A stretch of 63,734 bases of DNA, counting the filler, from Methanobacteriota archaeon (GTDB lineage: Archaea > JACRDV01): assembly GCA_024860865.1 (NCBI GenBank). It is 7 parts of 7 records of this genome, joined end to end, with 100 filler letters (N's around TTAATTAATTAA, not from the genome) between each part and the next. Parts side by side here need not be neighbours in the genome. Positions count along the whole stretch, not along the records: positions 35,049 to 44,965 come from JACRDV010000109.1; 6 more parts are not named here. One strand, 5' to 3'. The position numbers were made by a program, and so were the translations under genes. The notes beneath the pieces were generated by a model. That model had not been told where the DNA came from. It saw only the letters and a program-made list of their open reading frames with translations, and did not search any database. Every line of letters starts with the position of its first letter. Within the stretch, counting starts at the first letter, position 1. Positions 1 to 63,734 of this stretch are shown here, piece after piece.

Positions 1-408
1 TTTCTCATTGAGAGTCGTTACGGTAAATGTCACTGCTGTTTTTATATCCTTAAGGAGACCAATATCACGGAGTATTAAATCAGACTTTGTAATGATTAGA
101 ATTCTACAATCATTTCTTTTGAAAAGTTCTAAGCAAGCTCTCGTTAGATTAAGATCTTTCTCTATTGGTGGATAGGGATAAGAGGAATTTGACATTGATA
201 TAACTTTAGTCTTATCGATTTTCTTTAGTTCGATTCTTAACCTTTTAATTAAGTCTTTCTTTACCCGGCAATTGTAAAAATTTGGTATGTAGCTGGACCC
301 GTAACAGTAGACGCATCTATGTGAACAACCGGTATATGGGTTGAACCCATATTTGTTTAAACAAGTGCAAAGAGGGTCATTCCAGGGATCAAATTTTGTG
401 ATTAGCAT
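1..408 (-). CDS. Radical SAM protein of the spore-photoproduct-lyase-like family, 3' part outside the window (not in the ORF track)
   Basis: Manual translation gives MLITKFDPWNDPLCTC...NPYTGCSHRCVYCY...ILIITKSDLILRDI, with the CxxxCxxC motif in the NPYxGC context. Confidence 0.85.
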   Translation of the reverse strand, partial: MLITKFDPWNDPLCTCLNKYGFNPYTGCSHRCVYCYGSSYIPNFYNCRVKKDLIKRLRIELKKIDKTKVISMSNSSYPYPPIEKDLNLTRACLELFKRNDCRILIITKSDLILRDIGLLKDIKTAVTFTVTTLNEK

Positions 409-446
409 AGGAAAAAACTCTAATAATCTCAAACTTTGTCAATTAC

Positions 447-703
447 ATGAGAGATGACTTCCAACTGGAAGGATGGATGTTCATAAATTTCATAGCCCTT
501 GTATTATACTATAGGATCTATAGGTTACTCATTGATAAATCGTTGCTGAATAATTATTCGCCAAATGATGTCCTTATACATCTCTCAAGGATACATAAGC
601 TCAAGATAGAGGAGAAATGGTTGACTTCAGAAATACCAAAGAAAACAAGGAAGATAATTGAGAAACTAAACCTGCATATTACTTAAAATAGGCGGAGTTA
701 CGG
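447..703 (+). mobile_element. IS remnant: C-terminal transposase fragment (IS1634/IS4-like) plus probable terminal repeat
   Basis: MRDD..LEGWMFINFIALVLYYRI...EIPKKTRKIIEKL resembles archaeal IS1634-type C-termini. GGCGGAGTTACGG follows the stop. The catalytic N-terminal part is missing. Confidence 0.6.
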
Positions 704-758
704 TTTAACTCTCATTTTGAGAGTCATGGCAAATGTCCGAACACTAAGCCATCGAGAA

Positions 759-974
759 CTACACTACAGCCGGGGTTTCTTTTTTCACTGCCAATGCTTG
801 TCCTATCCAGTCTACGAGGTGTCGCTTAGCGTCAAGTATCTCTATCTCAACAGGAGCTTTACTTTCATCGAAATGAACGATTATCCCTCCACCGATGTCT
901 TCACCATAAGCCGGCTTATTATCCTTTATTTTAATCAGCAACACATCTACTTCACCATCATAGTAGGATTTCAT
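759..974 (-). CDS. DUF2283-family small protein (putative antitoxin)
   Basis: MKSYYDGEVDVLLIKI...IIVHFD...VEIEILDA signature. Start moved to the ATG at 974, which overlaps the upstream partner. Confidence 0.8.
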   Translation of the reverse strand: MKSYYDGEVDVLLIKIKDNKPAYGEDIGGGIIVHFDESKAPVEIEILDAKRHLVDWIGQALAVKKETPAVV

Positions 975-1215
975 GTTTTTCTCCCCAATATCTTTTTTTC
1001 TCGGCACGATACGCAGTGATTACGATAATGTCTTTCCCACGTTGTTCATATACTACTCGAAGTATATAATCGTTAAGACGTTTATGAGCGATCAACCTTC
1101 TCCCATAGCCATCTACGATCTCCTCAGGGTTCTCCACAGTCTTCTTAACTAACTCTTCGGTTAAGTTGTATGTTTCGATTCGTTTCTTGGCGTGCTTTGG
1201 TATGATAATTTCCAT
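958..1215 (-). CDS. DUF4258-family RelE-like protein (putative toxin)
   Basis: HAKKRI...LRVVYE...IIVITAY pattern; overlaps the DUF2283 gene. Confidence 0.8.
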   Translation of the reverse strand: MEIIIPKHAKKRIETYNLTEELVKKTVENPEEIVDGYGRRLIAHKRLNDYILRVVYEQRGKDIIVITAYRAEKKRYWGEKHEILL

Positions 1216-1595
1216 TTCAATCTCCAGGTGGATTTGTTAAGTTTTATTTTAAACCTTCTGTATTCCAATTCCCCTTCAGAGTTGGGAATTTGCGGGCAAC
1301 ACTATGTTGAATAATTAATTAAGAATTCTCAAAAATTGAGGTTTGACTTTTGAAGAATAGAATTTTACTCATTGCACTATCTTCATGTTATTTGTTAGTG
1401 GTTGCATTCAAGTTAAAGAAGAAACTAAAAGTAAAGGCTGTAAATTTTAAAACTATAGATGCTGGCTGCCACATCAGTTCCTGCCAAGTCCAACCCATGT
1501 TGTGCATAGGATCACGTCGTCCAGTAGTGGCCCAGGCTTAGAAAGAACCGGATTATAGGCTGAACCGCGGACAAACTCGAATTTACTCGGTAAAA

Positions 1596-1799
1596 TTAAA
1601 TTTCTTTAAGCAGCTTCAGGAATTCTTCTCTTGTTAACCCTCATGGGGCCCTCAACTTCTAGGTAGAGTTCCACCGCCTCCCTAACCCTCACCATAAGTT
1701 CATCTAACGTCCTAGCCTGGGTGTGACAACCCTGAAGCTCCGGAACAGATGCCGCATAATAGCCATTTCGTCTTTTTCAATAACCATACTAAACTTCAA
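1596..1799 (-). pseudogene. Degraded hicB-hicA pair: frameshifted HicB joined to the last 14 codons of HicA
   Basis: TTG start after GGTGG; MKFSMVIEKDE, a 1-nt frameshift near 1766, then GYYAASVPELQGCHTQARTLDELMVRVREAVELYLE. Another frame at 1640-1596 reads GLTREEFLKLLKEI*, a typical HicA C-terminus. Confidence 0.75.
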
Positions 1800-1907
1800 G
1801 AACCACACCACCCATTAATTTAGCTCAAGGTCCTTTAAATTCTTTTCATAGTCTCTTAAACGATTTATCACCAAAAACCAATAGAACTGACTATCTCCAC
1901 AACATAG

Positions 1908-2201
1908 GCTAACGAGATACCAAAGCTAACAACGGCCATCCTCTACGGCTCAGCTGCAAGAGGGGAACTCGCGGAAGTATCAGATATAGCAGTCACAAAA
2001 TACAGCGATAGGTCAATTTTAATTGTTGCTAGTGAAGACGATCAATATTCTGCAGATTCTTCTAAAAGACTTTATTCTCTCGCTCAAGGCAAAAAGGAAC
2101 TTAAGATTTACCTGAAGGCTGGACATGGGACAAACATGTTTTCTGCTGAAGTTGGGTTAGAAAAATTGATCTTAGATTGGTTAGATGGAACTTTAAAATA
2201 A
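1908..2201 (+). pseudogene. Chimeric remnant: MNT nucleotidyltransferase N-terminal fragment fused to an alpha/beta-hydrolase C-terminus
   Basis: Frame without a start codon reads AILYGSAARGE..SDI (MNT motif), then ILIVASEDDQYSA...AGHGTNMF...ILDWL (hydrolase Asp and His loops). Confidence 0.6.
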
Positions 2202-2221
2202 TGTAACCAGGACTTCGAAAG

Positions 2222-2980
2222 TTAAATCTTTTTAATCAATATTCTCCCTCTTGTGCCTTCGCTAGATCCAACTCTGAGTCCTAATTTTTCGATTATATTA
2301 ATAGTATTTTCTGGCAAGTGGTATTCTCTAAACTTTGAGGAATATTTCATTGCTTTTAAATTGCATATAAGAGTTATTAAATCAGATGCGACATCAATAT
2401 CTGATAATTCATTTAGCAAAAACAAAGGTAGTTTCTTCCTTTCTGCAATATCTGATAAATTCTCGATTTCAATACCACTTGTAAATACTCCCCTAAAATC
2501 AATAGAGAAGTTGCTTTTCAATCCAATTAAATATACTCCACCTTCCCCACTAGGTCCTAAAACAATGCCTCCGCATTTTGCTAAAAATTCAAAAGATTGA
2601 TCGATTATTTTGGGTTGAATGTGGGGGGCATCGCTTCCGATCACAACAATATTGCCATTTTCTTTAGCTACATATTTTAAAGCATTAATAAATCGAGTAT
2701 CGAAATCATCACCCTTCTGAGAAAATAGCGCTAATTTTTTAGATTCTATGTCTATTTTACAATTTTTAATGAGATTGCGAATAGAATTCTCTTCGTTCTC
2801 AGACAAATATGCTATATAAACAGCATCTGCTTTTGATTTGTATGTTAGGATAATGGCATCCATCAAAAATGCAGTATAAAGTTGCAAAATATCTTCATCG
2901 GTTAAGCCTGTATCTTTTTTTAATCTAGTTTTAACTAAACCCTTTACGGGTGCTTTAGCAAATATCAAAACCGAATTCAA
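2222..2980 (-). CDS. DUF2064 / CofC-like GT-A fold protein
   Basis: FAKAP..G.VKTRL, IGSDAP, VLGP..EGGVYLIGL and DID...DL motifs. Confidence 0.85.
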   Translation of the reverse strand: MNSVLIFAKAPVKGLVKTRLKKDTGLTDEDILQLYTAFLMDAIILTYKSKADAVYIAYLSENEENSIRNLIKNCKIDIESKKLALFSQKGDDFDTRFINALKYVAKENGNIVVIGSDAPHIQPKIIDQSFEFLAKCGGIVLGPSGEGGVYLIGLKSNFSIDFRGVFTSGIEIENLSDIAERKKLPLFLLNELSDIDVASDLITLICNLKAMKYSSKFREYHLPENTINIIEKLGLRVGSSEGTRGRILIKKI

Positions 2981-3053
2981 ATTATCACTGCTTTCGAATC
3001 TTTTTCAAGGGATATTTAAATTTAAAGAGTTACTAATTAGCACTATTGTGAAA

Positions 3054-5405
3054 TTATTTAAATTCAAAAAGAGTTTTTTGTTTTTTAACCATTTTGAACT
3101 GGTCTTCAGTTACGCCAAAGCTCTCCAGTATCCTATGGGCAGGAGGTATAATTTGATTGTTAACATAATAATCAGTATCAATATCCTCTAGTTTTGCCAT
3201 TGAGTAAGGCTTCGCTCTGTCAGTAAGCCTGCCAGCTCCTTTTGTAATAACAAATCCGATTTTATCCCCCGCATCAAGTCTGCCACCAGCTTTTAACAAT
3301 ATTTTAGCAGCAGAAACATGTGGAGCAGCTATCTCATATTCTTCTGGACTTTTTGTCAGGGTTTTCCATATAATTAGCTCCTCATATGGAATTTGATTAG
3401 CTTGCATTTTTTGAATTATTTCTTGAACATAAACAACCGCTTTTTCTGGCGTTTTTTCCTTTAAAATTATCTCAAAAACTTTCTCTTGAACCTCTCTAGC
3501 TATTTCTGCCCAGTCGCCTCGAACAACTTCAAAACCAGTTATATCGATTCTCCCATCCTTTAACAATCCAGCATATTTTTTCTTCGCTTCAGTAAAGAAA
3601 ATTCTTTCATAAATATCTTTTAACTCAATTTCCAGTTCAAGCTTTTCTCTAACAGTTTCAATTAATTTTTCAACTTTAGGTTTCTCGTACTTAATGAAAA
3701 GTGAATCGGTATCAGCATAAATTATTTGAAGGCCAAGTTTTTTTGCAACTTCTATAGTTTTTGTTATAGTCTCTCGACCCCACGCTGCAGTTGCTTCTCC
3801 AACTTGTTTAAAGTAAAATTTTGCTCCAAGCCATGCATTATAGCCGTAGACTGCGTTTGTAGTCGTTTTGATAGCTTGCTGGCGCGCATCAAGGATTCTA
3901 TATTCAATACTTTTTGGGTCGAGTTTTTTAAGTTGTGTTTTAATTTTTCTACGAACTTTGATTAAATCTGATAGAACTCTCTTATAAAAACCATCAGGAA
4001 CTTTTCTAAATTTATATCCAACTTCAGGGGCGATATTTACTTCAGTTGATTTAACCCCAACATCTTCTGATACGAAAGTATCAGGAGAAATATTTTTTTG
4101 AATCATTAATGCAGGGTACATTGAGGAAAAATCAACGACAGCGACATTTTCATGTATTCCAGGTTTAGGAGCAAGAACGATCGCCCCCCTATATGGAAAA
4201 TATTGTTTCTCAAATCTGCTAGGGATTAGCTCTCCTTCTAAGGATGCTTGCCTAATTAAATACCATTCAACTCTAAACCCCATGGCAGCAGCTCCGACAT
4301 GATCAAGAGGCAATCCAACTACATTTGAAAGTTGAATTGCAAATGGTAATAATTTTTCAGAAACTTCAATTATAGTTTTGACTTCATTTTTAGATTGTTC
4401 TAACAATTTTTCTCTAAGTTTTTTATCATCCCAAAGCTCAGGAATTTTTGTTTCATCAACTTTTAATGGCTTAATTTTTGTTCCTAAAAATTCAGCTATA
4501 TTTTCAAGAGTTTTTACCTTAATATCTACAATATCTTCTGCGAAATCATAAAGATCAATATTAGCTCTGCCTGCGATTGAAACGTGTCCATACATGCTTG
4601 TATGAGGTTCGCCTGGCCTACCAACATCTAGCTTAATTTTTAAATTTTTAGCCCGTTGTCCCAAATAAAGCCAATCAAAAATATTTGATTCATATCCAAC
4701 AATACAATCTGGGTCGAATTCTTGAACGAATTTTGCAAACCCTTGGATTGCTTTTTTATCATTATAATCTGTTGCAATGAATTGCTTTTCAAGGCCATTA
4801 TTAGTTGCAGTTGAGATTGTAATTACTGGATCGGCAGCAGTTTTTGTAGATAAACCGCGCTTGCTGTAGCACTTTATATCAAAGGCCAGGACTTTAAGTC
4901 GTGGAATTTTCGCCTCTTCAATTGGTTTAGGAGTTTTTTTAACCTGATAAATAGCATCGACTTTATAGTTTTTTGATTTTATTTCTTCAACTTCAGTCTG
5001 ATGCCAACCACAGGGAGTCAATTGATTATCAATTAAATATCTGAGCGGGTATCTGACATCATACTCATAACATTCTTGAATTTCTTCTAATTTTGAAATT
5101 ATTTTTTGCAATTTGATTGCTTGGCCAGGATCTCTAAATGTAATTTTTAAAACTTTTACAGGTTTACCGAAGAGCTTTCGGTCTGCAAGCTCTATATTTG
5201 TAATGTTTGTTGAAAGTGCTAGAATTTTAGAAGTTAAACTTTTTATGTCAACTTTTTCTTTCGGTAAAACATAAAAATATGGTAAAAAAGTATCATCAAT
5301 AACTAAAACTTTTTTATTATTTGAGTCAATACACCAGAGTAAAATTTGTGGTTTTTCTTTTTTAACCTCATGAGCTATATCAAGGATCCAAAAATTAAGG
5401 TTCAT
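3054..5405 (-). CDS. polB: Family B DNA polymerase (archaeal PolB3-like)
   Basis: DFSSMYP, QQAIKTTTNAVYGY, YADTDS, KKKYAG and GFEVVRGDW motifs; PIP-box-like C-terminus QKTLFEF. Confidence 0.95.
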   Translation of the reverse strand: MNLNFWILDIAHEVKKEKPQILLWCIDSNNKKVLVIDDTFLPYFYVLPKEKVDIKSLTSKILALSTNITNIELADRKLFGKPVKVLKITFRDPGQAIKLQKIISKLEEIQECYEYDVRYPLRYLIDNQLTPCGWHQTEVEEIKSKNYKVDAIYQVKKTPKPIEEAKIPRLKVLAFDIKCYSKRGLSTKTAADPVITISTATNNGLEKQFIATDYNDKKAIQGFAKFVQEFDPDCIVGYESNIFDWLYLGQRAKNLKIKLDVGRPGEPHTSMYGHVSIAGRANIDLYDFAEDIVDIKVKTLENIAEFLGTKIKPLKVDETKIPELWDDKKLREKLLEQSKNEVKTIIEVSEKLLPFAIQLSNVVGLPLDHVGAAAMGFRVEWYLIRQASLEGELIPSRFEKQYFPYRGAIVLAPKPGIHENVAVVDFSSMYPALMIQKNISPDTFVSEDVGVKSTEVNIAPEVGYKFRKVPDGFYKRVLSDLIKVRRKIKTQLKKLDPKSIEYRILDARQQAIKTTTNAVYGYNAWLGAKFYFKQVGEATAAWGRETITKTIEVAKKLGLQIIYADTDSLFIKYEKPKVEKLIETVREKLELEIELKDIYERIFFTEAKKKYAGLLKDGRIDITGFEVVRGDWAEIAREVQEKVFEIILKEKTPEKAVVYVQEIIQKMQANQIPYEELIIWKTLTKSPEEYEIAAPHVSAAKILLKAGGRLDAGDKIGFVITKGAGRLTDRAKPYSMAKLEDIDTDYYVNNQIIPPAHRILESFGVTEDQFKMVKKQKTLFEFK

Positions 5406-5501
5406 TGAATCACGTCTATATATTAGATGGTACTTCTTAAATCAATTTGGGTGTATTGAATAAACTAAGTATACTTAGAAAAGTTGGTTGGGCTAGATTA
5501 A

Positions 5502-5747
5502 ATGAAAATTATTTATAATAAGCATGCTGAGGTAAAAATTAAAGAAAGAGAGATTGATAAAGGTATAGTTGAAAGTACCATTGTAAGCCCAGACCGAGGT
5601 GTTATTGGTTTTCATGGAAGAACTATTTTTGAGAAGAAAATTAACGAAAAACATAAAATTAGAGTAATATGTGAAATAAAAGGTGAAAATATAAAAGTAA
5701 TATCGTGTTATATTACTAAAGTTGGTAGATATGAAAATCGATTATGA
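5502..5747 (+). CDS. DUF4258-family RelE-like protein
   Basis: KHAEVKIKER...IRVICE...VISCY; overlaps the downstream partner. Confidence 0.75.
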   Translation: MKIIYNKHAEVKIKEREIDKGIVESTIVSPDRGVIGFHGRTIFEKKINEKHKIRVICEIKGENIKVISCYITKVGRYENRL

Positions 5748-5937
5748 TAAAGAATATGATATTATCTATCTAAGATTTAGCAAAAAAAAGTATTCTTATA
5801 GTGAAGAAAAGGATAATATTATCGTAGATTATGATAAAGAAGGTAAAGTTATTGCAATTGAGATTTTGGACGCTTCTAGAATATTGAAACATCCAATAGC
5901 AGAAATAATGAGAATAAAAGAAGCTGCAGTAGTTTAG
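5731..5937 (+). CDS. DUF2283-family small protein
   Basis: MKIDYDKEYDIIYLRF...IIVDYDKEGKVIAIEILDAS. Confidence 0.85.
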   Translation: MKIDYDKEYDIIYLRFSKKKYSYSEEKDNIIVDYDKEGKVIAIEILDASRILKHPIAEIMRIKEAAVV

Positions 5938-6001
5938 TAGAGATTAATTTTTCTAATTTTATCCTGTAAAGTAAATTAATTTTTAAGATAGTAAGATAGC
6001 T

Positions 6002-6898
6002 ATGCTGGGAGCCAGACTAATTGGAGTTAATTCTGCTATAACTACTCCATTTAAACAAAATGAAGAGTTAGATGAAGAAGCTCTACGAGGGGAAATTAGA
6101 TATCAAATTCGAGCTGGAATTAATGGAGTTGTGGTTAACTCAACGCCAGGTGAAATTTCAAGCTTAACAATTGAAGAGCGAAAAAGAATTTGCGGAATTG
6201 CAGTTGAAGAAGTAAAAGATAGAGCTGCTATAATAACAGATGTCGGAACACCTAGAACAACTTGGTCAATAGAACTTGCAAAACATGCTGAAAAAGTTGG
6301 AACTAATTTTGTGATGGCGCTTACACCTTGGTTGTTGCCGCAAACTGATGAAACGATTTATAATTACTATGCTTCTCTTGCAAGAGAATTGACCGAAGCT
6401 CCATTAATTCTTTATAACTTACCTAAGTACGCAGGATATAATATACCACCAGAGCTTTTTAGACGCCTTTTGAGTGAATATCCCGATAAAATTGCTGGCA
6501 TTAAGGATACCAGTGGTTCTATAGAAAAGCTTAGAACATATATCTCTGCAGCTCAAGGTAAAGCCAGCGTTGTAGTTGGGGACGATAAGCTATTATATCC
6601 TGCTTTAAATGCTGGAGCTAATGGATGTATTTCTGCAATGGCTGCATGTTTTCCCAATCTTGCAGTAAATATGTATGAAGCATTTCTTGTTAAGGACTTT
6701 AAAACAGCAGAATCAATTCAAAAAAAGTTTGATGCAGTCAAAGATATTTTTCATAGATTTCCATATTTGGGCGCACAGAAAGGAGTACAAGAGCTCCAAG
6801 GTCGCAAATCTGGCTTTCCTCGCGCTCCACTAAGAGCGTTAACCCCAGTTGAAAAAGAAGAACTAAAAGCTGCTTTAACCCAACTTGGCTTGCTTTAA
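6002..6898 (+). CDS. DapA/NanA-family class I aldolase
   Basis: AITTPF, ILYNLP (Tyr) and GIKDTS (Schiff-base Lys) motifs; the GTTGE motif is altered to STPGE. Confidence 0.85.
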   Translation: MLGARLIGVNSAITTPFKQNEELDEEALRGEIRYQIRAGINGVVVNSTPGEISSLTIEERKRICGIAVEEVKDRAAIITDVGTPRTTWSIELAKHAEKVGTNFVMALTPWLLPQTDETIYNYYASLARELTEAPLILYNLPKYAGYNIPPELFRRLLSEYPDKIAGIKDTSGSIEKLRTYISAAQGKASVVVGDDKLLYPALNAGANGCISAMAACFPNLAVNMYEAFLVKDFKTAESIQKKFDAVKDIFHRFPYLGAQKGVQELQGRKSGFPRAPLRALTPVEKEELKAALTQLGLL

Positions 6899-6931
6899 AT
6901 TTAAAAGCTTTAGGAGGATATAAATTAAAGT

Positions 6932-8014
6932 ATGCGTTGCTTAATTGCTTTGCTAAAAATAAACCCCCATGACCACTATGAGTACTTGATGCAATTAGAA
7001 GAGCTTGAAGCACTAGCGAGTACTATCGGATACGAGGTAGCTGATAGAATAGTCCAAACCCATCAACCTAGACCAAAATATCTGATTGGAGCAGGCAAAG
7101 TAAAAGAAATTAAGGATCTAATCCAAACTAAAGGAATCGATCTTGTTGTTTTCGATAATTTTTTGACATCGCGCCAAGTCTTTGAACTAGAAGAAGCTTG
7201 GGATATTGATGTAATCGATAAATTCGATTTAATTTTAAACGTATTTGAAGCGCATGCAACTTCAAGAGAGGCTAAACTTCAAATTGAGTTAGCTAGGCTA
7301 AACCGAAATGTTCCCTTTGTTAAAACCTTGCTTGGAAGAAGAGTTCGAGCAGAGCACCCTGGTTATGGTGGTGCTGGAGAATTTATTGTTCATAGCTCGC
7401 TAACTGGTATTAGACAAAGAATTTCAAAAGTTAGTTCAGAACTAGATAGACATGAAGCCCAAAAAGAAATTTTAAGAGCCAAAAGAAAAGAAGTTGCAAA
7501 AATCGTATCACTAGCCGGTTATACGAACAGCGGGAAAAGTACGTTGCTTAATACACTAACTGGAGAGGAACAATTAGCTAGAGATGAATTATTCACTACA
7601 CTTCAAACAAAAACTTCTCGAATAAGATGGAATGGCGAAAAAATATTGATTAACGATACAATTGGGTTCATTAGAAAACTTCCACACGTGCTAGTTTCTG
7701 CTTTTAAAGCAACCTTATCTGACATTCGAGAGTCAGATCTAATTCTATTGGTAACTGATTTTAGCAATCCTTTAAAGGAAATTCTCCAAAAATTAAAAGT
7801 TTCTCGAGCAACTCTAAAAGAAATAAATGCTGAAAGTGTTCCATTGATCCATGTATTCAATAAAATAGACAGGTTAAATACAGAAGAAATTCAGTTTAAA
7901 CTCGGAGAGTTAGAATCAGCAGTTCAAAATCCAGTTTTGATCTCCGCAAAATACGGTCTTAACCTTGATGAGCTGAAGAAGAAGATAAATGAGGCTTTAT
8001 ATTCATCTACTTAG
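6932..8014 (+). CDS. hflX: GTPase HflX
   Basis: EAKLQIELA, GYTNSGKS, LFTTL, DTIGFI and NKID motifs. Confidence 0.93.
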   Translation: MRCLIALLKINPHDHYEYLMQLEELEALASTIGYEVADRIVQTHQPRPKYLIGAGKVKEIKDLIQTKGIDLVVFDNFLTSRQVFELEEAWDIDVIDKFDLILNVFEAHATSREAKLQIELARLNRNVPFVKTLLGRRVRAEHPGYGGAGEFIVHSSLTGIRQRISKVSSELDRHEAQKEILRAKRKEVAKIVSLAGYTNSGKSTLLNTLTGEEQLARDELFTTLQTKTSRIRWNGEKILINDTIGFIRKLPHVLVSAFKATLSDIRESDLILLVTDFSNPLKEILQKLKVSRATLKEINAESVPLIHVFNKIDRLNTEEIQFKLGELESAVQNPVLISAKYGLNLDELKKKINEALYSST

Positions 8015-8022
8015 TGAGAGTT

Positions 8023-8427
8023 ATGGAAGAAATCGAAAGAATAAGCATGACATTACCAAAAGACCTTTTAAATGAAATCGATTTAGTTATTAAAAATTTA
8101 GGCTACTCGAGTAGGTCAGAAGCTATTCGCGATGCCATTTTTGGTTTTATTACGGAGTATAAAGCAACAAAAGCGATCAAAGGCGAGATGGCTGGAGTTA
8201 TAACTTTAATTTACAACCATGATCAAGTTGGTTTATTGAATAAATTAACTGAGGTTCAACATTTTGCTCGAGATGTAATTGAATCGAGCCTTCACATCCA
8301 TCTGGATGAGGAAAGATGTTTAGAGGTAATTGTAGCTAGAGGAAAAGCAGAAAGGATAAGGACTATTGTTGAAAAATTGATTGGATTAAAAGGAGTTTCT
8401 CAAGTTAAATTGACAGTTGCTTCATAA
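8023..8427 (+). CDS. nikR: Nickel-responsive regulator NikR
   Basis: RHH domain RISMTL...SRSEAIRDAI and the HIHLDEERCLE Ni site. An alternative GTG start lies at 8014. Confidence 0.9.
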   Translation: MEEIERISMTLPKDLLNEIDLVIKNLGYSSRSEAIRDAIFGFITEYKATKAIKGEMAGVITLIYNHDQVGLLNKLTEVQHFARDVIESSLHIHLDEERCLEVIVARGKAERIRTIVEKLIGLKGVSQVKLTVAS

Positions 8428-8563
8428 ACGATCAATTTTATGCAATCAAAAATTTTTTTACTCATTTTTAATTGATAATGATAATTAAATTTCATTTTTT
8501 TGTGCAATGGAATACTTTCACTGGCAGACGAAGCAAAATAGAAATCGTGGGCTCTGGCATTTC

Positions 8564-8645
8564 ATATAACGTTCTTGATGTAAAAGAAGTTTTGCGAAGC
8601 AAAATTTGAACGCAGTGAAACGTAGTCTTTTACATCATGTTATCT
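8564..8645 (-). repeat. Solitary integron attC-like hairpin
   Basis: The minus strand runs AGATAAC...GTTATAT. It has a perfect 12-bp inverted repeat TGATGTAAAAGA (8576-8587) / TCTTTTACATCA (8626-8637) and an inner TTTTGC-GAA-GCAAAA hairpin; total 82 bp. Confidence 0.6.
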
Positions 8646-8900
8646 GCCGTTGCGGCCATTATCATGCTTTAATTTCTGCCAAATTCTTAATGCTTTTAAA
8701 TTGCCTTAAGCTGCCCCACGAATGAATTCTCCGTCCAACACAATTCTATGTTGTTCATAACCTTGCCCAATGCTGATTCCCATATGACCTACTGAAGTCT
8801 CTGGCATGCTTTATGTCAGACTTGTCAGCCAAGTGGCACCTCTATCAATATATACCTCATTTACACTGAATAAGTAAGCAAAAGTTGCAGAGGCTATAAT

Positions 8901-9673
8901 TTGGAGTCAGTTTTGGTTACAGGTACAAAATTTAAACTCTTAGAAAAATTGATTGATGTAATTCCAAATGGAAGCTGCATTTCTTTAATCGGATTGCCAG
9001 GTTCCGGCAAAACGGTTTTTTGTGAGAACTTATTGGGTGAAAGTTTGAAGCAAGAAATTAGTTCCTTATACATTATTACCCAATCACCACCAGATACTGT
9101 TAGAAAATATTTGCAATTTACCGTACCTAACATCGACATGCTTGAACAAAACAAAAAATTTGCCATTGTAGACGCATATTCATGGTTGTTAAATAAGAAA
9201 GTTGAAAAATATGCCGTAGATGACCTAAGTGATCTTTCACATTTTAATGCTACAGTATCCAAAGCAACTAATGAACTCGGTGAAAATAAATTTGTTATTT
9301 TCGATTCGCCATCTGCTCTCACTCAATATAACAGCGAAGAAGTTGTTATAAAATTTTTGCGCAGCTTTTTTGCTAAAGAGAGGGCTTTGAATGATATATG
9401 TATTTGTCCGCTAGAATGGGGAGTCCACTCAGATTCTTTTTACAATATTGTTAACTCTAATGCTGATGGTATATTCGGGATAAAGATCGAACAAATAGAG
9501 GACAAGTTAGAAAGGCTATTTCGTGTATTTAGTTTTCGAACAGTTGCTCATAACACTAAGTGGGTCAATTTCAAAATAGTTAATCCACGCAAGGTTATCA
9601 TGGAGAAATATATATCAACTGCAATTGAACTAAGACTTAGTGAAGCAAGAGAAAAATTAAACAATATAGAAAA
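8901..9673 (+). CDS. RAD55/KaiC-like RecA-superfamily ATPase, truncated by the contig end
   Basis: GLPGSGKT Walker A, IVDAYS and VIFDS motifs; continues into a C-terminal extension. Confidence 0.8.
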
Positions 9674-9775
9674 NNNNNNNNNNNNNNNNNNNNNNNNNNN
9701 NNNNNNNNNNNNNNNNNTTAATTAATTAANNNNNNNNNNNNNNNNNNNNNNNNNNNNNNNNNNNNNNNNNNNNAC

Positions 9776-11692
9776 TCAAGCTTCTTTCAGCTTGCGTTCC
9801 AATATCTGGCTCACTAGTTTTCCATCTGCGCGACCTTGAACTCTCTCCATAATTATGCCCATTAAAGGTTTCGCTGCGCGAGGCCCTTTTGATTGAATTA
9901 TAGCTTTATTTTCATCTATAACTTTTTGGACCAATTGTTCAAGTTCTTCTTCAGTGATTAGTTTTAACTTTAAGGTCTTTAATATTTCATCAGCAGTTTT
10001 ACTTGGAAAAAGCGCCAATTCCCTTAAGAGTTGCGGAATTCCTTCCTTCACAAGTTTGTTATTTTCAACTAATACAAAAATTTGTTTTAAATGATTAACT
10101 GTGATGTTCTCAACTGGGATGTTTTCTTTTTTTAGCTCTGGGATAGTCGACTCAAGCGTGCGAGCAATTATAGTAGGGCTTACTTTATATGTTTCAATTA
10201 ATTCTTCAAAAAATTTTAAATTTTTAGAGCGTACCATTTGGAAAGCTAGTTCTTCGCTTAGCCCATGGTCTTCTACAAATCGTTTCATCTTATCTTCCGG
10301 TAGCTCTGGTAGTTTTTGTTTAATTGCAGATAATCTTTCAGGTGTTATAACAATAGGCGCTATGTCAGTCTCGGGATACATCCTCGCTGCTCCAGGTAAA
10401 GGCCTCATGTACTCTGTGTTACCATCTTGAAGAGCCCTCCTTGTTTCAACTGGTATCTCCGTAATTGCTTGCCTTGCTCTATCAACAACTGCCTTCAAAG
10501 CTTTCTCAGCTTTGTCGAATGAGTCAGCTACTATAACAACGGCATCATTTTTATTTGCATTAACATGCTTTATTATTAAATCGACTTCTGTTTCAGGGAT
10601 ACCAAAGGCAGGCAATTCATCGGTGTGAATAATTCCGCCAACGCCTCCAATAACCTTTGCATAATCTGATAATTCAGTTCCAAATCTCCTGCCAGGTTGA
10701 ATCTCTCTGCCAAGTAAGCCTCCAAACCCTATTAGTCTTAAAGCTAAAATTTTGCAACCTTTTTCAAGCGCTTTTTTCAAAATTTTCGATTGAGTTTTAG
10801 AGAGGAGATGTGTCAAGTCAGAAAAATCACTAGTAACTTTCGAAAGGTCGACATTTCTTTTTTTCAATTCATCTCGAATTTTAAGAAGTTCAACTTGTCT
10901 TTTTACTTCGTTTTCAATTATCTTTGGGACCAAACTGAGTTCCTGAACCCCCTTGACTTCAACTCTAGCTCCATTTTTAATTGAAATATTTAAGTCCTGG
11001 CGAATTGTTCCGATTCCGCGCTTAACTTTTTCAGTCGCTCGCAAAATTAAGCCAACTTTAAAAACAGCTTCTTTTGCTTGTTCGGGCGAATGGATGTCGG
11101 GGCTGCTACCAATTTCAATCAAAGGGATCCCAAGCCTATTTAATCGATATCTTGCAGTTGTTTGAGTTGTTTCAATTATCCTGGCGGCTTCTTCCTCTAA
11201 ACAAATTGTTGGAATTCCAACTTTTCCTCCTTTAGTTTCTATATAGCCATCAGTTGCGATGAATGCAGTCCGTTGAAAACCTGAAGTATTTGAGCCATCG
11301 ATAACTGTTTTTCTCATGACGTGAATTTCATCAACTACTTTCGCATTTAAAAGCTGAGCAACTTCAATTGTTATATCAATTGAAACTTGGTTAGGCTCAT
11401 GCGGTGGCTCTTCGTCGTATTCAACGTCGCAGGTAGAATTAGAATATCCTTCATAAACGAATTCTCTTGCTCTTAACCATTCGTGCATAGCTGCAAGATC
11501 AACTATACCTGTTTCCCCCGGAACTGGTCTTAACCTTCTATTAAAAACCACATCGGGCGGATCGTCTCTTAACTCAGTTGGACAATTGCAAAACAGCTTA
11601 GCTTTAGTTGCAAGTTGTTGGTGAATTTCAAATCCGCATTTTAGTCCAAGTGCCTTATAATCGAAGTTGATTCTATTTCCCTCCTCTGTCAT
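9776..11692 (-). CDS. gatE: Glu-tRNA(Gln) amidotransferase subunit E
   Basis: GLKCGFEIHQQL, IDGSNTSGFQRT, RGIGTIRQD and PGAARMYPETD motifs. Confidence 0.96.
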   Translation of the reverse strand: MTEEGNRINFDYKALGLKCGFEIHQQLATKAKLFCNCPTELRDDPPDVVFNRRLRPVPGETGIVDLAAMHEWLRAREFVYEGYSNSTCDVEYDEEPPHEPNQVSIDITIEVAQLLNAKVVDEIHVMRKTVIDGSNTSGFQRTAFIATDGYIETKGGKVGIPTICLEEEAARIIETTQTTARYRLNRLGIPLIEIGSSPDIHSPEQAKEAVFKVGLILRATEKVKRGIGTIRQDLNISIKNGARVEVKGVQELSLVPKIIENEVKRQVELLKIRDELKKRNVDLSKVTSDFSDLTHLLSKTQSKILKKALEKGCKILALRLIGFGGLLGREIQPGRRFGTELSDYAKVIGGVGGIIHTDELPAFGIPETEVDLIIKHVNANKNDAVVIVADSFDKAEKALKAVVDRARQAITEIPVETRRALQDGNTEYMRPLPGAARMYPETDIAPIVITPERLSAIKQKLPELPEDKMKRFVEDHGLSEELAFQMVRSKNLKFFEELIETYKVSPTIIARTLESTIPELKKENIPVENITVNHLKQIFVLVENNKLVKEGIPQLLRELALFPSKTADEILKTLKLKLITEEELEQLVQKVIDENKAIIQSKGPRAAKPLMGIIMERVQGRADGKLVSQILERKLKEA

Positions 11693-11865
11693 ATAGCTTA
11701 AAATTTAGTTAGTGATTCTTCATTTTAACTTAGCCATTTGGGCTCCTAATTGCATAGTGTAAAAACAGGGCAAATTTAATTTAGGTATTTTAAATTTCTA
11801 TTCGCTCTTTATGATTGCTTCCAAAACTGCAAATAATAGAAAAATAGCAAGTAAGTTTAAAAAAA

Positions 11866-13098
11866 TTATCCGAACATCACGCCAGCTGCTTCCCTTTTTC
11901 TCTCTCCAAATTTAGTGCTACCTAGCACTTTAATAACTGCTTGATCGAAATCAGCCATTGTTACTTTTTCTCTCTCTTCCCTTATGGCAAACATACCCGC
12001 TTCAGTACAAATTGCTTTAATATCTGCACCTGAAGCCCCATCTGTAATTGATGCCAATTTTTCGATGCTAAAATCTTCAGACAAATTAATCTTTTTAGTA
12101 TGGATCTTGAATATTTCAACCCGCCCTCTAAAATTGGGTAGAGGAACTTCAATAAACCTATCAAACCTGCCTGGTCTAAGGATAGCTGGGTCTAAGATAT
12201 CGGACCTGTTAGTTGCCCCTATAATTTTGACCTCTCCTCTCGGATCAAACCCATCCATCTCCGCAAGCAACTGCATCAAAGTTCTTTGCACTTCACGGTC
12301 TCCGCTTGTTGCAGTCTCTAATCTCTTAGCCGCAATAGCATCTAACTCATCGATGAAAATTATACTAGGAGCTTTTTCTCTAGCAAGTTGAAATACCTCT
12401 CTAACTAATCGAGCTCCTTCACCAATATATTTCTGAACTAATTCAGATCCAATTATTTTTATGAAAGTTGCTTCTGTTTCATGAGCAACTCCTTTTCCAA
12501 GCAGAGTTTTTCCAGTTCCAGGCGGGCCGTACAATAGAACTCCCTTAGGCGGCTCGATTCCAACTTTTTCGAATAAGTCTGGCCTTTTCAATGGAAGTTC
12601 GATCGTTTCTCTAATTTCATTTATTTGCTCTTCCAATCCGCCTATATCCTCATAAGTTATTTTAGGTCGCTCATCGATTTCCATTCCAAGAACCATCGGA
12701 TCCTTTTCAGTTGGCAAGACTCCAACAATTGCAAAAGACTGTTGATTTAGAGCAACTCGCGCACCTGGAACCAAATCTTTTCTATCAATAAACTGTGAAA
12801 CAGTAACCACAAAGTTTGGACCTGTAGAACTTTTTACAATTATTCTATCATCATTTAGCGAATCAATGACTGTTGCAACTACTAAAGGTAAACTCTTAAG
12901 ACGCTCGAGTTCACTGCGGAATTTTCTAAGTTCTCGCTCCAGCCGAATCCTTTCGCTTTCAATATATCGCTTCTCAGTTTCTAACCTGCGATTCTCATCT
13001 TTCATCTGCGAGATAAGTGTTTCTAGCTGCCGCAAACGGTTTAACAAATATTCAGAGAATTCACCGCGGTCTTGAGATACTTCAGCAATATCTGCCAT
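11866..13098 (-). CDS. pan: Proteasome-activating nucleotidase
   Basis: N-terminal coiled coil, OB domain, [27 protein letters not shown] and HbYX-like C-terminus MFG. Confidence 0.96.
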
Positions 13099-13206
13099 AT
13101 TTCTCAGTTAAATAAATGTAAGCTATCACCTCTATAAAGATTTTGTCAGACTTACGACCGATAAAATTTTACTAAAAAAGATTTATAACATAACCAGGTT
13201 AGACAA

Positions 13207-13677
13207 ATGTTTTGCGAAATATGTGGTGTAAAGATAATTGGACAACCTTCGAAAATTTATGTTGAAGGAGCAGAACTGTTAGTCTGTCGAAACTGCGAAC
13301 AATTTGGCTCCAAAAAGTGGTCAAGATATCCAACTGCAACTCAGATTAAAGTCAAACTTCCAAAAACGAAACCAAAGGAAGATCTATTTGCGCAACTTGA
13401 TTTTGGGCTTATTGAAAACTACCCAGATATAATTCGTAGGGCTAGAGAGAAAAAGGGTTGGAGCCAAGAAGATCTAGCCCGTAAAATTAACGAAAGACTT
13501 TCTGTGATCAAGCGAGTTGAACTTGGAAAAATGCCTCCAGATACTAAGTTAACTAAAAAACTCGAGAAGACTCTAGAGATAATTCTCACTGAAAAAATCC
13601 CAAAGGAGATAATTCCAAAGGAACCAAGTAAAGGCGAATTGACCATCGGGGATGTTATAGTAGTCAAGAAGAAGTAG
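13207..13677 (+). CDS. mbf1: Archaeal multiprotein bridging factor 1
   Basis: CEICG..CRNC zinc ribbon, HTH and C-terminal LTIGD; divergent from pan. Confidence 0.92.
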   Translation: MFCEICGVKIIGQPSKIYVEGAELLVCRNCEQFGSKKWSRYPTATQIKVKLPKTKPKEDLFAQLDFGLIENYPDIIRRAREKKGWSQEDLARKINERLSVIKRVELGKMPPDTKLTKKLEKTLEIILTEKIPKEIIPKEPSKGELTIGDVIVVKKK

Positions 13678-13688
13678 CAGGGATAACC

Positions 13689-14336
13689 ATGGCTGTTATC
13701 ATGCATATCAGTGCCCATCAAATTGACTTAGAAAAAATTAAACGAGTTGCAGAAATAATTCGCAACAAGGGGCTAGTTGTTTATCCCACTGAAACTTTAT
13801 ATGGACTTGGTGCAAATGCATTAGATGCACAAGCTATATTAAAAGTTTTTAATGTAAAACAGCGATCGCTTTCAAGACCAATAACTCTTGCTGTAGCTGA
13901 TGAAAAAATGTTAGAAAAAGTTGCTGAAGTAAATGATTTGACAAAAAAGATTGTACATACATGCTTGCCGGGTCCTCTGTCACTATTGTTAAATAAAAAA
14001 GAAATAGTACCAAAGGAATTAACATGCGGACAAACAAAAGTAGGAATTAGAATCCCCGATCATCCTGTTGCACTTTCTCTTATTCGCGTTTTAGGCATTC
14101 CAATAACTGCAACTAGTGCAAATATTTCGGGTCAACCAGCTCCAGTTTCTGCTGAAGAAGCTAACAAACAAATCGGAAAAAAAGTTGATTTAATAATAGA
14201 CAGTGGATTAACAAAAATTGGTCAGCCTTCAACAATAATTGATCTGACGCTTGATCCTCCAAGAGTTATTAGAAGCGGAGCATTTCCAGTTGAGAAACTC
14301 CAAACTTTAGTTGAAAAACTCAAAATTACAATATAA
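13689..14336 (+). CDS. sua5: Threonylcarbamoyl-AMP synthase (TsaC/YrdC domain only)
   Basis: YPTETLYGLG, K.R, GIRIPDHP, TSANISG and PSTIID motifs. Confidence 0.92.
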   Translation: MAVIMHISAHQIDLEKIKRVAEIIRNKGLVVYPTETLYGLGANALDAQAILKVFNVKQRSLSRPITLAVADEKMLEKVAEVNDLTKKIVHTCLPGPLSLLLNKKEIVPKELTCGQTKVGIRIPDHPVALSLIRVLGIPITATSANISGQPAPVSAEEANKQIGKKVDLIIDSGLTKIGQPSTIIDLTLDPPRVIRSGAFPVEKLQTLVEKLKITI

Positions 14337-14353
14337 TACTTAAGTTGATTCAA

Positions 14354-15250
14354 ATGCTCACACCAGAAGAAATTGAAACTTATAGACAAGCTGGGAAAAT
14401 TGCGGCTGAAATCAGAGAAAGAGTTCGAAATATTATTAAACCTGGTCTAAAGCTGCTCGAATTAGCAGAAGCAGTAGAGAATATGACCTTTGAAAAGGGG
14501 GCTAAACCAGCTTTTCCTTGTAATGTCTCGGTCAATGATATAGCAGCCCACTACTCTCCTCCTGTAAATGACACAACTATAATCAAAGAAAAAGATCTGG
14601 TCAAACTGGACCTTGGAGTCCACATCAGAGGATGTATAGCAGATACCGCTGTTAGCGTCGGGGTTGATAATTCTCATCAAGCTTTAATCAAAGCGGCAGA
14701 AGATGCTTTAGAAGCAGCTATTAAGATCATTAAACCAAATATTCCAACAAATCGAATCGGCGAGGCGATTGAAACAACAATTAAAAAATTTGGGTTTTCC
14801 CCTATTGGGGATTTAACTGGACACGCTATGGCTCGTTATAATTTGCACTCCGGGATTACCATTCCAAACGTAAAAACACCTTTTGGCGATCTTTTGAAAG
14901 TTGGAGATGTAATCGCAATTGAACCATTTGCTACGAATTCAGTAGGTAAAATTGTTGAGAACAACTATGCCTACATTTATAGCTTTTTGCGGGAGAGACC
15001 TGTCAGATTGCAAGAATCAAAAAAGATTCTTCAAGTTATTAAAGAGAAATATGGTGCGCTTCCATTTGCAGAGCGATGGTTAACAAAAGAAGTCCAAGGA
15101 ACTAAACTTAGGATTGCCTTAAAACTATTGCTCAATTCTGGCGTGATCAGAGCATATCCGATATTGAGAGAAAAAAATAGAGGTTTAGTTTCTCAAGCTG
15201 AGCATACTGTCATAATAACTGAAACTGGTTGCGAAGTAATTACTCGCTAA
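14354..15250 (+). CDS. map: Type II methionine aminopeptidase
   Basis: PAFPCN, AAHYSP, DLGVH...DTA, AIEPF and SQAEHT motifs. Confidence 0.95.
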   Translation: MLTPEEIETYRQAGKIAAEIRERVRNIIKPGLKLLELAEAVENMTFEKGAKPAFPCNVSVNDIAAHYSPPVNDTTIIKEKDLVKLDLGVHIRGCIADTAVSVGVDNSHQALIKAAEDALEAAIKIIKPNIPTNRIGEAIETTIKKFGFSPIGDLTGHAMARYNLHSGITIPNVKTPFGDLLKVGDVIAIEPFATNSVGKIVENNYAYIYSFLRERPVRLQESKKILQVIKEKYGALPFAERWLTKEVQGTKLRIALKLLLNSGVIRAYPILREKNRGLVSQAEHTVIITETGCEVITR

Positions 15251-15319
15251 ATATTTTTAGAGGAAACTTAGGAATTATTGGAAATATAAGAAAATACAAT
15301 TCAAAAAGGAACTAAGTGT

Positions 15320-16249
15320 ATGTATTCTTTTAAAGCAATAATTAAATTATTATTAGTTTTTCTAGTAATAGTTCAAATTTCAGCAGCCCAAGAATTGCCG
15401 TTTGAATCATTCACTGAAGAGACGAATCTGCCCTCAGGTATAATTGAGATTAAAATCCAAGAAAATGGCTGGGTTTCGGTTAGAGCTGGAATTGTTGCCT
15501 ATGGTCGCACTGAATTAAGCCTACCCTACAAAACAGATAACCTAGAGGTGTTTGATGCTGAAGGTACGCTGCCTTATACCAAAAATAAAACTATTTTGGT
15601 TTTCACTCCAAGAGCAAACGAAACTTATATCTCATTTTCAACTGATGCCTTAACTTCCAAAAGTGGTTCAATATGGGTTTTAAATTTCACTTCTCCAACT
15701 TTATTTGAAATGCTAGAGATTAATGTCTATTTATCAAATGCTATACTAAGAAGCTCTGAATCTTATCCTAAAACTGAACCTTTCGTTGAACCATTCAACA
15801 ATCAAATAAAAATTTCATGGCTAGTCTTTGCTCCAGATGAGCTTGATTTCACAATAAAATATCAGTTAAAAACAGCAGAAGTCTACAAAAACCAATGGTT
15901 AATGCTATTAGGAACAATTTTAATTTTAATTGGAGCAATTAGTGGGATTATCTATTTAAAAAGAAGAAAAATGTTGCCAAAAAGTCAACTTCAGGTTATT
16001 CCCCCAGCCCTTAAAGTTATTTTGCCAACATTAGATGAAAAAGAAAGAAAAATTATAGAAGAATTATTGAAAGCTGGTGGAAAAACTACACAGGCTAAAT
16101 TATTTCACCTAACTGGACTTCCCAAATCCAGTTTACACAGGATTCTAAAGGAACTTGAAAATAAGAATTTAATTAAAATCACTGAGATCGGAAAAACAAA
16201 TCTAGTGGAGTTAGCAGGTAAGTCACTCGGAGAAAATGTTCCAAAATAA
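15320..16249 (+). CDS. Membrane-anchored transcriptional regulator (signal peptide, extracellular beta domain, TM helix, C-terminal wHTH)
   Basis: N-terminal signal, TM WLMLLGTILILIGAISGIIYL followed by KRRK, then LDEKERKII...TQAKL...KSSLHRILKELE...GKTN. Confidence 0.85.
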   Translation: MYSFKAIIKLLLVFLVIVQISAAQELPFESFTEETNLPSGIIEIKIQENGWVSVRAGIVAYGRTELSLPYKTDNLEVFDAEGTLPYTKNKTILVFTPRANETYISFSTDALTSKSGSIWVLNFTSPTLFEMLEINVYLSNAILRSSESYPKTEPFVEPFNNQIKISWLVFAPDELDFTIKYQLKTAEVYKNQWLMLLGTILILIGAISGIIYLKRRKMLPKSQLQVIPPALKVILPTLDEKERKIIEELLKAGGKTTQAKLFHLTGLPKSSLHRILKELENKNLIKITEIGKTNLVELAGKSLGENVPK

Positions 16250-16307
16250 TTATTTTCGTTCCAAATTGTCCCTAGAAAGTTCCAGGATGGATATTTCGTT
16301 CGTTCCG
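16238..16307 (+). promoter_or_regulatory. Helically phased GTTCCA direct repeats upstream of the secreted-protein gene
   Basis: GTTCCA at 16238, 16258 and 16279, with variants GTCCCT at 16268 and GTTCCG at 16302. Confidence 0.55.
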
Positions 16308-16333
16308 TATAATTTTAAAGCTGGTGATGAAAA

Positions 16334-16867
16334 ATGAAAAAATCCATAATCGGAGCTATAATTGCGACAATCGCTCTATTTTCAGGGATGGCCTATCCAG
16401 CTTTTGCTCAGCCTCAGCAAGATGTTCCTCATCCCAAGTGGTTTCCACTGTTTCCAGCCATCATGTATGAAGCGAAAGGGTTTGCATTTGAGGGCGGTGA
16501 TACGAGCAAATACCATGTTTTTGGAATCAGAGTGACTAAAATACGGGTTCCTCCAGTAAGGGAAGGATGGTTCGAAGAAGAGGAGATAAACATATCTGAA
16601 TTGCGAACAATGTATCGGGGATTCGCGAAGATAGGGTCTGATATCTACCGACTTGAGAACATAACGATAAGTGATAATGTATTCTCGGCCAAGTTAGTTA
16701 AGCGCATGCAAAATGCCACACAGGTAACGGGTACAATAATGTTAACATCTCAGCGATATGAAGGCTTGCGCGTAGCTACAGGCGAAGCAAACATCAATGG
16801 GGTCAATTACAAACTCTTTTCATTAGTTTCAGTAAAACGCCCACATCCGCTTAGACCGGGTCCTTAG
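16334..16867 (+). CDS. Secreted hypothetical protein
   Basis: GGTGA RBS, signal peptide ending AFA, beta-rich body; followed by T-rich tracts near 16914-16937. Confidence 0.75.
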   Translation: MKKSIIGAIIATIALFSGMAYPAFAQPQQDVPHPKWFPLFPAIMYEAKGFAFEGGDTSKYHVFGIRVTKIRVPPVREGWFEEEEINISELRTMYRGFAKIGSDIYRLENITISDNVFSAKLVKRMQNATQVTGTIMLTSQRYEGLRVATGEANINGVNYKLFSLVSVKRPHPLRPGP

Positions 16868-17084
16868 TGCCTTCTAGACCAGGCCCTCCTTGATGCCTTA
16901 AGCAACTCAGCTCTTTTTTTCTTTCTTTATTTTTTTATTATTTGATCATTTGAAAAAATCAAATAAAAAGGCTGATTAAAAAAGCATTTGGTTAATTTTA
17001 TCTTAATTTCGGTTAAAATTTTTAATCAAAATTTTAGTTGCATATTTATTTAAGTTAGTTTTTTAATAAAAAACATCGGTCAAA

Positions 17085-18140
17085 TTGAAGCTTAGGACTA
17101 GGGACTTTATCAAATCGAAAGATAAGTTGTTTCTCGGAGTGGTTTCCTACTACCACCCAAAAGATAGAATCATCTCTTTCTTGAGGTATTATCCCTATAC
17201 TTATGGGGATCGAGAACTTAATGGGCAACGATACTCAAAAGTTGAATCTACTGAAAATTCTTTTGATTATTTGCGAAGTAATTTTCCAAAGTATATTTTT
17301 CAATGTGATATGACTCTTTCTAAATTACAAGCAGCTCCATTAGAAAAGATAGAGAAGGTATATCATCCAAATGAGAAATTGAAAGAACTCTTTAACACAA
17401 TTAGAGACCCCCTTCAACAAAAGACTATAGGCATTGCAACTTTCTTTAATAACACAGTTGGAATCCCGCTCGAAAAACTCGGCATTTCTGGTTCACTTTT
17501 AATTGATTTACATTCCCCTAGTTCAGATTTGGACTTCGTAATATACGGTCTAGATAACTTTGAAAAAGCTAGAAAAGCCTTAGCAGAAATTCTCTATAAA
17601 GAAAGGCAGACTCTATTTAGAAGACCAAAACTTCTTGAATGGATAAAAATATACAAAAAGAGGAAAATTGACCCATATATTTATTCTCTTAAAGAATTTA
17701 TTTGGCATGAACAAAGAAAATTTAATAGAGGAATTTTTAACGAAGCTTCTTTCGATATTTTAGCTGTTAGAGATTGGTCAGAAATAAAAGGGCGATATGG
17801 AGACAAAAAATTCGAGAGACTGGGGAAAATAAAAATTAGAGCTAAAATTGCAAGTTCAAAATTTGCTTTTGATTACCCCGCTACATACCAAATTGCTGAA
17901 GCTGAAGTTTTAAATGGACCCAAAATCGAATTGAAGGAAATAGCTTCTTATACACATACTTTTGTCGGCCAAGCTTATAAAGATGAAATTGTTGAAGCAA
18001 ATGGTATACTTGAACGGGTCTATGAGAAAGATAAAATAAAATATTATAGAATTATAGTTGGCACAACTCGAGAAGCTAATGATGAATATTTAAAAGTAAT
18101 CTCACAAAAAACTAATTTTAATTCGGGTTTTTTGCATTAA
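17085..18140 (+). CDS. Archaeal nucleotidyltransferase-domain protein (COG1665-like)
   Basis: GISGSLL...SDLDFVIYG and C-terminal RIIVGT..EA..EY. Confidence 0.8.
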   Translation: MKLRTRDFIKSKDKLFLGVVSYYHPKDRIISFLRYYPYTYGDRELNGQRYSKVESTENSFDYLRSNFPKYIFQCDMTLSKLQAAPLEKIEKVYHPNEKLKELFNTIRDPLQQKTIGIATFFNNTVGIPLEKLGISGSLLIDLHSPSSDLDFVIYGLDNFEKARKALAEILYKERQTLFRRPKLLEWIKIYKKRKIDPYIYSLKEFIWHEQRKFNRGIFNEASFDILAVRDWSEIKGRYGDKKFERLGKIKIRAKIASSKFAFDYPATYQIAEAEVLNGPKIELKEIASYTHTFVGQAYKDEIVEANGILERVYEKDKIKYYRIIVGTTREANDEYLKVISQKTNFNSGFLH

Positions 18141-18203
18141 AAGGCAAAATTTAAAGTTTAAAGAGCAAACTTATACATTGAAGAACAACTATGGCTGAGA
18201 CAT

Positions 18204-18707
18204 ATGTGGGAAGAATTTGAACGATATTTTGCGAAGTATCCGGCTCAGCTAAAAGTAGCTCAACTTCTGCTGGAAAAAGGTTTTCAAATAAGAGAAGATG
18301 GAAAAGTTGTCTCAGGTAACATTGAAATCCCTCATACCCAGATTGCTAAGGACATTGGAGTTGACAGAAGAGTAGTAGATGTCACTACTTCTAGAATACT
18401 AAAGCACCCAAGATTGAAGAAACTTTTTGCCAATTTAGGGTCAATAGCATTCCTAAGAGATGTGGCTAATGAACTCGGATTAGGGGTAATTGTTATAGTT
18501 GCTGATGACCCAAAGCAACCAGGCATACTCGCCAAGATTGCAACAAAAGTTGCTGAGCGCAATATTAGTATACGCCAAGCTACTTCAGATGACCCCTATC
18601 TAGTGTATGAACCAAAACTTACTATTATAACGGATGTACCAGTGCCTGGAGAATTAGTAGCTGAACTTTCAAAAATTCCAGGGGTGAAAAGCGTTACGAT
18701 TTATTAA
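18204..18707 (+). CDS. ACT-domain regulator of amino acid metabolism (COG2150-like)
   Basis: IA...GVDRRVV HTH followed by an ACT domain PGILA...ISIRQA...DP. Confidence 0.85.
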   Translation: MWEEFERYFAKYPAQLKVAQLLLEKGFQIREDGKVVSGNIEIPHTQIAKDIGVDRRVVDVTTSRILKHPRLKKLFANLGSIAFLRDVANELGLGVIVIVADDPKQPGILAKIATKVAERNISIRQATSDDPYLVYEPKLTIITDVPVPGELVAELSKIPGVKSVTIY

Positions 18708-19224
18708 TAGAAGTAGTAATTAACTCTTCATGCAATTTTTTCATTCTACTAATCGCTGGATGATTTTTTCCTAAAGTTTTTTCTAATAAACGAAGTGATG
18801 TATCAATTGAAACTTCTTCAACCCCAAAAATTAAGTTGTCTGCGTGAGCAACAATTTTTTCTTCTAAAGTAACGGGCAAAAAATCGCGATTTGGCAGCCC
18901 CAATTCTTGAGCTTCATCCGCTGGAATACCGGCTCCAATATGCCTTTCTATGATATTTGCCAACTCTTGGGGCAAACCTCTATCCTTAATTAATTCAGCT
19001 CCAACTACTCCATGGGAAACCCCATGTGTTTTTGATCTGCCTATGTCGTGTAAAAGTGATCCAATCTCAACTAACTCTAAATTGATGTTAAATCCTCTCT
19101 CTTGAAGTTTTCTTGCAATAGCCATTGCTTTATTTGTAACTGCTTTACAATGTTCAATAACATTTTTAGAACAGCCAGATTGTTCTAAAATTAGCAACGC
19201 TTCTTTGCGCGAGGGTAAATCCAA
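18694..19224 (-). CDS. HD-domain phosphohydrolase (TIGR00295-like)
   Basis: HC..V, LLHDIGRS.TH, ERHIGAG and EEKIVAHAD motifs. Confidence 0.88.
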   Translation of the reverse strand: MDLPSRKEALLILEQSGCSKNVIEHCKAVTNKAMAIARKLQERGFNINLELVEIGSLLHDIGRSKTHGVSHGVVGAELIKDRGLPQELANIIERHIGAGIPADEAQELGLPNRDFLPVTLEEKIVAHADNLIFGVEEVSIDTSLRLLEKTLGKNHPAISRMKKLHEELITTSINKS

Positions 19225-19767
19225 CTATTTTCCTCGCTTTTCGCCTTCTAGTCTTTTAATCTGGCGCTCAAGTGCTCTAACTGATCTGATGTTATCTTGC
19301 TGAGTCAGCGCTCCACCACAATTTGGGCAAGTAAAATTGTGTTCAAAAGCAGTAGTAAATGGAAGCCTGGAGCAATCGCCTTCAGCACCGTTGTTAGAAG
19401 CACACACAAATAATATTTCATGCTGTTTTTCAAATTCCAATTGCTTTCTCAATTGTCCGATGACATTCTCCTTTTGACTATTGAGCTGATAAATCGCATT
19501 AAATAGGTCCAAGTGCCAGATATAAGTCAACCAGCCAGAATCTTTCTTACGAATCCTGCGATAAGCAGCTAATCGATTTTCATACAGTTTATAAAGGGTT
19601 CTTCGCACTACATTCAATTTAAGCCCTGTTTTTTCTGCCAGCTGCTCATCTGTTGCCTCTTTTTTTCCTCTCAATGCTCTTACTATAATCAGGCCTTCTT
19701 CGCCGGCCACGTTTTGCAGGTAATCAACAATAGTAGGGTCGCGCAATAATTTATTTTCAACTTTCAT
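19225..19767 (-). CDS. tfe: Transcription factor E (TFIIE alpha-like)
   Basis: TDEQLAE...LNVVRRTLYKLY...GW..Y.W wHTH and F.CPNCG zinc ribbon. Confidence 0.93.
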   Translation of the reverse strand: MKVENKLLRDPTIVDYLQNVAGEEGLIIVRALRGKKEATDEQLAEKTGLKLNVVRRTLYKLYENRLAAYRRIRKKDSGWLTYIWHLDLFNAIYQLNSQKENVIGQLRKQLEFEKQHEILFVCASNNGAEGDCSRLPFTTAFEHNFTCPNCGGALTQQDNIRSVRALERQIKRLEGEKRGK

Positions 19768-20030
19768 TTTGACACTCGCTGGACTTGTTCTGAAAACATT
19801 AACACTCAGTTTAGAATCAATACAACAATATAATGGTCGTTCATTATTAAAGTAGTTTACGAAACCTTATCTCAGAAAATAGAGCCAACTGTAAGTTCAG
19901 TACATTTATCGAAGCTCAATACAACCGTAATTTTTTTATTAAAAGAGTTATTATTAAAGTCTACCAAAAAAATTGAGAAAGTACATTTTTGAAAACAAAT
20001 TTTTACAAAAAGTGTTTCTTATTTAAAACT

Positions 20031-21185
20031 TTAAACATAGCTCAGAGCTTGGTATATCCTTCTAACTAATTTTTTAGCCCGCTTCAAAACATTAATCCTT
20101 GTTGATCCCTTAACAAAAACAGTTGCCACAGGCTCCCTTTGGTCGATTATAGAACCTTTTAGGGGTATATCTCGGATTCCTTTATATGCTCTAAAATCCC
20201 TGACTACTTTTGATCTGAACTTTGCAAATGCGGTCATTCTAACTGCATAGCCACGACAGCCTACTTTTTCCGGTAAAATTCCTCTAAGAGCTTCTAAATG
20301 AGCTTTTACTAAATTCATGCCAGTAACAGCCTCGATACACTCAAATGAACCTTGAAATCTCGGATTAACTTCCATAACTATAGGACCCTCTCTTGTAAGC
20401 ACAAAGTCAATTCCGTTTGACCCGACCAATTTTAATGATTTTGTAATTTTCTTAGAAATAGTTTTAATTTCATTTTCAAATCTTGTTATTAACGGAACAA
20501 CGTTGCCACAATACTGAAAATCTGTCCTGCCAAGTTCTGACAAACCTAAGAGCTGTTCGTTTATTGTAATAATGATTGAGTCCTTGCCAGTTGAGAGCAA
20601 TGATGCGCTTGCAGGGATTCCATCTATAAACTCTTGAATTAGCATATTCTCATTGAATTTTTGGAAGTCAGCTGGGCTTTTGACTAAGCGTACACCTTTT
20701 CCTCCTGCTCCAAAAATTGGCTTTATAACGACCGGATAACCGAAATTTTTTGCAACTTCTTTAGCTTCTTGAGAGCCTGAAACAATTTCAGTAGTTGGAG
20801 TTGGCACGCTAAGTTGCTTGAGTTTTTTTAAAAGCCAAGACTTATTCGATAGCTTGTGAACTTTAGATGGTTCGTTTCCAAAAATGGGAATTGGAAGTTT
20901 TATTTTTGAAAAGTCTAGCCCTGATGTCAGCAATGCCCCATCAACTTTGCCATAAAACTTCTCTGATAGCATAAGCAGTTTCTTTGGATCAAATTTTTTA
21001 GAAATAGGTTCGGTAAGCTTATTCTCCGCTTGATGTGCGATTGAGCTTAAAGAATCTGCACATTCTCTTAAATCTAAACAATCAAAAAAATCAGCTGCAA
21101 AAACCTTAAGTCCGAGCTTTTTTGCTGAACAAACAATTGGTCTAGTATTTACTCCTATCACTAGAACTGACTCTATTTTTTGCAA
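20031..21185 (-). CDS. ATP-grasp protein (COG2232-like, often linked to H4MPT/methanofuran C1 genes)
   Basis: DFF...DL, KP..GAGG, QEFIDG, YCGN and EVNPRFQGS motifs. Confidence 0.8.
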   Translation of the reverse strand: MQKIESVLVIGVNTRPIVCSAKKLGLKVFAADFFDCLDLRECADSLSSIAHQAENKLTEPISKKFDPKKLLMLSEKFYGKVDGALLTSGLDFSKIKLPIPIFGNEPSKVHKLSNKSWLLKKLKQLSVPTPTTEIVSGSQEAKEVAKNFGYPVVIKPIFGAGGKGVRLVKSPADFQKFNENMLIQEFIDGIPASASLLSTGKDSIIITINEQLLGLSELGRTDFQYCGNVVPLITRFENEIKTISKKITKSLKLVGSNGIDFVLTREGPIVMEVNPRFQGSFECIEAVTGMNLVKAHLEALRGILPEKVGCRGYAVRMTAFAKFRSKVVRDFRAYKGIRDIPLKGSIIDQREPVATVFVKGSTRINVLKRAKKLVRRIYQALSYV

Positions 21186-21460
21186 ACTTTTTTGCCTCTG
21201 GCTACAACTTATGCAAGCTCGCCTTTTTTATATGATTAACAATCTACTTTTCCAATCTTATGGTTCAGAATAGGTATAATCTCGATTATGATTCGATAGT
21301 TCAGCAGGAAATAATATGTCAACAAAAAAAGAACAAAAATACAAATTTCTGCTGAAAGTTATAATTCTAAAACATTCTTTAGTATGCGTAAGAATACTCT
21401 GTTTTTTGTTAAAAAGCAAAATTTAAGTTAGCTTTATTTTTCAAACTCCTATAAAGGAAA

Positions 21461-21838
21461 TTATTCTATACTAATTCTTTTCTTTTTACCATCGAGTATA
21501 ATTTTGAAATTATTTAAAAAGTTCCTACCGATGATTGCTATGGGTGCTTTTTTTGGATATATCTTCTTATCTACTATTGCTATTTCAACTTCGCTTTCAA
21601 ATCCATCAACTTCCATTAAGGCTTTTGAAACAATAATCTCAAAAGGTTCAGTAGATCCGAAACCAGATAATTTTTCTCTTCTTAACTCTTTCAGTTCTAA
21701 CACATCGCCTAGATCGCTCCTAATTGTGACATATTTTGCTCCAGTATCAACCAATGCTGTCTGTTTAATATCTTCCTTTTTACCACGGATTTTTAAAGGA
21801 ACAAAAGGAGCATCATCAAGATAACTCCAACTCCTCAC
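21461..21838 (-). CDS. Single-domain retropepsin-like aspartic protease
   Basis: ALVDTGA and IIGRNFL motifs. Confidence 0.85.
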   Translation of the reverse strand: MRSWSYLDDAPFVPLKIRGKKEDIKQTALVDTGAKYVTIRSDLGDVLELKELRREKLSGFGSTEPFEIIVSKALMEVDGFESEVEIAIVDKKIYPKKAPIAIIGRNFLNNFKIILDGKKKRISIE

Positions 21839-22071
21839 AGTATCGCCTTTGTTTGCTCATCCGGTCTAAATAACTCTTTAACAAACAGCTCTTTTCCTTT
21901 GGATACTGTTCTTGCTTTTTTTACAGCCTCTTTTATGTCCTCCCCAACTGCTACTAGTTTTCCATCACAAAATACTGCTATTTTACCGTAGTATTTTTTT
22001 AGCAGTTTTTTTTCCATTTGTTTATAGGCTATAAAGTCTCTATCAATCGCGTCTAGCACCATTGTTTTCAC
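21835..22071 (-). CDS. DUF5678-like small protein
   Basis: LLKKYYGKIAVFCDGKLVAVG...EA; 4-nt overlap with the protease gene. Confidence 0.75.
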   Translation of the reverse strand: MKTMVLDAIDRDFIAYKQMEKKLLKKYYGKIAVFCDGKLVAVGEDIKEAVKKARTVSKGKELFVKELFRPDEQTKAIL

Positions 22072-22272
22072 CTGGGAATATTATGTGCGACATAAACTTT
22101 AAACCTTATTATTAAACCAATTTGAATAAAGATAAAAGAGAGATAACCAGAGTATTCCATTATTAGCGTTCAAGCCGCTGAAAGCGAGTTTAAACCTTTG
22201 ATAAATTACTCACCAACAAGGTAAAGAACTGGCACAAAATAGCCTGTTAACAGAGTCTGAACATTCAAAAAG

Positions 22273-22809
22273 TTAGCTTGTATGTTTTGTAACTTTTTTG
22301 CCTCTGGCTTGTGGGATTACCTCAAGCTTTGCGCCTTCAAATTCTTTATGTAAGCCTTCCCTCTCAGAAAGCCTATCAAGGAAAACACCTAGGGCGCTGA
22401 CCTCTGAAATAGGTTGAGACCCGATTGCAACATTAAAGTCAGCTAATTGAAAAACCTCAGCTGGAACTTTCTCAGCGCCAACAACAATAAGTTTATCCTT
22501 CTTTGAGTTTTTAATTTGATTAAGAACATCATCGATGTGCAAGCCATAAATTGTCAAATGGATTACTTCTCCATTTTTCTCTTTCCAATCTCGAATAACT
22601 TTTTTCCAATCTTTTTCATGTTTTATTTCAAATGGTCCTCCCCATTTTTCTACAACTTTTTTAATAGATTCTTCTAAACTCCCATCCTTAGCCCCAGAAT
22701 ACATTATAGAAAAGACCCCGAATGCTCTAGCAGTTAAGGCTACATGCGTTGAAACTCTTTGGTCCCTATGTAGGCGATGCCCGAGCCTAAGCACTACAAT
22801 TTTTGTCAT
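22273..22809 (-). CDS. trm56: tRNA (cytidine56-2'-O)-methyltransferase
   Basis: [34 protein letters not shown] and QP.SEV motifs. Confidence 0.93.
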
Positions 22810-23028
22810 GGCTTTTAACTCAAGAATAAAAAGTGAATTTTTTGGTTTTTAAATGCATGCGACTGGGAGATATTTTTTAGGGATGACCTGTATAAAAGGT
22901 TGGCAAGAGCATTTCTATATTTGGCTATCCAAACTCCTTTTGGTGGCTCTTGCCAGCTTTTTAAATCTAAGATTGTGACAGAACTAGAATAAGACATAAT
23001 CAAAATATCTATAGGCCTAAGAAGCAAA

Positions 23029-23370
23029 CTAGATCACCCCTTTTCGATAGAGCTCATCAAGTCTCTTGGGGTATTCTTTAAAAACCTCTTCTGCTCGGCA
23101 AGGCATATGGTTTAAGCAGATACTCGGTTTATTCTTAAATGATTTGCATATCTCATTTACTTCTTTTTTAAGGCAGCCTATTCTTTTAATTTCGGTTTCG
23201 CTTACATTCAAGCTTTGGATATCTTGAGATGTGTCTTCAATTTCAGCCTCTAAAATTTTGAAAGCATGAAAGAAGCAAACGCAAGTTTCGACTTCAGGAT
23301 ACTCCATACACTCCTTCATTAAGTCTAAATGATATTCTAAACTCTCTATTCTCTTGATAGAATTCTCCAT
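23029..23370 (-). CDS. Hypothetical Cys-rich helical protein
   Basis: ATG 2 nt after the MtrA-like stop with a GAGGAG RBS; 7 Cys. Confidence 0.65.
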   Translation of the reverse strand: MENSIKRIESLEYHLDLMKECMEYPEVETCVCFFHAFKILEAEIEDTSQDIQSLNVSETEIKRIGCLKKEVNEICKSFKNKPSICLNHMPCRAEEVFKEYPKRLDELYRKGVI

Positions 23371-23372
23371 AT

Positions 23373-23666
23373 TTACTCCTCTTGTTTACTAGATAGCTTA
23401 TCTGTCAAATGGCAAATTAGCGGTTGAACTGAATATGCTCCTGGATCGTATAGAGTATACTTCTTGTTGTCAACTTCGAATGTAGTTTGTCTCTCTTGAT
23501 ATGTTGTCCAAACGACCTTTTCAACTACTTTAGAGTCATTAATTCCTAAAAGATCAATTAGTGTTACTTGATCTCTAAACCTTTTGATTGCCTCGGTAGG
23601 AAGGTTCTTTATAATCGCAATTGGCGCTCTGCTTCCAATAATATTTTGGTTTTCATCAATTCCATT
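23373..23666 (-). pseudogene. 5'-truncated MtrA-like corrinoid protein (not in the ORF track)
   Basis: Manual translation NGIDENQNIIGSRAPIAIIKNLPTEAIKRFRDQVTLIDL...YDPGAYSVQPL matches the MtrA C-terminal half. An in-frame stop lies 12 codons upstream of NG. Confidence 0.75.
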
Positions 23667-23900
23667 GAGAACAAAACCCCTCCGGGGAAATAAGACTGTT
23701 GTTTATCCANNNNNNNNNNNNNNNNNNNNNNNNNNNNNNNNNNNNNNNNNNNNTTAATTAATTAANNNNNNNNNNNNNNNNNNNNNNNNNNNNNNNNNNN
23801 NNNNNNNNNAAACCCCTCCGGGGAAATAAGACTGTTGTTTATCCAGTTCTTTTGTTGAAGGGATAATTGTTGTTTTTATTTTTCAACAATATTAGAAATT
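23667..23900. mobile_element. Probable IS end interrupting the MtrA-like gene; 36 bp repeated on both sides of the gap
   Basis: 23674-23709 is identical to 23810-23845. The sequence begins exactly where MtrA similarity stops. Family not assignable. Confidence 0.4.
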
Positions 23901-23941
23901 CTAAATTGATCCTATGTCAACAATTAAATGATTCTACTTAA

Positions 23942-23966
23942 ATTGACCGGTCACTGACCGGTCAAT
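23942..23966. promoter_or_regulatory. Double palindrome, operator-like
   Basis: ATTGACCGGTCA-C-TGACCGGTCAAT; each arm contains the palindrome TGACCGGTCA. Confidence 0.55.
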
Positions 23967-24190
23967 CCCGGATAAGTATACTTACCATGGTTTGGTAATC
24001 GGGGGATATACTTTATAAAACAAGAACAAATGAAAAAAATTGAAGGGGCTAAATCGGCAATTTAAAGCAAATTGAGCTAAAAAAGGCAACAAGCAATTAA
24101 TCTTTTTTTCATGGCAACCGGAGATGCATAAGAACCAACAAAGTAAACCTAAAAATAGTTAGAAATCAAGTTTATAATGAGATGTTTAGA

Positions 24191-24886
24191 ATGAAAATTA
24201 AATCTATTCTGCTGGATATAGATAATGTCTTATATGATAGCGTAAAATTAACTGAGGCCACTCGAAGAAATGCAATAATATCTATGATTGAAGCTGGCTT
24301 GCCGATTAAAGATGTAGAGCAAGCATATCAAATGCTCCTTGAAATAGTTAAGGGCTATGGGTCAAATTATCCATATCATTTTGACAGATTGCTTGAAAAA
24401 TTTGGAGTTAAGTGGAATCCACACATAATTGCTGCCGGCGTAGTTGCATATGATGATACTAAGCATGCTTATTTGAAACCATACCCAGAAGTAATTCCAA
24501 CTTTGCTTAAATTAAAGGCAATGGGCTATAAGCTTGGAATTATTTCTGATGGCAGAGCAGTTAAACAATGGGACAAATTGATTAGGCTTGGAGTGCAGCA
24601 CTTTTTTGATGTTGTAGTAACGTCAGAAGAAGTTGGAGTAGAAAAACCAGATTCAAGAATTTTTGAAGCAGCTTTAGAAGCTCTAAACTGCAGGTCAGAA
24701 GAATGTTTAATGATTGGCGATAGACTTACCAAGGACATAGCAGGTGCAAACAAAGCAGGAGTAATTTCTGTTAGAGTCCTGAAAGGGAGATATGCTAATG
24801 AAAAGCCAGTTAACCCTTCTATGAAGCCAAAGTTTGAAATTAAAAATTTAACTGAGATTTTTGATGTTTTAGCTAAACTTAGTTAA
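24191..24886 (+). CDS. HAD-superfamily hydrolase (TIGR02253-like)
   Basis: DIDNVL, ISDG..KQW.KL, EKPD and IGDR..KDI motifs. Confidence 0.9.
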   Translation: MKIKSILLDIDNVLYDSVKLTEATRRNAIISMIEAGLPIKDVEQAYQMLLEIVKGYGSNYPYHFDRLLEKFGVKWNPHIIAAGVVAYDDTKHAYLKPYPEVIPTLLKLKAMGYKLGIISDGRAVKQWDKLIRLGVQHFFDVVVTSEEVGVEKPDSRIFEAALEALNCRSEECLMIGDRLTKDIAGANKAGVISVRVLKGRYANEKPVNPSMKPKFEIKNLTEIFDVLAKLS

Positions 24887-24933
24887 ATAAGATAATTTGT
24901 TTAGAAAAAGATTAAGCCTTAAGAAGCTGAAAT

Positions 24934-27792
24934 TCATCTCCAAAAGCGTCTTGTTTGAACATAAATTTTCTCTGCATTCAATATATCTCTATAAAATTCA
25001 TCTTCACTTCGATGGAAATGCCCTAATATTCTAGTTGCTGTCTCTGGCCCAACTCCATGGCCTGCCATTGCAATGATTGCTTGCTTTCCATTAGACAATA
25101 CTAGTTGTGCATTTTGCCAAATTCTCCTGAGATTTTTTCTTTCCTCTTGGGACAACCCTTTTTTGCTCTTATATTTTTTAACTATATGTTCACTTTCAAC
25201 ATCTCTAACTCTTAAAGCTGCTAGTAACCTTGAACTGCATTTTTGACAACTTGGTCTTTCATCTAAATTTTTTATTGTCATTGTCGTAGTCCACTGTCCG
25301 CAATAGACACAGAGCAGTTTGACTTTTTCATTTAATAGACGATGTTTTAGAGCTTTTAAAATAGCTCGCTCTGCCCTTTCAGGAACTAATAATTCCTTTT
25401 TAATGAGCTGATCAACACCAACTAAACTAATTGGAGAAAAGTTTGCGCCAGTTGGTTTAGAAGCAGTAATAATTTCAATTTTATTATTTTGAATGAGTTC
25501 TAAAATTTCCTCAGTTTTTTTGACATCTAATCTTTCGAGAGATTCTCTCACAGCTTCCCAATAAATTGGGGTGTTTTCAAAGCTTCTTAGCAATTTTGGC
25601 AAGCTAACTTTATCATAATCAACTTCTTTCTCAATTGCTCCAAATTTCCTTCCAACGTGTACTAACCTCCATCGGAGCAAGGGCATTTGCTTTAAAGTCA
25701 TCCTTATTATTGGCTCAACTTCAGAAGGTTTTATAGTGAAAAGCAATTCTTTAACTATCTCTAGGTCAGCTTTTACTGGCAACTCTAGCGTAATGCGATA
25801 TGGATCTGATTGCATACCAACGCTGCTCCCAAACCTTGCAGTTAATAAAATTGCAATCAACCTGCCAAGCGTTTCATTTGTAAGCGTTCCAAAACAAGAG
25901 TTAATTATAACAAATCTATCTACTGCTTCGATGAGCAGCTGTTTATCCGTAGGTACGGGCATTTTTTGATTAAGCTGCTTTTGGATTAGAGATATAACTT
26001 TTTTCAAAGCGTGCTTTTCTGCTGAATATTCTACAAATAATTCGCTAGCGACTCCATCAGATTTAATTCCCTCTTTCAGTTTTCCTCCAATGAACCCTCT
26101 GAGCCGTCCAACTTCTTGTGCAACTTCAAAAGGAACCGGAATTTCCTCCCCAATCCAGGATGGAATTGCTCCGGTAGGATCATTAATTGGCTCAACTTGA
26201 ATTTTATCCCCAAGGATTCCAACTACTCTCCAAGGTTGGCCCCTACATATTACTGCAACATTCGGTTGAATATAATTTGCAACAAATGCTTCATCGAATG
26301 AACCAACTGGTGTTTTTGTGAGGAGGTTAATTACTAAATATCTTTTTTCATCTGGAATCATTGAAAGCGTTCCATAGTAGTATTTCCACCCTCCTCTTTT
26401 TATGCTGAAAGTTTCAGTGACTCCATCGAAAAACAAAATACTTGGAAACTGTGAGCTGAGATGTTTAACTATGCTTGCAAGAGTTTGCTTATCGAGAGCT
26501 CTAAATGGGTAGGCTCTTCGTATGATCTGGAGCGCTTTATCAAGAGTTAATCGCCTAAAATCAATCGCCAACCCAACAACTTGGTGAGCAAGAGCATCAA
26601 GTGCATTCTCTTGCGTTTTAACCGGTTCAAGCTCCTCATTTTTAGCCTTTCTAGATACTACAGCTGCCTCAAGGATATCATCAGCCTCAGTAGCAATAAT
26701 TACCCCTTTTGAAATTAAACCTACTTTATGGCCAGAACGTCCTACTCTTTGAACCAATCTAACTACTTGGTGAGGAGACATGTATTGAATTGCTAAATCG
26801 ACACTGCCAACGTCTATACCTAACTCCATTGATGAAGTAGCGATTATTCCTTTCAGCATCCCACTCTTAAAGGCTTCTTCGGTTGAAACCCTTGATTCAC
26901 GAGAGAGCGAACTATGATGGACTTCTAGCGGAAACTTTTGATCCCAAAATTTAATGCGAGAACCTAAAATTTCTGCCATTTCTCTGGTGTTAACAAAAGT
27001 TAGAATTGAAGTGTGTTTTTCGATTAGTTCTTTTATAGAGCGAATTCTTGCAACTGCGCTTGCTGTTGTAAAAAGTTGAGGAGCAAGTTCTCTGTCATCC
27101 GAAGTTGGGGATGGGCTCTCCACCTTGAGCTCCATCAAATGGGAAGTAGAAATCTTTACAATTTCAGCAGTTCGATCTGTGCCGACTAAAAATTTGGCTA
27201 CAATTTCTGGTGTGCCTATGGTTGCGCTTAAACCAATCCTTTGAAATTCTTTTCCTGTGAGCTCTCGCAATCGCTCAAGAGCAATTGAAAGCTGAGCTCC
27301 CCTTTCATCTTCAGCAAGCTCATGGATCTCGTCAATTATTAGCCATCGAACGCCTCTTAGGTACTCTTTGAGAATTTTACCTGGTAAAATTGCTTGAAGT
27401 GTTTCGGGCGTAGTTATTAACATTGCAGGCGGCTTCTGAGCTTGGGCTCTTCTTTCAGTTACAGAAGTATCACCGTGTCTCACCATTACTGGAATAGCAA
27501 GCTCTTTGCCCAACCATTCCAGCCTTCTTAACAGATCCCGATTGAGTGCTCTAAGCGGAGTAATGTATAAAATACCAATGCCGCTAATCTTGTCCTTCGA
27601 CTTCAGATACAAATCAAAAATCGGGAATATCGCTGCTTCCGTTTTTCCAGCACCAGTAGGGCCTATCAGCAGCACATTCTTTCCTTGCAAGATTAGCGGA
27701 ATTGCCTCTGCCTGTGGCTCAGTTGGCCTTTCAAAGCCCATTTTTTTAATAACACTTTGTATTTCCGGAGCGAGCAGTTCAAAAACGTTCAT
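24934..27792 (-). CDS. lhr: Lhr-family SF2 helicase
   Basis: PTGAGKT, DEIHE, SAT, HHSSLS, QRVGRSGH, IPSW.GE and C-terminal CxxC..CxxC. Confidence 0.92.
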   Translation of the reverse strand: MNVFELLAPEIQSVIKKMGFERPTEPQAEAIPLILQGKNVLLIGPTGAGKTEAAIFPIFDLYLKSKDKISGIGILYITPLRALNRDLLRRLEWLGKELAIPVMVRHGDTSVTERRAQAQKPPAMLITTPETLQAILPGKILKEYLRGVRWLIIDEIHELAEDERGAQLSIALERLRELTGKEFQRIGLSATIGTPEIVAKFLVGTDRTAEIVKISTSHLMELKVESPSPTSDDRELAPQLFTTASAVARIRSIKELIEKHTSILTFVNTREMAEILGSRIKFWDQKFPLEVHHSSLSRESRVSTEEAFKSGMLKGIIATSSMELGIDVGSVDLAIQYMSPHQVVRLVQRVGRSGHKVGLISKGVIIATEADDILEAAVVSRKAKNEELEPVKTQENALDALAHQVVGLAIDFRRLTLDKALQIIRRAYPFRALDKQTLASIVKHLSSQFPSILFFDGVTETFSIKRGGWKYYYGTLSMIPDEKRYLVINLLTKTPVGSFDEAFVANYIQPNVAVICRGQPWRVVGILGDKIQVEPINDPTGAIPSWIGEEIPVPFEVAQEVGRLRGFIGGKLKEGIKSDGVASELFVEYSAEKHALKKVISLIQKQLNQKMPVPTDKQLLIEAVDRFVIINSCFGTLTNETLGRLIAILLTARFGSSVGMQSDPYRITLELPVKADLEIVKELLFTIKPSEVEPIIRMTLKQMPLLRWRLVHVGRKFGAIEKEVDYDKVSLPKLLRSFENTPIYWEAVRESLERLDVKKTEEILELIQNNKIEIITASKPTGANFSPISLVGVDQLIKKELLVPERAERAILKALKHRLLNEKVKLLCVYCGQWTTTMTIKNLDERPSCQKCSSRLLAALRVRDVESEHIVKKYKSKKGLSQEERKNLRRIWQNAQLVLSNGKQAIIAMAGHGVGPETATRILGHFHRSEDEFYRDILNAEKIYVQTRRFWR

Positions 27793-27867
27793 TTTTAATC
27801 TCCATTAGTTTAAAGAAGCCAATTATATATTCAGAGTCTAAATTCAAAAAGGTTTGTCGGTGATGGT

Positions 27868-28506
27868 TTGTTCTTCGGTGGAGATGAAGCGGGCAAGGGG
27901 CCAGCTTTAGGCCCTTTAGTTATTGGAGCAGTTGCATTAGATGGGATAGGGATAAAAAAGTTAAAAGAGGTTGGTGTTAGAGATTCGAAAGCTTATTTTT
28001 CAAATCGCACACGCGAGTCCCATGCTAAATTGATCGAAAAAGTAGCATTGGCTACAAAAGTTTTGGTAGTGCCAGCTGCGACTTTAAATAAATTAAAAAC
28101 TAAGTATGAAATTTCCTTGAATAAAATGTTAGAAATGTTCTATCAGCGAGTTTTTAAAGACTTGGTTGATAAAGCTGGGGTTCCAGAAGCAATTTATATA
28201 GATGCATTCGAAACCCCTCAGCTTTTGCAGCAGGCAATTGGTATAATAGTTAAAACAAAAATCATAGTTGAACACGAGGCGGATACAAAATATTTGCCGG
28301 TCATGGCAGCGAGCGTACTTGCTAAGACCACTAGAGAGAAAGAAATTGAAAAGTTAAGAAGAGAATACGGAAATTTCGGATCTGGCTATCCTTCTGACCC
28401 TAAGACTCAAAGATGGCTAAGGGACTGGTATAAAGAAAATAGAAGCTGGCCACCAATTGTTAGAGAATTCTGGGAGACAATAAAAAGAATTGAAACACAA
28501 ACTTAA
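27868..28506 (+). CDS. rnhB: Ribonuclease HII
   Basis: DEAGKGP, DSK, AASVLAK and GSGYPSDP motifs. Confidence 0.93.
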   Translation: MFFGGDEAGKGPALGPLVIGAVALDGIGIKKLKEVGVRDSKAYFSNRTRESHAKLIEKVALATKVLVVPAATLNKLKTKYEISLNKMLEMFYQRVFKDLVDKAGVPEAIYIDAFETPQLLQQAIGIIVKTKIIVEHEADTKYLPVMAASVLAKTTREKEIEKLRREYGNFGSGYPSDPKTQRWLRDWYKENRSWPPIVREFWETIKRIETQT

Positions 28507-28564
28507 TTTATATATTTAGAATTAACGACTTGAGTTTCAAAAATCCTCAGCATATTTGTCTTAA

Positions 28565-29134
28565 TTATAACCTTGCTCCTTTCAGAATCTTTTGCCAAAT
28601 GTCGAAAGTAGAGAGATTGGAAAGCCACTTTTTAAGATATCGAATATCTAAACGCCCTTTCTGTATTTCATAAATGCCTAAGGCGTCAGTAAAGTGCTTC
28701 TCTGAGCCAAACTCTTTGTACCAGTTAAGTTTAACTATTATGAGATCCTCTGGCGTTGTGATGTACATCATCTTGTCAAATATCTTTTTTTTCTTTCTCC
28801 TTTTGAATCGGAGTTTATCATACTCGTCATCCTTTACCAACCAAAAATCAACCTTAAATCCTGTCTTTTGATGTATCGCATTAAACATACTCTTATGGCG
28901 GATTGCCTCGATAATTCCCTCAAGGCTTATGTAAAATTCTCCTTGGAATAATTTAACAATAGCTTCTTTTTCCGGAGCCCTAATCTCTATTACAATGTCC
29001 ACATCATGAGTCAATCTGGGTCTACCATAGTAGTTGACTGCTATTGCCCCAGTTATCATGTAAGGGAGCTTTAAAGCATCCAAGAAGGTAACAACTTTTT
29101 TAAGGATATATTCCTGGGTTATTTTAGCAGTCAT
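28565..29134 (-). CDS. Nucleotidyltransferase-fold protein (DUF6036-like)
   Basis: YMITGAIA..YG.PR.THDVDIV, KVDF and PEDLII.KL motifs. Confidence 0.8.
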   Translation of the reverse strand: MTAKITQEYILKKVVTFLDALKLPYMITGAIAVNYYGRPRLTHDVDIVIEIRAPEKEAIVKLFQGEFYISLEGIIEAIRHKSMFNAIHQKTGFKVDFWLVKDDEYDKLRFKRRKKKKIFDKMMYITTPEDLIIVKLNWYKEFGSEKHFTDALGIYEIQKGRLDIRYLKKWLSNLSTFDIWQKILKGARL

Positions 29135-29322
29135 TTTGGGAGTCGCTCTCTGAGTTTTTTCTTTAAGTCCTCTTCTGAAATTTTAGGGAACTCACTTCTT
29201 ATGGCAGACTCAACTATCTTATGGGCCATTTCATATAATTCAGCACCGATTCTTACCCTTCGGTTGCCCGGCATCCTCCGAAGGATCTTTAGATATTTTT
29301 TTTCAGCTACTTCTGGTTTCAT
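29131..29322 (-). CDS. Small helical partner of the nucleotidyltransferase (putative antitoxin)
   Basis: LRRM....R....EL...IR...P..SEE pattern; 4-nt overlap with the NTase gene. Confidence 0.65.
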   Translation of the reverse strand: MKPEVAEKKYLKILRRMPGNRRVRIGAELYEMAHKIVESAIRSEFPKISEEDLKKKLRERLPK

Positions 29323-29420
29323 GCCCTTTTTCCTACTATGAGAAATCGCGACAGGATTAAATATTTTTAACTAATTGAATCTATATACTATTAAGAAATT
29401 TAGTTCTTTAAGGCAAAATT

Positions 29421-29651
29421 ATGGTTGTTGGTGCCACTCTTATCAATGTTGCTCCTGGTAAAGAACGTCCAGTATACCAGGTTTTAAAGACAATTAGAAA
29501 CATCAGAGAAATTTTGCACTTGTTTGGAGAATATGATTTTTTAACAATAATAGAAGCTGAAGGATTAAAAGCTCTGAATGACATAGTTGACCAAATAAGA
29601 AATATACCAGGAGTAACTTCTACTAAAACTATGCTTGCAGCTGAGCTGTGA
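29421..29651 (+). CDS. Stand-alone Lrp/AsnC ligand-binding domain
   Basis: LFGEYD...IRNIPGVTSTKT. Confidence 0.85.
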   Translation: MVVGATLINVAPGKERPVYQVLKTIRNIREILHLFGEYDFLTIIEAEGLKALNDIVDQIRNIPGVTSTKTMLAAEL

Positions 29652-29661
29652 GGTGATTTAT

Positions 29662-30054
29662 TTGGGAATTAGCGATTTGAAAGCTAAAGACATTATGATT
29701 CCGCAACAAAAATTGATAACTATCTTCTCGGAGGATAAAGTGGTTGCAGCCGACTTAAAAATGGTCAGAAGTGGTATTGGTGGACTACCTGTTGTTGAGA
29801 AAGATGGGACATTGGTCGGAATAATTACTCAGCGGGATATACTTTTATCAAGGTTCCACCAAATTGGTGAATTAGAAGTTGCTGATTTGATGACAAGAAA
29901 TCCGATAACCGTTACCGAAGAAACATCAATAAAAGAAATTTTACTGACTATGTCCGATCAAAAAATCGAGCGTTTGCCCGTGGTTAAAGGCAATAAAATT
30001 GTTGGTCTAATTGTTCATGATAAAATTTTACGAGCTTTAGCGCAGGGATTATAA
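29662..30054 (+). CDS. CBS-pair protein
   Basis: Two LPVV...VG(I/L)I repeats; TTG start after GAGGTGA. Confidence 0.85.
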   Translation: MGISDLKAKDIMIPQQKLITIFSEDKVVAADLKMVRSGIGGLPVVEKDGTLVGIITQRDILLSRFHQIGELEVADLMTRNPITVTEETSIKEILLTMSDQKIERLPVVKGNKIVGLIVHDKILRALAQGL

Positions 30055-30273
30055 GGATATAATTCTCGAGAAGAAAAAAGTTAGATATAATGGCTAAAGT
30101 GTGGTCAGCACTAGTTTAACTACTCCTTTGTAGCGAATTATTAAACTTATAGTGGAAAATAAAATCTCCGCTCTAACTGTTGTTGGCAATCGCGGAGAAG
30201 AGTAAGAAAATTTAGATTTTATCTTATTCTAGGATAATAGTATAAACTAATCAATGTTTTATTACCCAATCTA

Positions 30274-30951
30274 TTGGAGATTCTGTTGAAGCCGCTAGTC
30301 TACGCAGATACAAGAGAGCAGCCCTCCAACGTGCCTGAAATTTTGAAAAGCCTCGGGGCCAGGGTAATTTTTGAAGCCCTTACGGTGGGAGATTACATAG
30401 CTGCCCGGGATTGTGCAGTAGAAAGGAAAACTCTTAAGGATTTTGTAAGCTCAATTTTTCAAGCAAGAATTTTTGATCAAGCTCGCAGATTGCTTGAAGT
30501 ATATTCAAAGCCTTTGATCATTGTTGAGGGAAATTTAACAGAAATTTTTGAAAAAACAAATATTCAATCGAGATCCATATGGGGTGGGTTGCTCGCTTTA
30601 ATGCTTGATATAGGGGTGCCAGTTCTATTTGCAAGAGATAGATATGAAACAGCTGAGATTATTTTTACGCTTGCAAAGAGGGAGCAAACTGAGAAAAAGA
30701 AAGCGCCAGTAGTTAGACCAAAGCGCAAGATGTGGACTTTAGAGCAGCGCCAGCTCTATGCTTTAATGGGCTTGCCTAATGTTGGTCCTGAAATTGCTAA
30801 GAGATTGCTTAGAAAGTATGAAACTCTTCGGAAAGTTTTTGCCGCTCCAGAACATGAGCTTTGGCATATTGAGGGTCTTGGTAAGAAAAGGGCAAAGAAG
30901 ATCTGCGAATTGTTAGATGCAATTTTTGAAGAAAAACAATTTAAAGAATGA
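30274..30951 (+). CDS. xpf: Short XPF/ERCC4 nuclease with HhH2 domain
   Basis: DTRE, GDY, VERKT..DF and HhH motifs; no helicase domain. Confidence 0.9.
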   Translation: MEILLKPLVYADTREQPSNVPEILKSLGARVIFEALTVGDYIAARDCAVERKTLKDFVSSIFQARIFDQARRLLEVYSKPLIIVEGNLTEIFEKTNIQSRSIWGGLLALMLDIGVPVLFARDRYETAEIIFTLAKREQTEKKKAPVVRPKRKMWTLEQRQLYALMGLPNVGPEIAKRLLRKYETLRKVFAAPEHELWHIEGLGKKRAKKICELLDAIFEEKQFKE

Positions 30952-30971
30952 TCAAAAAATGAAAATTAGCT

Positions 30972-31057
30972 GCGGCCGTAGTCCAGCCTGGTAAGACGCG
31001 AGCCCCCCATTGTTTAGAGGAAAGCTCGTAACCCGGGTTCAAATCCCGGCGGCCGCA
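30972..31057 (+). tRNA. tRNA-Gly (anticodon CCC as encoded) with a 13-nt intron at 37/38 (31010-31022)
   Basis: Acceptor stem GCGGCCG/CGGCCGC, anticodon stem CGAGC/GCTCG, T arm CCGGG-TTCAAAT-CCCGG, discriminator A, no encoded CCA. Confidence 0.85.
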
Positions 31058-31317
31058 CACACTCGAGTTTTTCCGATTTTTCTTTGCCACCAATCCAAAA
31101 GTTTTGCTTGATTTAGTAGAAAATTATGGCAAAGAGCCTGGTTAGCGCATCTGGATTACTTCTAGGCGTATTACACCTAAGCTTTCTAGCAAAAAATTTG
31201 CAATGATGTTTGGGTCTNNNNNNNNNNNNNNNNNNNNNNNNNNNNNNNNNNNNNNNNNNNNTTAATTAATTAANNNNNNNNNNNNNNNNNNNNNNNNNNN
31301 NNNNNNNNNNNNNNNNN

Positions 31318-32163
31318 AACACAGATCTCATATAGGTCATACCTAGATCTACCAAAGTCACGAGCAAATTCAATCAGTTGTGCAGTCGACTCAAAACCAT
31401 CTTTTGCGCTAACCACTTTTATTCTAGGCGCCTCTTCAAATGCAGAAATAATTTTTGCTGGATTTGCCTGAGTTTTAAGTTCAGCCATTACAGCATGCAT
31501 GTGCATAATTGTAGTTGGAACAGCCACAGCGATTGTGGTTATATTTAAGTGAGGTAAAACCGTTTTAACATCAGGGCCATGATGTGAAGGGATAGTTGGC
31601 GGATCAGGTACAATTGCATTAATTGGTCCTTTCTTAATTTCTGCTGGGTCAGCTCCTCTTCTAATTACAACAGCTTGAGCACGTTTTATACCAAATGCTT
31701 GGTCAATTGTATTTAAGGTTCTACAGAGTCCTGTCGTATTGCAAGATACCACCCGGACAAATTGTTTTCCAAGTGCCTGCGAATAGTTACACTGTGCAAC
31801 GAATGAAAGCTGTGTAAGAGCATGTTTCTCACCGCCTTCAAAGATTGCTTTTAACCCTGCTTTTTCATACATTGGCTTATTTATAGCACCAACTCCGCCT
31901 GGGGTGCAATCAACAACTATATCCACTTTTTTAAGCAAATCTTGTAAAGTTCCCTGGATCGGAATTTTTGCCTCTCGAAAAGCACTAGCTCTTTCCACAT
32001 CAATAGCAAACAAATTGTAACCTTTTTTAATTGCGCTTGTTGCCTCAAAATCGGGTTTAGTTTTCGCCACTCCAATTAACTCCATATCATCTTGTTTTGC
32101 AACTGCGTCTGCGACTCTTTTACCGATTGTTCCATAGCCATTTATTGCAACTTTTACTTTCAT
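31318..32163 (-). CDS. gap: Archaeal type II glyceraldehyde-3-phosphate dehydrogenase, 3'-truncated by the gap
   Basis: NGYGTIGKRVADAV, VVSCNTTGL and PSHHGPDV motifs. Confidence 0.95.
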
Positions 32164-32202
32164 AAAAATCCACAGAAATTTTTGTATTTATAAATTTTAT
32201 TT

Positions 32203-32799
32203 TTAAATTCCAACGATTAAAGCAAATTGCATACCTGCTGCCGCACTGATTGGAACAGTAAAATTATCATTTAAATTTATCGGTAGCATTTCAACAAACA
32301 TTCCGATAAGTGCCCCTGTAATCGCAAGTGGAAAGGCAATAAAAACCGCCGCACCTAAACTAGCAGCAATAATCCCGCTTATACTGCCCTCAATGCTCTT
32401 TTTTTGGTTTATTGGGTTACGAGTTTTTCCAAAATGTTTTCCAATCAATGTAGAAACCCCATCCCCAAGCCCTAACACAGCTATAGATGCACCAGCAACT
32501 TCTATGGAACAAATGTTAAAGCGTACAAGCAGGAAGAGCAGCACCATTGCACCGAGATAATAAGCTGAAGTTAAAGCCATTTTCTCTTCTTGCCGAATTG
32601 CATTTTCAACAACATCCGATATTATTGGGATTTTTATTTTTTTGTACACGCGCAAGTATTCTGAGGATACATAAACAATTATGAACAGCACTAGGGCAAG
32701 AATAACCAAGTTTAGATCTAGTTTTAAAAGTATCACAGCTAATGGAATTAGAACACCGCTCATATGGATTAACTGTCTAATAACTTCGAGTTTATCCAT
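32203..32799 (-). CDS. Polyprenol/dolichol kinase-like membrane protein (CTP-transferase family)
   Basis: RQLIH, GDG.STLIG..FG, KKSIEGS and DNFTVP motifs. Confidence 0.85.
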   Translation of the reverse strand: MDKLEVIRQLIHMSGVLIPLAVILLKLDLNLVILALVLFIIVYVSSEYLRVYKKIKIPIISDVVENAIRQEEKMALTSAYYLGAMVLLFLLVRFNICSIEVAGASIAVLGLGDGVSTLIGKHFGKTRNPINQKKSIEGSISGIIAASLGAAVFIAFPLAITGALIGMFVEMLPINLNDNFTVPISAAAGMQFALIVGI

Positions 32800-32808
32800 A
32801 AAAACCAA

Positions 32809-34347
32809 CTACTCTTCCACATACATAATCTCCGGAACGCGTTTCAGTAGCATTCCTTCTATTCTCATAGGTTGAATTTTTTGTGCAAGGTTCAAAGCGC
32901 TTGTGAGTTTGCTTTCGCTCTCAGCATATATCTCAATCAGTGGATCGCCCTTTGCCACCCGGCGTCCGCGTTTAACTTTGAGGATTAGCCCAGCTCCCTT
33001 ATCCTTCGGAGCGCCAACGGCTCTTGCAATTTGAATTATTAGTTTATTATCAATATGGGTCACATATCCGTCTGCCGTTGCACAAAAAGTAGCAGTTTTA
33101 TTTCCAACTTGAACATCTTCAGGTTTAATCTCTGGATTCCCACCTTGGGCTCTAATAATTTGTTTCATTTTTTCAAGTGCTCTACCTGAGTGTAAAATTT
33201 CTTTTGCAAGGTTTTGTCCTTGGCCTTTGGGTGCTTTACCGCCTAGTTCAAGCAAAATACCAGCAATTGCAGTCGCCTTCTCTATCAAACTTGCCGGGCT
33301 TTTTGAACCGTATAAAGCTCTTAAAGCCTCTCTTGCCTCAAGCGCGGGGCCAACTGCTCTTCCAAGTGGTTGCCCTCCATAAGTTATTGCGCACTCAACA
33401 TGCATGCCAAGGCGCTCGCCCAAGTCAACGAAATCTCTTGCAAGTTTTTTAGCTTCATCCATATTTTCAACTTTTGCACTTGGACCTGTAGGAATATCTA
33501 TCACAACATACTCGGCTCCAACTGCATACTTTTTTGCTAAAACACTGGCAAGAGTTTGTCCTCTTGGATCAATTGCAAACGGGTAATTCATTTTTATGAA
33601 AATATCATCAGCAGGAGCAAGATTAACTGCTCCACCCCAAACGATTACTCCATTTATTTTCTCAACAATTTCTTGGATTTCTTTAATAGTTAAATCGACT
33701 GGTGCTAAAACTTCCATAATGTCTGCCGTTCCAGCGCAACTTGTAATCGCTCGGCTGCTAGTTTTTGGTATAGTTAAACCAGCAGCTGCAACTATTGGTA
33801 CAATCAAAAGAGAAATCTTATTACCCGCGACTCCACCAATACTGTGCTTGTCGAAGATAGGATGTTTCTTAATTTCTAACCTTTCACCTGTTTCAGCAAT
33901 TGCTCGTGCTAATGATTCGATTTCGCTTAAATCCAAATCATAAATATAAACTGAAGTTAAAAATGCAGAAATTTCACTTTCGCTTAATTTATTTAAAACT
34001 ACATCTTCAACTATTTCTCTAATTTCTGCTGGCTCTAGTTTTTTACCTTGCATTTTCTTTTTGATAAACTCTAAGGACCTCGGCATCATCACAGGAACAA
34101 GGCTTACAAATTGTCCCTCTTTTAAGTCTAGAGCTCTTTTTATTTCAAGAAAAACTCCGACTTCCCCTTGCTTTAACATTGTTTTAGTTATATCAACTAT
34201 CGCAATAATAGATCCTGTTGGCGTAGTTATTTTTACTCGGTCTTTGGAATACAGTCCAGCATCTCTTGCATCTTCAGCATTTAAAACTACAACTGGAGCA
34301 CCGGCTTCCATGCTAAAGATTTTAATTTTCATGTTTTCTAAAGCCAA
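32809..34347 (-). CDS. deoA: AMP phosphorylase
   Basis: DKHSIGGVAGNK, KTSSRAITS.AGTAD and GAP.DKGAG motifs; N-terminal extension typical of AMPpase. Confidence 0.93.
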   Translation of the reverse strand: MALENMKIKIFSMEAGAPVVVLNAEDARDAGLYSKDRVKITTPTGSIIAIVDITKTMLKQGEVGVFLEIKRALDLKEGQFVSLVPVMMPRSLEFIKKKMQGKKLEPAEIREIVEDVVLNKLSESEISAFLTSVYIYDLDLSEIESLARAIAETGERLEIKKHPIFDKHSIGGVAGNKISLLIVPIVAAAGLTIPKTSSRAITSCAGTADIMEVLAPVDLTIKEIQEIVEKINGVIVWGGAVNLAPADDIFIKMNYPFAIDPRGQTLASVLAKKYAVGAEYVVIDIPTGPSAKVENMDEAKKLARDFVDLGERLGMHVECAITYGGQPLGRAVGPALEAREALRALYGSKSPASLIEKATAIAGILLELGGKAPKGQGQNLAKEILHSGRALEKMKQIIRAQGGNPEIKPEDVQVGNKTATFCATADGYVTHIDNKLIIQIARAVGAPKDKGAGLILKVKRGRRVAKGDPLIEIYAESESKLTSALNLAQKIQPMRIEGMLLKRVPEIMYVEE

Positions 34348-34362
34348 AAAAAATCCTCCAGT

Positions 34363-34948
34363 TCACTTCCATTGATTTAGTGCCAATTTAAGCTCTAAAT
34401 GTTCTTTCGCATATTCTTTTAATGAAATGTTTCCCATTACTGCATCCACTGCTTGCCTTGCAGCTTTGGCACCAGATCTAGTGCCCAATGGATGACCATG
34501 AATACCTCCTCCCATTTGTATAATAAAATCGTTGCCGAATATTTTTATCAGCGATGGAATTAATCCTGGATGCAAACCTCCAGAAGCTACGGGTAGTACA
34601 GGTTTCATTCTACCCATCTTTCTTTTTAAGGTATCACAATTCTCTTGAACTTCTTCTTTAGTTTCATACATCTTACCGACCACAGTTCCAACATGCAATT
34701 GATCGAAACCAATAATTCTTACCAACTTTGCTATTACGCGCATTGAAATTCCATGCTTTGGATTTTTAGTGAAAGCGGCATGCCCAGCACGATGTGCATG
34801 TAAAATGAGGCTAAAATTTTGATCGCGCAGCGTTTGTAAAGCAGAGAAACCACAAACCAGAACGTCCACCATCGCATATTCTCCACCATGATCCTCAACA
34901 AATTGAGCGCGCCTGAGCATTTCGTTTGTTTCAGCAGTTATGTTTATC
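34363..34948 (-). CDS. rbcL: Form III RuBisCO large subunit, C-terminal part (5' cut by the gap)
   Basis: HAHRAGHAAFT, DQLHVGTVVGK, ASGGLHPG and GGGIHGHP motifs. Confidence 0.92.
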
Positions 34949-35048
34949 NNNNNNNNNNNNNNNNNNNNNNNNNNNNNNNNNNNNNNNNNNNNTTAATTAA
35001 TTAANNNNNNNNNNNNNNNNNNNNNNNNNNNNNNNNNNNNNNNNNNNN

Positions 35049-35309
35049 CGCAAAAAAGAAACCTTCGTGGAAATGATCGCCTTGGGTATCAGATAATTGT
35101 CCTAGCTCCTCAAAGAGTGAAACTAGAGTCTCAGCATCTTTAGGATTTTTACACTTCAGCATACTCAACATAAAATAGTCTCTGATGTCACTTAGTATTG
35201 CTATGTCTTCCTCTGTAATCGACCCAGTTTGCAACCTATGTTTTAAAAGTTTATCCTGCTTTGAAATTTCTAGTGCAAGCTTCTTTGCTAACTTTTTGTT
35301 GGTCATCAT
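35049..35309 (-). CDS. Hypothetical protein, truncated by the gap
   Basis: Open frame from an ATG to the contig end; no recognisable motif. Confidence 0.5.
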
Positions 35310-35375
35310 TTAAATCATTGACTCAGAATCAATCTGATAATTGCATGAGGTGCTAAACCTCAACTAATTTAAATT

Positions 35376-35816
35376 TCATTCAGTTGGTGTTGTTGGCATT
35401 GCTCCTTTTGTAGTGAAAAATCCAACTATAGCAGTGATGACTAGTAATCCACCTAAAATTTCTAATGCTGGCAAAGTGCCATCGCGGCAGGGCATCCCTG
35501 GTGCACACACTCCGATTAGAACAGTTGGTAGAGCTATAACAATTACGCCCAAGGCAGCTAAAATAACATTTAAAACTTTTTTCGTTTCTACCTGCTTACT
35601 GGCTATTAGAGCTAGAGCAGAGATAATAATCAAAGCTCCTGCCCCTAATTCTGACTGAGCTGTCCATGTGCACTTCATAGGTATTATCATTCCCATTTTG
35701 GTTTCCATCATTTTGCCATAGTATTCGCAAACTGGTAAGATATACCGTGGAACAACCATGACAAGAATACCAATTAGTGCAGCCACTCCTCCTAAAATCT
35801 TTGAAATTTCTGCCAT
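35376..35816 (-). CDS. DUF4418-like membrane protein
   Basis: PVC...MKCTWTA and IGVC...MPC motifs, 4 TM helices, GGTGG RBS. Confidence 0.85.
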   Translation of the reverse strand: MAEISKILGGVAALIGILVMVVPRYILPVCEYYGKMMETKMGMIIPMKCTWTAQSELGAGALIIISALALIASKQVETKKVLNVILAALGVIVIALPTVLIGVCAPGMPCRDGTLPALEILGGLLVITAIVGFFTTKGAMPTTPTE

Positions 35817-35860
35817 AAGACCACCTATTCTTTTGAAATTGACATTAAAGTCTTAAATTT

Positions 35861-36030
35861 CTTACCAGTTGAAAACGTTCAAAAGAATTGCAAATAATTT
35901 TTTAAAAAGAAAGAATTGACTTTTTCTGTTTTTATTATTGCCAATACCCGACCAAAAGAACTATAAAATAAAGAATGCGCAAAAGAACGTTTACAATTCC
36001 TCTATTTTCTGAGATTGGCAATTATTAAGG
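35861..36030 (-). repeat. Regulator-tail/promoter cassette, copy D (most decayed); palindrome at 35869-35882
   Basis: CTTACCAG-TTGAAAACGTTCAA, with residual similarity CAATACCCGACCAAAAGAACT and TTTACAATTCCTCT to 42996-43070. Confidence 0.75.
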
Positions 36031-36033
36031 TTT

Positions 36034-37224
36034 TTAATTATTTTTTGATGAAACATCTCGATATTCTAATATGTTACCATAGATTGGATAAAGAGCCGCT
36101 AGAAGGCCGGTTAGAATAGCAAAAATCAAGCTAGATACAATCAATGAACCAATATAAAGAGAAGTTGGCCACAGATACGGGACCCTTAATGAGGCTACAA
36201 TTAAATTTTTAAAACTGTAGGCAATTGTTGTACAAAAAATAATTCCTAAAAATCCTCCAATAGTTGTTAGTAAAATTGCTTCCAATACGATTAATTTAAA
36301 AATTAAGCCCTGAGAGGCACCCTTAGCTCGAAGTGATCTCATCTCGTTACGGCGCCCATTAATTATTCCAGAAAAAGCAATGCAGATTGTTAGTAAAGAT
36401 ATTGCCCAAAGAATGCTACCTACAATGAGTGAATTTTGTCTTAAACTCCTTAATTGGTGTTTAACCGAATCTCTTAATTTATCTGCAGTTATTATAGACA
36501 CATCAGAAAGGTTGGAAGTTATAAATTCGGCTACTTGCTCAGATTTTTCGCTTGATTTAATTTGAACGAGCACAACAGAAACGGGTTTAACATCTTTTAG
36601 CCCAAAGTTTTCATAAATCGTTTCTATTGGCATAAATACGGCCCTATCAAGGCCAATTCCCGTAGGCTTAAGAATTCCAACGACTTTAAATGAACAGTTA
36701 TAAAATTTAACTGAATCTCCTATATTATACCAAACTTCGCTGCCAATAATAATTTCATTTTTATTTAGCGGTTTTTTTAGATTTGTTTTTAAAAAAGAAG
36801 TTATAGTAAAATCTGTTTTTGAGTTGAAACCTATCAAAAACATGCTCCCAGCAGTACAGCACTCAGCTTCTAAAGATTCAAGGAATAACAAAGATGAAGT
36901 TTTTTTAACTCCTGGAATTGCTGCTACTTGTTGTTCAATGCTTCCATTCATTGAAAAAATAGCTGGCTCGCCAATTACTAAGGCAGTTTGCATCTGTGTT
37001 TCGTATCCTTTAGGACCTACCACTAAGTCAGCACCTAATACAGAAGTCCCTGTTTGTAAACCATTTTCTATACTTTTAACAAACAATGTTGTTGAAAATA
37101 AAATTCCCACTGCTACTGCAGCACTAAAAATAATAATTGCGGTTTCAAATGATGCGCGCTTGAGGTTTTGTTTTATCAGATAAAAGAGACTAAAACTATC
37201 CATCAAAAAGACCTTTAAATACAC
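36034..37224 (-). CDS. MacB/FtsX-type ABC permease
   Basis: LGADLVV, RRNE...LRA.GA and LEA...GG..G motifs; 4 TM helices; vicinal CC in the outside domain. Confidence 0.88.
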   Translation of the reverse strand: MYLKVFLMDSFSLFYLIKQNLKRASFETAIIIFSAAVAVGILFSTTLFVKSIENGLQTGTSVLGADLVVGPKGYETQMQTALVIGEPAIFSMNGSIEQQVAAIPGVKKTSSLLFLESLEAECCTAGSMFLIGFNSKTDFTITSFLKTNLKKPLNKNEIIIGSEVWYNIGDSVKFYNCSFKVVGILKPTGIGLDRAVFMPIETIYENFGLKDVKPVSVVLVQIKSSEKSEQVAEFITSNLSDVSIITADKLRDSVKHQLRSLRQNSLIVGSILWAISLLTICIAFSGIINGRRNEMRSLRAKGASQGLIFKLIVLEAILLTTIGGFLGIIFCTTIAYSFKNLIVASLRVPYLWPTSLYIGSLIVSSLIFAILTGLLAALYPIYGNILEYRDVSSKNN

Positions 37225-37253
37225 AGTATAGGTGTTTCAAGCAAAATCCGAAA

Positions 37254-37481
37254 TCAACGAAATAATTTCTTTAAATTGAGCCTAAAGGAGCTTCCTAGCT
37301 GTTTTAATCTGGTCTTAAAGTAATAAGCTAGCACGAAAGGACCAAATAATAAGCAACCCCCACAACTCGTACAGATACCTCTACATGCTGTGCTGAATAT
37401 GGTTACAAATGAGAAAGAAGAAAGAAAAAATATAACGCTTGTTATTCTTTCACGAAAGTATTTTTTAATGTTTCTCAGCAA
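37254..37481 (-). CDS. Small membrane protein with C-x3-C-x2-C-x2-C
   Basis: ACRGICTSCGGC between hydrophobic segments; starts 1 nt after the upstream stop. Confidence 0.65.
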   Translation of the reverse strand: MLRNIKKYFRERITSVIFFLSSFSFVTIFSTACRGICTSCGGCLLFGPFVLAYYFKTRLKQLGSSFRLNLKKLFR

Positions 37482-37482
37482 T

Positions 37483-38394
37483 TCAGGGTCCTCTTGAAAA
37501 ACTTAGGGCTCCATGATTGCATTCAATAATACATTCCTTACACATATTGCATAAGTGCCGATCTATTTTAATAGACCCTGATTGTATTGCCCATACAGGA
37601 CAGGAATTTTTACAATGCCAGCAATCATTACATTTCGATTGGTCTACTCTTATTTTATAAGTGAATCGTAACTTAGAGCCTAAGAAATGCAATAGAGATT
37701 GTAAAGCTCCAGCTGGACAGAAAAAGTTGCAGAATCCTCTTCCACCCTGCATAAAAATTCCAAAAACGAAAAGCCAGAGAAATAATGTTATGAGCGCGGC
37801 TGATGTCCAATGGCCGAAAAACAAATCGCGTAGGTCAAGAAGAAATGCACCCTCAATTATTCTATTTGTTAAAGCAAAGTTGCAATAAGAACAGCATACG
37901 CTGCTGAATTTAGCTTTAATTACATCACTGAATTTAATACCTACCGCTAGTGTAACAAATGCAGCAAGGAAGCCATATCTGATCGCAGTAGGACTTGCAT
38001 TGCTTAAGTTCATCTTAAACTTAGATGGCACTAATCTGCTTAAAGATTCTGTAAAAGAGCCGGCCGGACATAGCCAACCGCAGAAAAGTGGTCCAAATAG
38101 AAAGGCAATTGGGAGGAGAACAAGAATCATACCGCGTAATGGATAAACTGCCACTCTCTCTAAAATATCCCCATTAAATATCCAATCAACCGTCATTCTT
38201 AAACATGTAGAATGTATATCTGGTATATCTGTGCTAGCCTGCTGCCATGCGGGATTATTTGTAGTCCCCATTAAATATAGACCTGTTCTAGCCACTAAGG
38301 CAAATGGAGAAACTAATAGTAGAAACCCAACTATAAACATAAAGTATCTTAGCCAATTCCTCTTCAATTTTTTAATCTTTGATTCAATATTCAT
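37483..38394 (-). CDS. Membrane 4Fe-4S protein (NapH/MauN-like)
   Basis: FCGWLCPAG and FCNFFCPAG motifs plus two C-terminal ferredoxin CxxCxxCxxxC motifs. Confidence 0.9.
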   Translation of the reverse strand: MNIESKIKKLKRNWLRYFMFIVGFLLLVSPFALVARTGLYLMGTTNNPAWQQASTDIPDIHSTCLRMTVDWIFNGDILERVAVYPLRGMILVLLPIAFLFGPLFCGWLCPAGSFTESLSRLVPSKFKMNLSNASPTAIRYGFLAAFVTLAVGIKFSDVIKAKFSSVCCSYCNFALTNRIIEGAFLLDLRDLFFGHWTSAALITLFLWLFVFGIFMQGGRGFCNFFCPAGALQSLLHFLGSKLRFTYKIRVDQSKCNDCWHCKNSCPVWAIQSGSIKIDRHLCNMCKECIIECNHGALSFSRGP

Positions 38395-38398
38395 ATGA

Positions 38399-38953
38399 TC
38401 AACTGAGAATAACTGTTATTGGTAAAAACGCCAACTCTTTCTTTGTTTCAACATCAATGACTTTTAAGCCACCGCTGTATATCACGCCACTTGATGTGCC
38501 TTGTGGGATATGAAACTCAATATCTATGCCCATTCTCTGATTAGGCAGTATTGGTTTTTCGAGCTCAATTGTAGATTTATTCTTAAGTACCCAAGGCACA
38601 TGCGGTTTTCCTTCAACCCACTCAAAAGGAATTGTGCAGTTAACTAGAACCAACTGAATTGTGTAAGGCTTCTTCCCTTTATTTCTCAGTTCATGCGTGC
38701 CAACTTCAACTATCTGAGGACAGAAAATAGATTTGGGTAAACCTTGCTTGCTAACATATACCTCAACTTTTCCAGGGGATGCTCCTGGATACATACCCAT
38801 CCCGACAGGCATTCCCTTAGCAGCTGGAAAATTCATCCTGAAGTGCACAGCCTCAGATTGCGCCTTACTTGCGCGATAAAAGCCAGCGCCTAGCGTAAAT
38901 CCGAACGCGAGTATAAATAATACAGTTATAGCGATTATGCGTTTGTATTTCAT
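38399..38953 (-). CDS. Secreted or membrane-anchored hypothetical protein
   Basis: N-terminal hydrophobic helix and beta-rich body; first gene of the operon. Confidence 0.75.
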   Translation of the reverse strand: MKYKRIIAITVLFILAFGFTLGAGFYRASKAQSEAVHFRMNFPAAKGMPVGMGMYPGASPGKVEVYVSKQGLPKSIFCPQIVEVGTHELRNKGKKPYTIQLVLVNCTIPFEWVEGKPHVPWVLKNKSTIELEKPILPNQRMGIDIEFHIPQGTSSGVIYSGGLKVIDVETKKELAFLPITVILS

Positions 38954-38965
38954 TCAAATTCCTAA

Positions 38966-39207
38966 TTTGAAGGTAAGAAATGAATCGAACAAATTCGATT
39001 CACAATTTTTAAAGCGTATTTTTCTAATAAAATACCTTACCAGTTGAAAACGTTCAAAAAATAAATAAAAACTTTTAAAAAAGAAGAAATAATCTTTAAA
39101 AGCTTAATTACGCGTCAGTATCTGACCAAAGAAATTTTAAAGAAAGCTTTTGTGCTATTCAGCTTTAAAATTGCTCCAACAATTATCCGATTCACTTTTA
39201 GGTCTTC
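38966..39207 (-). repeat. Regulator-tail/promoter cassette, copy C; palindrome at 39044-39057
   Basis: AAAGCGTATTTTTCTAATAAAATACCTTACCAGT is identical to copy A. Also shares AGGTAAGAAATG and AGTATCTGACCAAAGAAA. Confidence 0.85.
38981..39002. promoter_or_regulatory. Perfect inverted repeat in the leader of the Fe-S/ABC operon
   Basis: TGAATCGAA-CAAA-TTCGATTCA. Confidence 0.6.
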
Positions 39208-39431
39208 TTAGTTACTTAAAAGACCATTTGGCTTTAGCGTACATCAGTTTCTCATATTAAAATTATTCTGAACACATAAATGATAATTCCTTTGTGAATT
39301 ACAAAAAGTAGGATGACATCAACTGGCAAACTAACTACTGTAATATTTGCAGTAAAACTATAATTCTGACTGAAGCTAGTTGCAATTATCGCAAAAAAAT
39401 AAACAAAAAATAAAAAAATAGTCTGTCTTTT

Positions 39432-41153
39432 TTAGAGTTTAGCTATCAAATCTTCTACAGCTTTGCGAGTTCCTGCGCGAGTTGCTCCTGCAACAATCAA
39501 TACATCCTTGCCTGTTCCGTATGGGTTGGCAAGATATTCAACTGCCCCATCAGTAGCAGTCCAGCTAACCTTTGAAATGCCCCTGTCGACTAAGTCTTTG
39601 ACTAGTGCATTTGCTTCTGATCCACCGACTAAGACTATATTATAAGTTGCTTTGGTTGTAGCTGTAATTTCGGTGTCAAGCACTGCAATTGTTTTTGCAA
39701 TATCATATCGGGCACTTGTTGAAACTGCTATACCAGTTGCCTTTGCAAGGTCTTTAATCTCTCCTTTGCCAGTGGTTTCAGTGCGCACCTTAATCCTGTA
39801 GGATTTAGCATCCGTACTTGGGAATATAATCTTAATGTTCCCTGGAAGTGCAAAAGTACTACCTGTAGTAAGGCTGTTAACATCAGTTGGAGGCCCATAT
39901 AGTGTTATTGATTTGATCATCTTATAGCCATCAGCATTTAACAAACCTACGCCACCTGCGCCTTTGGGGTAAGTCCAAGTAGAGAATTTCCAACCAGCAA
40001 TGACTTCATTGCCCTGAATCCATTCTACCATGCTGGTTGCAATTGTTACTTCAGCGCTTTTTATTGTTGTACCTAGAAAGACGCTATGGACAACTACAAC
40101 AACTTCGTCTCCGTATTTTACAACTTCACCTGCTTTTGCATACCCTGACTTAATAACAACTCCATCTTTTATGATCTCAACGTATGCCTTGTCGACGCCA
40201 CCACTTGACATTATATCTACTAGCTTTATTGAGTAAACGCCAACGGTTGTACTTTCGCCAAGGCTGAGAATTACTTTTGCTTTAGCAGTGGAACCAATTT
40301 TTAGATTTCCGCTATAAGTGCCATCTGATGTATTAACGAAAATGTAATCTTTTCCTCCGATTTTAAACGGAGAATACTGGGGTATTGGAGAATCCTTGTC
40401 TGCTAGAGATGTGCTACTGCCACTTGTGTAATTAACTGTTCGGAGGGAGTAGTATATTTGACCTGCGATGACATCTACATGAGGGGCTGTTGTGTGTGAG
40501 CTAGCTGAATTGCACATCTCCCATCTGAAGGCTGATGCTGGTATTGTTATGTTTTCCCATCTGCCTGGTTTGGTAGAAGTATAAAAAGTTGTGCCACCAG
40601 GCGAGTTGGGATTAGTGCTGCTGTATTTATAAAATACTTTGTAAAGACCACCAAGTGGGAATGTAAGTTTCCTGCTAGTATTAATAACAGTAGCGGCACT
40701 GATATTTTGCGTTGAAACTATGTAACGGCCTCCGATTTTTATCTCCCAATAAGCACCATCAGCTGCTTCCGGATATTGTGTTTTGTTACTAAACCAAGCT
40801 GTATTCAAATTTGTTACCCCGGTATTGTTCGTCCCAAACATAACAATCTCTGGGGTTTCGTAGTAGCCAGTTAACTCAACCGCACTTGGGTCAGCTGTAA
40901 CAGTTGAAGTTAGAAACGCAAGGTTTCCTATCTGAGCTGCAATATCTGCACCAGCAATTGTATCGCTAGCTCCACCAGGGGCTTTCTCACCGACAACTAC
41001 TACACTAGAAGGAGCGCCTGTAGTCTTGTTAATGAAGCCAAATTTTGTATAGTCTCCTTCGTAAGCAACTGGAGCAGCAACAGCACCAGCAAATGTGATA
41101 CCAAGCATCAAAGCACTCGTAGCTGCAGCAGTGATTTTTCTGAAAACGCTCAT
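39432..41153 (-). CDS. S-layer protein (Methanococcales/Thermococcales type)
   Basis: Signal peptide, VVVGEKA...D..A.ADIAA N-domain, IVLVGG..AN...VLIVAG..R.GT..A C-domain, many NxT/S sequons, strong GGAGGT RBS. Confidence 0.88.
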   Translation of the reverse strand: MSVFRKITAAATSALMLGITFAGAVAAPVAYEGDYTKFGFINKTTGAPSSVVVVGEKAPGGASDTIAGADIAAQIGNLAFLTSTVTADPSAVELTGYYETPEIVMFGTNNTGVTNLNTAWFSNKTQYPEAADGAYWEIKIGGRYIVSTQNISAATVINTSRKLTFPLGGLYKVFYKYSSTNPNSPGGTTFYTSTKPGRWENITIPASAFRWEMCNSASSHTTAPHVDVIAGQIYYSLRTVNYTSGSSTSLADKDSPIPQYSPFKIGGKDYIFVNTSDGTYSGNLKIGSTAKAKVILSLGESTTVGVYSIKLVDIMSSGGVDKAYVEIIKDGVVIKSGYAKAGEVVKYGDEVVVVVHSVFLGTTIKSAEVTIATSMVEWIQGNEVIAGWKFSTWTYPKGAGGVGLLNADGYKMIKSITLYGPPTDVNSLTTGSTFALPGNIKIIFPSTDAKSYRIKVRTETTGKGEIKDLAKATGIAVSTSARYDIAKTIAVLDTEITATTKATYNIVLVGGSEANALVKDLVDRGISKVSWTATDGAVEYLANPYGTGKDVLIVAGATRAGTRKAVEDLIAKL

Positions 41154-41204
41154 TTTATACCTCCTTATAGTTATTGAGCATTTTTTGTTACAGGTAATAC
41201 AGCA

Positions 41205-41403
41205 AAAATACCTTACCAGTTGAAAGCGTTCAAGAAAAAATTGAAAAGCAGTTAAAAGGAAAATAAATTTACAGAGAAACTTAGTAATGCGTCAATACCT
41301 GACCAGAGAAACTTTAAATGTCTTTTTGTATGGTTCACGCTTTAGAATTCCTCTGCCTTCCAAGTCAGCTATAATCCGGCTTATTTTTGGCCTTGAAAAG
41401 ATA
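41205..41403 (-). repeat. Regulator-tail/promoter cassette, copy B; palindrome at 41220-41233
   Basis: 41288-41403 matches 42992-43108 with 6 substitutions and 1 indel; TTGAAAGCGTTCAA. Confidence 0.92.
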
Positions 41404-41867
41404 CCGCTTTAATCTTTAATCAAAAAATAAAAATGGATGCAAAGTTACTGTATTTGCGTAGTTTTTTTCTCTTTCATTGAATCATACTAAAAAATCATAT
41501 TCCAATTTTTCTTTTCTTGAACACATAAGCCAATATTGGGTTTTATAATTGACTGAGATTGATGGTTCCAGAGCCAACCTTCAACTCCTTCCACCATGAA
41601 GTAAAAAAGGGACTAAAGAAGGTCAATTTGTTGTATTTGGTACGAAAAACTTTAAAATACTTGATTTGCTTATTTTTAACTTCAATTTGCTTAAATGAGG
41701 CGATTTTGCTTTAATTGAAGTTTTTCATTCTTGACTGAAAGAAGCGGGACGCTTCATGGGCGTTTAGCTAATTAAGTTTCTATTACGTGAAAACAACCGC
41801 TTCTTCCTCTGAAAATGTTAATAAAGACCTAGAAGAAGCTGAACTAATTTATTAGTATCCTTAGACA

Positions 41868-42179
41868 TTAGTGTTTAATTTCAACTTTAAACTTTTTTTC
41901 TATTAATTTAATTGACTTATAATCAGCATCTTTTGTTAAGAGAGTGAGCCCTCTATTTATGCACATGCTTGCAATCAATATGTCAACAGCAGGTAAAGGC
42001 CGACCAATTTTTCTTAATTTTGCTGCTATCTGAATAGATAATTCATAATCCTGCCTTTGAGGCCAAAGTACATCACAATGTTCTAAAGCAGGTGGATATT
42101 CAACAATACTAAAAATAGTTGTTAAGCCAAACTTATGTCCTAGGAGGATGTTTGTGTCAAGGACTTTGTTCTCTTCCAT
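41868..42179 (-). CDS. vapC: VapC/PIN-domain toxin
   Basis: VLDTNIL, E, DILIAS and LLTKDADY motifs. Confidence 0.85.
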   Translation of the reverse strand: MEENKVLDTNILLGHKFGLTTIFSIVEYPPALEHCDVLWPQRQDYELSIQIAAKLRKIGRPLPAVDILIASMCINRGLTLLTKDADYKSIKLIEKKFKVEIKH

Positions 42180-42424
42180 TCTTTTTCCTTAATTGTTTTA
42201 TAATATCTCTTCCACTCTAAATCAGATACTTCTTTTATAAGTTCTCTAGTTTCTGGCGGCATACTTTTTAATAACTCTGAACCTTTAGTCACGCTCTTTA
42301 ATCTTTCTAAATGCTCTTTAATACCTTTTCTTGCCACTTCGCTCCATTTTATCTCTTTATGCTTCTTCATTTCCTCGTAGAGTTCTTTAGGTATACTTAG
42401 TGTAATATGTGTCTTCTGTGCCAT
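42140..42424 (-). CDS. RHH antitoxin (VapB-like)
   Basis: ITLSIPKELYEEMKKHKEIKWSEVAR; overlaps the PIN gene. Confidence 0.8.
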   Translation of the reverse strand: MAQKTHITLSIPKELYEEMKKHKEIKWSEVARKGIKEHLERLKSVTKGSELLKSMPPETRELIKEVSDLEWKRYYKTIKEKEWKRTKSLTQTSS

Positions 42425-42855
42425 AATTAATTTAGAAGATTTTTTGAGTATTTAAATTTAATTCAGTAGTAGAAGTTAAATGAAGAATAAAGGATCCCAA
42501 ATGAGAGATTCCACAAGAAGAAAATTAGTTTATGGCAATTCAAAGCTCAAAGAATCTCTTTAATGCCAATCAGCGCGAATTTTCTATCGTCCATTTTTGC
42601 TTATACTTTTATGGCCAGCTATCAAAAGACTAGTGAAAAATGCCCACCAAAAAGAGTTAGATGCTTCTAGAGGTAGGAAATGACATTTTCTTTTTTTCCA
42701 TTGTGAAAATGCTTTGGGTTTCCAGTTCCATCTTTTATGCGGAATGTTGTCTGTCGTGTCTGTGGAAGCTATTAAGTTATGTCTGAAGTATCATTTTCCC
42801 ATTTTGGTTGTTAAGGATAGCAGCAAAATATGCCCAATCAAAAGGGTTTGGATAT

Positions 42856-43108
42856 TTTGGAGGTAAGAAATGGCCGCTATCCATTACATTAAAGCGTATT
42901 TTTCTAATAAAATACCTTACCAGTCGAAAGCGATCAGGAAAAAATTGAAACGCAGCTAAAAAGGAAAACAAATTTAAAAGAAGCTTAATAATGCGTTAGT
43001 ATCTGACCAAAGAAACTTTAAATGTCTTTTTGTATGGTTCACGCTTTAGAATTCCTCTGCCTTCTAAGTCAGCTATAATCCGGCTTACTTTTGGCCTTGA
43101 AAAAGATA
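42856..43108 (-). repeat. Regulator-tail/promoter cassette, copy A (native); degenerate palindrome at 42924-42937
   Basis: TCGAAAGCGATCAG has 3 changes from TTGAA-N4-TTCAA. No intact ORF lies immediately downstream. Confidence 0.9.
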
Positions 43109-44006
43109 AAGTTTCTTCCTTCCAAATATTTTCTTGCAACACCTCGCCACCTCCACTTTTAATAAAATCCACCACGCTTTTTTCCTCATCGGTTAGAAAA
43201 ACATGAACTATGTCTTTTTTCCTTTTTTTCCATGCTAAAAAGAAACCGAAAGAAAATGTTGCAACAGATACGCCCACTATAGGTAATAAATACCAATACT
43301 GATCCAATCCTGTTTCAGGATAAATCAAGCCTATATCAAATTTTTCATTCGCCTTTAAAGTTTTTGCCCAGACGAGTGTAACTCTTTTATTTTCTATACT
43401 AATATCATTTGGTGGCGTTGTGGTTGTTGATTTCCAAGCTGTAACAGTACAAGTAAGACAGCCAACGCATTCTTCACAAATGCAAGATCCTCCTTCCTTG
43501 CAAGTGCAATTTTGAACGCAGGCTAAATTATGCGTTGAGACATCTGGTAGCATACCTTCCGGCAGTCGCATGATGAAATTGAATTTTTTTACATCTTTTG
43601 GAAAGGAAAAACTCTTATAATAAAGAGTATTTTCCTCGAGATATCTTGGTTCAACATCAGAAAAATCAATACGAAAGGCATAATTTTCTCCTTTGTTAAG
43701 AGGTTTTTCAAAATTAATTCGGAGGGAATGAGGAAGTATTTCGTAGCCCAATTCTGTGCCTTGGGCTGAAACAGCGGAGAACTTGTTTATACGCTCCTCA
43801 GTTCCCATTTCAAAATAATCCATCCTCCCTTCTAGACAAGTTAAATTTATAAAAAATTGTTCAAATGTTTTTTTCTTATCAACATCTACAAAAATAGTAA
43901 CTTGATTAAAATAATAATCAGTAGAAAATGCAAGTACTATTACGGGTAAAAATAAGAATGAAATAATTGAGGCTAAATAGGCAAATTGCGCAAGATGTTT
44001 TTTCAT
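42996..44006 (-). CDS. Membrane-anchored wHTH regulator with a Cys-rich extracellular insert
   Basis: Signal peptide, CVQNCTCKEGGSCICEECVGCLTC, TM helix followed by KKRKK, then LTDEEKSVV..I...GGEVLQ...SRPKVSRIIADLE.RG. Confidence 0.88.
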   Translation of the reverse strand: MKKHLAQFAYLASIISFLFLPVIVLAFSTDYYFNQVTIFVDVDKKKTFEQFFINLTCLEGRMDYFEMGTEERINKFSAVSAQGTELGYEILPHSLRINFEKPLNKGENYAFRIDFSDVEPRYLEENTLYYKSFSFPKDVKKFNFIMRLPEGMLPDVSTHNLACVQNCTCKEGGSCICEECVGCLTCTVTAWKSTTTTPPNDISIENKRVTLVWAKTLKANEKFDIGLIYPETGLDQYWYLLPIVGVSVATFSFGFFLAWKKRKKDIVHVFLTDEEKSVVDFIKSGGGEVLQENIWKEETLSFSRPKVSRIIADLEGRGILKREPYKKTFKVSLVRY

Positions 44007-44145
44007 AATAGAATGTTTTTTAATGTTATTTTTAACCTTTTCTCACTTCTCGAGAATATAAAAGGAAAAAAAGAAGGTCTCTGCTACTTCGCTAGTGCTT
44101 TCTACATTTGATCCAAAAGAAAGTTACACAAAAAGGGAAGTGAGT

Positions 44146-44965
44146 TTACTTCCATGCAATAGATACGTCTGGTCCTATCTCTGCACCACAAAGCGCTGAA
44201 TGTTTAGCCGTTGTTGGCCCCAATGGCTCGTGACAAGCTTTGCGGCAGGCAGGTATCCTTTCTACTATTTTCTTAGTGCTGAGATCTACTATTAGCAAGC
44301 TTCCTTCGTCTGGTGTAGGCGTTCCTCTGCAAGGAATAATTGCAAATTTGCCATCTTTAGTAAGCACTATGTCATGCGCTTCTGCCGTGCCATTCTTTAG
44401 ATCTAGAGGTATCCTCTCCTTGATTGTAAAGGTAGCCGCATCAATTACAATTATTTCGCCCTTCTCACCTGCGTCTCGAGCCTCTTTAGACTTTCCATTA
44501 CTCACATAGAAGTATTTGCCATCTGGAGAAAGCGAGGATATGTGTGTCCATCCACCTGTCTCAATTTTTTTCTCTACCTTCTTGCTGACCATGTCGACTA
44601 GGTATATGTTTCCACCAGTATGGCCTGATACTAAAGCTTTCTTACCACCTTCCAACCATCCTACTCCACATACGGCCGTGTCTATCGGTATCTGATCCAC
44701 TACTTTGTTAGCAATTGGGTCATAATTATACATATTACCATCTGTCAAATCAAAGCCCCAAATTGTCTTAGCTTCTGAATCCCACTCAACACCGCAGAGT
44801 TTCTTTCCTACAGTCACCCAAGGAGCAACTGTTTTCGTAGCTAAGTCTATTGAAGTTATGCCGCCGTCTAAGGAACCTACATAAAGAGTCTTTTCGTCTT
44901 TAGAAAGGACTACTCCGTGACCTGGTTTGCCTGTAACTATTCTGGATGCGCTCTTTGCAGCTAAG
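44146..44965 (-). CDS. YncE/YVTN-type beta-propeller protein, 5' cut by the gap
   Basis: Repeated blades (HGVVLSKDEKTLYV, LSPDGKYFYVSN, HDIVLTKDGKFA); C-terminal CRKACH. Confidence 0.8.
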
Positions 44966-45066
44966 NNNNNNNNNNNNNNNNNNNNNNNNNNNNNNNNNNN
45001 NNNNNNNNNTTAATTAATTAANNNNNNNNNNNNNNNNNNNNNNNNNNNNNNNNNNNNNNNNNNNNA

Positions 45067-45807
45067 ACTGCAGGAGCAATTGCCTCCCCAAATAGATCTC
45101 TTCCAGCAATTGCTTTAAGGATTGATGATCAAATTGTTTTGCTAGATTGCGGTGATGGAGCATTACATCAAATTGTAAAGGCTGACTTAGATTTTCTAAA
45201 TATCAATAATTTGTTTTTATCACATCTCCATGCTGACCATTTCTCTGGATTGTTGTCTCTTATTCACGCAATGGCTTTAAAAAATAGAGAGGCTAAGCTA
45301 GAGATTTATGGCCCAGAAGGAACTAAAGGCAAATTAGATTCTTTGCTTGAGCTAATTTTTGTTGGAAAGTTGGGATTTGAAATATCTGTATTAGATATTG
45401 GAGTAGAGAAGTTTAAACTCGTAAAAGATAAGTTTCAGGTCTTAACTGCATTTATGGATCATGGAGCACCAACTCTTGGATTTAGAATTGAAACGAAGAA
45501 AAGCGTAATAACTTATTCTGGCGATACTCAACCTTGCAATGGAATAATAAATTTAGCAAAAAATGCAGATATTTTAATTCACGATTCCAGTTTTGGAGAT
45601 GAATTAATAGATAAAGCTGTTAAAACCCAGCATTCGACAGCAGGTCAGGCTGGAGAAGTTGCTAAGAAAGCAGGAGTTTCAAAACTTTTTCTAACTCATA
45701 TTTACCCCGAATATGCTGAGAGTGATTACCTATTGCTTAAACAAGCTTCTGAAAAATTTGATGGGCAAGTGTTTGTAGCTAAAGATTTAGAAATAATTGT
45801 TTTGTGA
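45067..45807 (+). CDS. RNase Z-like metallo-beta-lactamase, 5' cut by the gap
   Basis: LDCG.G, SHLHADH, YSGDT, HST and LTH motifs. Confidence 0.85.
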   Translation, partial: TAGAIASPNRSLPAIALRIDDQIVLLDCGDGALHQIVKADLDFLNINNLFLSHLHADHFSGLLSLIHAMALKNREAKLEIYGPEGTKGKLDSLLELIFVGKLGFEISVLDIGVEKFKLVKDKFQVLTAFMDHGAPTLGFRIETKKSVITYSGDTQPCNGIINLAKNADILIHDSSFGDELIDKAVKTQHSTAGQAGEVAKKAGVSKLFLTHIYPEYAESDYLLLKQASEKFDGQVFVAKDLEIIVL

Positions 45808-45971
45808 ATTAATTAATCACATAGATTTGGAAGTATTATAACTAGCGTTTAAATTAAATAAAACTAAAATTTCATCCGTATTTATTGGGCCGTTTTAACT
45901 TGAGTGAACTTTCGTATGAATGTATTTGCTATAACTAAAGAGCTAACAAAACCAAATAAGGTTGAAAAAAG

Positions 45972-46151
45972 TTAGCCCTTAATTTTTTCAATTTCTGCCA
46001 TTTTGACTCTTCTTGCTTTTTTCATTATTTTTCCAATCACAAGGCCTTTCTTTTTTAGATCGGTCGCTTTATATTCGATTTTATGTGCTTTGGCAAGTCT
46101 GGCCAGTTGTTCTATCGTTAATTCTTCAAGCAATTCTTTTTTTCCAACCAA
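45972..46151 (-). CDS. 59-aa basic small protein (not in the ORF track)
   Basis: GGTGA RBS plus TTG; MVGKKELLEELTIEQLARLAKAHKIEYKATDLKKKGLVIGKIM..., a SAP/HeH-like pattern. Confidence 0.6.
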   Translation of the reverse strand: MVGKKELLEELTIEQLARLAKAHKIEYKATDLKKKGLVIGKIMKKARRVKMAEIEKIKG

Positions 46152-46292
46152 TTGATCACCAAGAACAATAGCACAAAGTTCGATATAAACTTAATGGAAA
46201 TACAGCAAAAACTTGATAAGGTAATCATTCCTTCCGGCATAAACCACAGTTTTATTTATAAAGGTGAAGCCCACAGTAAATTGGTGGAGATT

Positions 46293-46733
46293 ATGCCTGA
46301 AGAATTAACAGTAGTTGGTGACCTCAGCCCCACCTCCAGAAATGTGAACATTATCGTAAAGGTCGTTAAAAAGGGTGATGTTAAAGAAATAATATCCCGA
46401 AAAGACGGCTCACATCATAGAGTGGGGGATGCAACTGTTGGGGATGAGACCGGAATAGTGCTTTTAACTCTTTGGGATGATATGATTGAAAAACTTGAAG
46501 TCGATCATATATATAAAATCAGGAATAGCTTTACATCTATTTTCAAAGGTTCCTTAAGACTTAACCTAGGCAGATATGGTACTATAGAAGAGATGAAAGA
46601 AAAAGAAATTGATCGAGTTAACACTGAAAACAATTTATCAGAAAAAAGATATGAAGTCCCTCGATTTAGAGAACCACAATTTAAACCGCTATACTCTGAA
46701 AAGCCATCCCGAAGAAAAGGTTGGAGACGCTGA
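46293..46733 (+). CDS. ssb: Single-OB ssDNA-binding protein
   Basis: VGDETG...LTLW and L.LGRYG motifs; basic tail; ATG after GGTGGAG. Confidence 0.88.
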   Translation: MPEELTVVGDLSPTSRNVNIIVKVVKKGDVKEIISRKDGSHHRVGDATVGDETGIVLLTLWDDMIEKLEVDHIYKIRNSFTSIFKGSLRLNLGRYGTIEEMKEKEIDRVNTENNLSEKRYEVPRFREPQFKPLYSEKPSRRKGWRR

Positions 46734-46904
46734 GTAAAGTCTCATTGTTTATTTTACAAAAAAATAGAAATTGTACTTACAAATTGCTGTTAGGGCAAAG
46801 TTCTCAGAATAAGCCAGCAAGCTTTGAATTTGCGTTAGTACTGCATAGCACTCATTAATCCCACCAAGTACAAGGAGTCAGTTCTGTGATGGACTTATAT
46901 TCGG

Positions 46905-48590
46905 TTATTTTGGTTTCAGCAACATCTTAAGAATACCAATTGGTTTAAAGTTTATGGGATGGGATGGCCAGTATAGCTCTTGTTTATCGCAGATAGTCGA
47001 GATGCTGAACTCCCAGAATTCGCCCACTAGGTTAGCCGACTGCTTATAGTCGATCTTATTCTCGTAGTTATCTAGTTGCTTTTTTAATTTCCTAGCCTGC
47101 TTTATACGCTCGACAACTTCCGTCCACGTGCTTTTATCAATTCGCCCGTATTCCAACTTCAACTGGTTCAATCGCTCTGCAGCATCATAGGTCGCTTCCA
47201 CTAGCTCATCTCTGGACATCCATGCCGTTTCGTAGTTTAAAACATACTTCCAGGATGAGCGCGTAAGTAATTGGCGATGTTCCTCCAATGTCCTGGCAAA
47301 TAGCTTATAACCATACTCCTCCGGCCTTTCGAAAATTTTGCTTCCAGGATCGAGGAAAGGTCCCATGGGAGAGATGAAAGTCGAGAGACGTCTATCATGT
47401 TTCTTAAGTAGATGTCCGCAATAGCTAATGGTATCCATTACCGACTGGCGGGTCTGCTTCGGAAGACCAATCATGAAGAAAATATCGAAACGATGGCAAT
47501 TCAAACTGAGAGCATGCTCGATCATCTTCTCCAGTTCTTCATTAGAATAGAGGATGGTGGAGTCCTGAATCTTTCTTACCTCCTCATCGTGACTCTCGGG
47601 GGATATCTCTAGACTCCAGTTTACCACCGAACTATCTACCTCATTGAGAAACCCTTTTGGAGCCACATCGAAAAGCTCGAAGATAATTTCATTTTCGATC
47701 TTCTCCCTCTTGAGCAGGTTTAACAAACGTACAGCATAACTATCTCCAGCCTGTCTGATATCTCCTACTAGAAAGATCGGCCCCTTCGAGAAGCTATTTA
47801 TCTCGAGCATATTTTTTATCAGACTCTCTGGGCTGCGATATGCTGGTCTCCATCGTCCAGTTACGAACCGGCAAGCCATCTTAGAACTGCCACAAGTGAG
47901 GCATTCATGTGTACACCCCTTCACAGTGAATATTGCCGTTATGGGATTATCCCACCAACCGTTGAATGGTAGCACTCCTTTCAGTTCTCTATGTTTGGCA
48001 ACCATCTTTATCATCAGATCGGGTCGGATATCCACGTAGTCTAATGAGTCCGGTATGAAACTTATCTGGTTAATTTTAACCAAGCAATCTTCCTTCCATG
48101 TTAAGTTCTGTATCTCGTTAACTGGCTCTCCGCTCTCTATGCACTGCATCAATTTATAGAGAGGGGGCTCGATTGAATCACCGCGGAGCACGTAGTCCAC
48201 CTGAGGGTATTGAATCAACTCTTCATGGTAATAGGTTGATGAAAGGCCGCCAAAAATCACAGGGATATCAGGGTGTTCCTCTTTAACTATCCGAGCAACT
48301 TCGAGAGAACCGTGGACATGAGGGAGCCAATGCAAATCAATACCGAAGGCTATTGGCTTCAATTTAGAGATAAATTTTTGAACATCGAAGGCCGTGTCGC
48401 TCATCATGCGCAATGCTAAATTAACGACGCGTACGCTATATCCACGCTCCTCTAGGTAGCTCACTATAGTTAAAAAACCGAGAGGATACATTTCGAAAAT
48501 GGGTGAGGATGGAATCAAGTCGCTCACTGGCCCATACATGATAACTTCTTTTCTGAAGTCATAGATACTAGGAGAGTGTAACAAAATCAA
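46905..48590 (-). CDS. B12-binding radical SAM protein (TIGR04190-like)
   Basis: LLHSPSIYDFR, FEMYPLG, DLHWLPH and GCTHECLTCG motifs. Confidence 0.88.
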   Translation of the reverse strand: MILLHSPSIYDFRKEVIMYGPVSDLIPSSPIFEMYPLGFLTIVSYLEERGYSVRVVNLALRMMSDTAFDVQKFISKLKPIAFGIDLHWLPHVHGSLEVARIVKEEHPDIPVIFGGLSSTYYHEELIQYPQVDYVLRGDSIEPPLYKLMQCIESGEPVNEIQNLTWKEDCLVKINQISFIPDSLDYVDIRPDLMIKMVAKHRELKGVLPFNGWWDNPITAIFTVKGCTHECLTCGSSKMACRFVTGRWRPAYRSPESLIKNMLEINSFSKGPIFLVGDIRQAGDSYAVRLLNLLKREKIENEIIFELFDVAPKGFLNEVDSSVVNWSLEISPESHDEEVRKIQDSTILYSNEELEKMIEHALSLNCHRFDIFFMIGLPKQTRQSVMDTISYCGHLLKKHDRRLSTFISPMGPFLDPGSKIFERPEEYGYKLFARTLEEHRQLLTRSSWKYVLNYETAWMSRDELVEATYDAAERLNQLKLEYGRIDKSTWTEVVERIKQARKLKKQLDNYENKIDYKQSANLVGEFWEFSISTICDKQELYWPSHPINFKPIGILKMLLKPK

Positions 48591-48643
48591 ATCAGCTTGT
48601 GCTACAAGAACTCACCTTTGTAAATTTTCTTTGTTAAATTAAA

Positions 48644-49819
48644 TTATGATTTTTTCACCAGTAAAACTATCAATGCAACATCAATTACGAGAAGCATAGA
48701 TGTTACATAAAATGAAAAGGACATCCCAATGGAATCTGCGATTGCTCCAAGTAAGATTGGTCCGGCTACATATCCAATATCACCAAATACTCGATAGAGC
48801 CCCATTATCGTGCCTCTAACTTCACTTGGTCCAAAATCTGCAGCCATAGTAATTGGAATCGGGTCGGATAAACCAGTTCCTATGCCAATTAAAACTGCTA
48901 CACCTATCAAATTCATAAAGCTATGGCAGAAAGGAATCAAAAAAATTGCCAGAGCATATAACAAAAATCCAGGAATAAAAACAATTTTCCTTCCAAACTT
49001 ATCAGAGAGAATTCCTGAGATTGGTAATAAAAATAAATTGATCAATGTTGCTACAGAAAGGACTATCCCTATCTTGCTAAATGGAAGGTTCATGAACTCC
49101 TTTGCAAACAAAGGTATCATTGTGCTTCGAATGCCAGATCTTGTAAAAAAATTTGCAAAAGAAAGCAGATTTATTACAAATAAATTTTTGTTGAAAAGTA
49201 GTTCTTTAAGCGATTTAAAAATTGATTGAAATTTTAGTGAAGCAATTAACGGACTTTTGATTCGTTCTTTTATTAGAACTAATGAGACAGTTGAACTAGC
49301 AAAAGCTCCAACCGCATAGAAATAAAACGGGGCATTTAATCCATATGATTCTGCAACAATTCCCCCAAGCACTGGTCCGCAGACCATTCCGAGGTGGATT
49401 GAAACTTCATAGAAGCTCAAAACTCGACCAAGTCTACCCTTTGGTGCGAGATCTGCTATGTAAATAGTCGCAGTTATTATAAACAAAGATGAGCCAGTCC
49501 CTTGAACAAGCCTGAGAAAAATTGCTAGTGGATAATATTTTTGCTCAATGGGAGTTATAGCCAAACCAAGTGCAGCCAATGTAACAATTAGTGGACCTGC
49601 TACCAATAGCTTTCTTCGCCCAATTTTATCAGCAAGAAATCCAGCAGGCAAGTCTATGAAAACTCTAGCAATTCCAAAGGCAGAGATCACTAACCCGGCT
49701 GCTGCATAAGAGACTCCAAAAGCCCTAGCATATGGAGATAATATTGGGCCTACCAGTCCAGCGCCTAACATTAAAACAAATATTGTTAAATAACTTACAA
49801 AGAGTAATCTAAGGTTCAA
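48644..49819 (-). CDS. MFS transporter
   Basis: 12 TM helices; G.LADKIGRR and G.LSDKFGRK motifs. Confidence 0.92.
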   Translation of the reverse strand: MNLRLLFVSYLTIFVLMLGAGLVGPILSPYARAFGVSYAAAGLVISAFGIARVFIDLPAGFLADKIGRRKLLVAGPLIVTLAALGLAITPIEQKYYPLAIFLRLVQGTGSSLFIITATIYIADLAPKGRLGRVLSFYEVSIHLGMVCGPVLGGIVAESYGLNAPFYFYAVGAFASSTVSLVLIKERIKSPLIASLKFQSIFKSLKELLFNKNLFVINLLSFANFFTRSGIRSTMIPLFAKEFMNLPFSKIGIVLSVATLINLFLLPISGILSDKFGRKIVFIPGFLLYALAIFLIPFCHSFMNLIGVAVLIGIGTGLSDPIPITMAADFGPSEVRGTIMGLYRVFGDIGYVAGPILLGAIADSIGMSFSFYVTSMLLVIDVALIVLLVKKS

Positions 49820-50280
49820 ATTCCACCAACTAGCTGAACATTTTTTTTAAACTTTTTTCTTATTTTATCTCAAACAAATCATATTCAAGCTTTTTTAAGT
49901 AATCTCTGGTCGAATGTAATTCTCTCTATATTTAAAAGACTAATTTATTACAAAATGGAGCTTAGTACGTTGAAAAAAGGGAACAGGCTGTTAATTACTA
50001 AGATAATTAAAAAGTCTAAAATCATGTTTCTGTTTTTAATATGAGCTCGTTCAGTTTGCTTTCTATTAGAACCAGCCAATATCACCACAATTTGCCCTTG
50101 AGACCAGATATTTGTCTTCAAAGAAACTCCAGGAGGATTTTGAGCACTCAGAATACTGTAGTTCATTTAAAGCACTCATGACTGCAGCTGTTCTACAGGG
50201 CAGAAAAGGAAGTTAAAAATTTTTTAGGTAGCACAAAACTTTAATAAATAATTTATATTAGTGCTACCTAACTTTTTTTC

Positions 50281-51216
50281 ATGGTATATCATGTAGAAAA
50301 AATTATCCGAGGAAAGAAGTACCACTATTTAATAAAGAATATAAGAATAGATGGCAAGTGGAAAAAGTTTAGCTTTTATATCGGAAAGGGAGAATTTTCG
50401 AAGGCTCAAATAGAAACTCTCAAGAAAGACTATTCTAAGATTATTGAGAAAAAGGTAAATAGATACTTACGGTCTGTCGATCCTCTTTTTACTCTACTAA
50501 CAGAGAAACAAATTAAAGAATTAGAAAATATTAGATCAATCTATGTTAAAACTCTTAGAAAAATACCTGCTGCTGCGAAGCGGAAATATTATGAATGGTT
50601 TTTATCGACCTTTACATACGATACCAATGCAATAGAAGGATCTACTCTAACGTTAAGAGAAACTTCTATGATATTGTTTGATAAAATAACGCCACCAGGT
50701 AAAACTTTAAGAGAGATTTATGAGGTAGAGAATCACAAAAAAGCTTTTGATTATATTTTAAATTATAAAGGTAACATCAACAAAAAATTTGTATGCCTAA
50801 TTCATAAATTATTAACGCATAACATATTGGGAAAAGATTCAGGTGTTTTTAGGAAGGTTAAGGTTTTTATTCCTGGAGCAGAAGTAATACCGCCCAAGCC
50901 CGAAAATGTAGAAAATGAATTTAAACAACTTATGGATTGGTATAACAAAAACAAGAAAAAGTATCATCCTATTGTGGTTTCATCTTACATCCATACAGCA
51001 TTTGAAGGCATACACCCTTTTATTGATTTTAACGGGAGGGTAGGCAGGCTATTGCTCAATTTTATTTTGTTAAAAAATAGATTTCCAGCTATTGATATAA
51101 AAAACAAAGAAAAAGCAAGGTATTACGATGCTTTGCAAAGAGCACTAAAAGGTAATTTAAAGCCATTTGTGAATTTGGTTATAAAATACATTAAAGAAAC
51201 CAAGTTGATAAGCTAA
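50281..51216 (+). CDS. Fic-domain protein
   Basis: TNAIEG inhibitory helix and HPFIDFNGRVGR active loop. Confidence 0.9.
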   Translation: MVYHVEKIIRGKKYHYLIKNIRIDGKWKKFSFYIGKGEFSKAQIETLKKDYSKIIEKKVNRYLRSVDPLFTLLTEKQIKELENIRSIYVKTLRKIPAAAKRKYYEWFLSTFTYDTNAIEGSTLTLRETSMILFDKITPPGKTLREIYEVENHKKAFDYILNYKGNINKKFVCLIHKLLTHNILGKDSGVFRKVKVFIPGAEVIPPKPENVENEFKQLMDWYNKNKKKYHPIVVSSYIHTAFEGIHPFIDFNGRVGRLLLNFILLKNRFPAIDIKNKEKARYYDALQRALKGNLKPFVNLVIKYIKETKLIS

Positions 51217-51264
51217 AAATCTAATTTTTTGAATTTTTATTTTATTGAAATTTGATAAATTTTC

Positions 51265-52113
51265 TTATTGTGGATAAATTATACGGAGATTCATATCCAA
51301 GGGCTCTGCAGCAAGTGTAAGATAACTCATTGAAACTATATCAACTCCTGTTTTGGCAAATTCTTCGATGTTTAAAGGAGTAATTTGTCCTGAGGCTTCA
51401 AGCAGGATGCGATTTCTCAATCCAACTTTTTTAAGCTCAGCTATTGTTTCTTTAATTTGAGATGTAGAAAAATTATCAAGCATTACTATATCAACACCCA
51501 ACTGAGCAGCTTTTAGAGCATCGCTTGGATTATTAACTTCAACTTCAATCTTTTTTGTAAAGCTAGCTCTTTCCTTAGCCAATGCTATGGCTTTCTCAAG
51601 GCCACCTGCTAAGGTTAAGTGATTGCTTTTAATTAAAACGGCATCATCAAGGCGATAGCGGTGGGGATCTCCTCCTCCGATTCTAACTGCTTTTTTTTCA
51701 AAATACCTAAAACCAGGAGTTGTTTTTCTAGTTGCAGCAATTTTAATTTTAGGATTAAATTTATGGGCTTTTTCAATGAGAGTTGCAGTAGTTGTGGCAA
51801 TTCCGCTCATCTTCATAAGTAGATTAAGAGCAAGCCGCTCTCCTTGGAGTATGGCTTTAGCAGATCCTTTAAGTTCCATAATAGAGGTGTTTGCTTTCAC
51901 ACGAGTCCCGTCTTTTAAAACATTGATAATTTTAACGCCCAAATCCTCAAAAACTATTTTTGCTTCATTTACACCCGCCAATATACCGTCTTCATTTGTG
52001 ATTATCTTAGCTTCTGCCTCTAGATCTTCAGGCACTAGCATTTCAGTGGTTATATCTTCAAAGCCTAAGTCTTCTAGGAGCAAATCGCGAATTTTTTCTT
52101 TAGTTAGCGGCAT
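51265..52113 (-). CDS. nadC: Quinolinate phosphoribosyltransferase
   Basis: TRKTTPG, HR..LDD, IEVEV and MLDN motifs. Confidence 0.95.
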   Translation of the reverse strand: MPLTKEKIRDLLLEDLGFEDITTEMLVPEDLEAEAKIITNEDGILAGVNEAKIVFEDLGVKIINVLKDGTRVKANTSIMELKGSAKAILQGERLALNLLMKMSGIATTTATLIEKAHKFNPKIKIAATRKTTPGFRYFEKKAVRIGGGDPHRYRLDDAVLIKSNHLTLAGGLEKAIALAKERASFTKKIEVEVNNPSDALKAAQLGVDIVMLDNFSTSQIKETIAELKKVGLRNRILLEASGQITPLNIEEFAKTGVDIVSMSYLTLAAEPLDMNLRIIYPQ

Positions 52114-52180
52114 TGAAACACCGTTAACCTTAATACTGCAGTTTTAATTTAAAAGTGTTATTTATCCATGGTGATTTCCT

Positions 52181-53002
52181 ATGAAAGTTGGATTATTGGG
52201 TTGCGGAGCTATTGGGACCTACTTGGCAAAGGCGATTGAGAACGGATTAGTTGAGAATACAAGTTTAGATATTATACACGATCGCCATATCAAGCGAGCG
52301 CAAAACTTAGCTCAAAAGCTTAAAACTAAACCTAAAATTGCTTTAACTTTTGAAGAAATAATCGATAACAAGGAGATTGAACTAGTAATTGAAGCTGCTT
52401 CGCAAGAAGCAGTCAGAATTTTTGCGCCTGCAATTTTGAAAGCATCTAAAAATTTAATGATAATGAGTGTTGGCGCTCTATTAGATGAAGAACTTTTAAC
52501 AAATCTAAAAAAAATGGCCACTCAACACAATGTTAAAATTTTTTTGCCATCAGGAGCAATTGCGGGTATTGATGCGATTAAAGCTGCTGCGTTAGCAGGA
52601 ATTGATGAAGTTACTTTAACATCTAAAAAACCAATTAAGAGCTTAGCTGATGCACCTTATATAGCCGAGAAAAAAATCGATTTATCTCAATTGAAAGAAC
52701 CAATGCTGGTATTTGAGGGGCCAGCAAATGAAGCAGTAAAATGGTTTCCGGCAAATATTAATGTAGCAGCAACTTTAAGTATAGCTTGCGGTAAACCAGA
52801 AAAAGTTCGAGTAAAAATTGTAGCGGATCCAAAACTTGATCGAATTGTTCATGAAATTAAAATTAAAGGGAAGACAGGTGAACTTCTACTAATATCCGAA
52901 AATATTCCAAGCCCGGATAATCCACGAACAAGTCTATTAGCAGCTCTTTCAGCGGTTGCTACTCTCCAAAAAATAAGCGGGATGATTGTGCTCGGAACTT
53001 AG
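52181..53002 (+). CDS. nadX: L-aspartate dehydrogenase
   Basis: GCGAIG, SGAIAGID, FPANINVAA and NPRTS motifs; located between nadC and nadA. Confidence 0.92.
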   Translation: MKVGLLGCGAIGTYLAKAIENGLVENTSLDIIHDRHIKRAQNLAQKLKTKPKIALTFEEIIDNKEIELVIEAASQEAVRIFAPAILKASKNLMIMSVGALLDEELLTNLKKMATQHNVKIFLPSGAIAGIDAIKAAALAGIDEVTLTSKKPIKSLADAPYIAEKKIDLSQLKEPMLVFEGPANEAVKWFPANINVAATLSIACGKPEKVRVKIVADPKLDRIVHEIKIKGKTGELLLISENIPSPDNPRTSLLAALSAVATLQKISGMIVLGT

Positions 53003-53143
53003 TTTTATTTTTATAATTGTGATTTAGATTCAACTATCTAACTACATTGAATTTGGAATTTTTTATTGCCTTGGAATATTAACTACGGCAAAAGCAGACT
53101 GAAAAATGAAAACTATGCTAATTCAAAAAACAGGTTGCATAAT

Positions 53144-54076
53144 ATGGAACATAAAAAAATCGAACTCATAGAAGAAATAAATAAACTTAGAAAAGAAAAA
53201 AATGCAATTATCTTAGCACATAACTATCAACGACCAGATGTACAAGATATTGCTGATTTTGTCGGCGACTCACTTAACCTTTGCCAAAAAGCCGCTGAGG
53301 CCCAGAATATTAAGATTATTGTATTTGCTGGAGTAGACTTTATGGCTGAAAGTGCAAAGATTCTTAACCCAAATAAACTCGTTCTAATGCCTGATTTAGG
53401 AGCAGTTTGTCCCATGGCTGCTATGGTGCGACCAAAGATGATCCAACGGGCACGCAAAAAATATCCAAACACACCAGTTGTAGCGTATATTAATACCTCA
53501 GCAGAAGTTAAAGCTGAAGCAGATGTAATATGCACTTCAGCTAATTTTGTCAAAATAATCGAAAAATTAGAGGCCAGCCGAATTATCTTTACTCCTGATA
53601 GGAACATGGCTTGGTGGGTTGCCCAAAAGACAAGCAAAGAAATTATTCCTGTGCCGGAGTATGGTCATTGTCCAACACATATGATGATTTTTCCTGATCC
53701 TGTGTTTATAGAGGAAGTCAAAGTAAATGAACCAAGTGCTGAGCTGATTGCTCATCCGGAGTGTATACCTGAAATTTTGGAAATGGCTGATCATGTCTAT
53801 GGAACTGAAGGCATGGTTAAGTATGCTAAGCAAACAAAAGCTAAAAAATTAATTATCGCAACTGAAGTTGGGTTGTTACATCGCTTAAGAAAAGAAGTTC
53901 CTGATAAAGTTTTTACTCCAGCTGATAGTAGCGCTATTTGTCCTCAAATGAAAAAACATACACTGGATAAAATCCTTTATGTACTTAAAACAGAAAGTAA
54001 TGCTGTTGAAGTTAACCCTAAAATTGCTGATCTGGCTCGAAATGCTCTTAAACGCATGTTTGAACTAACACAATAA
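53144..54076 (+). CDS. nadA: Quinolinate synthase
   Basis: LAHNYQ, FMAESAK, CPMA, HPEC and CPQMK motifs. Confidence 0.95.
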   Translation: MEHKKIELIEEINKLRKEKNAIILAHNYQRPDVQDIADFVGDSLNLCQKAAEAQNIKIIVFAGVDFMAESAKILNPNKLVLMPDLGAVCPMAAMVRPKMIQRARKKYPNTPVVAYINTSAEVKAEADVICTSANFVKIIEKLEASRIIFTPDRNMAWWVAQKTSKEIIPVPEYGHCPTHMMIFPDPVFIEEVKVNEPSAELIAHPECIPEILEMADHVYGTEGMVKYAKQTKAKKLIIATEVGLLHRLRKEVPDKVFTPADSSAICPQMKKHTLDKILYVLKTESNAVEVNPKIADLARNALKRMFELTQ

Positions 54077-54199
54077 ATTATAATTTCAGATGCTAAAAAT
54101 CTAAATAAACGTAATCCAGTTGAAAACGAAAAGCAGAAAATAAAAACTATATATTTTGAAACAAGATTCCATTTCCACTAAAATTAAGATTAGAATCAA

Positions 54200-54632
54200 G
54201 GTGCATTCTCTCTATTGGTTCAGTAGTGCTTTATTCCTAGTTTTTATACTGTTATTTTTCGCTTTTGTGGCTTTATTCTATATATTTGGTTTGACTTTCT
54301 CTGTGCTATTGTTGTGCCCTTTTGGAGAATCGACTACTTTCTTAGTAAGAAAAGAAATTATAGCGACGATTTATTCGCGGTTGAAGAAGAGAATACTGGT
54401 TTCGTGCGGTGGAATTAGCCAGTTGTTATCACTCTAATAGCCGGAACAGTATTCTGTGCACTTATAGCCCATAGCCTATGCCTATGGTGTTCCTTGTCTT
54501 AGAAAAGTCACTACGCTGTTCCCACGGCAACCTTCATAATAGCTCTCTATTATCTGTTAGGCAAACGGGCAGGCACCTTAAATAAGAGCTATAAAATCAA
54601 CAATCGCACAATAATTCTCTTGAAGAAGTAGA
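54200..54632 (+). pseudogene. Probable decayed membrane-protein gene
   Basis: Hydrophobic segments in shifting frames: FLVFILLFFAFVALF, PVVITLIAGTVFCALIA and AVPTATFIIALYYLLGK. Confidence 0.35.
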
Positions 54633-55119
54633 AAACAAATTTATTTAAAACCTGAAAGATAAATAAAATAATAATATTGTTTGTTTTTCATTATACATCT
54701 ATTTCTTCTGTTTGTTTATTGCTGCAACTAGATCATAATTTTTATAATTTTAGTTTTTCTTTCATTTTATAATATCAATTTTAAGAAAAATTTGATAAAG
54801 TTGTTTGAAAAATTAGTTTTTCGAATTTATTATTTTTTTATAATTTTCTTTATTAATTCAATTCAAAATTATATTTTATAGCAAATTTAATTAAACAGAC
54901 TAGTGTCGGACGGCATTTCAAAAGAGAATTTTTTTAAATGATGAATGAACTGATATTTGTAATGAAATGAGTTGCTTTAAAATGAAGCTCTCCGCTTTTT
55001 TTGAAGATAAACAGCTAATCAGGTTCATCAAAGGAAAGCAAAGTGAAAAACCTAGAAAATTTTTGACTTTTTACAGGAAAAAAGCTTGTGCATGATAATT
55101 ATTCTAATTGGGTGATTAA

Positions 55120-55377
55120 ATGGTTGAATTAAAGTTTGATCAAGTAGAAATTCCAAGAGAAGTACCCCTTAATCGCCTTTTAAAAAGAGAGGTAAGAGTT
55201 GGGAGTATAACAATCAATGGAGAGCAATTTGTTGTGCTTAAATCTAAACTAAACTTTGGAACTCTGGTCTTTACTCAAAAACAATGGGGTCAACTTTTTA
55301 ATTTTATACAAGTGGAAAACAAGCCAGCTCAAATTCCAAAGACTAAAAATACCTTCTCAGACTTTTTGGAGTTGTAA
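55120..55377 (+). CDS. Hypothetical protein
   Basis: GGTGA RBS plus ATG; tightly coupled to the next ORF. Confidence 0.65.
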   Translation: MVELKFDQVEIPREVPLNRLLKREVRVGSITINGEQFVVLKSKLNFGTLVFTQKQWGQLFNFIQVENKPAQIPKTKNTFSDFLEL

Positions 55378-55379
55378 AT

Positions 55380-55703
55380 ATGACTCTAACACAAAAAGAA
55401 CGGGAGATATTAATCAATTCTATCAGGAGCAATTTATTAGATCTTTCAAAATGTGCTAAAGTTTTAGAAGGACGCAGATTGGCCCGCAATATACAGCTTG
55501 GATTAGAGATTTTGGACGAAGAAGAAAACCTCTCTAAAACGTGGGTTTGGAAAGATATCATTAGAACGTTTTACCAAAGTCTCGAATCTTGTGCGCATAA
55601 ATGCTCACTTTCAATGAAAGAAGCATTTCCAGAGTTATTTGAGCGCAAACGGTCAGAAGAGGTAATCGAGTCAAAAACAGAAGAGCAATATTCAATAATT
55701 TGA
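55380..55703 (+). CDS. Hypothetical helical protein
   Basis: Starts 2 nt after the upstream stop. Confidence 0.65.
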   Translation: MTLTQKEREILINSIRSNLLDLSKCAKVLEGRRLARNIQLGLEILDEEENLSKTWVWKDIIRTFYQSLESCAHKCSLSMKEAFPELFERKRSEEVIESKTEEQYSII

Positions 55704-55743
55704 ACGCCAGCATGTGCTAAAAATTTGTTTAGTTGGTGAAATT

Positions 55744-56145
55744 ATGGATATTGAATTTGCATTGGATGTGAAAGAAAAAATAGAACAAATAGTTGATTTG
55801 TTGGAGTTTAAGCACATAGATACAAAACGCATAGTTTGCATGCGAAGTTATGGCTCTAAATCCTGGGCAAATGCAAGGATTTGGAGTATACCTAGAATTT
55901 GGCAGAAAGCCCTGAATATTCCGCCCCGCTATGTTATTGAAGTGCTGTCTATGCATTTTGATAATCTCAGCGAAACTGACCAAGAAAAAGTTCTAATTCA
56001 CGAGCTTTTGCACATACCAAAAACATTTAGCGGCGCTTTAGTGCCTCATAGATGCTTTGGAAAAAAGATTAGTACAACTGTAATCGAAAAATTTTACAGG
56101 CAGTACAAAGAAAAGTTAGAACAGAATAACGGTCATTTACTGTAA
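55744..56145 (+). CDS. Putative zincin metallopeptidase
   Basis: ARIW, YVIEV and LIHELLHIP motifs; GGTGA RBS. Confidence 0.85.
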   Translation: MDIEFALDVKEKIEQIVDLLEFKHIDTKRIVCMRSYGSKSWANARIWSIPRIWQKALNIPPRYVIEVLSMHFDNLSETDQEKVLIHELLHIPKTFSGALVPHRCFGKKISTTVIEKFYRQYKEKLEQNNGHLL

Positions 56146-56316
56146 ATTTAGGTGGACAATTATGAGATGCATTTGGTGGCGAGGTAGAAACTCAAATTTC
56201 TGCGGTTTGAGCATGGGGATATCAAGTTTCATGAATTGCAATAATGAACTTATGAGGTGTGCTCTCAAAAGATTGAGACCAGAAGTAGTTAAATTGACTT
56301 AGTTTAGTTTATTTTT

Positions 56317-57285
56317 TCAATATATTTTTAATCCAAGCGAAAAAATTAACATATGTTTATTTATCTGCCCAGATTTGTACGTAGCACCCGTTTTTATATC
56401 GTTCAAAATAACTTCAGCTGGAGCAAATAAGCCTGTATCAATTTTGTAGAAATCATATCCGGCATTTTTGAATATTTCTGAAAACGGTTTACCATAATCT
56501 TTAGAAGAAATAGACGGCAGCTTTTTAACGAGCTCTTCAGGATTATCTTTTTCGTTTAATTCAACCGAGTAAAAAGTTCTACTACCATAGAATATCATAT
56601 CATTGGAGGTTCCCATTGCCTTAAAAGGGTCGGGATTAATTGGGGCAATTGGGCAAATTCCAAAGGCATATTTTACTTTTTTCGGGTCAAAATTTAATGT
56701 TTCGCATAGTTTAAACATACCAGTTTCAGTAGCTCTTCCTGCGATTTGAGTTGACCCAACTATGCTTGAGGTTTGTGCAACAATAAGATAGACATTTTCT
56801 GGTTTTACATTGCACTGTGTGGCGATAATCTCTACGACTTTTTCATTTGGCAATTGATTGGTCTCAAGAGCAAGGATAGCAACATCAGCATCGTCTTTAT
56901 AGTCAATTTTATCGAAAGTCTTTTTGGGCTTTAAAGCAAGGGCTCTAGCTGGACCCGAACCAATTGCTGAGAAATTTTCAACTTTTATTTGCCACCCAGC
57001 TTTTTGAGAGCCGAGAAGAGCAATGTCAGGAAAATCTGTATTAACTTCGATTGCAGGTAGGCTAAACTCTCCAAAATTCATTGTAGTTAATCTAGTTTCT
57101 CCTAGCCCGCCCATGCATATCTCTGTAAAAAGTGCTCCAGCTCGGTATCCGCCTTTTGCTTTAATTCCGCAATCAATAACCCATGCTTCATTTTTAAGTT
57201 GGATTGGATTGACATTTAATTCGCTAGAAAAATCTATTAAATCTTCAACGATAGTTTGAGCATTATAGTTAACGCTAACAGTCAT
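56317..57285 (-). CDS. mch: Methenyl-H4MPT cyclohydrolase
   Basis: SVN, EICMGGL, GSQKAGW, GSGPARAL and FYKID..LFAPA motifs. Confidence 0.95.
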   Translation of the reverse strand: MTVSVNYNAQTIVEDLIDFSSELNVNPIQLKNEAWVIDCGIKAKGGYRAGALFTEICMGGLGETRLTTMNFGEFSLPAIEVNTDFPDIALLGSQKAGWQIKVENFSAIGSGPARALALKPKKTFDKIDYKDDADVAILALETNQLPNEKVVEIIATQCNVKPENVYLIVAQTSSIVGSTQIAGRATETGMFKLCETLNFDPKKVKYAFGICPIAPINPDPFKAMGTSNDMIFYGSRTFYSVELNEKDNPEELVKKLPSISSKDYGKPFSEIFKNAGYDFYKIDTGLFAPAEVILNDIKTGATYKSGQINKHMLIFSLGLKIY

Positions 57286-57697
57286 AGCATATCTCCATTT
57301 TTCTTTGTTATTAGCAAATAAATAGGCAGAATTTAAAAGCTTTTTCGAGAGATAAAACGAAAACTTTACTTCAATGTACCCAAATTTCCTTTTAGAAAGC
57401 AATATTTGCGAGGAAACTCTTTGGAAATCNNNNNNNNNNNNNNNNNNNNNNNNNNNNNNNNNNNNNNNNNNNNTTAATTAATTAANNNNNNNNNNNNNNN
57501 NNNNNNNNNNNNNNNNNNNNNNNNNNNNNTCGGGTATGTGCATTTTTATCAGTATTACTTTTTTTAAAAATAATAATACTTAAAACTTCCGAGTTTTAAA
57601 CCATATTTGCTTCTTATATGGGAAGTTCGCTAAAATCCCCTAAAAGAGGAAAAATACAACCGTTAAATTGAATTTTAGTTTTTACCTAATTATAGGC

Positions 57698-58930
57698 ATG
57701 CACGATGTCATAGTTGTTGGAGCTGGTCCCTCTGGATCAACTACTGCATATCTCTGCGCAAAATCAGGCTTTAATGTGCTCCTATTGGATAAAAAATTTC
57801 CAAGAAGAAAAATTTGCGGCGGCAGTATTTCCCCAAAAAGTATCAAATTATTAGAAAAACTCAAATTTAATTTAAATGATGCGCCTAAAAACTGGTTCTC
57901 AAAAATTAAACTATTTTCATATGATGGGTCATCTGCTGATCTTCCTCTCCCAGAGAGCATGAAAGGTTATGTTACAGATAGATTTACCTTTGATGCTGCG
58001 CTGGTTAATGCTGCAATAGATAATGGGACAAATTTTTATTCCAATGCAAAATGTGTTGATGTAATCAAAGAAAATGGATTTATCAAAGGAGTGACTGTCC
58101 GAAGAGATGGAAATCCAGAAACTTTATATGGAAAAATTGTTGTAGCAGCTGATGGAGCAAATTCAATTATTATGTCAAAACTTGGACTGTTAAATCACTC
58201 TCCAGAAACTACCGCAATCTGCATGCGAGCAATATATTCTAATGTTGAAAATCTTTCTGATTCTATAGAATTTCATTGCAATTCCTTTGCTCCAGAGGGC
58301 TTTGGATGGGTTTTCCCGTGCGGAAATGGGCAGGCAAATATAGGAATTGGCGGGTCAGTTGCCAAATATCAGCAAAGGAATTTGTCGATTCCTAAGGCAT
58401 TTGAATGGTTCACTAAAGTATATCCAATTGTTAGCAAATTTTTAAAAGATGCAAAAATAATTGCTGAACCAGCAGGATTTCCCCTTAATTCCAGTATTCC
58501 GCAAAAAACCTATGGAAACGGTTTTATTGCTGTTGGTGAAGCTTCTGGATTTTGCAACTCTCTTTCCGGTGAAGGAATCTATTATGCAATTAAGAGCGGA
58601 GAGCTAGCCGCAAGAACTATTATTGAATCTTTATCCAGTGAGCAATATCCCCATTGTGCTGCTCCAAATAATTTAGATAAATATGAAATCCTTTGGAAAA
58701 AAGAATTTGGGGATGAACTAAAAAGAGCAACGAAGCTAAGAAAGCTAACAAATGAAAATGAAGAGAAAACAAAAATAATAATCGATGCATGTATTAAAAA
58801 TGCCAAGTGGCGAGAATTTGTTACAAATGCTCTTATTGGATTAGTTCCCTACGGTAAAACATTCTATTATATTTTAAAACATCCATCATTTTTGAAATAC
58901 TATTTGCAATTAAAGTTTACAAGTTCTTAA
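57698..58930 (+). CDS. Geranylgeranyl reductase-family flavoprotein
   Basis: VVGAGPSG, FPR.K.CGG, ADGANS, GWVFP and GEGIYYA motifs. Confidence 0.88.
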   Translation: MHDVIVVGAGPSGSTTAYLCAKSGFNVLLLDKKFPRRKICGGSISPKSIKLLEKLKFNLNDAPKNWFSKIKLFSYDGSSADLPLPESMKGYVTDRFTFDAALVNAAIDNGTNFYSNAKCVDVIKENGFIKGVTVRRDGNPETLYGKIVVAADGANSIIMSKLGLLNHSPETTAICMRAIYSNVENLSDSIEFHCNSFAPEGFGWVFPCGNGQANIGIGGSVAKYQQRNLSIPKAFEWFTKVYPIVSKFLKDAKIIAEPAGFPLNSSIPQKTYGNGFIAVGEASGFCNSLSGEGIYYAIKSGELAARTIIESLSSEQYPHCAAPNNLDKYEILWKKEFGDELKRATKLRKLTNENEEKTKIIIDACIKNAKWREFVTNALIGLVPYGKTFYYILKHPSFLKYYLQLKFTSS

Positions 58931-58935
58931 CTTTA

Positions 58936-59379
58936 TCAAATTTTGAACAGTTTTTTCTCTCTCACAGCTAAAACAGGACAAAGACCATATGTAATTACAC
59001 CATCTGCAATGCTACCTAACAACTTTTTTGTCCCAGACCTTCCCTTTGTCCCCATCACTATTAGATCCACATTTTCCTTCTCTGCAACTTCTAGTATCTT
59101 TTCCATAACTGGGCCCTTTTCTATTATTTTCTTAACCTTTACTCCATATTTCTTAGCCTCTTCTTCGATCTTAAAGAGAGGATTTTCTATTGGTTCCTTA
59201 AACTTAAATTCCTCATTCCTCAAATCTAATTCCACTATAGACATTGGAACTTCTGTTACATGTAACGCTACAATTTCTGCCTTCTTTTGTTTGGCTATAT
59301 CAATAGCAGGCTCTATTGCTAATTCAGCTAAAGGAGAACCATCAGTGGGCAAAAGAATCTTTCTTATATCCCATGCCAT
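58936..59379 (-). CDS. Universal stress protein
   Basis: ILLPTDGS and DLIVMG..G....LLGS motifs. Confidence 0.92.
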   Translation of the reverse strand: MAWDIRKILLPTDGSPLAELAIEPAIDIAKQKKAEIVALHVTEVPMSIVELDLRNEEFKFKEPIENPLFKIEEEAKKYGVKVKKIIEKGPVMEKILEVAEKENVDLIVMGTKGRSGTKKLLGSIADGVITYGLCPVLAVREKKLFKI

Positions 59380-59434
59380 TCTTGCACCTCAATTTACACT
59401 AAAAAATCAGAAACTTTTTTATAACTTTAAAAAA

Positions 59435-60193
59435 TTAAATTCGCACTGGAACTCCTTTCGTTTTTAATGTCTCTTTAATTTGTTTAACTGTATACTTCCC
59501 ATAATGGACTACACTCGCTACCAATGCAGCATCTGCTTTGGTTTCAGTTAATACTTGATACACATGGTCAATTGTTCCGGCACCACCAGAAGCAATTACT
59601 GGGATATTAACGCTGTCACAAATTGTTTTTGTTAACGAAATATCATAACCCTCTTGAGTTCCATCTTTATCCATGCTCGTAAGAAGGATTTCTCCAGCCC
59701 CAAGTTTCTCCACTTTCTTTGCCCATTCAACAGCATCAATGCCAGTAGATTGGCGACCGCCATAAATATATGCCTCCCACTTCTGTGGTTTGACCATTTT
59801 AGCATCAATAGCTATAACAATACACTGGCTTCCGAATTTTTTTGCTCCTTCCTCAATAATTTTTGGATTTTGAATAGCTGCTGTATTAACTGAAACTTTA
59901 TCTGCGCCTGCTCGTAAAACCTCTTGAATATCTTTAATACTTCGGAGACCCCCGCCGACTGTTAATGGAACGAAAACTTGGTCTGCTGTCCTTCTAACAA
60001 CATCTAGCATAATTTTTCTGCCTTCAGGAGAGGCCCCGATATCTAAAAATACTATCTCATCTGCGCCGTCTTTATCGTAAACTTTTGCTAGAGCTGGTGG
60101 GTCTCCAGCCAACCTTAGCTGCTGAAAATGAATTCCCTTAACAACGCGCCCACTCAGTATATCCAAACACGCAATAATTCTTTTTGTTAGCAT
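59435..60193 (-). CDS. hisF: Imidazole glycerol phosphate synthase subunit HisF
   Basis: [25 protein letters not shown] and ASGGAG motifs. Confidence 0.96.
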
Positions 60194-60346
60194 CCAGGCA
60201 CCTGTGAATTAAAAGAAGCCGTTATTAGAACCCTTAGTAATCTCTTTTTTAGAAAAAATTTTTAACTAATCCAAAAATAATATTAAAATCACCTATTTCT
60301 ACTTTACGAAAATGAAAATTTCTCGTAATTACTCTTTTTCATTGCC

Positions 60347-61021
60347 TCAACTTGCAAGTAAAGAATATTTGTCAAATTGAGCTCCACAATTTGGGCATTT
60401 ATCCCACCCAAATGGTACCATTACACTACACTTGCATTTTATTATTAATTCAGCTTTTTCTTCTTTTTCTCGCTCTCCAGCTTCTGACTCCGCTAATTTA
60501 AATTTTTCCTCCTCTAAAAGTGGCCAAACGCGCTCTATAATGAAAAGCCTAACCATGTTTTCATAATCTTTTTGATTTAAAACCACAACCAACTTACCAC
60601 GCAGCAATTTATTGCCCTTATCGGTCACGCTCTCATAAATTTCTGTGCGATAAAATTTCTCAAATATTGGCTCTAGAATTCTAGGTAATTCAGATGTGCT
60701 TTCCACTCTGTAATCCTTCATAGCTCCACCTATGTGCAAAGGATGGTAAAATTTATCACCTTCCTTGCATTTGCCAAAAACTATCGATTTAAGGTCTAGA
60801 AGATGAAAAGGTCTACCAGTTGGCCTAACTAATACTCTCACTGAGATTTCATCTGGACATTCTCTAACTTCAAATAGCCATTCTCCAGAGATCCTATCTA
60901 TTGCTTTAAAAATGTGAGAAATACCTTCTCTTTCAATCCTCTCAAAGCGGTCAAACCAGATATCTTGCTTTGGCTCGATCGATTCAAAGACCTTTATCAT
61001 TTCAGGATTGATTTGAAACAC
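60347..61021 (-). CDS. Hypothetical protein with a C-terminal zinc ribbon
   Basis: CKC...CPNCG at the C-terminus; GAGGT RBS. Confidence 0.7.
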   Translation of the reverse strand: MFQINPEMIKVFESIEPKQDIWFDRFERIEREGISHIFKAIDRISGEWLFEVRECPDEISVRVLVRPTGRPFHLLDLKSIVFGKCKEGDKFYHPLHIGGAMKDYRVESTSELPRILEPIFEKFYRTEIYESVTDKGNKLLRGKLVVVLNQKDYENMVRLFIIERVWPLLEEEKFKLAESEAGEREKEEKAELIIKCKCSVMVPFGWDKCPNCGAQFDKYSLLAS

Positions 61022-61038
61022 ATCGAGACCTCAATTGA

Positions 61039-61968
61039 TTAAATCTCTTTAGACTTTTTCTCTAGGAATTCCACTAAGTTAACCAATGTTTCATTCACTG
61101 GAGTAGGAATTCCATGGATTTTCCCAAGCTCAACAAATACTCCATTTAAAAAATCTATTTCTGTTTTCTTTCCTTTTTCAATATCCTGAAGCATTGAAGA
61201 TCTGTGCTCGCTTGTAGGAGGCAGCTGATGACTTTTCAAGTATTCTAAATATTCATCTGTGTTTTTCCATTTTAGCTCAATTTTTTCGGCTCTAGCAACT
61301 TCAAAGGCTTCTTCAATTATTTTTTCGATTGTTTTCCAAGTCCCACCAGCTGCTAGTTCACCATACTTAACTTTTAGAATTGCTCCTAAAGGATTTAGAG
61401 CTGAGTTATACAATGCTTTGCCCCAAATTACACTTCTTATGTTTTGTGATAGCTCTGTAGGAATTCCTGCTTGATTGAACATATCTACGACTCTTTTTGC
61501 TCTCTCAGTAATTTTCCCATCTAATTCACCGATTTTCACGCTCTCTGCATGCACAGTAACTCTAACTTCTCCCGGCTTGACTATTTCAAATCCTGTTATC
61601 ACCATTCCGCCTAAAACACTCTTTGGAATATATTTTTCTATAATCTCACAATTCCCAATTCCGTTTTGAAGAGAAAGAATTAAGGTGTCGCTTTTAACCA
61701 GGTGAAGAATTTGTTTCACAGCTCCCTCAGTGTCATAGGCTTTTGTTGTCATGAGAATCAAATCTTGGGGCTCGATGTCCTCTGTCGAATAAACTGCTTT
61801 AACATCTACCTTAAATTCGCCCCACAGCCCGGAGATTTTTAGCCCATTATTTTTTATAGCATCCATGTGCCATGGCCTTCCAACCAAAGTAACATCATTG
61901 CCTGATTTGGCCAGCATTCCTCCAACCACGGAACCAACTGCTCCAGCGCCCATTACCAATACTTTCAT
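61039..61968 (-). CDS. panE: Ketopantoate reductase
   Basis: GAGAVG, LQNG, W.K..N and SSMLQD...TEIDFLNG motifs. Confidence 0.92.
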   Translation of the reverse strand: MKVLVMGAGAVGSVVGGMLAKSGNDVTLVGRPWHMDAIKNNGLKISGLWGEFKVDVKAVYSTEDIEPQDLILMTTKAYDTEGAVKQILHLVKSDTLILSLQNGIGNCEIIEKYIPKSVLGGMVITGFEIVKPGEVRVTVHAESVKIGELDGKITERAKRVVDMFNQAGIPTELSQNIRSVIWGKALYNSALNPLGAILKVKYGELAAGGTWKTIEKIIEEAFEVARAEKIELKWKNTDEYLEYLKSHQLPPTSEHRSSMLQDIEKGKKTEIDFLNGVFVELGKIHGIPTPVNETLVNLVEFLEKKSKEI

Positions 61969-62011
61969 AAAACCAGCTTTTTAATTTAAAAATTGAACTA
62001 TAGGAAAAACA

Positions 62012-63157
62012 TTAATTTGCTTTCGGAAAAAATTGAAGAATTTGATAAGTAGTTGTTCGCTGAGCTGGAATTCTATCCAATTGGTAAATTAGATTCTTAA
62101 TCTTGTTAGGCGGTAAATAATCGCCAAACATCGCACCTGCTGCCTTCGAAATATGCTCCTCCATTAGGGTGCCGCCAATATCGTTTGCCCCGGCATTCAA
62201 AACTACTTGAGCAAAACCAGGTCCAAGCTTAACCCATGAGACTTGGATATTGTCGATATAACCATTTAGCATCAAGCGAGCTGCAGCATAAAGCTTTAAA
62301 TCTTCTGCACCAGTTGATGCTTTAGTTACAAGACCTTTATTGAAAAGCGGTGTATTTTTATGCATAAATGTAAGAGGAATGAATTCAGTAAAGCCTCTCG
62401 TTGTTTTTTGGATTTCACGCAGAATTCCAATGTGATTTACCCTATCCTCAAGAGTTTCTATGTGCCCATACAATATTGTTGCTGTTGTGGGCAATCCTAG
62501 CCGATGAGCTGTTTTAATTATTTCGATCCATGTTCGCGTGTCAATTTTTTTGGGACAAATTATTTTCCGTATTCTATCATTAAAGATTTCAGCTGCAGTC
62601 CCAGGTATAGAGCCCAAACCAGCTTCTTTTAACATTTTTAATGCTTCTTCGATTTTTAGTTCTGCTTTACTTGCCCCGTAAGCAATCTCCATTGGAGAAA
62701 AACCATGGATATGAATTCTTGGAACTGCTTTTTTTATAGCTTGAGTTATCTCAAGGTAACCAAAAATATCGAGCTCTGGATGTAATCCTCCTTGAATGCA
62801 AACTTCTGTTGCACCTAGAGCCCATGCCTCCTTTGTTTTCTCTACAATTTTGTCAATTTGGAGCAAATATGCGGTTGGATCTCCGATATTCTTTTTAAAC
62901 GCACAAAATTGACAATCATTAATACAAACATTTGTAAAATTTATGTTCCTATTGATGACAAATGATACAAAATCGCCAACTGCTGAGCGCCTAACTTGAT
63001 CGGCCGCAAGAATTAGAGCCAAAAATTCTTTATTTTGTACTTTAATTAGCTCAAGAGCTTCACTTTTAGATATTTCTCTGTTATTGAGTGCTTTTTCGAG
63101 TGCTGTTGATACAACCGGGTCAATTTCTTTGAGAAGTGCATCGAGCATAAAAACCAT
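62012..63157 (-). CDS. cofH: FO synthase subunit CofH (radical SAM)
   Basis: NRNINFTNVC..DCQFCAF, PGTAAEI, NIQVSWVKLG and GGTLMEE motifs. Confidence 0.9.
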   Translation of the reverse strand: MVFMLDALLKEIDPVVSTALEKALNNREISKSEALELIKVQNKEFLALILAADQVRRSAVGDFVSFVINRNINFTNVCINDCQFCAFKKNIGDPTAYLLQIDKIVEKTKEAWALGATEVCIQGGLHPELDIFGYLEITQAIKKAVPRIHIHGFSPMEIAYGASKAELKIEEALKMLKEAGLGSIPGTAAEIFNDRIRKIICPKKIDTRTWIEIIKTAHRLGLPTTATILYGHIETLEDRVNHIGILREIQKTTRGFTEFIPLTFMHKNTPLFNKGLVTKASTGAEDLKLYAAARLMLNGYIDNIQVSWVKLGPGFAQVVLNAGANDIGGTLMEEHISKAAGAMFGDYLPPNKIKNLIYQLDRIPAQRTTTYQILQFFPKAN

Positions 63158-63323
63158 TTTAATCGTTTCATTAACTAAAAGTATTTCTATAATACTAGTT
63201 TTATTGTTTTAAAATTATTTTTGTAACTTCTCTTTTTTGCGAAAGAGTAAACTAATATGATGAAATTAGTATATATATAAAGAGTTCGCTAAGATTTTAG
63301 ATGTTTTTCTTTGAGTGATTTAC

Positions 63324-63734
63324 ATGTTTGCTTTCCTTTCAAAAAACGATTTTGAAAAAATTCATTTGAATAGTCTCGATATTTTAGAAAATCTAGGCAT
63401 AAAAATAAAAAGTGGAGCATGTCTTAAAACTTTAGAAAAAACAGGAGCTATAGTTGATTACGAAAAACTTCAAGCAAAATTCCCGAACCATCTTGTTGAA
63501 GAAGCTCTGAAAAAAGCACCTAAAGTAGTGAAGTTATTTGCTAGAGACTCAAAATTCGATGTAACCCTGGATAAAAAGAACACCCATTTTTCAACAGATG
63601 GAACTGGGACTGCTGTGATAGACTTTGAAACAAGAGAACTGAGAACTTCAACAGCTGAAGACGTTGCAAAAAGTGCAAAAATTGCAAATTCTTTGAATAA
63701 TGTTCATGTTTATTGGGCTACTGTAGGTGCTCAA
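63324..63734 (+). CDS. MttB-family (trimethylamine/quaternary-amine) methyltransferase, runs off the window (not in the ORF track)
   Basis: Manual translation gives LS..D.EKIH..SLDILENLGI...GA.VD...FP..LVEEALKKAP...LFARD. Confidence 0.85.
   Translation, partial: MFAFLSKNDFEKIHLNSLDILENLGIKIKSGACLKTLEKTGAIVDYEKLQAKFPNHLVEEALKKAPKVVKLFARDSKFDVTLDKKNTHFSTDGTGTAVIDFETRELRTSTAEDVAKSAKIANSLNNVHVYWATVGAQ

Follow-up and report, generated by a model that had tools for sequence, protein, structure and literature searches.

A promoter module next to a membrane-anchored DUF7343 regulator gene: copied in one archaeal genome and conserved in Hydrothermarchaeota as a candidate two-part operator

A block of 170-250 nt, present as four direct copies within a 9.9-kb contig, all on its minus strand, is probably the intergenic cassette, comprising terminator, upstream site and promoter, of the adjacent gene for a membrane-anchored DUF7343 regulator, whose winged helix-turn-helix (wHTH) domain would bind two short islands of the cassette and activate transcription. 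Comparison with relatives indicates that the cassette is conserved across Hydrothermarchaeota, both beside the orthologous regulator gene and at other envelope metal/redox promoters. In the genome analysed here, alignments indicate that it was copied three times by segmental duplication, each time taking along up to about 110 nt of the coding end of the regulator gene.

The window, the whole stretch of 63,734 nt that was analysed, consists of contigs strung together with N44-TTAATTAATTAA-N44 linkers, and all four block copies lie within the contig at 35049-44965. The scans covered a single contig of this genome and, for module searches beyond the window, 20-kb loci from relatives (L001-L007 and the distant L009). 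The features of the contig are as follows.

42996..44006, minus strand: gene of the membrane-anchored regulator with a DUF7343 wHTH (Pfam, family alignment A2, AF2 model, 32 homologues)
42850..43103, minus strand: native module copy, with no intact gene downstream (repeat, motif and alignment comparisons)
42998-42991, minus strand: native distal element TAACGCAT, overlapping the regulator stop codon, with a T-rich spacer next
42935-42915, minus strand: native proximal box GATCGCTTTCGACTGGTAAGG, degenerate, with TATA-like TATTTTATTA next
41868..42424, minus strand: toxin-antitoxin pair, a VapB-like gene and a PIN (VapC) gene, between the native and S-layer copies (Pfam PIN, E 2.7e-06)
41205..41403, minus strand: S-layer module copy (repeat search, tblastn, alignments)
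41295-41399, minus strand: regulator fossil in the S-layer copy, the last 35 codons, without a start codon (tblastn, 97% aa identity)
41294-41287, minus strand: distal element of the S-layer copy, TGACGCAT
41231-41211, minus strand: proximal box of the S-layer copy, GAACGCTTTCAACTGGTAAGG, with a TATA-like stretch next
39432..41153, minus strand: gene of the S-layer family (S_layer_C, 573 aa), following the S-layer copy (Pfam, E 5.3e-25)
38966..39207, minus strand: operon module copy, whose 5' UTR holds a hairpin of 8-10 bp (repeat search, tblastn, alignments)
39118-39198, minus strand: decayed regulator fossil in the operon copy (tblastn, 52% aa identity)
39117-39110, minus strand: distal element of the operon copy, TGACGCGT
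39055-39035, minus strand: proximal box of the operon copy, with TATA-like TATTTTATTA next
36034..38953, minus strand: operon for a 184-aa secreted protein, a Fer4_5 membrane polyferredoxin, a 75-aa Cys-rich protein and a MacB/FtsX permease (Pfam)
35861..36030, minus strand: DUF4418 module copy, the oldest, with a weak regulator fossil and the distal element lost (repeat search, alignments)
35880-35860, minus strand: proximal box of the DUF4418 copy, GAACGTTTTCAACTGGTAAGA, with TATA-like AAATTTAAG next
35376..35816, minus strand: DUF4418 membrane-protein gene following the fourth copy, with the end of the contig at 35049 (Pfam, E 2.9e-25)

All four copies reported by the initial annotation were recovered as same-strand direct repeats. 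The repeat search of the window aligned 41205-41399 with 42909-43103 at 89% identity across 195 nt, and also returned additional four-copy families of 66 nt and 62 nt, with identities of 61-100%. The 22-nt motif CTTACCAGTTGAANNNNTTCAA, searched with up to three mismatches, gave 4 matches in 63,734 nt, where 0.13 were expected and where none of 100 shuffles reached that number; it is perfect at 35861, 39036 and 41212 and carries three mismatches at 42916, so that its description as intact in three copies and degenerate in the native one was borne out. TTGAA-N4-TTCAA, the palindrome on its own, was found at 3 places in the window, all of them within block copies (expected 0.53; three occurrences reached by 2/100 shuffles). 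When a sequence model of the module was run with filters off, the four window copies scored 23.3-31.2 bits and the next match, inside a 952-aa helicase ORF, 14.4 bits. The match of the module model R1 at 26334-26375 (14.5 bits) was treated as chance, since it lies inside a helicase ORF and lacks a TATA. The module model scan found no such module at the second DUF7343 gene of the window (15320-16249), which counts against the reading favoured here.

That the copies contain the 3' end of the regulator gene was also confirmed. By tblastn with the regulator C-terminus, the last 35 aa were found at 97% identity in the S-layer copy and 31 aa at 52% in the operon copy, and in local DNA alignments of the coding part alone the S-layer copy beat 500/500 shuffles and the other two 497/500 each. 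As is typical of a segmental duplication with a pseudogene fossil, the collinear homology runs beyond the motif into non-functional sequence. The decay proposed for the copies is real, but it is not simply graded: the pattern is a mosaic, in which the native and S-layer copies are identical at 88/90 positions of the coding fossil against 43/55 of the spacer, and the TATA region of the native copy is 11/11 identical to that of the operon copy. On these alignments, the copies recombined among themselves later, and the coding fossil decays while the two islands are retained. The native copy indeed has no intact gene immediately downstream, as 42425-42995 holds no ORF longer than 64 aa and no recognisable gene remnant (ORF search), and blastx of this and other intergenic regions against all window and loci ORFs revealed no decayed gene downstream of it. 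The comparison indicates that the native copy, its downstream gene lost, is mutated at two otherwise invariant positions of the box.

We also considered whether the repeats could be functionless scars of rearrangement, either att-like duplications from the integration of mobile DNA (the VapBC segment, for example) or what is left of tandem regulator paralogues. The first two copies do flank a toxin-antitoxin pair, L002-L004 do have regulator paralogues in tandem, and the near-identity of the native and S-layer fossils points to a recent event. However, an att duplication consists of two near-identical repeats flanking integrase DNA, and here there are four copies of unequal age, with no integrase or transposase domain in the 11 ORFs between and around them (Pfam); moreover, no further regulator sequence is detectable upstream of the S-layer fossil, and the islands persist while their flanks decay. 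The conservation of the box in other genomes, described below, largely refutes this explanation, which we regard as very improbable.

In the relatives, the module lies directly 3' of the regulator gene in 8/8 genomes (the window and L001-L007), abutting the DUF7343 stop codon in 6/8. The two-part signature follows the orthologous DUF7343 wHTH gene in 7 Hydrothermarchaeota metagenome-assembled genomes (MAGs), in which it is also present at further promoters. In L001, GAACGCTTTCAACTGGTAAGG, a 21-mer, occurs twice with 0 mismatches inside a 38-nt repeat at 92%, in a MAG of 57% GC whose regulator is 41% identical and in which the flanks of the box are unalignable. An exact 21/21 box under these conditions speaks against a scar, and it answers a point on which the initial annotation had staked its proposal, namely that the motif should be better conserved in relatives than the rest of the block. 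Over 247,377 nt, R1 recovered its 18 training sites and added a single site at L006:4638-4669, which scored 20.4 bits; below it, the best match reached 14.5 bits. Each of the 19 sites shares the strand of the regulator. Because L002, L003 and L004 are close kin, and L006 is likewise close to L007, the 19 sites amount to about 12 independent promoters. These comparisons support the motif as a conserved cis-element. Downstream of the distant homologue in L009, a module-like stretch was noticed by eye; it was unscored by R1 at E <= 10 and was excluded from every count.

Each related locus carries 2-3 such promoters, ahead of the same kinds of gene and without regulator fossils. Whole genes and the tandem paralogues of L002-L004 aside, extra partial regulator C-termini were found in 0/7 related loci, against 2 in the window. 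Since the promoters of the relatives are conserved and the fossils are restricted to this genome, the multi-promoter regulon is ancestral, and it is the cassette that was copied in this genome. Thus, the proposal that the regulon arose through duplication of the promoter module stands as far as copying together with the regulator end is concerned, but not in the sense that the regulon was built by it.

The proximal box reads GAACG(C/T)TTTCAAC, and the core common to the phylum is AC-N2-TTTCA. In alignment A3 (18 promoters), C10 and TTTC show no variation, while conservation is >=90% at A9 and A17, where the native copy is an exception at both. Among the three gene-bearing copies, the box is identical at 21-22/23 positions and the spacer at only 19-30/55. 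An A/T octamer, aligned in A3, starts 5-10 nt after TTTCA at the 17 listed sites. The claim that the motif sits just upstream of a BRE/TATA-like stretch extends to every promoter found, with the octamer at fixed spacing in 19/19, and start codons with Shine-Dalgarno sequences follow on the same strand, 57-131 nt from the segment start. Judged by octamer spacing and a same-strand gene start, this is the layout of an archaeal BRE/TATA promoter with an upstream site; from its abutting the BRE/TATA-like stretch, the box would occupy about -51 to -39 relative to the inferred start site.

The palindrome, by contrast, did not survive as the conserved unit: its exact form TTGAA-N4-TTCAA occurs in 0/10 related loci, where AC-N2-TTTCA is the only invariant part, and the left half-site is degenerate in promoters a and b of L002-L004 (A3), so that a simple symmetric dimer site is not established.

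The position of the box bears on whether the wHTH might bind the module and repress, or act both ways, through looping between the islands, occlusion of the BRE, or a true TATA further upstream that would place the box between TATA and start. Position-dependent dual action is known for archaeal regulators, islands about 65 nt apart would suit looping, and AT-rich TATA-like runs occur right upstream of the window boxes too, for example aaaagtttttatttattttt in the operon copy. For this reason, the promoter in the window was placed from the clearer TATA of high-GC relatives, in which the sole TATA-like octamer lies at a fixed 8-10 nt downstream of TTTCA, and in L001b and L006a the sequence upstream of the box is GC-rich. 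Repression or dual action therefore seems rather improbable to us.

The second island lies further upstream and was missing from the earlier description of the block. It consists of (T)GACGC(R)T elements, of which there are one to three, at distances of about 60, 70 or 80 nt upstream of the box. At these spacings the elements would face the same side of the helix. In the genome analysed here, the island overlaps the regulator stop codon. In a hand count, 32 of the 40 ACGY occurrences within 140 nt upstream fell at 57-58, 66-68 or 77-78 nt, where an even spread would give about 2, and an in-phase element is present in 18/19 promoters. In the DUF4418 copy it is absent and the box is retained, a point against the reading favoured here.

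Another possibility considered was that the conserved stretch acts as RNA or as a small ORF: it might form a terminator hairpin where the stop codon lies, belong to a 5'-UTR element, or encode an antisense peptide (IPYQLKAF...). GTCAG-ATA-CTGAC at the stop codon can pair, with four one-sided changes that retain G-U pairs, and an antisense ORF of 29 aa crosses the native box. The hairpin, however, amounts to -3.3 kcal/mol and contains no double compensatory change, and in the native copy its pairing is disrupted; no start-bearing ORF covers the box in the three gene-bearing window copies, L001b or L005, nor was an ORF conserved across the box found on either strand. Furthermore, nucleotide identity of the box holds at every codon position despite a 21% difference in GC, and Rfam over the whole window returned one tRNA only, so that no known RNA family explains the block. 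To an RNA or peptide function we give almost no weight.

The regulator encoded next to the native copy is predicted to be a single-pass membrane protein with an N-terminal signal/anchor helix, an extracellular beta-sandwich with a Cys-rich loop, and a C-terminal cytoplasmic wHTH. Pfam assigns residues 271-322 to DUF7343 (E 6.9e-07, 29.5 bits against a cut-off of 27.6), and the AF2 model has three helices and a beta-hairpin wing at 273-333, with pLDDT about 90 (78 for the whole model). A hydrophobic transmembrane (TM) helix at 236-264 is followed by KKRKK, and it is by the positive-inside rule only that the wHTH is assigned to the cytoplasmic side. The search for homologues found 32, among them regulators of closer relatives at 44-64% identity. 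Searching PDB sequences with the profile of the family yielded no match below E 0.1, and Foldseek of the AF2 model only generic beta-sandwich matches (ribophorin I/OST1, M1 aminopeptidase N-domain), with no functional lead. A literature search on DUF7343 found no papers, nor any family member with a known site or target.

On the favoured reading, the cassette would have its home in the space just 3' of the gene of this one-component regulator, with extracellular Cys-rich sensor, one TM helix and cytoplasmic wHTH. The Cys-rich loop may sense an extracellular metal or redox signal, the adjacent wHTH protein would bind both islands, and, given that the box stands just upstream of BRE/TATA, the bound protein may recruit TBP/TFB and so activate.

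The module might instead be a genuine regulatory element read by another factor, for example of Lrp/FFRP type, with the DUF7343 gene being a neighbour or a member of the regulon. According to PMC2715240, the archaeal FFRP FL11 binds TGAAA[AAT/ATT]TTTCA, with the promoter consensus TTGAAA[W3]TTTCAA. The boxes TGAAA-CGA-TTTCA of L006/L007 and TTGAA-CGCT-TTCAA of the window share the half-sites TGAA(A)/TTTCA and the promoter location, and by this resemblance another factor could bind them; in addition, the module drives a DUF7343 paralogue in L002-L004, which shows that the targets can include a DUF7343 gene. The FFRP operator, however, is a 13-bp palindrome of the form abcdeWWWedcba, with 5-bp arms and an A/T centre. 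Here the centre is not W3: L006/L007 have the arms around CGA, the window has CGCT or CGTT, and promoters a and b of L002-L004 have no left arm. Clades differ in spacing (3 or 4 nt), the left arm is unconserved, and only the right half and AC are invariant. No Lrp/AsnC gene was seen near the module among the 61 window ORFs (Pfam), and the module abuts the DUF7343 stop codon in most of the genomes. We consider such a factor unlikely.

Among described systems, the nearest are the transmembrane transcription regulators (TTRs), defined in Demey et al. 2023 (PMC10269533) by a TM region and a DNA-binding domain, both predicted; archaeal examples are ArnR/ArnR1 of Sulfolobus (PMC6396743). The regulator has a predicted DNA-binding domain (DUF7343, 271-322) and at least one TM segment, with that domain cytoplasmic by the positive-inside rule only. 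As far as these sources go, it resembles TTRs in joining both in one polypeptide, as a one-component protein with presumed action on promoters from the membrane and with cell-surface targets, and differs from them in its uncharacterised DUF7343 wHTH, placed C-terminally behind an N-terminal extracellular sensor. The bacterial activators of the ToxR/TcpP/CadC type are likewise winged-helix proteins anchored in the membrane, and their binding sites are repeated elements that lie upstream of the promoter; the direct ACGY elements, phased at 10 bp, are reminiscent of this family's direct-repeat sites. Proteins of the ToxR/CadC type, however, carry a cytoplasmic Trans_reg_C wHTH at the N-terminus and a periplasmic sensor at the C-terminus, whereas the regulator has no match to the OmpR-type Trans_reg_C (Pfam) and the reverse topology, and in an archaeon its partner would be TBP/TFB and not sigma-RNAP. 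Regulons can grow by copying of cis-elements, for instance when binding sites are spread by repeats or mobile elements. Common descent of several promoters is here displayed by non-functional flanking homology; the unit copied is instead a whole cassette including the coding end of the regulator, and it shows no transposon features.

The module leads genes for NosL lipoproteins and MacB/FtsX exporters, one polyferredoxin operon that includes an S-layer-like gene, and the gene of a paralogous regulator. Homologues of the S-layer-family protein and of the 184-aa and Fer4_5 genes all belong to the motif-led operon of L001. Literature searches found nothing relevant on DUF4418, and nothing on this cluster for NosL with archaea, ABC transporter and copper. 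Taken together, we tentatively propose an undescribed one-component system in 7/7 Hydrothermarchaeota examined, in which a membrane DUF7343 wHTH protein with a Cys-rich sensor may activate two-part operators (phased ACGY and AC-N2-TTTCA at BRE/TATA) of an envelope metal/redox regulon, rewired in this genome by cassette copying that left datable fossils.

To our knowledge, very few archaeal transcription factors have known sites. The locus offers a candidate operator made of two short islands whose invariant bases are defined, with the native copy supplying natural loss-of-function variants, and a candidate target set for an uncultured phylum of metal- and sulfide-rich habitats. The regulator fossils provide direct sequence evidence that promoters of an archaeal regulon can spread by cassette duplication, besides the creation of sites by point mutation, and, if this is true, the coding fossils would be a datable record of regulon change.

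All genes in the region are read from the minus strand, and the entire finding lies within a single 9.9-kb contig (35049-44965), where Pfam assigned the genes as follows:

42996-44006, minus strand: regulator, 336 aa, with a C-terminal DUF7343 winged helix (wHTH)
41868-42424, minus strand: VapB-like/PIN pair
39432-41153, minus strand: S_layer_C protein
36034-38953, minus strand: operon of a 184-aa protein, a Fer4_5 membrane polyferredoxin, a 75-aa Cys-rich protein and a MacB/FtsX permease
35376-35816, minus strand: DUF4418 protein

Since the window contains six identical linkers, N44-TTAATTAATTAA-N44 (9674-9773, 23710-23809, 31218-31317, 34949-35048, 44966-45065 and 57430-57529), it must consist of seven or more contigs joined in series, and gene neighbourhoods across linkers, e.g., RuBisCO/AMP phosphorylase beside DUF4418, are no evidence of linkage. 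An ORF at 35001-35309 extends into a linker, and the contig ends at 23710 share overlapping sequence. Further Pfam matches in the window (family-B polymerase, TFE, PAN, Mch and aTrm56) identify its source as an archaeon. A second DUF7343/HTH_24 protein, of 309 aa, is encoded at 15320-16249 on the plus strand, and the module scan of the window found no module copy near it. A tRNA at 30972-31058 (+), to which ARAGORN gave an odd four-base anticodon, was confirmed as tRNA by Rfam (50.8 bits) and probably contains an intron.

The initial annotation had placed four copies of a repeat module in this contig, here named native, S-layer, operon and DUF4418, with a palindrome perfect in the three copies that precede genes and degenerate in the native one. 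Both points were borne out: the repeat search returned a 195-nt pair at 89% identity and two four-copy families, and the 22-nt motif occurred with 0 mismatches at 35861, 39036 and 41212, and with 3 mismatches at 42916 (4 matches in the window vs 0.13 expected). The bare palindrome, limited to the three perfect copies, gave 3 matches vs 0.53 expected, and at least 3 in 2 of 100 shuffles. Alignment A1 of the module contains two conserved islands, TTTGGTCRGRTAYTGRC at the regulator's stop codon, and TTGAACGYTTTCAACTGGTAAG; in the three copies preceding genes, the proximal island, or box, was identical at 21-22 of 23 positions vs 19-30 of 55 in the inter-island spacer. When R1, a sequence model of the module, was run on the window with filters off, only the four copies scored above 15 bits.

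The copies do include the end of the regulator gene, as originally proposed. Fossils of its coding end lie upstream of the S-layer gene (35 aa at 97%) and upstream of the operon (31 aa at 52%), and the coding-part DNA alone outscored 500, 497 and 497 of 500 shuffles in the three copies. The S-layer fossil lacks a start codon, and blastx vs the ORFs of the window and loci detected no further regulator sequence upstream of it. The native and S-layer copies were identical at 88/90 positions in the fossil and 43/55 in the spacer, while the native TATA region matched the operon copy at 11/11 positions and the S-layer copy at 10/25. Decay of the copies is therefore mosaic and not, as had been thought, simply graded; the copies have exchanged sequence by recombination or conversion. 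Complete genes and the L002-L004 tandem paralogues set aside, partial copies of the regulator's C-terminus numbered 2 in the window vs 0 in 7 related loci. The cassette was duplicated in this genome along with regulator-gene fossils.

The regulator belongs to a small family of 32 proteins, none of them characterised; the wHTH is nearly invariant in the family alignment, and the regulator's relatives are Hydrothermarchaeota MAGs. Scanning species-representative genomes yielded full-length relatives, 35-41% identical, at 7 loci (L001-L007), plus 3 distant partial matches. The exact palindrome was found in 0 of these 10 loci; GAACGCTTTCAACTGGTAAGG occurred twice with 0 mismatches in L001 (57% GC), 196 nt past the regulator gene and ~5.9 kb beyond. 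A looser search defined the layout as AC-N2-TTTCA, a gap of 5-10 nt and an A/T octamer, e.g., TATAAATA or TTTAAATA. In L001-L007 this layout lies immediately 3' of the regulator gene, and it recurs at 1-2 additional promoters per locus. Readings of the repeats as purely structural or neutral are not favoured: rearrangement scars and att sites fit poorly, given the exact identity of the box across genomes and the lack of an integrase among the Pfam-scanned ORFs around the copies, as do an RNA hairpin, which is weak, and a small ORF, no conserved ORF covering the box.

Across 247,377 nt, the sequence-only R1 recovered its 18 training sites and a new one (L006:4638-4669, 20.4 bits; next score 14.5 bits), all 19 on the regulator's strand. 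C10 and TTTC were invariant in the 18-sequence alignment A3, where A9 and A17 had a sole exception, the window's native copy (box GATCGCTTTCG), which deviates here from all 18 other promoters. The native copy had been described as lacking an intact gene directly downstream; indeed, the 570 nt between it and the VapB-like gene contained no gene or gene remnant. The state of its box fits decay after the downstream gene was lost or displaced.

Elements resembling (T)GACGC(R)T emerged when the 140 nt upstream of each box were inspected. The strict 8-mer lay 59-60, 68-70 or 79-80 nt upstream of TTTCA in 17/19 promoters, and GGACGCAT at 80 nt in L001b, a further L001 promoter, brings the distal element to 18/19; none was found in the 140 nt upstream of the box of the window's DUF4418 copy. 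ACGY fell at 57-58, 66-68 or 77-78 nt in 32 of 40 upstream occurrences, vs ~2 expected under even spread. With 10-nt steps, the distal elements face the same side of the helix. Because the promoters of L002/L003/L004 and of L006/L007 are closely related, independent promoters are nearer 12 than 19. In the window, L002-L004 and L006-L007, the distal element either overlaps the regulator's stop codon or lies directly against it, and thus the gene end is part of the conserved block.

In the relatives, the module precedes NosL-family lipoprotein genes at L001b, L002a, L002c, L004c, L005 and L006b (a tally excluding the L007 gene, which was outside the domain scan); at L001b and L002a it leads an operon of NosL, a small protein, MacB/FtsX and an ABC ATPase. 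The L001a operon comprises C_GCAxxG_C_C, a homologue of the 184-aa protein, Fer4_5, FrhB-like, S_layer_C and NosL. At L002b the module precedes a tandem DUF7343 paralogue, then a multihaem cytochrome; the paralogue is also present in L003 and L004, the domain scan having covered L002b. Since the window's 184-aa, Fer4_5, S-layer and FtsX proteins have homologues in these module-led sets, the kinds of target are shared and the multi-promoter regulon is older than this genome. The proposal that several targets were acquired by duplication of the promoter module thus holds for the cassette copied with its fossils, but not for the multi-promoter regulon, which was already there.

The module-driven tandem paralogues belong to Pyrohabitans MAGs (L002:10995-11870, L003:10968-11897, L004:10998-11891). 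The Pyrohabitans NosL-UbiA promoter lies further downstream, and its distal region is nearly identical to that abutting the regulator's stop codon in L006/L007, which suggests that genes were inserted between regulator and original target there too. A PIN-type toxin-antitoxin pair adjoins the module in two genomes, after the module-led NosL gene in L004 (13630-14387) and after the native module in the window (41868-42424), and may be a coincidence.

In the 5' UTRs 3' of the module there is a stretch similar to the 16S rRNA 3' end (CACCTCC / TTACCTCC), at L001:11054-11093 and 17667-17706, and at 42853-42872, 38963-38982 and about 42680 in the window; the second L001 site is upstream of a TatA-like gene. 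The stretch can base-pair with the gene's Shine-Dalgarno sequence, which is sequestered in the folded L001a leader (-23.3 kcal/mol, z -3.56), and may add a layer of translational control. The leader of the 184-aa gene (z -2.1 as a whole) contains a perfect 10-bp hairpin (GAAUCGAAUU/.., 38985-39004, minus strand), absent from the other three module copies.

The AF2 model of the regulator (pLDDT 78) shows an N-terminal hydrophobic helix, a beta-sandwich (30-230), a long helix (236-264), directly followed in sequence by KKRKK, and the wHTH (273-333). Within the sandwich, a low-confidence Cys-rich loop (residues 157-195, about 10 Cys, CxxNCxCxEGGxCxCExCxxCxxC) occurs in about half of the family alignment and is missing from the rest; it is possibly a metal or cluster site. 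Structure search with the model matched the sandwich to generic folds only, and a PDB search by sequence found no solved relative. Transmembrane transcription regulators are defined in a survey (PMC10269533) by a predicted TM region plus a predicted DNA-binding domain, and on its predicted features the regulator falls into this class. Compared to the ToxR type, its domains come in reversed order, and Pfam found no OmpR-like domain in it.

The TATA-like octamer begins ~14 nt past the start of TTTCA. In archaeal promoters TATA is usually centred near -26, and a site directly upstream of BRE is the position used by activators. With the octamer centred near -26, the box would span about -51 to -39, immediately upstream of BRE, and the distal elements would lie at about -104, -114 and -124. 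Because of this position of the box, we favour activation of the module promoters by the adjacent wHTH, with the extracellular Cys-rich loop possibly sensing a metal or redox signal. The leading alternative is recognition of the box by a different factor, since the half-sites resemble the FL11 site TGAAA[W3]TTTCA (PMC2715240); however, neither the centre of the box nor its spacing agrees with the FFRP form abcdeWWWedcba (PMC2715240), and no Lrp gene was found among the window ORFs scanned with Pfam. Second among the alternatives is repression or dual action, as AT-rich runs also occur upstream of the box in this genome, itself AT-rich. The initial observation was confirmed, and its interpretation was supported in part. 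The promoter-operator cassette is real, conserved and previously undescribed, and the membrane-anchored archaeal regulator to which it is linked is uncharacterised.
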